Shown here piece after piece: positions 1 to 55,407 of a DNA stretch of 55,407 nt. Made by a program: the position numbers and the translations under genes. Each line of letters opens with the position of its first letter. Position 1 is the stretch's first letter. The stretch is from Catajapyx aquilonaris (lineage: Eukaryota). Below the pieces are notes generated by a model, which saw nothing but the letters and a program-made list of their open reading frames with translations, searched no databases and was not told the origin of the DNA. The stretch lies in contig KZ537962.1 of NCBI GenBank assembly GCA_000934665.2, positions 186,001-241,407 on the forward strand, written 5' to 3'.

Positions 1-560
1 GTAAACCGCGAAATTTTTCTAAAGCTCAAGCTAAAAATGAATCGCATATTGAAGTGTCCGGTTTTGTCTGGAATGATGGCGTCTCATTCACAATTTTTCA
101 CGGATGACTGAGGTGGTATTGAGGCAAGACCCATTTAATAGGATGATAACAAACCGACACGAAACGTAGTAAACTGTTCATATCTACCAGGCACTGAATT
201 TGACAGTCTTCCTGCCTTTTCATATTATGACATAAGAACCAGCAAACTAGAAATCCGTCTCACACTATCATATCAAATTGTCATTCAAGCATTATCTGCC
301 ACATCATTCAAGCACGCAATGATTCAATGACTCAGTAAAAGTCTGGCATTGAAAATTACTGGGTCAATATCAACCTTCACAATATGCCATGTAATTATGC
401 AGGTTCGAATAAAAGTATACCCCCCATAATGACGCCGGTTTACCCATACAAAAAACCCGGCAACAGACACATACCCTGACCTAAATCGACTTTCACCATG
501 ACCTCAGCACTAGTAAGTGGAAGGCGAGACCAAACGTCAATAATAATGTCTTTTTCTCAG

Positions 561-2185
561 AGACAATACCGAAGTGCCCATAGAACTTTACACTGGAGAC
601 GCCCGAGTACTGAGGTCTAGCCGGTTCAATTCGACCAATCCGACCAAAATAATAATCCATGGATTTGCAGATAACGGAAGGACAGAACCCTGGCTTCTGG
701 AGCTCAAAGATGGTAAGTTTTTTTTTTCTTTTGTCAAGGTTGTGTGACAATGTCACCTATTCTGATGGCACTGAGGCGTCACGCTCTTTTGTACCACTGA
801 TGTAAACCAGCTTTTGATGAATTCAAGGTTGGAAACCTTGACGGCCTTTTCGTGTCGACAAGGTCTCTTCGGGTGTCTCTTATACGGCTAGTTAATGGGC
901 GGGGAAGTAACAAGAATGACTGTGTAATGTATTGCATAATTGCTTTTTTGTGGTGGATCCTGCACAGAACTTCTTACCTACGGTCCATGCAATCTAATCT
1001 CGGTGGACTGGACTGCCTTGGCCATGGTGCCCCTCTACCACACCGCTGCGGCCAACACTGAACTGGTTGCCAATGAGCTGTCCTTCTTCCTGGACTTCCT
1101 CTCTGCTCAAAGAGCTGTTACCTTGCCAGATCTTCATGTGATAGGGTTCAGCTTAGGGTCTCATGTGGCAGGGATAGCTGGAAAGAGAGTGAGAAGTGGG
1201 AAGCTGGGTCGCATAACTGGTATGAGATATGCATCACTTTACCTAATCCGTATGTCAAAAAGTCAGTGATGTAGCAGGTCATAAGTCGATCCAACTGCCC
1301 TTTACCTCATCCACAGCATTAGATCCAGCACATCCTGCTTTCCGGTTTCTAGACAACCAGTTTAAACTTCACAAAAGTGATGCTCTGTTTGTGGATGTCA
1401 TCCATACCACTGCATCAAAAAATTTGATCAAAGGAGTTGGGATGCTTGAGCCACTGGGACATGTTGACTTCTATCCAAATGGAGGAACCATTCCTCAGCC
1501 GGGATGTGAATCTCCAACCCTGTCCCTTTCTGATCACATACAAAGTAGGTGCCACAAGAGTACAGTAAGTATTTATTCTTGGCCCTTGTCGATCAGGAGA
1601 TAGGGAGAGATTGTCTGGGAAATTATGATGCTGTGCTTGGATACTGAAATTCCAGTTGCAGACACCAACGGCATGCCATTGACCATGACTTGATAAGTTT
1701 CTGCATATGTGTCTTGTTACTCATATTAAAAAGTAATGTGGCATTTGGCCATCAGTATTGCAAGACAAGCAGCATCCACAATAAGTGATACCAATAATAT
1801 TTACCAACAGCAGTATTAATCACTGTTCTTGTGTGCAGCTATCATATGTAGTCATCGGAGAGCCATTCATCTCATCACGGATTCAGTTAATTCTCAAGTG
1901 CCAATCCTTGGCTGTCATTGCCAGGATCTAAATTTAGTTCTAGCGAAGTCATGTCGCTGTGGGAGAAGCAATGACCTGGTGCCCTTGGGTGTGCATACAC
2001 CTACCAGGTAAGAATTTGGCAGTCCACTTGTAAAGCTAACACCAATATGGCCTTGGCTCCATTAGTCATATACAACTCAGAAAACCTGTAATACACAGCC
2101 CTAATGGTCCATCTCTTGCAGTGCACGTGGTCAAGTGTACCTCATAACAAATGCAGTGCCTCCATTTGGAAGTTCTGCAAGCTGA
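561..2185 (+). CDS. Pancreatic lipase / phospholipase A1 family protein (5' partial). Exons 561-712, 968-1219, 1317-1544, 1839-2007, 2122-2185
   Basis: The spliced frame gives PTKIIIHGF, NLISVDW, HVIGFSLGSH (GxSxG nucleophile), RITALDPA (Asp), DALFVDVIHT, GHVDFYPNGG, CSHRRA (His) and RGQVYLIT. All junctions are GT-AG with compatible phases. TGA at 2183-2185. The first coding exon(s) were not identified. Confidence 0.9.
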
Positions 2186-4662
2186 CTGAATGGTGTTACA
2201 TAGCAGCAGGAAAGAAAAATAAATGACACTTGCATTTTTTTTGTGTGAGTTCTAATTGCCACATATACTTCCCAATACAGTTTCAGAATTAGGGCTACTC
2301 TTGCATTTGGGAAGAGGGGGGTGAGTCTATACCCACAACACATATACAATGTATGAAAATTACAAAAACATTTAACTAATAATTTCAATGGGTAAGTCAA
2401 TGTTAACATCTGCTCATGATAACTTATACCACCCGATGCACAAACCACAGCACCGACTACAGTAGAATTACAGTGAAACCTTCATCGAAGGGAATCTTCC
2501 AGTCACAGTCCTCAAAAGCCTGTGCTACACACACACTGTTCACCATATAATTTTAAGCGAGGTGTACGCTTAACTATTACAAAGGTATACTACCAAGCAG
2601 AAAAACTATATCAGCATAAAACAATATATAAAACTTTAAACAGCAACATTGTTTCATAAAATTACAGCACATATATCCCAACATAAAATGTGAGGTATAT
2701 TTAAGGACAATTATTTTCTCTATGTACCAAGAAAGACTTCATCAGCATAAAAGTCTGCGAACACCCCTTTTGCACCATTCAGTGACGAACAAGGAACATA
2801 ATTTTCCCCAGGAATGTTTGTACAATGTACTACCACATTTAGGAGTAACATGCTTTAAAATTTTCATCTTGTCCTCCAAGATGATGAGTGATATTGCAAG
2901 TCATTCCCTAGTTGTTACAAATCCTAGATGCCTTTAAAAATTTTTACACTGAAGCATTGCACAAAAAATAATAATTCAGCAGCACGTGCTTGAACTCTCA
3001 AACTCTGTGCTTTGCAATGTTGACAACAAAACATAATCATCGCAAAGAGACCTTCAAGAAAATAATTTGTACTTTTCCCATTCATTAAATATTATGCAAT
3101 ATATCATACCAAGAGTGACCCCAAAGTAAAACACAATATTCTTGCATCAAAATTGATTCATTATTGGAAATCAGCAATGACAAAAATCCCCTATTGTGAT
3201 CACACATAAATAGTGTTAGAAAGAGTGAAGGACTAGTGGTACAAACGAGGTTGGGTTTTCCGCGTCTGAATAATAACTCAGGCTACCTCAGGATATACTA
3301 TATACACATATTATGCAACATAGGCTACATCAAATAATTCATGTGAAAAAATGCTACAAGCAATCCAGTGATAAAAAAACCCAGTTACACTACCATAAAT
3401 GTATCCATGCTCTCTGATGAAGAGTATTATTTTTAAAGCAGTTATGGTGCAAGGTTTAGGACTCACTAATTATTTGGATTACTTACAGCAGACAGCATTT
3501 CAAAAGGGGTTCACAATTCCTCTAGGGTCACTCTTAACAGCAACAATTTTTAGCTGTACCACAATGTGATCCATGGAAAATTCCTCACAGCATATTAGAA
3601 AATAATTAATAATGGCATTATCCACATTATGAATAAGTGCATATTGTTATTGTGTAATAATTTGAGAGTTGTGTTAATCAGGATTAATGTATTCACAAAG
3701 CTCTTTTTGTAAGCAAGACTGACTTGATTAGCAATTAAAATTACCATGTATATGACATGAGGAATAATTCTCTGGACCACCTAGTAAAAAGAAATAAATG
3801 CAATTTATAAAGCTTTGCAAATATTATTTCACATGTGCACTAGATGGAGTAGCATATGCAACTACTATTATGCTTTATAACTTGTAGGGTACCACTTCCT
3901 AACAGCATTCTCACGTGAATCTAACTATTGCACAACTTGTCAATTATAACATTTATTATGCAAATTATTGATTAGATAAGATATCCAAGAAAGTAAAATA
4001 AAACGGAACATACAGTCAATGTGAACAATTACACTGGCAATAGAATACACACTTGGTATGTTCTTCCTCTGTTACAGTCTATACTTGACATTGAACTACT
4101 TCCAGCTTCATTATTGTGGTGTAACCATTTAATTAAATTAATTCTGAGAAGCAATGTAATTTAATAATTTTTCAGTCAAGTGAATCAAATTCCAATTTCA
4201 ATGTAATTTCCTTCAATCTTTTTGTGTTCAGCTACCAGTTTCACATATTGCAAGTTTTAAAATCCATCCTGCATAGTTAGGGCCAACCAAACTCATAAGT
4301 TCAGTGAAATCCTGTCACTATAGACATACAAAGTATAAATAAACCTATGCAATATTTATCAGTCAACGTCATGTTATAATTTTGCATACTAATTATTAAT
4401 TATCATAATAATTTGATTAACTTAAACTAAATATTATAATAAACTGGGGCTTGAATATAACCTATGCATATATATTCTTCAGCAAGCATGCTGCAATTAA
4501 AACCTCTGTTTACAGTCTTGGTCTGCACTGTTATGTTTTCCTTGCTGTAACAAGGCAAAGTTCCTAAAAAAACTAGAGTAAGAGTGGTACCAAAATCTGT
4601 CTGAAACTGTATCACACATTTGGCCTCAATCTCTCTCTTTCAAAAATTATTTTTTCCACTTT

Positions 4663-7600
4663 TCATTTGGCATTCACATTATTCTCTGATTTATCCTTCA
4701 CCTCAGCCTCTTCTTTGCTCTCCACCTCACCCTCTACCTTGTTCTCCACTTGATCTGGTGCCTTCGTCTCCACCACATTCTCTGTGTTGCTTTCCACCTT
4801 GTCCTCTACAATGTTATCCACTTTATCCTCCATGCTGCTTTCCACGTTCTCATCTGCCTTACTGTCCTCCTTGTGCACCTCCTCTTGACTGTTACTACTA
4901 GTGGCACATATTTTAAAGAAGTTCCTGAGTGGCTTCAGCACATGAGCAACCACTGGAACACTCCAGGCTTTTCCCAGCAGTTTCTGCCGCTTTCCTGGTG
5001 GGATGTTGCCCACTTCTGTGTAGTGTTTGGGCAGTCCAATTGATTCTTCCAGTTCTGTAACCTTCATACTGTCCCCATCCCCAGTGAGGATAGCTTGTTG
5101 GCTCGCTGGCATCAAGTTGTTCAAAGGACTTGTTGCCCTCTCAGGAACTAGCTTTGGCAAGTTCAGTGCTGCCTCTATGCTGACTCGTCTGGAGAGCAGG
5201 TGAGGCTGCAGAGGAGTGTGCAGTCCAGGAATGTTACCCCAAAAGTAACGGACACGCTGCTGCGGGGAGAAGAACCGTGCATCCAACACAGCTGGTTCAC
5301 AGCCAAGGAAGCTGAAGGTTGAAGTAAATGAATTAAAATAAGTGTCCCCTCTCTTATGAACATTTCCAAAATGTTTCATCAATTATTATTTCAACTCCGC
5401 ACACCACCAATTGATCTTACCGATTGATGACTTTCTTGTATTCAAGTGGCATGGAAGCCACATTCTCATAAAGCCAGAATAAATGACGGCCCTGGTTCCC
5501 AATCTGAGCTGCCTTTAGTACCCTGTAGAAGTCAAAGAAGAGCTTCCCAGTTCCTTGTTGATCATAAATTCCCCTTCTAGCTGGATTGACGAGTGACAGG
5601 TCATTGCAGGGGGATCCCCCTAGAACTAGGTCCAAGGGACAGAGCTTTTGCACCTGCACCTCTAACAATTCTTCGATGTCTCCCAGCTGTTGCACCCTTT
5701 GGTGGTGGTGAGAAGTGGACACAGCAATGGCATCTGGATCCACTTCACATGAGAAGTATGCTTCTACCTCCAGGCCAAGTTTCTCCAGGACATGTAGGGT
5801 GGTGCTTATGCCATCAAACAGTGACAAAACACGCATAGGCCTCTTCTCCTCGAAGGCCAGAGCGTTGGGAATCAGGAGTTGGTTCTTTGGGTTAAATAGC
5901 TGCAGAACCTGGCAATAAATAAAGCTCATGTGGTAAATCATGTTTTGGAATAAACTGTTGCAGAACAAAAGAAAAATTACTTACATTCTTTTGCCATCCA
6001 TTTCTACGGCAAATGTAACATGATGAATTATTCTCATCAGTCGTGACACACAAGTAACAAGTCCATGGATCAGCTTCTCTCACTCTCTCCAGCTCTTCAG
6101 TTCCACCCAATCCTTCCACACAGTCAATGCAATACACACTGAAATTTTTGATTGTTATGGACTCATGCGAGTTATTACTTGACCTCTCCTTACACATCTA
6201 TATACAGGGTGTTACTCTACCATTCAAAATCCTCCGAGTGGGGAAATGCGGCAGACTGATGGATTTGTCACTCCTGGCAAGGTCAATGAAGTCCATTCAA
6301 AAGGCTGTCCCAAGTTGCAATAAATTTATGTTGCTGTATAGTTGCCTTCAACTTTTTTGTTAATTATTCCATGCCTTCATTGACACATACACATGGAGAT
6401 TTTTTTTTTCATGCTAGTTACACAAAACAATTTATAAAACTAATTATGTTGCTATCAAATCATATGCAACCACACTAACAGGCAACTGGATGTGACAAGT
6501 GAATGGAAAAGTGGGAGGTTTCAACTCATCCTTCCATTCTGTGGAATTTTATTTTTAAATAGTTTAACACAAAAAGTACCGGTACTCACTTTCCATATGC
6601 ATGTGTTGCAAACAAACAAAAAAAAATGTGAAAATAGGTAATGTAAGTGCTATAAAGATTAAAACTCAGACTCGGGGCACCCATTTGAATGTGAACTCTC
6701 TTGACATTGCCAGGAATGTCTCATCCATCACTCTGCCATGTTTCCACATTTGGGAAATCAACTTTGGCAGGGTACTTTGTACATAAACATGTTAAAAATT
6801 GACAAAAAATTATGCTTGTGCCAACTATACCTATCGCAATCTTCATGATCACATATGAGAAGCTCTCCAGCACAGCTACATATAACACAGTAGGCCTGGA
6901 AGCAATTCAAGGGTATTATTTTCAACAGTATAACATAATGTAAACCTTGTGATTCTTATCACCTTGGCTCCATCATCATCATATGCGTACAGGGTCTCTA
7001 TGAGACCATCTTGGCACTTCCCACATACACCACCTACAAACAGTGGGTGAGGACCTACTACCTCAGCAGAAGTAGTGGTGCAAGCAATGCAGATTTCATC
7101 AATTTTTAGGGTACCCTCTCTGACTTTGGACATAGCATCACCTTAAAAGGTAATTTAAGTATTCATTATTTGCAGAAACACTCATGCACAAGAATTACCT
7201 TTTGTACTGACACTCTCCACTGGCACCTCCAATTGTACAGGGTCCTCCACTGAAGGAAGTGCTTCATGTTGGTATCCATAGTAAAAGAGGTTCTTTCGTT
7301 TGATTTTACGAAGATGCCCAACAACAATTTCCGGCACTGGATTATCTGCAATGAATATTGTGCTTTAAAAGTGAGCCACCAGGGGAAGATGGTTCTTAGG
7401 GGTTATAGCAGGACAGACACTGGTGCATGATAAATATCAAATTCTTCTGTGGCACATATAAATCTGTGAACATGTCAGACCTGATGCAATCTGTCATTGG
7501 TGAAATTTTGTGCAAATGTAGAAGCATGACTTACTTTAACCAACCTCTGAATTACTTGGATGCCACTGGATGGATTTAATTGGCCTGCAGCACTATCTTA

Positions 7601-8519
7601 CATCTTATACCATACCATTTTTAAAGCTTCCAAAAGCAGGGTTTTTGTCACAGGTATTGGTATAAATGGAGACACAAGCAGTAAAGAAACTAATCTAGCA
7701 GAAACCACCATGTCCACCCACTTCAGCCATTGTTACACCTCAGACTGTACAATGGCATGCACACCTCTTCCAGCTATCAAATCATTAAAAAATACTAATC
7801 AAAATTAGTAAAATCAAAGGTTACAGTGAGCTTATGGACATTTGATGCTAGATATTGATGCTGAGAGCATGCAACATTAAAACATTAGGGGTTGAAGCAG
7901 GTGACTCTTAAGCATAACTTCAAGGTTTCAATATAATTAATTTTGCAATATGCTTATGAGTTTATACTACAAATGAGATAAATTACATTGTATTGCATTG
8001 AGTAGAACTGCTGTATAAAGTGATCCGTAGGCGAGCACGCTAACCAATACACTATGCCACTCATTGCCCAACTGCTGTATAAAGTGCTACATTATCAAGG
8101 TAATCCTACTTTCATATGTATATGAAATTTCTTAACAAATTTACATAATGAAATCTGACTGTTCTGGAACCATGCAATTACAGACAGATTTCGTGGCATT
8201 AAAACAGCACGCACTCTACCTGGATTTGGTTGAAACCGTTGTGCATCAAAAGGTCCCTTCTCTGAAAGAAATCCCTGTGATGCCCATGAGAGAAGTTCAG
8301 CATAGTTTCCTCCAGCTCTTTCAGGATCCGCCCGATTGGCACATTCCTATAAAATAAATCACCCTGGTGTTATCCTCTCCCTATGATAAATACAGTGTAC
8401 ACTTTCTCTAATAAACTTCTCCAGTGCACCTTATCCCCTCCCTATTTCAGCAAGGTTAAAGAAGAAAAAGGCACAACAAAGGTCTATTGGAAATATACAC
8501 CACATCATCATCATCATCA

Positions 8520-8554
<35 letters not shown>

Positions 8555-11500
8555 AAGAAATGAAAATTCATTTCCCTTGAGTTTTGTTACAACGAGCATA
8601 CACTTCTATAATTGCTTACCCTAAGAGCTTCCTTGAGGGCAAGTTTGAAAGTTTTGAAGCTGCACTTTGAGTATTTCCTCTTGAAGTGGCTTGTAAATCC
8701 TACAAGTTTGTCACACTCCACCTAAAATAACATTTCATAAACACACAATGACAATGTGAACAAAGCCTGGTGTTTACCTCTGATATTTTGTGATCCCCAA
8801 ACCAGAAAACCCAGGTGTGCTTTAGCTTTGGTGGATCCATGCCACAGTCATCAGCTGTTACTATCATACCTGGCCACCACCTCATCGTGCCCAACTTTCC
8901 CCACACCAAGGAACCTATAAACCGGCAGTGCCTATCAGCGATAGACAAAGATGGTGGCAGGTCAATTTCTGCCTGCTCAATTCTACTCTTGCTGTCACCA
9001 GGCTGCTCATGATAATTGCACTCAGATTGTGCAATCCGGACCTTTAAGCGTTTGCTTGATTTCTTTGATGACTTTTTGGAGAATCCAATCTGTAGGATAA
9101 CACAGAAAATATCACTGGATCCTAGATATAGTACCAGTACTATTCAATAAAACTCTTTAAAAAGTTGAATTCAAGGCAATGTCAACAGTTTTAAAAGCAA
9201 TTGATAAATTCATATAAATACCTTTTTAGAATCTTTCTTTTTGTGTGACTTCTCCTTGTGCTTTTTCTTTCCCTCCTCTGATGCTGGTAACGGTGATAAT
9301 GAAGATGAAGACTTCTTCTTATTCTTCCTGCCTTTGTCAGACTTTTTCTTTAGCTTCTTACTGTCAGGGCCAGATGAATGGCTGCTCTTCTTCCTCTTCT
9401 TGACTGCTGAATGTCCAGACTCCTTTGATGAACATGTGAAAACCATCTGAGCTGATTCCTGGTCACTGGGTTTTGCAGATTTGTCACTGGGTGTGTTAGT
9501 AGGGCATGGAAGGCACTCTGTTGCATTATTATTGTTTGGCAGAGCAGCAGCATCCTGCTCTTTACACACTTTTTCCCCATTGCTGCCAATCTGATCCCCT
9601 TCTTTGGACTTCACAGGGTCAATGGGCCCTGGTACCAAACAATCCTTGTCAACAACATGAACCTTCATGATAGGAATCTTCAATTCCTTCAGGATGTGAC
9701 CTGGCACCTGCTCCGCCTTCCCGTTGCGTTCAACAGTCTTTGTGGCAGGTTTTTGTTTGGACTTCTTTTTCTCCTTGGATGCTTTTGAATATTTCTTCTT
9801 TTTTGGCTTTCTAATACGCCCCACTTCACTTTCCAAGATGCTTTGCAGCATGAAAGACTGGAATTAATATCAGTTGATTAATATACTGTCTGATAACTAA
9901 ATGCATATGACATATAGGTATTTCTGCCCTTTGGCATGGTAATTTACTGTGTAAAAGAACAGGAATATGAATCAGATGCTTCAGAACACAGAAATAGTAA
10001 AATGTGACACCAATAGCACACTCTACCAAAGCCTGCAAAGTTTTGTACCATGTACTTTACTGCTGGGTCATTCCATCTCAACTCAGATGAAGTTGATGCT
10101 AGACCACCTTGGATTTTGTCTAACCATCATGTCAACATCAACCTCTCTTTCCCATGCAGTGCACACCATCACTCTGGTACGCAGTGTAGTACAGTCTACT
10201 CAACATCAGAGTGATATTACGGATTGACATAAGTGCATAAGAAACCAATCCTCAATGGGGTCCTAGCCTAAATTTGGCAAACCCATGTAAAAAAAATAGC
10301 CCTCATGTTAAAATGAATTTTGGTGTTTTTTGTTTGAAGAAATATGTTATAGTTTTCCAGTTCTACCAAAGATCATATTAATATTACGAGGGGTGTTATA
10401 TAAGTTCGTGGTTTCGCCTAGAAGGAGAAGCAAATGCGGAAGCTAAACAGCGCCATTAAATCGAGCCACCCTTCAAACCCCTATATCCACCCATTTGACA
10501 TAGGTGTCAAAGTCCTTGGGTTCAGAAATAATTCGGATGTGAAAGGGTGCGCAGCATCTTGTGAAGATGGCGAACATCGCACATCGCGCGGTCATCCAGT
10601 ACCTGGTGGCAAAGGGAATGGGTGCCAAGGACATCTTTGAGGACATGAAGGATACATTGGCTGGCGATGCACCATCCTACAGCATGATCCAGAAGTGGAC
10701 TGCCCTCTTCAAACACGGCCGAGACAGCCTAAAAGACGACCCCCGCTCCGGAAGACCCCTGTGTTCCACCACTGAAGAAAATGTGGCCAAAGTGGAGGAA
10801 CTAGTGATGGGAGACCGAAGACTGACTATCAGGTACCTTGCTGAGGTGGTGGGCATCTCAACATTTTCCATCCACACCATACTACCTGACCACCTGCGCC
10901 TGTGGAAGGTGTCAGCATGATGGGTACCCCGAATGTTGTCGCCAGAACAGAAGGTGGCACGTCGGGATATGTCACAATCAAATTAGGACCTGCTGAATGC
11001 TGATGCAGAAGGATTTTACACTCGTCTGGTCACACAGGATGAAACCTGGGTACCTCATTGTGTTCCCGAACAAAAAGAAACACCTGCGGGGTCGACTCCA
11101 TGGGAGTGACGAAGAGGTCAAGGCAGCTGCGGAGGACGTCTTGGGGGGGGGTGGGATTCTTCCTTCTACCGGAGAGGTTTGGAGAAGTTGCCACGAAGAT
11201 GGACAAAGTGTATTGACCGGTGTGGGGACTATGTTGAGAAATAAAATTGTTTCTTTGTCATGTCTCGCGTATGTCTACTTGAAACCACGAACTTATATAA
11301 CACTCCTCGTATACTGTATATCCTGCCCCCTGACGTCACTGTCCCCAAACAGATCGGTGCCAGGCAGGAACACACCCTGGCTGGTTTGTTCCTTTGTTGG
11401 TTTGCTTTGTTAGTGACCCTCCCAAAGGAATCGAACGACCACCAGTAAAGCAGGTGCACCAGTCTGCTGACGTCACTGTGGTCAGGCAGGAATGGGAATG

Positions 11501-14500
11501 CGCCCTTTATGAATTTCCCCCTACCAATTTGAGAGAACACCATCACAAACTATCCTTATTGTGAATGCAAACGTCCAGACCATATTAGAAGTAAATTCCA
11601 GATAAATCCCCTATACGGAAATTACCTGCGAATTTATGGAACAGTATGTCAAGCTGAATAATGTTAGGTCATTAATGCTCTGTTATGCTAACACACTGGA
11701 CACTCTTGTGAACATCTATAAATGATGCATCAATAGATTTATGAACTGTCCAAATTCATTCAACTCTACATGACAGTGAAGCTAAAATCATCAGAATCAC
11801 AGACAGTCAGGTTCCAACTTCGTTTGTGTTGAGATGGAATGACACTCCTATTGTTTTATACAAACTCACTAAATTCATAATCTGAAACATATGAGCCCTC
11901 ACTTCTTCTTGACATAGAATTCAGCAAATTTGAGTATGACAGTTTAAGTAATTGTGCATTAACAGGGTGATGGTAACAATAGCACACAAAAAAATAACCT
12001 TTGTCGAGGTAAAAATTTCGTTATTGAATATTTATCAGAAAGTACAAAAAAAAGGGCACTTCGTTTTTTTTTGGCGCCTTCGGTAATAGTAACAGCACCA
12101 AGTGGTACAGACCTGCAAGTGATCCACTTGTGAAGGTCGAGGCCTGAGACTGTCCTCCCATCCATTACTGCCACGTCCATTCCCTCCCTTTTTGGGGACT
12201 TCCGTCTCTTCTTTTGCATCACTAACTTCCTTTTCCATTGAATTTTTGTCTGTCACATCCACTGCCTCTTTGAGGGACTTGGCGGATGACTTTTTGGCTA
12301 TATGCCTCCGTTTAGGCACAGCAATTGACAGACGAGGGGGACGATGTGTTAGACTGGGATCCTTCTCTTCCTTGTTCTCCTCAGTTGTGTTTTCAGGCAG
12401 ATCAGGTTCGTGTTTTTCTATGGGTGTCAATATTGGTGGCTCTGGGCTGTTGCCCCTCACTGATTCCCAGTGCCGCTTCTTTGGGTGGCTCTTAGGGCGA
12501 GGTTGACCACTGATTTTCTCCTAAATTTTACAAAGAATGTTTCATGGTTATTGTTTAAAAATCTGGTAGTCCAATAACCACTTTCATTCAAACATTTGCA
12601 GAGGCAATGACATAAGGAGAAACATCAAAATACTGTGACTACATGTACTATGTGTACGTCTACTTGGCTGGACCCCATGCAACTCCAACATTATCACTGC
12701 CTGTCTGTGGCACATGTCCCATAATAATATCAGGCACAATATGACAGACAAAAACAATAATACACAAACTACATGAAAGAGCAGGTATACCTGGAATCCA
12801 TATTTACACAACCTCTGAGCCAAAAAGATTGAGAGATGGTAGACTAAGTGTAGGCTACGAATTTGGGCGTAAATACGCATTTTACAAACAGAACATTCAA
12901 GTCGTGCAAAAAAGGGGTAATAAAAGTTTTTGTCAAGGATTGCATGCATTCTATAAGAAGATTTTAGCAACACACCTTAGCAGGCTGTTCTTCTTCCTTA
13001 GGAGGATCATCTGGCAAGACAACTTCCTTTTCATTTCCATTGGTCTGATTAGCACCCATATTCACAGCCTCTATCCTGCTGCTAGCATCTGAAATAGAGC
13101 AATATGTCAACTTCATAATCACTAAGCACAACAGTTCTGAAAACACAGCACAACTCATTTAAATATCATTGGGCCCTTTAGCTTTAGCACAGTGGTTCCC
13201 AACCTGGGGGGGCGTGAGAGGATTTCAGGGGGGGNGGGGGGGGGGCGTGAGGCCATGAGAAATACGTAAAATAATGTAACATGTTTCCGCTTGGCGCTGC
13301 TGGAAATGTGAAAGGACCGACTTTTCTCCTTGCTTGTATCCGATGTGCTTACAGTGTAGGAAGATTCCACTGTACTTTGTCAGCTACATTCACCTAAACT
13401 TGTGTGACCTTGAACCCCCAAAAAATGTACGTAGGTACAGACACCTGGTGGGAAATTTTGTTTTCAGCACTGCGAGTAATGTTTGTAATTTCCGTATTTT
13501 TTGTAGAAAGTAAGTTCCGTTTTTTTCATTAGGAAAACCACAATGCATCCCCAAAAATTTTATTAACACATCTGAAATCGACAACTGTCTATTTTTTTTT
13601 CAAAATCGTTTCCAGCGACATTGTGGCATTTTTCATTGAGTTACACAATATTTTGTATGCCTATGTCATAGAAGGCTGCCGCCAGCCATTTTCGCTATCC
13701 CTGAACGCTGGATTTCAACCGTCATTGTCAACCTTCTGCTTTGCCAGCCATTTCTCCCTGTACAGGTGTACAGGTTTCTCCCTGACAGGTGGTAATCGCT
13801 AGACTCTAAATCCCAGGTGATCAAAAAATTCTCACTTGAATTGTTGCCGCAGGGTTCCAGTAAGCAAGACAGTACGCAGGGGGGCATTGTCGCACAAGAA
13901 AACACCCCAAAACTCAATATACTGATACATTTCTTGTGAATTGCCATCCTTAACTTCTGTGAATGGTAAAATCAGTCACAGAAATCTGCAGTTCAGAGTA
14001 CCTACTAATGAAGATCAGTGCTTCAGGCCTAGAACTGTAATGAGTTTCCAAGCTTCAATTACATTAAGAATGACATATTAATTTTGATTGTTACCATCTA
14101 TGATCAAGGATTGAAGATATTTAATTCCCCTAAAGTGGTTTACAAAAAGATGAATCGATATAATATTTAATATATTATTAGGAACTGAAATTGTTGCGAC
14201 TTTTGAAGTCACCTGTTAAAAATTAGAAAGTATAATGCAAAATACCGAGAGTTAGGTCCAAAAAATTGTTAACTGAAAGTGACAACACTACATATTCCAT
14301 CTATAATGTTGAATATGCCTGATGATACATTAGTCTACTTGTGGGCTTGTACGGGCAGGTAATGGTTGTGAGGCAGAGAAATGAATGTGTTAGTTATCAT
14401 GTTGGATCTGTTGGAGTGGTGAACTGGATGTCATGAGCGACAAACTCCAATAATAATTTTTATGGACAACCAGGCTGGCATGCTTTACATAATAAGCTTC

Positions 14501-14612
14501 TCAAGGTTCAACACTGCCAAAGCCTTATATGGAACAGGCTGCACAGTTCCAATTGAAAAAGCATGTAGCATGGACATCACCTGACAAACTTACTCTCTGA
14601 TGTCTCCTCCAT
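4663..14612 (-). CDS. DNMT3: DNA (cytosine-5)-methyltransferase 3, about 1132 aa. Exons 14612-14594, 13088-12976, 12520-12113, 9857-9222, 9089-8778, 8721-8620, 8346-8220, 7345-7199, 7141-6963, 6895-6831, 6138-5985, 5908-5421, 5311-4663
   Basis: PWWP domain (LVWGKLGTMRWWPG...VFWFGDHK), ADD zinc finger (CIAC...HPLFVGGVCGKC...YCVIC...WTCYLC) and MTase motifs I LSLFDGI, IV GGSPCNDLS, VI ENV, VIII RVRYFWGN, X LLGKAWSVPV. The 13 GT-AG exons sum to 3399 nt in one frame. The ATG at 14612 is preceded by an in-frame stop. The N-terminal exons are less certain than the domain exons. Confidence 0.95.
8023..8069 (-). mobile_element. Tailless 5' fragment of a tRNA-like/SINE RNA with a 17-bp TSD, in a DNMT3 intron
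   Basis: The direct repeat AACTGCTGTATAAAGTG at 8006-8022 and 8070-8086 flanks 47 nt. Their reverse complement (GGGCAATGAGTGGCATAGTGTATTGGTTAGCGTGCTCGCCTACGGAT) resembles the A-box/D-arm head of the SINE at 52727. Confidence 0.7.
8503..8551. repeat. Compound (CAT)n-(TAT)n microsatellite
   Basis: Directly visible. Confidence 0.95.
10387..11309 (+). mobile_element. Mariner (Tc1/mariner) transposon, internally deleted and non-autonomous, in a DNMT3 intron
   Basis: About 29-bp TIRs CGAGGGGTGTTATATAAGTTCGTGGTTTC / GAAACCACGAACTTATATAACACTCCTCG, with TA on both sides. Transposase remnant: HTH region (RAVIQYL...DDPRSGRP), VSA*WVPRML, LVTQDETWV, then a deletion and a frameshifted C-terminus (KKHLRG...SDEEVKAA). 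Confidence 0.95.
13190..13260. mobile_element. Possible hAT-type MITE terminus (fragment)
   Basis: CAGTGGTTCCCAACCTGGGG is a typical hAT terminus. No partner end was found. Confidence 0.4.
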
Positions 14613-14639
14613 TTGCTACGATGGCATTGACAGGTGCAG

Positions 14640-15210
14640 GAAGAAGAACCTGTGCCTTTCCACCAGCTCTAGAGCCCTGCACACCTGCTTGGGACGCACG
14701 GGTCTGTCACCGTCACTGGCCTAGCATGTCCCGCGGCGGTCTTGGCGGAGTGCAGCCGGACCGAGCAGAACTGGCAGCGAAGAAGGAGTGACCTGTCCCG
14801 TGACCTGCGGCAGGTGCGCACATACAAGTGAACATTACCCCTCGAAGCAAGACAAGCGCTGACAGACTGACCATTGTCCAGGGGAGTGCGGGAGAGGCGG
14901 CCGGGGTGATGCCTACGAGGTGACTCCGTCCCGGATAGGCTGGAATTAGTGTCCCAACCGGACAGTGTCCACCGCAGACATTTTTAACCTGCTCCTCTCT
15001 CTCTCTCTCTCGCTCCGGGATTTTTTTCCCCCCTTCTTTTTTTTCCCTTCCTTTTTTTCCCCCTCCACAGTCTCCCTGTGCGTTGATTGGTCTCCGGTGA
15101 ATGGTACTGCTGGAGCCTCAGGCCATGCTCCACAGATGGAGACGCTCTTCCCTTCTCGGCCACTACGACGACGGTACCGTATCAAGATGGGCTGATACGG
15201 TACCGAGGAC
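14640..15210 (-). promoter_or_regulatory. CpG-rich 5'UTR/promoter region of DNMT3
   Basis: There is a sharp rise in GC and CpG immediately upstream of the inferred ATG exon compared with the CpG-poor gene body. It includes a pyrimidine tract at about 14991-15066. The TSS was not determined. Confidence 0.6.
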
Positions 15211-16312
15211 TTAGATATTTTTTTTTTTTTGTAGTTTAATAAAGTTGGTTATAACTTTTTATCTCTCTTGGTGTTATTGTTATTACAGTAGGCTACACTA
15301 ACCTTCTTGTACTACTTATGATAATTAGTTATTTGTACTTTAGCACAAATTTCGCGCAGCTCCGGCGCTATGATATTTGCTGGCTTGGAGGAATAATTTT
15401 TTAAGAATTCGAATCATTGTACCTCAACGAGGGTTGTGCCGATTAAAGCAGCCTTATCAGATGTGCACATGTCCATTATTGTTTCAAAGTGCAAAAATTG
15501 TCTCCTAGAAAAATTGATGACAACAAATCCATCCGTGGTGGCATTTGGTTGCCACCAGATAACAATAGTGTTTCTGGGAAAGCATTATTCTTCCTCCTTT
15601 TTCGTGTTTTCGTCGCACTTCCATGTGTGACGTAGGCTACTACTATGCAGGAGTTAGGAGTCTCGTAGTATAGGCATAACAATGTCAGCCTATACACATA
15701 CTGTATGTATAGGCAGTACTGGCATAGCATATGTCGGTAGTCACGATATTTAACCAGCTGCTATAACCGTGCAACAAAGGTTGTCTCCGACAGTAATACT
15801 AGCCTACTCGGTTCAAGGGCATATTTTTACATAAGGCCAATTTAGAACATTGTGAATACCTTCAATATAAAATAATGTGTAAACCTACTTGTTACTTCAA
15901 TAAGCCTGCAATACACTCATATTGAAAGAGTAACCTTGATATATCTTATGTACTGTATACGCCATACAGTATACCTCAGTAAGCGTTTCTTTCTTTCATA
16001 TTGGAGAAGTGAGAGAAAAAGACATTATTAAGTGATAAATTGCGAAAGGTATTACTGACGTCATACTTGCACGAAAGATGTTATTATAACATATCATCCT
16101 GTGGAAAGTGGAATCAAAAGGTGTCACATGCTATGGGACCCACTGAATTTTATTAGGTGAGTGATTTATTTCCCTCATGCCCTTGGAACAGTCGCATATA
16201 CAGTATTCTGCGGAAGTATAGTAAGCGGATGCGCATGAGTGTGCCATGAACTGCGTAACTTATTAAAGGTAATATATAATTGCAGAGAAATGTAGATGAT
16301 GACAGTCGTGAA

Positions 16313-18317
16313 ATGGGCCATCGATGCTGTTGCTTCCTAGTAGTTGTTATCATCGCCATATTGCTGCTTGAAATTTTAGCCGAAGTGTCTTTTGTGGAAG
16401 ACGAGGAGCTCATTGAGGCAGGCGCAGTATGTGTTTTGCACTCTTGTTAATATATTAGTGTCAGCTAAGGTGACTGGGTGAGCCTGAATAAAAATGGATG
16501 ATCGTGATATGCCAATCAGTATACTACTAGTCGTTATTCGGCAAGTAACATAATAATATGGTATACCGGTGCATGTGTGTGGGTGTGGGTGTATGTGAGT
16601 ATGTGTATTTATGCACTGCATTTTTTTAAAGAATGCGCGTGGGCAAAAGAAAGGCAAACAAAAAGATGGGAAGAAGAAAAATGGTGGCAAGCCCGGCAAG
16701 CCCAGGAATAACAATCAAAGAAAGCCAGCAGGACGACGTGGTCGTCAAAAGGAAAAAGTCAGACTTTTGAGGGCGAACCAGGTTTACAATGGTAAGTTAG
16801 GCAATGATTAGGCAGCCAATGATTACAGTCACGAATAAAATGTGACACGACATCCTTGCAGGTCTCCATCCAGGTAACTATAGAATGCTGTCGAGATCTG
16901 TAGCTGTGATTACACAGCGTCGTAGGCGGCCTAAAAAGGCTGGCAATAGACGGCCGCGGCCTGCTGCTGCTAACAGAGGAAGTAGAAGACCTAAAGGGGG
17001 TAAGCGCAAAGGAGGTAGGCCTCGAGGGCGCAGGCCCAGAGGAAAGCCTAGAGCTGCGTTATATCCTGAGATGGATGAAACCTTTGAGAGAGCCACAGTT
17101 GCAAACAGAGCCTACACATTTTCTGCTGGGGTATTTATTATGGTGGAAATCTTTGCATATAATTACAATTATTAATATATTATTCCACTAATGATGTTTT
17201 CACGCAGCCTAGATCGGGATGTTTAATTACTGTCAAATGTCCATGCGGAAGCATTCACTTCAAAAATGGGGACTGTCTCCGGATTGCCAATGGACCAAGG
17301 CAAGGGTACGTGCCACATCAGAAACAATGTTTTTGCAATGTTTCACCATTATACCTCGCTCGTTACGATTCGTGTGGTATCCTACAGTGTAGTACACCAG
17401 TTACATTGCACTTTACGAGCACTTATTGTATGAAAATCTGTGATGGCGACATTCCCAGCATGCGAACTTTTAACTCATTTCAGTTTTGTGCATTATTTTT
17501 TCGCCTCCACTTGGAAAATGAACCATGTTTCTATCTCATGTATAGGCAATAATGGTTACATCCCAGTTGATAACGACATTGGCGGTCATTACTGGTAGAC
17601 AGTATACAAGTAGGCTGTGATCAACTTCCTCTATTTGCTACCTTTGTTTTCAGTGGACACCAAAAAATGTTAAGCAATCATTTTATGCTGTCCCCAAGTT
17701 ACGTATTGGGTATGAGTACCAACGTATTTGATTAGTGAAAGTAATTTTGTGTATTAAATTATCATTACTCTCGCCACATGTGACTTGTCCCTGTTCTACT
17801 GTCGGAATGAAGATTTTATGTAGTTATAGGGTGAAGGGGTATCAGCGAAGTGTAATTGTATGGCGGAAATTATTGTAGATTGCCTCCTCCGGAACATTAT
17901 TGTTGTTGTTGTTACTACGAATTCTTGCAGGCAATGCAGTGACACTCTCTTCTTGAAGCAAAAGCGAATCAATCTAAACGTAATGCCCAACTATCAGTTC
18001 ACCTGCCGGATTTTCTGCGTGCAACCAGGTTTGATTATACTTTACTTGCATGATATCATTGATATGGTGAAAGTAATTGCATAACTTCCCTAACACTTAT
18101 TTATGATTATATTTCGTTTCGCTTCTCTTCTCTTCAAGGACAAGTTGTGTCTCTTGCACCTGTAGACTGCAGCTCTGAAGAGGAAGAGACTACAACTGTT
18201 GCACCTACCACCAGCACAACTAGGCGTACCACTACTACTACCAGGCCGACAACCAGACCTCCAACTACCACTACAACCAGACCTACTACCAGGCCCACTA
18301 CCAAACCTGCTGGATAA
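16313..18317 (+). CDS. Uncharacterised secreted protein, about 305 aa: signal peptide, K/R/G/P-rich region, 8-Cys domain, Thr/Pro/Arg-rich tail. Exons 16313-16426, 16632-16791, 16862-17130, 17208-17305, 17931-18028, 18139-18317
   Basis: Six GT-AG exons join in one frame (918 nt) from ATG to TAA. The N-terminus MGHRCCCFLVVVIIAILLLEILA is hydrophobic. AATAAA lies at about 18359. I recognise no homologue. Confidence 0.75.
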
Positions 18318-18841
18318 ACAGCATGATTTCACTTATTCACAATAGCCACGTGCCTCATAATAAAGTTTTCGGGATGTATTGCATACCGTAGTATTTTTAT
18401 GGAAAATATTTTTGTCTTCAATGTTGGGGTTGTAGTTATAGTAGTTTCCATACTGTTTGGCCTAATGTTTGCATTGCGACCACACGTGAGGAGAAATGCT
18501 TTGCAGGAGGAATTATTATATCCCTTGCACTTTTTTCATATTTCCATTACTGTATTAGCGTGACAGACTTACAGATCACCTAATAACACTTCAAATAATT
18601 TCTGCATTAACCTAAATCGTGACATTAACCAATCCCACTGGAGTGCACTGAATTCAAGTCAGCCGCCGTTTCCTTAGCCTACTTCAACAGTCGACCAAGA
18701 GGTGGCGAGATGTGCTCAACAGATGGCGCTGGTTGGCTTATTTAGTGCTTGTTGGATTACCTTATGAGCCCACATGTGATGTAAGGTGAGGTTACTGTGA
18801 CCACTGTAATGAGTATTACTTGTTGATGTTAGGAGGGGAAT

Positions 18842-21800
18842 ATGCAGGCCAAGAGAGTACTCGTGGCCTTCCTGAGTGCGGCCCGCAAGCAGTGGACGAC
18901 AGGCAGGCTAATGCATCAGCACTGCCAGGTTCTGTCAAGCGTGCAGGTTGGCCGAGGTGGCAAGGGACTTACGCATGCCTTGATGAAAGTGCTGGGTAAG
19001 GCCATGTGGTATGTCCACGATAGAATGAGTAGAGTATTACAGTTTCAATTCTTCAGATATGCCGTACGATCCAGCTTACAACTTACATCGCGATAAGAGG
19101 AAGAGTCTGCGTGTGGCAGAACCTGAAAACGTCCTCAAAGCTGCCCGCGTGCTCCAAACTTTCAACTTCACTCGGGAGCAGATGCGCACTTACCCTGAGC
19201 TTCTGGCAGTTCTCCCGGCCACCATTGAGCAGCATATGTTGTTCCTACAGGAGTGTGGGTTCACAGATATCAAGCCACAGACTCTGCTCAAGTGAGATTT
19301 TGACCATATTTTATTATATCGAATTGCCTTGTCACTGTAGGATGGAGATGGTTTACGTTCTCAATCCACATAGGTGAAAGGTGGCTATTTTCATGTGATA
19401 AAAATGTATGATGGATGAAGAGTCCTTAACTTTCCATTATTATGATTGGTTTGAGCCAAGGCAATTAAACATATGAGGCTAAGTCACTATTACATTCCTT
19501 TTTCTGTCATTACTTTAATGCAGACTAGCCCACTATAAACTAGTTTTGTTAATATTTATTCATCTTCAGTTACAGAATGCTGTCAAGAAAACCCATAAAA
19601 GTGCTGAAGGGCCATGGACTTCTAAAACAAGAAGTAGATGTGGTGAAAAACCTCCTAAATATTTTGTCAGCTCCAAAGGAAGTGGAGGAGTCTGTGAACC
19701 TGGAGTTGTCCCTGAAAGAGCCAGTTTCCTTGAGTGACATCAATCATGTCGTGCTCAAGTACTATCTCAGGTGGAGGCTTGATGGTGATTTAGAAGAGAT
19801 TCAGGACAACATCCACAAGTATCCACGACTTAAGCACAAGAGCTTGAAGTACCTTCTGGAGAACATCTCTATACTTCTTGACGAAATAGGATTCACCTGT
19901 GATAAGGTATGTGGGCCCATTCTGTTGAGGTACTAATGAAAGATTAGTACATTTTCAGAGGCTGAGCTGAATGTCTTTTGACACCATAATCAAGGCTGTA
20001 TTCAAACAATTTGTATAATGTTATGACATAATCATGGCTTTCTAGAGCACTCATGAACTTTTAATTTGTGTCACACATCAGTATTAGTGTGTCTAAATTT
20101 CATGTAAATATTTTCATTGTGAACTGCTATATTGATATTTCACTACTCTATATTATTTTCGACCTCTTTTACATTATAGAATGTAGCCTAAGGCAATATT
20201 ATTATTAGTGACATAACAGTAGGCCTACTTATCATTGTATTTTGCAATTTCAATTTTCAGATTAGAAGAAATACTTATCTTCTACATGCCCATCCTCATA
20301 ACACTCGGGACACGCTGACCAGGATTCCAAAAATTGCAGACGTTCCCATACAGGAGGTGTTTCGTACGCGGCCAAAAATTATTCTGAAATCAACTGATTC
20401 TCTTCTGAAGACTATAGCAGCATTGAAAGAATTTGGTATTCCGCCGGAAGCTGTCCGCAAGTGCATAGAAATATTCACTCTGTCTGGTGAAACAATTCAA
20501 GATCGACTTAAGAGGATTAGCCAAATTCCTCAAATGAATGCAATGAAACACAACACTCGTGTTTTACGCCTTGTCTATTACTACAGGAAGGCTCTGCGGC
20601 GGATGGAAATACTTGAAGACAACCAAGTGAATATTATCTTCTAGACTAGCTTTGATTGTTGAATGGATTAACCTCAGTATGTAATTAACTCTGTAGAGTG
20701 TGAGAAATTCTGCATGCATTAACTTGTGATGTATTTTAATTGCAAGAATGAAAAGGAAATAGAGTTTTTTTTTTAAATTGCCATGATTTTAAATTTGTTC
20801 ACTTTATGGAATGTATTGTTCTGTTAGGAATTTGTCGTGTAACAACTCGAAGTTTGATATTGAGTAATCTCTTATGGCAATGTCATGTAAATGCCATTGT
20901 TATTTTATGTCTTGACAGACACTAGACCCCTTTTCATTATTATTCAAGAATATTGTTGCAAATGAAAATTAATTTTTTTATGTTGCACATTTATAATTAC
21001 CAGTATTATTCAACGTGCTAGATGTGGCATAAATGACATGTATCTAGATTCATGAGTTGGGCTCGAAAATTCAAACAAACAACCTTGTGTTTGAGTTATA
21101 ATCAGAGTTGAATGGGAAGCCCAGCACAAAAGGTCCAAGTATGGCAGAAAGGTGTTGCCTGCTAGGCAATACTGAAACACCTGTTCGTCGTACACTAGTA
21201 ATGAATTCTACTAAGAGAAAACTTCTGTTATATAATTATGATTAACCTCGCATCACTGAGGGGATATTAAAGTCTCAAAAGATTCACATGTTGAGCAAGC
21301 AATGAAAATATATTATGTTGCCTTTCCTGCAGATGAAGTGCTCCAGCATCCATATCCTATCTGCACATGATACTGCATTTGAGAGATACTGTGGGCGTGG
21401 TTCAGATAAGACACGTGGGGTGGACACAGTGAAGATGCTTTCGGAATCGCTGCAAGTTAGTCCACAAGAAATTCGTGCCTGCATATCTTCACATCCTTTC
21501 TGGTGCAGCATACCAGTGGAACATATACAGGGATCCCTCAAGGCTCTCCTGCAGATGGGATTCACCAGGGACCAAGTACTGAATGGAGCAACAATATTAC
21601 TCTATCCACAGGTCAGTTACATTTTCACTTCACACTAAGATAGTGTTCGGATAATGTGTACATTTCCTGTTTTAGAGTGCAGTGAAGGAAGAGCTGAAGC
21701 GGATGAGGAGCAGGAGAGAGCTGGAGCCTTACAAGGATTGGGAAACATGCCCCCAAGTGCTTAACTTGTGCCTGTACTTTGTGGAGAGAGAATGTCGATT

Positions 21801-21915
21801 TTCTGGCAGTGCAGTGTGGCCAGATGCCGCCCCCGTTAGCAAAGTAGATCCTGAGTCAGTGCTGCTTCCCGTACCACAACCTGAGATACTGCACACCCAT
21901 GACTTGCAGTGCTAG
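18842..21915 (+). CDS. mTerf5: Mitochondrial transcription termination factor (mTERF5-like), about 536 aa. Exons 18842-18995, 19057-19291, 19570-19906, 20261-20626, 21333-21611, 21676-21915
   Basis: Basic amphipathic N-terminal presequence and Leu-rich mTERF-type repeats (LQECGF, YLRWRL, HKYPRLKHKS, HPFW, ILLYP). The C-terminal LNLCLYFVERECRFSGSAVW resembles arthropod mTerf5. Exons sum to 1611 nt in frame. Confidence 0.8.
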
Positions 21916-23157
21916 TAATGATGCAACATACCCATGTTACAAAGGAATTGTATTTTAATGTTTTGGTTTTTTCAATACATGGCATGACTAGAAAACTATC
22001 ATTTGTCACCTAATTTTATACACACATGCACACAAAAGATAGGCATAAAAATGGCACACATTTCAAAATTTTGTATATATAGAGAACATAGTTAAAAGCA
22101 AAGGAAGCAATGTCTTGTAAATGCATTATAGTCTGGCATTTTTCCTCTTCAACATATGGGACATAAATATGTCCTGCTTAAAACTAACATGACACAGTCA
22201 TGTAATAAGGCACATAGCAAAAGCTCATTGGCACACACCAGTGGCATTTTGGAAAGCCCACTGGCACACACAAGGCGTAACATATTTAGAGTACAGTACA
22301 TTTAACATGTCGTATACGAGTAACTGGTTCACACACATTTGCATGTACCCATTGATCTCACAAGTCAGCAGGATACATGTCTTTTTCTTCCAGTCACTTA
22401 TGAAATTTTTGGGCCCATAAACAGAAGGCACATGAAAATTGAAAGGCACTCTTGGTATTTTGCCAATTGCAACCCCAAGTTCAAAAAATCAGGGACTTTT
22501 AAAAATACGTAATATCTGAAAGCTTACATTATTTCTGTACAAACATACAAGTAATATGGCACTATTTCACTTGTGTGAACTTATTTGGATTCCTTTCTAC
22601 AAGGAATATGTAAAAAAAAGGTAAAATGCCAGCTAATATTTAGTAATGCACTGTAGTGCCTAAACTTTATATACAATTATTAAATCTTCTTACTCAACAA
22701 CTATTTCTTCACGACATTTTTATGAACAGGAAAAGTACTTCATTCAAGTTGGTCTGATGCAGGGATTATGAATTTAATAACTTTGGGTGAACTTTTTGGC
22801 TAAGAATGCATCAGTGTTCCATAACCTGCAGGTTCCCTATTCTTCTACGGTACTTGACATAGCAAAAAATACTCATCATATAGCCGAATTAAGCATGGGA
22901 AAAAGCTAAAATTGGCTCAGCATTTCCTTATTTTAAAAATTGCCACTTAATAACATTTCTACATAAAAAATGACAATACTCAATAAATGTCCACAGAAGC
23001 AGAGTACTTTGTGATTCAAAGGATTATTGTGTTACATGAAAAAATTTATAACAAGAAAATATCAGTCAACATGGCACTTGTACCTTAATATTTTTCATGA
23101 AGGCAGCAAAATTAATATGTTTAATCTCCTGGTGCCATACCATTCTTAACCAATTCT

Positions 23158-23160
<3 letters not shown>

Positions 23161-23209
<49 letters not shown>
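23161..23209. repeat. (GA)n microsatellite
   Basis: Directly visible, downstream of the repo stop codon. Confidence 0.97.
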
Positions 23210-23212
<3 letters not shown>

Positions 23213-23390
23213 GGGTTTCAGTTGAATCTTATTGAGCTACATGACATTGTTAACCTTACAGACATTCAATAATGAAATACCTCTGCGTCTTTGCATAAAT
23301 TCAACCTTTCCATTCCTCTCTCAGCCAAGAAAGAGTGTGTGTAGAATTTGACCACAATCCAGCCAGTACAAGAATGACCTTACATTAGCA

Positions 23391-26302
<2,912 letters not shown>

Positions 26303-27580
26303 CTCCGGCAATCTCAACCAGCCCGCCACCGCAAAAATCCGGATGTGGAAGTCACAAGGGTATGGTTATTCCGACGAAATTTTCCTCGGAACCGGGAGTT
26401 TTTCAACCCGCGTGATTGAAGGGCTCCTGGCTTAACCCGACTCAATCGAGCGAATTAGGCGCTAGATTGAGACAATTCCAACTAATCTAGCCTAAACGGA
26501 TTGATCCTCCCAACTTTGTAAAGAGAGGTGAGCGCATGATCAAACTTTATATAGCGGCCACCCACGAATTTGGGGAGGCCGCCGCAGCATCCAGGGAAGC
26601 CACGGCAGAGGTGGCCGAACCATGGCCAATCATGGCCAGTCTTGCCCACCAATCGGGGACTTTCCTACTAACCAATCCTGACGCGAGGAATGAACACGTG
26701 CTTGTGACAATGCCGCCCCTTCAAAATATAGAGGGAGGCATAGGGGGGGCAGCACACCCTGTATACACTTGCCATCGTAATTATTGCAGCCACTATTGTT
26801 GCTTACAAAATGTGGGAGGGTGAGAGGATCATCCGTGTGGGGGTTATAATCGGGCCAAATTAACGCTTTGTGCAACTTGGATTGATCACTTTTGGTTCAT
26901 TCAAAAGTTCATTGGTTAAATGCAGCATCCCTGGCACCTACTCTTAAGTGGCAGGAGGGTGATTGATGGGATCCTACTTTCTATGAAACTAAATAATGTG
27001 GACAAGTGGGGTTTTTTTCCGTAACGCTCCGACACCGTGAGAATCATTTTTTCTCGTAAAGGAGTTTCGTATTGGGACGAACAGGGCTGATACGTATTTT
27101 GCCAATCATTTACAAATTAATAGGAGTATGCTGCAAACGTTGATGGGTCTTAGATCAAGTCATAAAATGAGCAAAAATTGATAATTAGTTAATTTCTTAA
27201 CTTTCACTGGTATAGTATACAATCCTGAAACCCTTTATCTCCATATGTTGCTTCAGTTCAGCTACATACGCAAATGTGCAATGAAAACCCAACGACATTA
27301 AAATTAATATCATTGCTGCACGTATTTGTATTAGACCCCCCCCCCCNCCCGTGGTGGACTTGGCTGTTTCTGATCTGAGACGCCTCAATTTATAAGCACA
27401 AATAGCCCTCAATTATTTTAGTGCATGTGATTAGGGATGTCATTCTGGAAGTGATGTATTCTATTCCCAGTATCAGCTCATCTAGCAATCTGTGTATTGC
27501 GGTTTTCCTCCACAAGTATCGATGGTGCAGTTATTCATCAACAATTTACACTCGATTTGTTTGCCCCCGAGAAGCCCCCG

Positions 27581-27975
27581 AGAAGTCCCTAAATTAATTT
27601 CCAAAAAAGGGCTATAATAACTCGCAATGGGACTACTGCCGCCCAACTTTTAGGCTGATTTAATTATGAAATGCGTGAAAATGTGCGGAATAACAACCTT
27701 GAGAACCATACCAGAGAAATTTGCTGAAATCGTCGTGCTTTGCGAGAAATAAATTAATACTTATTTGCGGCTTTCTGGCACTTCGAAAAACTCCCAAATT
27801 TATTTGTTTCTCATGAAGTACGGCGATTTCAGCAAATTCGTCTGGCATGGTTCTCAAGGTTGTTATTCCGCATATTTTCACGCATTTCATAATTAAATCA
27901 GCCGAAAAGTTGGGCGGCAGTAGTCCCATTTCGAGTTATTATAGCCCTTTTTTGGAAATTAATTTAGGGACTTCT
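27581..27975. mobile_element. Foldback / long-TIR non-autonomous element (about 175-bp inverted arms)
   Basis: AGAAGTCCCTAAATTAATTTCCAAAAAAGGGCTATAATAACTCG... is mirrored by ...CGAGTTATTATAGCCCTTTTTTGGAAATTAATTTAGGGACTTCT around a short spacer. No clear TSD. Confidence 0.8.
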
Positions 27976-30083
27976 AGACGAGTAAAATGGTTCCAGACAC
28001 ATTCATAGGGTTTTCCCAGATCTCGTAAGTATAGCTGTTATTATTTGCAAAATATCTTGTCCGTATCTTCGGAGTACGCGTAAGCCAAAAACTGTGTGGT
28101 TCGGGCCGATCTGGGGCCGAAGGGGTTAATCTCCCATGATCTGACTGCAATGCTCGCAAATAAAATTAACAAAGTACAATTAAAGAGGTACTGTATCTAT
28201 AATGTCACATGCATGACATATATCGTCCGCATGCAAGTGAAGTCCACAAATTCCAATTTTGGCGGTTTTAAGTTACTCGTATTTACGCCACAAATAGCAT
28301 TTAAAAAATACTCACTCGCCTGGTGAACTCCATTTAGTGGGGACAAGAGTTTGCATCTGAACAAATCGGTCAAATTTTTACAAAGCTTTCTTCAGTGTGG
28401 CATGTGAAAAGGCAGAAATGTTTTAAGATATTACGCAATACCTGACGTAAATTATTAATAACTTCATCTACCGTCTACACTCATGGCGGAATTTGTGGCG
28501 TGTCATTTGGTCACATCATAACGCGCAATTGATTGGGCATTTGGCCGCGTCGTGCATTTTACATTTTGAAACTATTCAGATTTTTGTGAAATCGGCTTGA
28601 GTCACATATTTTCAGCCTGATTTGCCTCAGCCTCAAAGTACAGTACTTCCACATTCAGCTCAATTTTTATTCGGACGATGCCGCGTTAAGGACTTAAGGT
28701 ACTCCACAAAAACTGGGGAACTCATTGTGAATAGTATTCCTAAATAAGCTGCGATGGTAAAAATTAGGCAACTTCGGAACTAGTAGGCTTACATTTATAC
28801 ATATCCCTTCTTCTGTAAACTGACACGACCCAAATCAAATGAGACCTTAAGAGCTACATAAATATTATGGCAAATACAGTAAACGAATGTATCAAGCACT
28901 CTCTGTACTGTCATGGACATGTCCAATGTCAAGGGAACATACCCTTCTCTTTTTCCTCCCATCAATGATGGCAATATCATATTGATTTAGCCATTCTGTC
29001 TACATACAAATAAGTTTGGGATTTCAACTGAATATCTAGAGCTAGACCTACCCCGATGTATAAATGCCAACCATGCACTTACAGCAAATCCTGTGACTGA
29101 AGGGCACTTTACATTCATGACACTGACCTGGTTAGAGGGAGTTGAATTATATGTTTACTGATCGCCAACTCTCTGTATGACTATACTATGAAGTGAGCTC
29201 TCTGGTATAAGATTATGCAGCATTACATAGGACCCGTCTATTTCTGCTTGTATGGGAAGTAATCAATTGAAGACCATGCATTACAACCGCACACACACAC
29301 TGCACTCTCATCACTAAGCCCATTCTGATGCATGTATCTCCCCAAGGCAGATAAAGACAGGTAATAAAGCACATTCATTCCTACACCACTACATAGTGGT
29401 CATACAGCAGTACAAATAATTGTAACTTGCATTACAAAAATAGTCACTCTCACCTTTCAACAATGCCGTCCAAGTTGCAGAATGGAAAACTGTATAGTAT
29501 TTTGTTTCAAGCTTCATTGCCCAGTGTATGACATCATATGATTCCATTCATTCCAAAAGGATACAACTAATCAAATTAAAGCCAGAGTACAAGCATATTG
29601 GTACCTTTTTATTCTCAACATAAATTACAAATATTGTGCAACAATCTACAAAATAATGACTTTATTTTCAATCACATTGGTGTGTCATATTTTTTGGAAG
29701 CTCTTGATTATTATTGATTTTTATTACTGGAAGACATTTTTCACTTGCAACATTGCTGAATAGCTTCACTAGAGGCATTTTACAATGGAAACATCGAACA
29801 GTACTACAATATTGTCAGTGATGATTTGTGACATTGACTGTTTATCCCACAAATTATCCACCTTTTCAATGTATTCCTTCAAAAAAACTTGGAAACAATA
29901 TTCATCTCAAAACCAAAATATACTCGTACAGTGCAGTATTGTGGTTGTGAATAAGAGTTAATTTGGCTTGGATACCATACGACTCAAATTATTCTTGAGA
30001 GACTGCAAATCAGTTTAGAAAATCATGACAAAATATAAATATACCCATGTACTCACTGTCAGAGCCAACTTTCATAAGTAGAT

Positions 30084-30238
30084 ACTATATATACTCGAAT
30101 CTAAGTCACGCCCACTAGTTTAAAGTAGTCAAATGTTAGCTATGGAAGAATGCTTTGTACCTTATTCTAATATGCACCCTATTTTTTCCCATATTTTTAA
30201 AAGACAAAACGCGTGTCTTAGATTCGAGTAAAAACTGT
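30084..30238. mobile_element. Degenerate Tc1/pogo-type MITE
   Basis: Imperfect TIRs TACTCGAATCTAAG ... CTTAGATTCGAGTA, with an architecture similar to the element at 52023. Confidence 0.55.
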
Positions 30239-32449
30239 CATTCTAATGTGCCCTTTTTAACTGTGTCCATTATATTCAAGGGTCTATCAAGCCTTAAATT
30301 GTGGCTTAATTATACTGTGCAGTACAACACTGAAAATGACTCCCATATTACTCGGTATATCAGGTCTCCTTTTATAGCCAAAATCATTTTTTAAACTCGC
30401 AAATCTCTGTTAAGAATACTCAAAAGTTGAGTCCTGCTGTATGTGGGCTGATCCTCCTCTCAGGCACTCCGAGCAAAATTTATTGTAAGTTTTGAATAGC
30501 AGCCGAAAGTGGGCACAGGAAAATTGGGCCATCAACGAAAACTTGAATGATCATATAATAGTTCAGTATCAGTTGCAGTTAATGCAAAAATCTCATATCT
30601 ATAACAATGACATAATAATATTATACAACAGATGCAGTCATTCTGTGTGGTATGAAAACTACCATATTTAGCTCCTTATCCCCTTCCATTAACCCCCCCC
30701 CCCCCCCACACACACACACAATATATTGCAATTGAAACAATATTAATTTGTTTTTAGCTTCGTTAGAATCACAGAAATTCTTCAAATGACTTGCCATTTA
30801 AACACACTATTTAAAAAACTCAGTGAAAATTACATTAGTCACTGACTTCTAAAACTATCATACACTATTAACACCCATTGCCTGTGCATGTAACTTAAAA
30901 ACAAATCAGTAACATTTGTGTACCACTGACTAGTGATGATATTTTATCTCAAATATTATCAATGGCATTAATAACTTCTCTCTTTTTGCAGGCTATATTA
31001 CAAGGAATGGAAAAGAAGGTTGGAACTCACACTCATCAGAGATCTCACTCACGTAACTCATCCCACTACTGCTTTGCATCTACTGCATTTCAACACACTA
31101 ATTATAATTGCTGTAATTCACTGCATTGCTAGAATAGACTAATGTGCGACACTAGTCCTTATTGACATTCCTGGACACTCAGTGAAAATGTTATATTGGT
31201 AAAGGTTTTTCCTTTTTCTGTGACTTTCAGGATGAAATGATTGAAGAGTGTATGAAATAGTATCAATGCACATGCAACCTTTTTAGCAAAACACATAGCC
31301 TGCAATCAGGAAGCGTAATCCAAACAGCACTGTGAATCTGACCTTGTGGCTCCCCGAGTTCGAATAATTTGTCCAAGGTGCTGGTTAGCATTTGTTGGTG
31401 AAACTGGGTGGATTGTTGAGACCAGTGCAGGGAGTTGGTACGCAGTTGAAGAAGTTTGAACTGGAGTGTGTGGCAGCTATCGGATACTTTCGCCCACAAT
31501 AATTTTGTGCACAATTAACTTTTTTAAATTCATTATCTGGTCTACCATTTCATGTCCTTGGCCCTTTAAAAAAAATTATGCCTAGAGCCAATTTTCGTTG
31601 GTGTAGGAATGCACAGAGGGTAGGGTAAAATTCTTATACGGTAGGCTATTCTCTTAAATTTGAACAGGGCATAATATTTTTATTACCCTATTTCAAGCAA
31701 AATAGATAGTGAAACTAGAAAATTGAATAAAACAAGTACACTCCATAAATAACCGCATCCCCCCTGCACATACCTGGGAAAAATCTATCACTCTTAAACA
31801 GATTATAACACGATAATTCCCCCCCCACCNNNNNNNCCCCCCCCCAGCATTTGATGTAAGGCAGATAGCCCATTCAAATGCACTGTACTTACATTCAAGA
31901 TCAGACTCTTTGGGGATAAATACTGTATTTTATGGCACAATACATCCTTCCTATTGCTAATATATGTCCTTGTAGGTTCCCTCCATGTGATCTCAAAAAA
32001 ATATAATTGCTTATGGATATGAATATTCAGAAATAAAAATGGAATGATGGGGAAATTCTTGACTTCGTGGGTAACCAATCTGAATGATCATTTATTCACT
32101 TTCAAGCAAGCAGTATGTAGGTGCATTACTCGTTCTATCTTTGTATAGCATTCAGGGCTCAATAGCTCCCTCAACCTTACACCATTACACAGATAAGTCA
32201 AAGTTAGAATAACAATGTGCAGAAATCATGTTGGTAAGAAGGATTAACATGAGTGCTATTTGAATCCCCACAAAAAAATAACATCTTGGTTGGAAACAAC
32301 TACAAAAATGATCAAATGGACCTGACTATTGTTTTTCCCTTTTTGCCCAAAGTGACAATCAATGTCTGAATAAGGAAGCTACAGAGCAGGTACTGATGCC
32401 ACACCTAAGAAATCACATTTTTCGGTCAGAAAGAGAAACCAAAGCTTCT

Positions 32450-33955
32450 TTACATCTTCAGATTTCCAAAGCAGAGGTATTTAACATAGGTATATTCATC
32501 AATACCATGCCTGGAGCCCTCCCTCCCTATCCCAGACTCTTTCATACCTCCAAATGCTCCCTCCGCTGCAGATATCATGCCCTCGTTGATTCCTACCATC
32601 CCCACCTCCAATTTCTTGGCCACCCGCCACACTTGGGCAACATCATTACTGTAGAAATATCCTGCTAATCCTCTATTAGTATCATTTGCCATAGCCAACG
32701 CCTCCTCCTCTGTTGAAAACTCATTGCAGACAGCCACAGGACCAAATATTTCCTCCTGGTAGCAATTCATCTTTGGAGTGATGCCAGTCAACAGGGTAGG
32801 CTCGTAGAATGTTTCTTTCACAGGTTTGCCTCCGAGAAGCACTTTGGCACCTTTTGAGACTGCATCTTGGACCAATTCCTGCACCCGCTTGGCTTGCGTT
32901 TGATTAATTAGTGGCCCTTGGTTTGCCTTTGTGTCAAAGCCATCACCAAGGACAAGTTGTGCTTCCATGGCCTCTTGAAATGCCTGCACAAATTGCTGAA
33001 ACACACCTCGCTGGACGAATATGCGGTTGATACTGACGCACGTCTGCCCACTGTTGCGGAACTTGGCCTTCATGGCGCCATCAACTGCCAGAGCAATGTC
33101 AGCAGTGTCAAACACAATGAAAGGGGCATTCCCACCCAACTCAAGAGAAAGGCGTTTCACCCCTGAGCTGCAAAGCTTGTACAGAATTTTTCCAACATTG
33201 GTTGATCCAGTGAAAGAAACAGCTGCAACTTGTGGACTCTCACACAGATGTTGCCCTATTCTGGGCGAATTTAGTCTGGAACCAGTCACAACATTGAAGA
33301 CACCTGGTGGAATCCCAGCTTGCTCTGCCAGTGCTGCCAATGCCAGAGCCGACAGAGGTGTGTCCTCTGCAGGTTTGACCACGCAGGTGCAACCAGCAGC
33401 CATTGCAGCTGCTGCCTTGCGTGTAATCATTGCATTTGGAAAATTCCATGGTGTGATCATTGCCGCTACTCCAACCGGTCTCCGAATAAATATCATTTCC
33501 TTCGATGAAGATGGACTGGGCACAACCTCACCATACACCCGTCGTGCCTCCTCTGCAAACCACTCGACGTAACTGGCGCCGTAAGCAATCTCACCCTTGG
33601 CCTCAGCTATCGGTTTCCCCTGTTCCATTGTCAGCAGGTCAGCCAGCTCTCCCTGATGCTTCACCATCAAGTCATACCACTTCCGCAGCATGACCGCTCT
33701 CTCCCTGGCCGTGGTGTGTTGCCAGGACTGGAAGGCTTTGTGAGCTGCAGCCACAGCCTTCTCTGTGTCTCCCTCATCCATGTCTGGCACGGAGGCCACG
33801 ACATCCCCCTTGGATGGGTTATGCACCTGGAGAGTCTTTCCGGAGGAGGCCCCAACCCACTTCCCGTCCACGTACCCTTTTTCTCGAAGCAGGGCGTTGG
33901 TATAGTGGCGAACCAGGGGCCAACGAGCACACAGCTGACGTCGAGAGGCCCACAT
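32450..33955 (-). CDS. ALDH5A1: Succinate-semialdehyde dehydrogenase, mitochondrial (CDS without introns, 501 aa)
   Basis: One uninterrupted ORF with motifs EQGKP, ITPWNFP, KPAEDTP, SFTGST, LELGGNAP (Glu), FRNSGQTCV (Cys), EEIFGP and GREGSRHGIDEY. The first ATG at 33955 gives an Arg-rich presequence MWASRRQLCARWPLVRHY. The ORF-track start at 33985 is a GTG. Confidence 0.95.
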   Translation of the reverse strand: MWASRRQLCARWPLVRHYTNALLREKGYVDGKWVGASSGKTLQVHNPSKGDVVASVPDMDEGDTEKAVAAAHKAFQSWQHTTARERAVMLRKWYDLMVKHQGELADLLTMEQGKPIAEAKGEIAYGASYVEWFAEEARRVYGEVVPSPSSSKEMIFIRRPVGVAAMITPWNFPNAMITRKAAAAMAAGCTCVVKPAEDTPLSALALAALAEQAGIPPGVFNVVTGSRLNSPRIGQHLCESPQVAAVSFTGSTNVGKILYKLCSSGVKRLSLELGGNAPFIVFDTADIALAVDGAMKAKFRNSGQTCVSINRIFVQRGVFQQFVQAFQEAMEAQLVLGDGFDTKANQGPLINQTQAKRVQELVQDAVSKGAKVLLGGKPVKETFYEPTLLTGITPKMNCYQEEIFGPVAVCNEFSTEEEALAMANDTNRGLAGYFYSNDVAQVWRVAKKLEVGMVGINEGMISAAEGAFGGMKESGIGREGSRHGIDEYTYVKYLCFGNLKM

Positions 33956-34139
33956 GATGTAACTCGTCTCTGCAAAGGTCGGCACTTAACTGAATCGGCG
34001 GCTGGCGACTACCCTCGATTAGGCTTCGTTGGTCGTGTTGGAAGGCAGCAGGGGCAAAGGTGAGTCCGGGGGCTATCGTCCAGGGGCACCGTTGGCAGGG
34101 CAACGCAGGGGCAGGAATCGAAAAATTCAAGGATCTTCA

Positions 34140-34260
34140 ACCGGGGTGGGAAGCGCCATGTTGGATGGTTTTGCTTTCGGTTGTTCGCGTGTGCTGTCCA
34201 TGCTGAAGAGTGACATGCGCATGCGCTTATTGCAGGAGCGAGCCAGCTAACATTTTGTGG
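34140..34260 (-). promoter_or_regulatory. Probable SSADH promoter with NRF-1/Ewg and YY1/Pho-like motifs
   Basis: TGCGCATGCGC at about 34216-34226 and GCGCCATGTTG at about 34153-34163, at the edge of a CpG-rich 5' region about 200-270 bp upstream of the ATG. Confidence 0.55.
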
Positions 34261-34341
34261 CAAATTCAAATAGTGGCGGTCCTCATGCTCAAAATATTGA
34301 ATGACATTATAATTAATTGTTACTGCTATTAACGCTAAAAG

Positions 34342-34458
34342 TAGCTTCCGTTACTTATCACTGAAAAATGAAATAACACAAGGATACTAAACTTACTATA
34401 GCCTATGCTACAGTACCATTTGTCATTTCATTTTTCAGTGATAAGTAACGGAAGCTAC
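34342..34458. repeat. Inverted repeat / small MITE-like hairpin (about 37-bp arms)
   Basis: GTAGCTTCCGTTACTTATCACTGAAAAATGAAAT ... ATTTCATTTTTCAGTGATAAGTAACGGAAGCTAC. Confidence 0.85.
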
Positions 34459-37400
34459 GGGAAAAGGGGTATGAAATGGGGTGAATATGAATCGCACTTC
34501 TGAGTTTCATTTAAAATATTTTTCTTCTTCAAAGTGTCCTTTTGTCATTTAGCTGCTAAATAAAGTCAATATCAAAATGCATGTTTTATAGTTTTTGAGT
34601 TACTCAAGGTCAAAGAGAGAGACGCGGGAAATTTATTATTTATACAGAATTTTAAAGTAGCATGCAGCAGAGTATTATCTGCAGTAATGATTCAGTCCAA
34701 AAAAAACTTCACAATATTGATTTCAGATAAAAATTAGGCAGAAAAACTCGTTAAATGGCAACTATAAATTTGGGGCTATTTTCATTATACTGTATAGTTC
34801 TCTGCTCTTCCTGATGCGAGCACAACTACTTTTGCTATTGATGGTTACCACGATACTTGCTCCATAAAAATGCACGACTATTCGTAAATGAACATTACAG
34901 AATTATTTATAGTGCTACTTATACATTATTGCTATTTAGCTAAACTACCTAATTTGCAGTAATAATCTCTGTGTTGTAACAATATTCTCGTGGTTGCTAC
35001 AAGTGCATGCAGTATAAGTTACACAATGTTTATTGGGGGTGTGCATGGTACAGTAATACTTAATATCAATACTGACTCTCCCTTCAAGATTCCTTAGACT
35101 TAAACATAACACATTGCAGTTTCGAAATATTATATCGCATAATGATGAACAGGATTGCAACATGTAAGGCATGGTGTGTGGAACCATATATTCAATTACA
35201 GGCACATTTGGCAATCCTTCATCGTAGGTCAAGTCAATGTAATTTTTCAAATTTATGCTAGAACGATATCAGTCACGCCCTTCCTCGGTCAACGACACAT
35301 TTGCATTCGAGAAAGAGGACCCCTATACGTATTATTCCACGGCAGTGATGGTGAGTAATCCAGCAGGACCAGAAGAAGCGCATTTTTGAGATGAAAGAAG
35401 AGCATAGGCGGTGATGAGTGTGATAAGGAGTATTGTATAGCTGAGTATAGAAGCAAGAGTCTGGTTCTGGGCAGCTCTCCTAATCATGGTCCTCTGGGCC
35501 ATCCAGCCAGGGAGCCCCCATTGCCCCAATCAAGCGAGGAAGTGGCGGCAATTTAGAGTGGCGGGGTCACAGATGAGCCTCAATGGGGATAAATGGGCTT
35601 TTGATGGGATAATTGGTCCCCTTGGCACCCAGCCACCGACACGTCCGGGACACTTGCACCATCGCTTACTTTTGCTCCGGATGTCTTCTTCCCTCTATCT
35701 GCCTTCACAATTATTCTGTAAGCCTTTAGCACACCAGATCGCACCAGACACACATGGTATTGACTTACGGCATTACTCTATAAGAACAGTGCGTTAGGTA
35801 CACTGCATAGGTGTGGCATAAATTAATATTGTACATTAAATTTTTGTGCATATATTGCTAGTTGGAGTCCATTTCAACAATTTCAGTACATGTCATATGT
35901 AGTTGGCTCGTGCAGCCGCATGTGTACAGTACAGTACATAGTCTGAATAATATTCTTCGTCGTGCAGCTGCACCTCAAAATACGCAAGCATACCCACACC
36001 CCTTCACCATATAACCTCCGCATGTTCCTGTCAACAGCGAGAAAGTCATTCGGCCGCTTAACAAGCTCAATTGGATAAATGGTAGTGGCGTCGAGACCCC
36101 AACCCGGCTGTGCCAAGGGGAAATGACGTTCACCATGATGAGCAATCTCTTCGCCAGAAAGAATTGGAACAGAAAAAAAATCCCCTCCTTGCTGTTGGAC
36201 GTCATGGTTATAGATGCGACATAAAACCAAAGGGCACGACCTTTATCCTGCACGTGAAGACTGCGAGGGTCGTTTATTTTTTGTAAAGGATGCCTGACAC
36301 AAAAATGTGATCAGTGATCAGTGCAAAATACTGGGTTGAGCAGTGGGAACAGCGTGCCAATAGGGTGAAGTAGATAGAAGTGGAGGAATAGGTCCGCGTG
36401 TAGCGGGCAACCACCAAACCCACCCACCCTAGATCAGCACTCATTGAATTACACCCTCCTCCCCTCCTCACATAATATCATTTATACAACTGCAGAATCA
36501 AGTTAGCCTAACTGGACCTTACAGGCGGGGCTTAGCTAACTAACAGGGAAAAGTGCGAGTAAGTAGTGCTGAGCGGCATGACCACGCACACTGATTCCGA
36601 AGGGCCTCGTACTGCATTCCCTGGGTCTTCTCACTCCTTCTAGGACACCAATTCTTCAATTACAGCTCATTTCCCAAACTCAACCGTTGCCGGGACAAAT
36701 AACGTAAACGGAATTGGACTCACTCCGCCTAGTTAAACCTAGAAATCAACAAGAGACTTGGTGCCAATGAAGTTATTTTCCACAAGGCAACTGCTGTCAT
36801 TTGATATACTGCGCACCATATAAATACCAGGTAATTAGTGTACAGTGTTAAGAAAAAGACACAGTCGGTGCCAAAATGACAATGATTTTCACAATAAGTT
36901 TGTGTTCCCTCGGATGACTGTGATGAGCTAGCTTAGGGCTTTCTATACAGCCTATATTGCCTTATGATGCTTGTGGAATCGCAGATGCGAATATTTGAGA
37001 AAATTAGTCTTCTTGCAAGTTGCTACATGGGATGCAGGTCACAGGCTGAGTGACAGATACCGAAAGAGGGCGGGCACCTTGCAACAAGTCTTTATTATAA
37101 AAGAACCGAGAGTCGGAGCCAACCTTGGTCCCATTTACCAAGCAAGGCGCACTCGCTTTTCCTTCTCGTTTTTGGCATTGGTTTTTGCTGCGAACTTAAT
37201 TTACACACAGCACATACGTCAGTCTTCCTCATTAAGAGTTGCATCCCAGACTCCTCTGATCGTATTATACAATCTGTCTGTAAAGCAGCATACTGTGTAT
37301 AGACAATGATAATAATAATAATAATGCTTCTCTATATACATCAGACTGGACTCAACAGCTTTAATAAACCAAACACCTTGTTGAAACTGGGACTTCGTGC

Positions 37401-40330
37401 GACTGTTTTCAATCGGAGTCAATATTGTGACACCAAATAGGCATTGTCGCAGGCAAATACACTGCCAGGGACGATCAAATAGCCATAATCCGGAAGCTTC
37501 CCTATATAGGATCTGCATATATCCGCAGCCAAGCGTGAGGATTTATCACCTCCATGGTCGCATTCAGACGCGTGCGAGGCTCATCCCCCAAGGGACACAC
37601 AAATAATAGCCAGCTTACTCCAATCCTCTATTATACCCCCATTACCACCGTTTGATTGTGGCTTCTGACCCTCTACACCACTCTCTTTTTTTGTAACGTG
37701 CGCCCGCGTGTAGTAAGAGGGCACTATAGGAAGAGTCTCATGTATTGTTCCCACCACAAAAAAAGCTCTTCCGCTCGTAACTCGTAATTAGATTGACGGC
37801 ACTTATATTGGCGTGTTGAGAAAGAACCGTATTTTTCTGAGGGGGCAATCGAGACTTGTCATCTTTGGCCTCACTGAAAATGTTCCCATGGGCTTCAGTT
37901 GTGTGGACCAAACCAATGTTGTCACTTCTGGTTATATTCCCCTCATCTCTAATATTTAATTTGTGCTTAGGAAATGACTAATTAGCTGCATAAATAAATG
38001 CAAGTCAGCTATATACCTGGCATCGGCAATGAGGTACCACGAGGAACTTCGAGCCATATGCAATGGCCAATTTATTGCCAACACACAATGGCAAGCCCTT
38101 GTCCATTGGTGGTTCCGTGAGACCCTGATGAGCCTGGCAACATTCAGAAGTGCTCTTGAGGTAAGTTTGTCCGTAGCAGCAGGGAAGCGCATCAGAAGGA
38201 CACGCGCCATGTCAAGCTCGATAGAAGCCCGATAAGCCAGAATTGATTGCTGGACATGCCCCTAATAACAACCGCGGATTCTTATCGGACGTGTCACAGA
38301 TTTTTATCAGCTGGATTGGAGGCAGGGGGTCTGTGGGAAGATTCTCTCCGATGGTACCCCACTGAAATGTATATAGTGGCCGTGAAATTCTGGGAAAAAT
38401 GGGTGCGATTGGCCCCCAAGTTTCTGCACCGATGACTTCATTTATGTTGCACCATGGCCCGCTTCCACTTGTTTGTAAGGGCAAATTGCCTCACTGCCTT
38501 TCCAGAACAGGGTACAAATGAGCCCTTCAGCGACTACGCTCCGGTGGACACAGCACACATATTGGCGCACTGGAAACAGTGTGGTATCAGCAAATATCGA
38601 AATAGACTGAATTTTAAAATGCTGCCACTATATACGGTGAGAAGTACTATATGTGCAATGAATCAAGAATCCCTCTTGTACCACTTGACAGGTCCCAGAT
38701 TGACTTGAAAAGTCCCCTCCAATTCGCGCCGTCCATCAGTCACAAGAGGTGGACACGGTTCCCCTTTGTTTATAATAAAAACCATCCCCCTATGTACTCC
38801 CCCCAAAAAAGTGGAGGGTGTGGGGTACCCTCAGTTTTATGAACTTGACTCTTGAGTCTAGCACACGCTCAGAGCCATCAATTATTCCTCTTGCTGGACA
38901 AGCTCTGACAGGTGTCCAGATTGTCACCCAAACTTCCGTCGTTCCCACTGCTCCAGAAAATAAAAATTGTCCACTTGAAAGAACAATGGTCATGGTCATC
39001 GAGCCACCAAATGAGGGAGGCCTTCCGTGATAAATGAAGCTTCCCCACTCCCCACTCCCTACCCCTCTACCAGACATAAGCTTTGCATACCAAATGAGGC
39101 CACACTCCCGTGTGAGAACTACCCACGTGACCCGACTCAAAAGTGACCAGTCCAGTGTTTTTTTGGCTCTTGGACCATTGATTCTCTAAATGGATCACAC
39201 TTGCCGGACACTCTCAGCTCTTTTGACTGGTTGCAATTTTTTGGGAAGGATAATGGAGGCACACAGAGTCAACAGTGGAGGGTCACCCCCCTACGTTTGA
39301 CTTGCGGATTCTATTCACTTTTCAATGGCCCTTCCTCCCGCTCGTAATGAGGAATTATTGCTTTTCATTACAGGCGCCATGGTGGTGGGAATTTAAGATT
39401 TCAGAGCTTGGGTACAACATCCCAATCGAAACAGATGGATTGATTCACAAGAACATGAGAAAGCGGATGTCATTTAATGTTGGTCAGTGATTGTCCCTTC
39501 AACGCGACACTTTTTCATTGCCACTCTGGCTCTATATACATCACACACTAAAAGCCATCAGAAAGAAGCAGTCTGAAAAATGTAAGAGAGGGTAAAAATT
39601 GAAAAGCATTACGTGGCTCATATTTCGTGCTGGCAGCCTGATCGTGGGCAAAGCGTCTCCCCTTTTGGCTAGGACCCACCTGCCCTCTGACCTGATGCCC
39701 ACGGCCATATCTCCCGTCATCAGCAGCGGCCCGCGCGCGGATAAAGCTAATCATAATAATAACAATAATAACTCGGTTGGCGAATCGCATGGCCAGTCGC
39801 CGCCGACTCGCGATCATTTCGATACTGTCCCGATATGACTGGGGAGAGTTGGGGTGGGAGGAGTGGGGGAGGAATTATACACCGAAAAAAAATGGGGAGA
39901 TGACCCTTATCGCACCCTTAATGTGAAATATAATATTCTTCGTCCCCAGTTTTTGTGGCCACAATTCTACTATCAGATGTCCCTCTTGCCACGAATATAA
40001 CATATGCGATGCTTATTTGTGCGGCGAGGGAGGATTTTTATCGAATTTGCACCGGGGACAATAATTATTTGCTACGTAGAAGGTATAATTAATGACGAAA
40101 CGTCATGAAACACAACATTTGTCGCGGAAACAGTCTACTCTATCTGTGCCCTCGATTTTTCAGGGCACGCGCGCAATAATAGGAGCTGGAAATAAGATAG
40201 GCAATTATTTGGCCATATATTTTTTCAAAAACATGATCAGGAGATTCAATGGAAATAATTTTTTCTGCTAAAAATGTTGGAGTGCAGACCATACGATAAC
40301 CACGTGGTGTGCCAGTCGCTAATTTGAAGT

Positions 40331-40331
<1 letters not shown>

Positions 40332-40416
<85 letters not shown>
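40332..40416. repeat. (AAT)n microsatellite
   Basis: Directly visible; explains the spurious poly-Tyr ORF. Confidence 0.97.
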
Positions 40417-40417
<1 letters not shown>

Positions 40418-43210
40418 CCACTTTGCAGTAAAGTTGCATATGCTACGTAGATTCCGTATAGGAAAAGGTGGTGGGAAAAACCTCATTAGTTATCTGCTGT
40501 GCTTTACTACCTGCAGTGTGTCAAGAGACGCTTTTGAGTAGGCCTACTATTTTCCCACAGTAACAGAAGTGGCAGTTAGATATTGCTGGGCAATCCTACA
40601 TCTCTCGGCAAGTGTCCATTCCCAAGGTGCCCCCCTGTGGATGGGCCAGCAGCATCCATTTGGCGAGATTTGCATCTATAGTCGATGGGCAGGGGGAGAG
40701 GGAGGGTGGTGTATGATGGGTTTTTAGGAGGGGTCCTCACTTCCCCTCCACATTACCCCTGGTAACCACCAGCAGCACTTTTGTGCTTGCCTTTGGCCCA
40801 CCCCGATCAACGCTTGGCCACGCGACTATTAATGGCTAACCCACGCTCATGCGGGACAAAACAGACCTCTGCTTTCCATCATCCAGCCCCCCACCTCCCT
40901 TCCACCCCATCCGAATTAATTATCCAACTCTTATTAGCCAGACTAAGGTTTTTCTCACCAACGATTTATAGCGCCCATTGGGACACACACAAATTACATG
41001 AATCGATATGACAAAAATATTTATTTTTCACCTTATTCACATACATCCGTACACTTATAAAGTTATTATTCAATGCGATGCAATTAAATAATTTAGTAGC
41101 CCAATTATCTATCGGACACTTTGCAGGTGTTTTGACACACACCAATAAAAACCGGTCGAAAAACCCCCAATATCTGATAAGAGCTTCAATTAGAGCCTGA
41201 ATAGGGGCCAATTCTGTATAGTATACCAGTTCACTCCTCTAGTAATTCACAATGCTTTTTATGACTGGGTGCCAATTCATATAGGAATAAAAATGGAGGG
41301 AAAATGGGAGGGTTCGCACCCGCATACGTTTTTCCCTGCCTTTCAACCTTTTGATCGGGTTTCCCTTCTGTTAGTGAAGGGGGCTCACTTTTGTACATCG
41401 GGTGTCAAAAGAGCCACTTGCCATCGGGGAAACACATGAAAATAATGGATTTCCTAGCCCCGGATTTTAAGCCCCCGGCTAGGGGGGGGGGGGGGGNGGG
41501 GGGAATTTTAACATTATTTTTTGAAAATGCCCGATTGAAAGCTGGCATGTGTGTGAAAATTGAAATAAATCATGATGGACAGTGGCTGGAGGTCATCATC
41601 ATCTCCAGTGCAAACAAGGAGCATGTCCAAGCTGGTCCCATTTCCGTGACCCCTTTCATTCTCGCGTGGGAGCCTCGCTAATTTACACTTCATTTTTTTT
41701 TCTTCTAACAGAGGTGGTCACGCACCGGTTTTGACACGTTCGCTCCTGACATTGTGCAATACGGATGCATTTTCTATCAGAATATCAGCACTTCCAGATG
41801 TACAGCTGACAGACGGTATTGCATGCGTTTTGCTCTTTCCGCGCATTTGGAAAGTGCCATATGTTGATCCCTAGAGACCCCCACCCGCCCCCACCCATAT
41901 TACGCCGCCCCCTTAGCACCAATCCGTAATTTGCAGGCGGTTTCCGAATGAGAAGGTAGCAATTCATTAGTCGCGTGCGGTGGGGACAACAGCACTCGGA
42001 TGGCACTCGCCAGAGTTTTCGTGTTAAATGGAAAATCCCCACATTTGCTCCCCTTCTCGTGATCAGGTCCATTTTGGCACACGCGCCACTCAGGAGACAC
42101 TTATGACACTTGTAGTAATGACACAGGCTCATTAGGATGACATGGACAAGGAAGGTGCAAGAGCCTTTTTATAGCTATAGAGTTTTAACAAGGGTCTATT
42201 CAACCCATACCCTCGTCATCACAATAGAGAATTGATAAATGGAGGAGCACACTGGGAATCTTCCTCTGGTTCACTGTTGATAGTGTCGGACCTATTTCTG
42301 GAGAGTATTTTTTCTTTTTTTTTGCGGAGTATTTTTTGTGCTCCTGAAAGGTCCAAAATCTTTCAGAAGTAATACGAATCATGGTTCCGTGACGCGTATT
42401 GCTAAATGTTATTTTGTCTCAATTTTCCTCTGATTGTTCCAACAAAGGAAATTTAGAAAAATATTTGGCAATATATTGTGCACGTGAAAACTGTCTATAA
42501 GCGGTAGAGTCAAAGAAGAAGTGATACTTATTTATTGCTTGCATTTGGTGTCTTTTGCCCAAGTTTTGTGACTGGCTGTCAGTTTATTGCTGTTATTTGG
42601 TTTTTGCTCTGGTTTGTGACCTTATACTGTATTTACACTTTAGGCCTATAAAATTATTCGAGATGTTTTAATTTTCTGTAATAATTATCCTCCATACTCT
42701 CGGAAAAGTAAAAATTTTCTGCCTAATTGAGGTTTTTCGTGCCTCAAAATCCGGACTCTTAGTGATAAGACTGATAGCCAATACTGTTTTTAAGTGTAAT
42801 TTATAAGATTACTCATTTTATTGAACATTACCATAATATAATACAGTAGTAAAAAGTGGTCTATACATACTCATATATAAAATGAAACCACTTGAAGTCT
42901 GGAAGTGGTAAATATTGAATTAGGCACTGTTTAATGTAGTCCTCGAAGAGTGCTTTATGATGGGCAGGTGTAGTCAGGTCAGATTTATGCTTACAGAAAT
43001 TACAGCTTCACACCAAAATTGTTACAAAAATTCTTCCTGTAAGGTAGCCTACAGTATAATGTAGCAGAATTTTCAAACTTCAAACCCCCCTTATGTAAAT
43101 CAGTCAAATGTGACTCTGATCATTTGCTATTTCAAGTCTTCATTTGTAAATATGGGTTCAAAGACGAGAGGTTGAAACTGATGTTTGGAATGACATTTTC
43201 AGGGGTCTAA

Positions 43211-43365
43211 AGCCTCGTTTCCACCAGAATAATTTTTGAGGACAAAAATAAAGCACAAAATCAATCAAACTTTTATTACTTTATTATATTAATCGCCTAG
43301 CAACAAAAAATAGTTCTGGCGTGCATTTTGTCCAGAACAAAAATTATGCTGGTGGAAACAAGGCT
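43211..43365. mobile_element. PIF/Harbinger-like MITE
   Basis: TIRs AGCCTCGTTTCCACCAGAATAATTTTTG / CAAAAATTATGCTGGTGGAAACAAGGCT, flanked by TAA and TTA. Confidence 0.7.
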
Positions 43366-44481
43366 TTACAAGGTCTAAACATTTTCCAACCCAAGCACAA
43401 TAATCCAAAACAGTTCAAAAATTCAGGAAGGTGGAAAGGCACTGGACAAATAAATCTTAACAGAAATTTTTGAAACTAACAAAGCAATATAAGCAAAAAC
43501 ACATCACCACAACACTTGTGAGTCCAAAAGTCCAAACACTGCCATATAATTGCATTCTTTTGTTTTTCATGGTTCATTGTGGCAGGGCCTCGAGATATAC
43601 AGTACTGTACACTGTATTGTGTATTGTTGGTCTCTGCCACCATCTCTGTCCTCCACAAAATACTGTCGTGTAGAAGTTACTACAATACACTATGTGTACT
43701 GCAGTCCTAGCCAAAGAAGGGAAAGGAACCCTCAAAATCTGATTGATCCTCAATCCTGGGCTCTCCCATTAAACCTGCATAGGCAATGTTTAAAATACTC
43801 AATCAGCATTTAAAATGGCAGTGTCTGGCAGTACTGTCTGTGGGACAATTTTGGAAATCTTGGAACCTATCTCATCCACTTACACTATAATTTTGTCTAA
43901 TTTTACACCGATTCACTTTACACCACTGTGCTGCTGGAACCAATTCCCGGTGTATAACTGGTAGTACCTGTATTTACTTTTTAAATAAAGTAGCCTACTT
44001 GTAAAACCTCTTGGTAAAACCGATATTATTCACATAGTTTATTCCTCCTCCCCAAACCCATCCACAGCAAGAGGAACGGTATGAAGAAAATTTGCAAGGC
44101 AGTACAAGTAGACATTACAAAATGTTTTATTGCATATCCACTTTAATAAATACTCGTACATTATGTAATAATTCACTTTCTCTTTAGTGTTTCACCAAAC
44201 CATGATGTGTTACTCCTGATCAACCACACCACAGTAACTTCACAATATTAGGAAACTAGCTCTTGTCCATTATTTCTTTAAATTCTTGTATTTATGAAGA
44301 GTAATTATATTAGATGCTTTCTCTGTGCAGAAGACATGGCAGCAACAGCTTGTACCCTCAATCTGGCCATGGTGGGAATGAGCCAGAATCATGCCTACAT
44401 TGTGACTTCACCTTGTCCCTCTCTCTAGTGACACTGCACCCAATACACCATGACTTCAAAAATGTTTCTCGGTTGATAACA

Positions 44482-45237
44482 CGAGGGCAGAACACATGAA
44501 ACCCGAATATGGTGTCTGGACCGGTTACTACTTAAGGCATGGATTTGAAACTGCCGGTGCAGGAAGATGGTGTCTATACCTCCTATTGGCATGGCTCAGA
44601 ATCTTCGCATGCATACCACGGGCATTCCAAGATGGCCTGGTCCATATGTCACATGTGTCCAAGAGAGATCAACACATTGTTGTTCAATTTTTGCTGGCCA
44701 AAGGCAATACACCGGAGCAAATTTATCAGAGAATGCTTCCCGTATAAGGCAGCAACTTCATGGGAAAGACCACCGTATGGGAATAGTTCACGAAATTCCA
44801 AAATGGCAGAGAATCCACGGATGACCTTCCCCGACCAGGCCTGTCATCATTGCGAGTGTGGACATGCTGATATGGGAGGATCGTCCGTGGATTCTCTGCC
44901 ATTTCAGAATTTCCTGAACCATTCCCATACGGTTGTCTTTCCCATGCAGGTGCTGCCGTATACGGGAAGCATCCTCTGATAAATTTGCTCCGGTGTATTG
45001 CCTTCGGCCAGCAAAAATTGAACGACAATGTGTTGATCCCTCTTGGACACACATGAGATAGGGACCACGCCATCTTGGAATGCCTGTGGCTGTGGCCCTG
45101 GTATGCATGTGAAGATTCTGACTCATGCCAATAGGAGGTATCGACACCATCTTCCTGCGCCAGCAGTTTCAAATTCATGCCTTAAGTAGTAACCGGTCCA
45201 CACACCATATATTCGAGTTTCATTTGATCCACTCTTG
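44482..45237. mobile_element. Palindromic mariner derivative made of two inverted 5' ends
   Basis: About 350-bp arms, each with a TIR (CGAGGGC...ATGAAACCCGAATA), 5'UTR and decayed transposase N-terminus (VVQFLLAKGNTPEQIYQRM...FQNGRESTDDLPRPG). The centre is at about 44830-44880. Confidence 0.9.
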
Positions 45238-45715
45238 TATTAGTCACACATTAATGGATGTATTGTGGACAGCACAGGGAACCATGGGCATCATTCTAAA
45301 ATGTTCAAAGTACACAACAAGTCTGGCACTGTGCAGATTTGAGTCCTTTAAGTGCAGGATGGTAACCAGGGTCAGGCTCAGGATTCGCATGGTAAAGTGC
45401 ACAAATGATTTCTCACTATGTAAGTCAGTTACATTCCTTTGTTAATACTCGCATATTATTAGAAGCACTCTTTGCATTTCCTGGGATTTTACTTGGACAG
45501 TGGCAAACATACAACACAAATTAAGAGATTCACAATCATGAAAAAGAATTATTGCATTAAACTAGCAGTGAAAAAAAGAGGACCAGAACCAAACCAGAAA
45601 GATCTTGAACATCAGCACAAATTGATTTTACGGAATGTTAATAACACCGTAAAGCAATATTTCAGTTTATCCAAACAAACAGTGAAAAATAAATATTAAT
45701 TCTGCACTCTTCCAC

Positions 45716-48700
45716 TTAAAACCAAACACATTCAGTTGCAAGGAGTGAATGAAGACGTCGCCTGCTGTCTAAGTAGATCATTGCCTCTGGAGAATTAAAA
45801 ATCAAAAAGGAAAAAAAGGGTCAGTAACAGAATGTTCTTATAATAGCATCATCAGCACATATTAAAGGATAAACATTGTAACAGCACATATTTATCCTGG
45901 AAAAATTTGTGACAGCAAAAGGGTGGGTAATTAGGCAGGTACTGACAACCGAAACATGTCCTCATCTTGAATGTGGTCACAACAAAGTTGCAAGATCACT
46001 TTTTGTAAAAGTGACAAGTAATACTGTATATGGCTTGGACTATTACAGGCCCACTCAAAAATGCAGTTTGTAATTTAAAACTCAAAATGTGACACATGAA
46101 GGAATGTTATTTTGTAACTTATCTATGTCCTCACTGGTATTTTTAACAACGGCACCACAAATTGGAACTCACCAGCATAAGTCTTGGGAAAAACCGGAGG
46201 AATCACATCAGATTTACTTGGACAATAGAAGGTGAAATTGAAAGTGTTGGTAGTCACTCGTTCTCCTGAGTTTGGATTGATCACATCAGCCCTTACTCGC
46301 ACTTGCATGTAATTCTTGAAGGTGTATGTAATCTGGATATGTTATGTGCAATCATATTAGTTACAAAATTACCAAACTGAAAAATAAAGTTCACATTTCT
46401 CTAAGTTGAGAGGTAAGAAGGGTAGAAGTGACACTTCAGAGTCTAGTGACATTATACTGTCGTATCTCACTTACATCTGCTGGCACAGATATAATTTTTT
46501 ATTGAACTTTCTTGCCCCATTACTGAATTGACCTTCTGCATAATTTCTCATTTCCTCCTAATAATATTGCAGCAGTACCTCACCCTTTACCTCTTACAAT
46601 CAATCATCCACATGTTTCACATGAAGAAAAATAAAAATACTTCACCATTGATTCCAAGGAGAGTATAGCTCCAATTTCAACAGGTTTCTTGAATAAGATG
46701 TCATCCACAAAAACCAATACTGACTTGGACTGGCTGTAGAGAGAGAAATTAAGATGTATACAGCCTTTGTTGGCTTCGCTTCTTCCCATTCACACAAACA
46801 GGATTGCTGCTTTTGTTACGCCAAATGCATGGAATTAATTTGGTATGTCTGTCCTCTTGGGGAAGCAGGGAAAGGATCAGGTGTGGAGTAGTACCCATAA
46901 CCCTCTAGTACAGACAAGCCAAGATGATTAAAAGTGCACTTGCTATTTGCAGTATTTCTTTGTCTAACACTCTAACTCAAAAGTTATTCCAAGTTGATAT
47001 CATTTTCTACATTAATTTAAAGAGACAAACATTTTAATTACCAATTGCCAATGAAAAAATTGCTTTTACGTCACTTGTAAGTTGCAATATCATAACTTTA
47101 AGGTTCATTCAGATAAAAAAGGTTCATTCAGATAAAAATGAGCTAGTCAATAGCATGTAGCCATGGTAAAGGCAGGGTCACCTACATGAGTGCAACCATG
47201 TAGGGGACCCTGGGTAAAGGCAGGCCACGCTAACTTAGGCTGGGTTCACACTAGGCGTTTTTGTCGCGCGACAAAAACGCCGCGACAAGTCGCTCAAAAC
47301 AGAACACATGCAAACTTATGGGGCATGACACACCACGACTTCTTTCCTGCTTGGTCGCCGCAAAACGCAGCATGCTGCGTTTTTGCTGCCGCGACAAAAA
47401 CGCCGCGACAACGTCGCTGAAAACTGAACACATGGTAATCAGTTGGGGCAGACACACCTGGCGACAAAGTCGCGTGAAAAGTGTTTAATTTTGACTATTG
47501 TGGAACGGTAGTTGCTAAGGGTCAGGTTGGCAACGCTGCTCGGGTTGCATCAGTAGGGCAGCTCTTTGCAGTAGGGGAAGCAAAACGCGCGACAAAAACG
47601 CCTAGTGTGCACCTCGTGAGGCGACAGCGACGAAAACGGGGCAACAAAGTCGCAGGCGACAAAAACGCCTAGTGTGAACCCAGCCTTACAAATATTGATG
47701 TCATCACCCCTGGAACCTCCTACTTTTCAAGTTTCCATGGAGATGCCCTCATGCAACAATTGACGTAAAAATTGCCAAACAAATGCATAAGGTACAATAC
47801 TCTACAGCATTCTCAATAAAACACCACTGCACAATGCAAGAAGGAAAAAAAGATTAGGGCAGGTGATATATCCGACAACTCCGAAAAGTAGCATTCCAAG
47901 CAATGCATCACACCTTGGTTATAAAAAGGCCACCCCTTTGGCAGAAGAGGCAGAAGAGTCAGGCTAAGAACTGTGTACTTAAATAGATACAAAAATTTGC
48001 AGAAACTTTCATTGAGGCACTAATGCAGACGTAGCCTTTTAGCAGCCAAACATGATATCATGCTACATTGCAAAATTCACATTGCACAGGTATTGTGCAG
48101 GCATTCCTTCTTTAACACTGTCCTTAACAACTCGGCTATGATATAGTGCTTGGTATATCACTAGCAAATTTTCATAATGGAGGCATGATGGTGCTAAGGC
48201 TATGGCCACAAACTCTCTCTCCTCCCCAAGTTGATTACATTATTTTTCAAATCAGACATGCCTTGGGCAGCAAATGAACAGCTTTTAAAGACTGTCTTGG
48301 TATAAAGCATGCATCATAAAGCATCATTAGAGTACATCTAAGTTTGGTTGCACTGACCTATACAATACTGACGATGCAGATGCAAGTTCAGTTGCAAGTC
48401 TCATGAGAGTACCACCATATATTTTGTTGAAGCGATTGCGTTTCTGAAATATCATTCCAATTTAAACTTACGGCATATTTCCAGTCCTTAATATGCTAAT
48501 TGAACATTTGCCATTTCATTCCCCCCCCCCCTTAAATTTCAGAGAAGTGGTCCAGCACTCAAAAAACCTGCTTGTCCCTGATTATTATTGATGTGGAATA
48601 TCAAAATTGTGTTAAAAATCCAAATCTTGAATTGATATAAAGGGCTAGGGCAGTTTTAGTCACAGCATAGAAACCTCGTTTTTTTTGACATGGTATTTGT

Positions 48701-51700
48701 CATACTACTAGTAAAACTCCAGGGATCTCACCAGAGACTACAAAATAACGTCCTACCAAAAGTCTTGCTAGGTCTACCCAATCAAAAATGCATGCATGCC
48801 CTGCTTAATATGCCTTCCCAGGGTGAAAAGATCATCCAATCCCCCTATTAAACTACACAGTTACTGACATATACATTCACCCCTGGATATAAGAGCCTTG
48901 GCTATAAGCAACCCTGTCATAGCTAACACAAAAGGCTGGTCCCGGCATACTTCCATATAATGGCCTGTGGATTTGGATTAGAAAACCTCGGTTATAGGAT
49001 ATTGATTTCTGCAGTCCCTTGAAGTCTGTTCTCCAGAGTTGACTGTACTATCGGGTTCAAATACTTTTGGCCACTTTATCCTGGTCTTGAAGCAACCCTT
49101 CGCACAGACCCCACGTTAAGGAGGTGCATGTGTGTGAAGGGTTACTTCAAGACCAGGATAAAGTGGCCAAAAGTATTTGAACCCAATAGTACATCATTGT
49201 TCAAATTTAAAATAGTCCTGATTAGTTAATTTTTGGGCAGAAAATGTTGCCTAGGTTAGGAAAATGGAAAATTGGAAGGTCAAAACCAACAGCCATTTTC
49301 TTTTGTCTTGTGCAAAAATGCTTGACACTATTAAAAATTTTCAGCCTAAATTGATGCAACATTTTATTGTGGTCAGATTGTGGCAGGCCTAAAAATTCCA
49401 CCCAGAAGCCACATTATTTTATGCTAAAATACTCGAGAGTGTTTAACCACTTCCGTCATGTAGGCAATACAGTGACACCTGTCCTATCAGGATTAGTTAC
49501 AAAAATAATATTGGAGCAACTGTACCCCCAAAATTCCAAACATTACATGCTAAACAAATGCACTGCTTATCTCTATCAAGCACTTTGACTACAAATTCTA
49601 TTACCTTCAATAACAGCTTTCTTACCTCTGGGTGGCAAAGTATCGTATTCATGAGGATGGTGTCGTCTATCCACTTTCCAACAGGAGGTTGAGGTAGCAA
49701 GCTAAAAGCAAATGAATTCTTATCCAGCATATTTATAAACATCTGGTGTACCAATGCTTGCTCCTCTGGATCAGGTGGAACCTTCAGTAAGGATGTAGCC
49801 TCTACCTGCCTTCTCCTCCGCTGGTTTTCTATAAAAATAATGTTAAAAATTCACTGCATAACCATACATACAAAGTCAACTTCAGGACATGATTTAATCC
49901 TCAATACTTAAATTGAACCTACCCTGTCCAGCATCAAATATAGCTTTCTCCTCAGGGTTTGTCACTACCATTGGGTTAACAAAAGCAGGGCCACGGTTTA
50001 TTGGATCACGAGCAATCATCATGAAAACAGCCTCTGTTACTTTTGTCCAGGAATCATCTTTAGCCTTCTGTTCCACCCAAACAGTGCTCTCCATTGAAGT
50101 TCTTCCCACCCAAGTGACATGTCCTTTCATACGTATGTCTTGATCAACCTGTAAAAAATAATAACAACAAAAATAATACACACATATTCTTGCCACAATG
50201 AGCATGCACAAACTAAGAACAAGATATAAACCCTTTAGTATGTATGTGCAGTGTTCCAAATCTGTCATCCTTGGGCAATTGCAATATGATATAGGAACAC
50301 CTTGACATTGGTTTTCATGAGCCAGGTTTGCAATGCAGTAAAAAAAAAATTATGACACTGAGTTGTAGTAGTTGTTCCATGTTGTGGAGTTTATAAACAT
50401 TGCTAGTAGTAGTTTCACAGGAAGTTGACCTTTTTTTAACATGCTATGCAGAGATCCTATGCAGAGTTGTGTGCATACACTTGCCCCATATACAGGATGA
50501 AGGGAAACTCGCCCCAATCGCCGGTAGACTGACAGTACTCGCAAAAGTAATGTAGGGATGTGAAATTTGTTTTGGGTGCCGTAGCGTAGCTAATGCGTAA
50601 GGCGCCTTTAAAGTTTCGTGACGTCACATCCATTCTGCCAGTTTCAAAGAAGCAAAAGCCAGCTCAAGAGCCTCCGAATAATCCAGCCTTGGTGCACTAA
50701 CACATCGTCCATGTGCAATGGGCGATCAAATCCCGTCAGAGTAAGAATCCGGGTGCGACACCCACGCACTTTGTCGTTTATACCTCATATTTTACCACCT
50801 GGCCCTCTACACTTTCAAGTCACCGTATACATTAACTATGCACCGGCGCCAAAAACTAATTGCACATCCCTATATTAGTTTTGTGAGTACTATTAGTCTA
50901 CCTGGCAATTGGGCACGAGTTTCCCTTCACCCTGTATATTGTAGCCCAGACTGCGTTACAGATGCAACATCTCACACCATCCCTCCAAGGGGGTAAGAGA
51001 GGAGGGGGCCAACCATGCACTTCTGCTGGGACAAGTAACTGGAAAATGTATGGAGACTATACTCTACTTTCCAATACATAAGGGTCATTCCCACGTACCA
51101 CAAAATCTCGATCTTGAACCACGTTTCTGAGGCGCACAATCAGGATCGTTTGGTGACTGTTTCCACGGGCCACGTACTTTTCGTGATTTTCGGTGGAGTG
51201 GTCTGTAACCACTCCCACCCGCCTGGAGAAAAAATTACTCTCGCTTCGGCTCCCGGACAAAGGCACGGGTGACTCTACGATAGGCCTGGCTGTAATAGCA
51301 TGGAGGCATGCTATCTACGTTATTACACAGGTCCTGGCTGCCCGCAGAGCGAGGGGGCAGACACGTGGGCAGACGGGGCCAAGCAGGGAGCCGCCATGTT
51401 GCCCGGTCCGGAGGGGGGAGTGACGTCAGGATCGTGACTCGAAAGCTGGCAGTCAACTTCCTCAAGCTGGTTGCCACAGTCACCTTCGTAAACGCGTTCG
51501 GGTGGAGGAAGGGCATGTGGGAACACCCCAATCGCGATTTTTGGGGGTAAGGATCATGATCCTTGTGGCACGTGGGAATGACCCTATAGTCAATCCAAAA
51601 TCTCTACCTCTATCATTCTTTGGATGACAATGCTGTCAACCAGTCCAGTAACGATTGAGTGAGGCAACAAGTCTCCTGGTTTAAGTCTTGGATTCAAAAG

Positions 51701-51720
51701 ATGCTTGTAGCACAGCCAAA
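45716..51720 (-). CDS. ACOT9: Acyl-CoA thioesterase 9, mitochondrial (double hotdog fold), 5' partial. Exons 51720-51608, 50148-49923, 49828-49626, 48443-48358, 46733-46646, 46332-46173, 45786-45716
   Basis: The spliced frame gives VWLCYKH...IVTGLVD, GHVTWVGRTSME, FMMIARDP, SLLKVPP, CHPEKRNRFNKIYGGTLMR, VDDILFKKPVEIG, TTNTFNFTF and PKTYAEAMIYLDSRR. Phases are compatible. Upstream exons were not found in the window. Confidence 0.92.
47238..47685. mobile_element. PIF/Harbinger (Tourist-like) MITE in an ACOT9 intron
   Basis: Perfect about 30-bp TIRs GGCTGGGTTCACACTAGGCGTTTTTGTCGC, TTA on both sides, and internal repeats of GCGACAAAAACGCC. Confidence 0.9.
49048..49189. mobile_element. Short hairpin MITE with TA TSD (Tc1/mariner type)
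   Basis: About 55-bp near-perfect arms CTATCGGGTTCAAATACTTTTGGCCACTTTATCCTGGTCTTGAAG, flanked by TA on both sides. Confidence 0.85.
50560..51560. promoter_or_regulatory. Intronic CpG-rich island with promoter-type motifs
   Basis: CpG-dense block within CpG-poor ACOT9. It contains TGACGTCA at about 50619 and 51421, GCCGCCATGTTG at about 51390 and CACGTG at about 51362. Confidence 0.45.
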
Positions 51721-52022
51721 CTGAAAGTAAAAGCTACAGTTTGAAAAGATTTTTATTTGCTTGTCAATCCAACCTGCAATTGAATGCATGCTAAGCAATT
51801 TTAGAAGACTCTGCAGAAAGACTTAGTTAGATAACATGTCGCAAAACACCTATCAGTCCTCTGCTTTGCTCAATAGCTTGCGGGTAACAAGAAGAAGACA
51901 AACCAAGCGACAGTGAAAGTAATGATTAAGTCATGAAGTGCTTACTGTACTATACAATACACTGTACACACTGATAATTGCCACATACTGCTATTGAAAA
52001 CAATATGCAGTGCTACTATATA

Positions 52023-52416
52023 CCGTATTTACGCGCATATAAGACGCACCTTTTTTCCGATTTTTGTAGCTCCAAAAGTAGGGTGGGTCTTATATGGCAG
52101 GGCACAACTGGTGAAACCCGTGAGAAATCGTCCACACACGTGCACAATTCCGGTGTGACCTTGCCACCTATACCTTTCAGATGCGTAGCATTGTCCCATT
52201 TTCCACTTGCGCCCCCCCCCCCTTTACTGGATTCTAATGGATTCCACACATGCATTGCACACGAGGTTGCTGCCGGCATCTCGAGGCCATTTCCCAAACT
52301 ACGGCAATAAATCTGGGTGCGTCTTATATAAGTCAACAACGATTTTCCACGCTTTTTCGCCTCAAAACTGGGGTGCGTCTTATACGCGTGTGCGTCTTAT
52401 ATGCGCGTAAATACGG
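52023..52416. mobile_element. pogo/Tc1-mariner-type MITE
   Basis: Perfect TIRs CCGTATTTACGCGCATATAAGACGCAC / GTGCGTCTTATATGCGCGTAAATACGG, TA on both sides, and subterminal GGGTGCGTCTTATA repeats. Confidence 0.9.
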
Positions 52417-52726
52417 TATTCAAAAAATGTGCCTTTTTGATTCGCCTTTCATAGATTTCAATTTCAGACGAATATCAAGTTCTGGAAGGAAAATGTAAGT
52501 GAAAACCTCACCTCATACCAGTATACCTCACTTATACTGGCATGCTGCTTTTGGTGAGGTAATACGGTATGAGTCACTCACTGTAGCTAGAATCACTTCA
52601 AGAACTCCGCTCTGTTTACACTTCATCAACTTTATCAACTCCACAGATGCCAAATTCATGTAATGACATTTAGTATCAGTGCAATTTGAAAATAAAACTG
52701 ACTGCAGGTGTTATGTAAAATCGAGA

Positions 52727-53074
52727 CGGGGAGACTGAGTAGCGCCGCGGTAACGTGCGCGCCCACGGATGTTAAGGTCCCGGGTTCGATCCCAGCCCGG
52801 GGACACCCCCTTCATCTCGTGCAGAGTTTAGGGCCATCTCTGACTTCGTCTCGGGTGGTATTTCCTATAGACTAAACCACCCAGGGGAGCTCACAAAATG
52901 ACCACATATGTCATTGCACTGCACTTGCACATCCCCTCCTGTCATCCTCCCTATCGCTCGCGGTACCCAGGCGTTACGGCAAAAGGACCAACTGTATCAA
53001 GCTTGTACAAATTTAAGCATAAATAAAGGTACTGTGCCGATGCCCTAGGGCGGTGCACTAAACCCCAATTATTA

Positions 53075-53120
<46 letters not shown>
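52727..53120 (+). mobile_element. Full-length tRNA-derived SINE with (TTA)n tail
   Basis: A-box-like TAGCGCCGCGG, B box GGTTCGATCCC, (ATT)n tail at about 53068-53120, and TSD TTATGTAAAATCGAGA at 52711-52726 and 53121-53136. Confidence 0.92.
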
Positions 53121-53124
<4 letters not shown>

Positions 53125-53186
53125 GTAAAATCGAGATGATAATACTAATAATAATAATTCATGAAATTGAGAAAGATGCCTTTGTA

Positions 53187-54092
53187 TGAGGGTGGTTCAG
53201 TAAATAACCTTACGAGTTGATTTACAAATTTGTACTATCTATACATTATGTGAACTATTCTTGCTGTAGGTGGTACGGCCATTCGTGTAGTAGGTATGGA
53301 GTGTTTCAGATCCACCATGTGACACTAGGTAGTCAAGTGACAGCTATTTGAAGTTGGCGGCCCCACTGGAGGTGTGCACCAGAGAAGAGGAGTTGGATTT
53401 TGGGGAAGACGAGAGTCGCCATTCCTTGCTGGAATGTTTAGTTCTGGCTGGAAGTGATGCACCCAGCATTCATCGCCAGTCTCCATGCAACGCAAAAAGT
53501 CTTCTTCCTCCTCCTCGTAAAGTCTGAGCAGCGTTGCACACTCATCGACAAGCAGTTCCTTCAATTCATGTGGCAATTGCCTGGGAACCCATCTGGCCGA
53601 CACTTTTGCTTATCTCAGTTGCTCGGGTATGATGACCTCAATTGACCCAACACTCCCACCATTCACACTGATGCGTTGGTCTTGACAAATAAGCACATCT
53701 GCGGCAGCTAGTCTCGTCCGTGACATCAGTGTGCGAGCGACCAGATCGTCGGGTGTCCAGCAGACTTGTCAAGCCTCCTGGGAACTTCCACGCCCATTCA
53801 TACACCTGCTGTAGTGATATGCAGGCACTACCATACTGTGCCTTCATCCGACGGTGAATGTCTGTGGGTTGCACACCTTCACTGGCAAGGAAACCGCTGC
53901 TCTTCTCTGGTGCACACCTCCAGTGGGGCCGCCATCTTCAAATAGCTGTCACTTGACTACCTAGTGTCACATGGTGGAACTGAAACACTCCATACCTACT
54001 ACACGAATGGCCGTACCACCTACAGCAAGAATAGCTCACATAACGTATAGTACAAATTTGTAAATCATCTCGTAAGGTTATTTACTGAACCA
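53187..54092 (-). mobile_element. Mariner derivative with about 200-bp inverted repeats (3' end replaced by an inverted 5' end)
   Basis: Decayed transposase MAAPLEVCTRE..., MQPTDIHRRMKAQYG...RSGR, SARWVPRQL, TGDECWVHHFQPE. Positions 53192-53388 are the reverse complement of about 53902-54092, including the first codons. Confidence 0.9.
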
Positions 54093-54979
54093 TTAACATT
54101 TGGCCATCCATCCATTTGGCCATAAAAACCAATTTACTGGCACACTTTGAATACCGTACCACGAATGTAGCTTTTGTCATATCCATTTCCAATACAGCAT
54201 AAACTTTTCCTTGCTCAGTGCAGCCAACTCGGCTGCTGAGCCACTAAATGTCTAATCAATCTATCATTCAATCAATCCAGTTTCCCTCCAATCAGCAGGA
54301 CAAAGAAGTATCATATATTACACATTTTAAGGTTAGGTCCAATGTCAAATAAGAGGTTGTTTACATCAACGATATTGCAGTAGTCCATCACTACTGTAGA
54401 GGAGCAATTAACAACAATTATTTCTCTCTCTTATTTGCCATTCAAGCAGACATAACTGCAGAATTTGGCTGATTCTCATATGGTCACCAGGTCCCTTGTT
54501 GGTGAGTGGAAGCACTTTATAGGGGGAGACCAGGGCACAGTGGTCCTTTCCATTTTAAAAATATAAGAAACCGGAATAATGTCTTCATCTGGTACCTCAT
54601 GAAACAGGTCACTATTGTGCATCTTGCCAACATGACAGCCACCTGTGAGATGCCTACGATCCTGCTGTATCATCTCTATCTCTATAAATAAGGAAGCTTC
54701 ATTGTTAGTTTGGATGTTTGTCCCTTATAGAAATCCAGGGGAAGGCCCCTACACCGCCTTAAATTAGCATATCGGGGGTTACTTTTTCCAAGGAATCTAA
54801 CGCCGCATGTTTCAGCTTCCGAAAATGTACCTAACTCCCACAACACGCATATTCCTGCCTCAACAATTAGCTTACAATAATAACAATAAATCAATTTGCA
54901 TTCCCATGGAAATGCATATCTTTTTTTTTAGCTATTTACCTCCCTGCATCGTGCCGCAGGGAGGGAACCTTTATTTCGT

Positions 54980-55240
54980 CTTGATGGAACCTTTTTGACG
55001 TAGCGCCCGGGCCCACGGGCAGGGTAACTGGGAGGGTACGTGCAAGGTGCAAGTGCAATTCTCAAACGATATATTTTGTGAACTCACCCGGGTGGATTAG
55101 TCTGAGGAGATTCCACCCGAAACGAAGCCAGAGACGACCCAACTCTGCACGGGATCAAGGAGGGAACCCCGGGTAGGAATCGAACCCGGAACCTTAACAT
55201 CCGTGGGAGCATATGTTTCCGCAGCGCCACTTTGTCTCCC
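54980..55240 (-). mobile_element. tRNA-derived SINE, diverged and 3'-truncated relative of the copy at 52727
   Basis: The reverse complement shares CCCACGGATGTTAAGGT.CCGGGTTCGAT, CGTGCAGAGTT, TTCGT.TCGGGTGG, AGACTAA.CCACCC and TTGCACTTGCAC with the + strand copy. Confidence 0.85.
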
Positions 55241-55407
55241 CTAGGAAATGCCCTTATGCCACAATACCTAGCAAATTAAACCATCTCCGTAAATTCAGCG
55301 CATCCACCACTTACGCTAATTGGCCACCTCACGTGACTTCGTATCTTATGGTAATTCCGGGATTTTGTGGGATTAGAAAGTAGACTTCCAGACAAAGTAA
55401 ATACAAT

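Follow-up and report, generated by a model that had tools for sequence, protein, structure and literature searches.

From mammalian mutants, CpG read-out by the TRD loop and RD dimerisation are deemed obligatory for the activity of animal DNMT3 enzymes. A DNMT3 gene of the arthropod Catajapyx aquilonaris, contained in the stretch of 55,407 nucleotides analysed here (the window), raises the question of what such a protein can still do when its TRD has decayed and its chemistry has not. As a natural spliced gene with all catalytic residues minus the TRD, it offers a test of DNMT3 function through chromatin anchoring alone. It also bears on whether CpG preference can relax in an animal and on the order of the steps by which DNMT3L-like pseudoenzymes arise, since the same genome contains this intermediate alongside five or more fully dead paralogues. 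If inactive, it would be a modest further case of arthropod DNMT3 decay.

Gene structure and catalytic core

The gene lies on the minus strand (4663..14612) and comprises 13 coding exons encoding about 1,130 aa, in an open gene model whose start codon is provisional; of the internal splice sites, the one near 7200 and the one near 7340 have in-frame alternatives. The protein has the PWWP-ADD-MTase order (Pfam PF00855, PF17980 and PF00145) and its PDB matches are DNMT3A/B/C. The PWWP domain (8620..8930, minus strand; exons 8778-9089 and 8620-8721) was identified by Pfam (PF00855, E 8.6e-10) and tblastn, and the ADD domain (5985..7141, minus strand; exons 6963-7141, 6831-6895 and 5985-6138; PF17980, E 1.7e-16) retains the acidic DDD loop. 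The MTase N-terminal exon (5421..5908, minus strand; PF00145) is family-typical overall, with z=-0.3 against 127 homologues, and is separated by a phase 2 GT-AG intron of 109 nt (5312..5420, minus strand) from the last exon (5311-4663, minus strand). The latter encodes, in order, RVRYFWGNIPG, LPKLVPERATSPLNNLMPASQQ, TELEES, HYTEVGNIPPGKRQK and GKAWSVP, followed by an acidic C-terminal tail of low complexity (about 75 aa) and the stop codon (4663..4890, minus strand). This repetitive tail was not seen in the nearest relatives; speculatively, it may bind histones or mimic DNA.

Seven of the 12 introns were supported by CT..AC joints in one public sequencing run (X1), including the intron preceding the last exon (joint 5311/5421). 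The library type of this run is not on record, it possibly shares its source material with the assembly, and its contigs drop rare isoforms. One X1 contig (4053-5237), which covers the acidic tail, showed a single difference from the window, at 4509, within the 3′ UTR. The interval 5237-5262 was not bridged by any one of the X1 pieces listed, and no joint inside the last exon was listed among the X1 contigs. These joints and this contig show that the TRD segment is part of the spliced sequence as assembled. Downstream of the gene, X1 contigs covered 2240-2638, 2764-4006 and 4053 onwards, which, the contigs being strandless, suggests that the 3′ UTR extends over as much as 2.4 kb (window 2240-4660), as far as a convergent lipase gene (580-2180, plus strand). 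The intron 9858-12112 holds a mariner-like transposase remnant (window 10300-11500) whose match to the Mos1 HTH was below the cut-off and of which X1 contains diverged copies.

Residues are given in human numbering, obtained by alignment to platypus DNMT3A (P0079) with an offset of +3 that was checked on 18 landmark residues. The numbering of C710, T834-N838, W860, H873, D876, R882 and R885 is also found in passages of published texts. All 12 residues for catalysis and base flipping are present (C710, N711, S714, V716, N717, P718, R720, E756, N757, R790, R792 and W893). They are spread over motif IV PCN and the catalytic loop (5570..5611, with S714, V716, N717, P718 and R720; catalytic Cys codon 5608-5606), motif VI ENV (5459..5467), motif VIII RVRYFWGN (5233..5256, with R790 and R792) and motif X GKAWSVP (4954..4974, with W893), all on the minus strand. 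In the SAM-binding motifs I-III, F640, D641, G642, T645, E664 and D686 are kept; the last Gly of motif I (FDGISTT, 5798..5818, minus strand), G646, is changed to Thr, a residue found there in 0/127 homologues (Gly in 120/127). The FF-interface residues F732 and F772 are also kept. The earlier note had described PCN, ENV, RxRYFWGN and SLVNPAR as intact, and all four indeed are, although PCN, SLVNPAR and ENV lie in exon 5908-5421, outside the interval 4960..5230 that it quoted. A DNMT3L-like pseudoenzyme is recognised by the loss of the catalytic Cys, ENV and RxR, all present here, and the DNMT3L-like role proposed in the earlier note is, in a pure form, a poor fit to a protein with 12/12 catalytic residues in a genome where separate dead paralogues hold that niche.

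Decay of the TRD

In order to evaluate how unusual the last exon is, 341 proteins were collected in three similarity searches; one of these used the N-terminal exon alone, so that its ranking is independent of the TRD. Selection by similarity biases this set against strongly diverged proteins. Both TRD anchors were found in 239/341 proteins, only 8 of which were without the strict core pattern; by eye, 7 of these 8 retain a recognisable loop and 1 is a 186-aa fragment. Among the 102/341 proteins without anchors, 45 lack the strict core although PC, EN and motif X are present; 41 of these are vertebrate exon-skipped forms and 4 have a recognisable loop. Two other retrieved proteins (P0315 and P0265) have a decayed TRD with both flanks present, and both have lost the catalytic Cys. 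For scoring, 217 complete intact DNMT3 domains were reduced to 127 below 90% identity.

The TRD (human-equivalent 801-861; 5059..5223, minus strand) is 9 aa shorter than in the nearest relatives, the P799-W860 stretch measuring 56 aa, compared with 62 aa in vertebrate DNMT3A and 65 aa in the closest arthropod relatives, in line with the shortening reported in the earlier note. Of the 17 conserved TRD columns (799-862), 7 are kept, the lowest count of 128 (median 15 and minimum 8 in the 127 homologues), as against 58/63 before and 18/21 after the TRD. Along the domain, z against the 127 homologues is -0.3 for 634-770, +0.3 for the catalytic loop, -3.3 for 799-828, -5.0 for 829-848 (lowest of 128), -3.6 for 849-862, -1.8 for 863-890 and -0.3 for 891-908; for the TRD core it is -6.1, again lowest of 128. 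The decay of the TRD is thus a confirmed observation, beyond chance, and the claim of a remodelled TRD next to an intact core is borne out (TRD lowest of 128, N-terminal half z=-0.3). The TRD indels preserve the reading frame.

What is left of the core reads TSPLNNL (5113..5133, minus strand), that is T834, T835S, R836P, S837L, N838, S839N and L840. This remnant pattern (T834, Ser835, N838, L840) occurred in 877/200,000 shuffles of the segment, a post hoc count that is only suggestive. The reported loss of basic residues holds: Lys+Arg in 822-848 number 1 by alignment and 2 by eye, against a median of 7 and a minimum of 3 in the homologues (n=127). The Pro at the R836 position is without precedent (0/127); Arg itself is present there in only 37/127 (Lys 39, Asn 33), so a lack of Arg is in itself common. 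In all, G646T, R836P, S839N, V850A, W860K, F868I and D876E are absent from all 127 homologues, the TRD-internal positions being alignment-dependent.

The damage extends past this one loop, as the alignment indicates that the 849-860 hairpin and RD-interface residues are altered too. W860K (5062..5064, minus strand), in the RD homodimer interface, replaces a Trp present in 119/127 homologues by a Lys found in 0/127. Motif IX (5014..5040, minus strand) has F868I, F870L and D876E (Ile in 0, Leu in 8 and Glu in 0 of 127) and keeps H873. Within the RD homodimer interface, W860K and D876E are unique among the 127, and H873, N879 and R885 are kept. The RD-dimer changes W860K and D876E, F868I and G646T, each 0/127, go beyond what the earlier note had listed. 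The RD loop PPGKR (4987..5001, minus strand) carries Pro at both 881 and 882, each Pro occurring in 17/127 homologues, and keeps R885 (127/127); its Lys+Arg count of 4 equals the homologue median. R882P was accordingly rejected as a special trait, Arg being present at 882 in only 31/127 homologues, and this part of the argument in the earlier note is not supported.

AlphaFold2 was run on the last exon alone, half the domain, with 100 homologues as alignment. The mean pLDDT was 73.5; residues 56-76 fell below 50 and formed no secondary structure, whereas the same segment of the canonical P0003, modelled with the other 99 homologues, reached 92.4 with TRD strands at pLDDT 95-98; part of this contrast is mismatch to the alignment, which low confidence can reflect. 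A fold search with the half-domain model gave only DNMT3 chains among the matches listed (TM ~0.5), and an Atlas search led to C5-methylase clusters; neither was informative.

Three readings of the segment were rejected. A compensating frameshift is not supported by the other two frames across the TRD, which carry stops and no canonical motif. A hidden intron or an alternative last exon was dismissed on the lack of an X1 joint in the exon and of a canonical exon in the assembly. The short length is not unique in itself, being shared by 3/240 sequences including the window; the other two, from Popillia and Agrilus, retain a recognisable loop.

The closest canonical comparison is with the arthropod set formed by Strigamia (P0122), Limulus (P0005), Tachypleus (P0004), a scorpion cluster (P0003) and Ixodes (P0008). 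Like these proteins, the gene has the PWWP-ADD-MTase order and all catalytic motifs, and its N-terminal half is 63% identical to near arthropod relatives (71% among relatives). Unlike them, it has a TRD loop only 21% identical (64% among relatives) and 9 aa shorter, W860K, D876E, F868I, G646T and the acidic tail. The alignment suggested in the earlier note thus found related arthropod DNMT3s without this divergence. No second species with the same TRD loop was found among the proteins from the three similarity searches; the best last-exon identity to any retrieved protein was 55%, leaving no close orthologue for dN/dS. The gene groups with Strigamia in a 32-row quick tree (SH-aLRT 97), a grouping left open in a 61-row tree. 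Its end branch is 0.79-0.85, against 0.05-0.13 for the nearest rows, and end branches of equal or greater length, up to 1.47, occur in several DNMT3s of insects and crustaceans.

DNMT3 paralogues and CpG pattern in the genome

Searches of the whole assembly (20,583 contigs, possibly incomplete) found no second catalytically intact DNMT3 and no canonical TRD exon; the earlier note had advised looking for a second canonical paralogue. With a canonical 87-aa query running from the TRD to motif X, the sole match at E<0.3 was this last exon, and the second match (E 0.32) was not a DNMT3. The ADD matches, 6/6, belong to the DNMT3 gene or to a dead family. This family comprises at least five catalytically dead paralogues with open frames, on contigs C1653, C315, C3203, C3567 and C766; an extra ADD exon of this family, on C5676, may belong to the C3203 copy as its 5′ part. 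In all five, Tyr takes the place of the catalytic Cys and the catalytic loop, TRD and motif X are missing; they keep 2/12 catalytic and flipping residues. Motif I is intact in the 4 whose exon was recovered, PWWP was seen in 2 and ADD in 4, and His or Lys occupies the FF-interface position equivalent to F732. Pairwise dN/dS was 0.17-0.32 in 10/10 pairs (Nei-Gojobori; dS >0.85, near saturation, in five), which indicates that the five paralogues are under purifying selection. The stem of the dead clade is long in the trees (2.0-2.3), and no PDB relative of a dead-paralogue exon was found.

Exon 5421-5908 of the DNMT3 gene is without two phase-1 introns that are present in the dead paralogues, at the G646 codon and just past the catalytic loop. 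Both positions are presumably ancestral and common to human DNMT3A. The G646 codon, the site of one of these introns, is the codon changed to Thr in the DNMT3 gene.

Two DNMT1-like loci (C3513 and C1163) both have PC and ENV motifs, and the C1163 gene looks more diverged by eye. A DNMT2-like locus is also present, and the set of SRA-domain genes is expanded (C4013, C1282, C1347, C1708, C5784, C10019 and C1807), with five of UHRF1 type and two of another type, some of which may be alleles. CpG o/e was bimodal over 120 2-kb windows of contig C9 (45 below 0.5 and 22 above 0.8), and CpA/TpG was elevated where CpG was low (r=-0.79). CpG-poor and CpG-rich blocks had CpC o/e of 1.11 and 1.08 and CpT of 1.01 and 0.89, so that this weak test found no footprint of non-CpG methylation, as CpC/CpT depletion, in the CpG-poor blocks of this contig. 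This CpG pattern makes germline CpG methylation likely, for which DNMT1 could suffice on its own.

Candidate functions of the gene

Among the titles and abstract openings listed by searches of openly available full texts, none described an invertebrate DNMT3 that combines intact catalytic motifs with a decayed TRD. In mammals, PWWP and ADD are established readers of histone marks (H3K36me and H3K4me0 respectively).

The explanation we favour, tentatively and at somewhat less than even confidence, is that the chemistry would still be selected while DNA grip and dimerisation are weakened, giving low activity with a loosened CpG preference. PWWP (H3K36me) and ADD (H3K4me0) would hold the protein on chromatin, and a cytosine would be flipped by the catalytic loop together with the RD loop, which is still basic. 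The remnant T834, Ser835 and N838 would allow weak guanine read-out only, and RD-type dimerisation would be weakened. The outcome would be a low de novo activity whose CpG preference is loosened and probably not abolished, with bulk CpG methylation maintained by the DNMT1 and UHRF1-like genes. Continued selection on the chemistry is suggested by the 12/12 residues kept, against 2/12 in the dead paralogues, and by the loss of Cys in the two outside proteins with a decayed TRD; at the TRD retention rate (7/17), the probability of keeping all 12 would be ~2e-5, a rough value that assumes equal decay. The TRD has lost its charge, the hairpin and W860, which suggests weak DNA binding and a weak RD dimer. 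The ADD autoinhibitory brake would perhaps be altered too, since TRD residues lie near the ADD autoinhibitory contact (excerpt of bioRxiv 2025.09.24.678339).

Data on human DNMT3A bear on specificity. The CpG guanine is contacted by T834 and N838 in the DNMT3A-CGA structure, where T835 contacts the phosphate (PMC7210271, in part). In the R836A mutant, relative methylation rises more than 40-fold at CpC and 3-4-fold at CpA/CpT, and considerable CpG specificity, attributed to N838, is retained (PMC9530848, in part). With T834 and N838 kept and T835 replaced by Ser, outright non-CpG specificity is not the default reading, so that of the relaxed or non-CpG specificity raised in the earlier note a loosened preference is the part we favour. 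In excerpts of bioRxiv 2025.09.24.678339, the mutants W860A, H873R/A, D876A and N879A have a disrupted RD interface, and no silencing is added by D876A; both DNMT3 interfaces are required in mammals (PMC11006857, in part). R836A, W860A and D876A concern positions changed here and would predict more CpH activity and tetramer loss, but they are single engineered changes as opposed to more than 10 concurrent natural changes plus deletions. By this analogy, the loss of function seen upon RD disruption in mammals would count against the favoured reading, as may G646T by harming SAM binding; the inactivity of DNMT3B3, to which the vertebrate isoforms skipping this span correspond, and the lack of a non-CpG footprint in CpC/CpT, a weak test, also count against it. 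The idea that the dead paralogues might serve as partners is weakened by the His or Lys at their F732-equivalent.

A further, decidedly unlikely form of enzyme would have neither sequence read-out nor RD dimerisation and methylate cytosines in almost any context, with chromatin marks and perhaps an expanded set of dead DNMT3 and SRA readers as its guides, as an animal counterpart of plant non-CG DNMT3/DRM. Physcomitrella DNMT3 and plant DRM2 are DNMT3-family enzymes with non-CG activity (PMC7412668, in part), likened here by activity and not by TRD sequence.

The protein may instead be effectively inactive, an accessory chromatin reader kept for PWWP/ADD and the FF interface whose catalytic residues persist for folding, for SAM binding or by lag; we consider this unlikely, if a serious contender. 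Its model is human DNMT3B3, which has motifs I-VIII and X with the TRD span ~803-866 absent, as it is here predicted to be non-functional, and which is inactive; the 41 retrieved vertebrate isoforms skipping the same span correspond to it (PMC7846833). The decayed span is indeed the skipped one, the PDB isoform 3 matching only exon residues 91-133, and F732 and F772 are kept. RD mutants of human DNMT3A are inactive (bioRxiv 2025.09.24.678339, in part), and non-catalytic DNMT3s have been reported in Daphnia and aphids (passages of bioRxiv 2024.06.27.600920 and 2024.02.14.579807). Yet the span is decayed and not deleted, is constitutive, and keeps a T-S-x-x-N remnant; no intact isoform or paralogue was found here, nor an active DNMT3 partner in the assembly, which may be incomplete. 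DNMT3B3 motifs persist because their exons are shared with an active isoform, which is inapplicable to this gene, and the flexible catalytic loop, lost in the dead paralogues, is in line with the family average (z=+0.3). Daphnia magna DNMT3.1, aphid Dnmt3x and mammalian DNMT3L are likewise diverged DNMT3s with chromatin readers kept. According to parts of the respective texts, DNMT3.1 is without 5 catalytic motifs (bioRxiv 2024.06.27.600920; non-catalytic Daphnia paralogues also in PMC8016896) and Dnmt3x without residues thought necessary (bioRxiv 2024.02.14.579807), whereas the motifs are kept here. DNMT3L is inactive, and the counterparts of all three are the dead paralogues of this genome, not the DNMT3 gene.

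More doubtful still is a neofunctionalised enzyme, whose new loop would allow efficient methylation outside CpG or irrespective of context, or act on another substrate, like plant DNMT3-family enzymes. A normal core with a TRD change far beyond all 127 homologues, the in-frame indels, the gain of CpH activity upon R836 loss (excerpt of PMC9530848) and the fact that the dominant CHH methylase of moss is a DNMT3 (excerpt of PMC7412668) are consistent with it, but the loop has lost charge and predicted structure and gained no new motif, T834 and N838 are kept, CpH is not depleted in the weak test, and the same loop was not found in a second species among the retrieved proteins. We give little credence to relaxed selection, in a lineage on its way to losing DNMT3 with the TRD first to decay. 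The end branch far longer than in the nearest rows (0.79-0.85 against 0.05-0.13), unique changes outside the TRD (G646T, F868I and D876E) and the absence of DNMT3 from several arthropod orders (PMC8821070, in part) argue for it; against it, the decay is sharply local (58/63 and 18/21 flanking columns against 7/17), the ORF is intact across 13 exons and spliced, and other insect and crustacean branches are as long or longer (to 1.47). An artefact, be it an assembly error, a wrong exon or a canonical DNMT3 absent from the assembly with this gene as a minor paralogue, appears highly improbable. The assembly is fragmented, with no completeness given, the X1 contigs drop rare isoforms and no listed piece spans 5237-5262; against this stand the X1 contig 4053-5237 with its one 3′ UTR difference, the lack of a listed joint in the exon, the canonical 87-aa query and the 6/6 ADD matches.

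Elsewhere in the window, a homeobox gene (23391-26365, minus strand; PF00046) appears paired-like by eye, and an intronless succinate-semialdehyde dehydrogenase ORF (32450-33985, minus strand) has its best matches in mayfly, leafhopper and decapods at <=67%.
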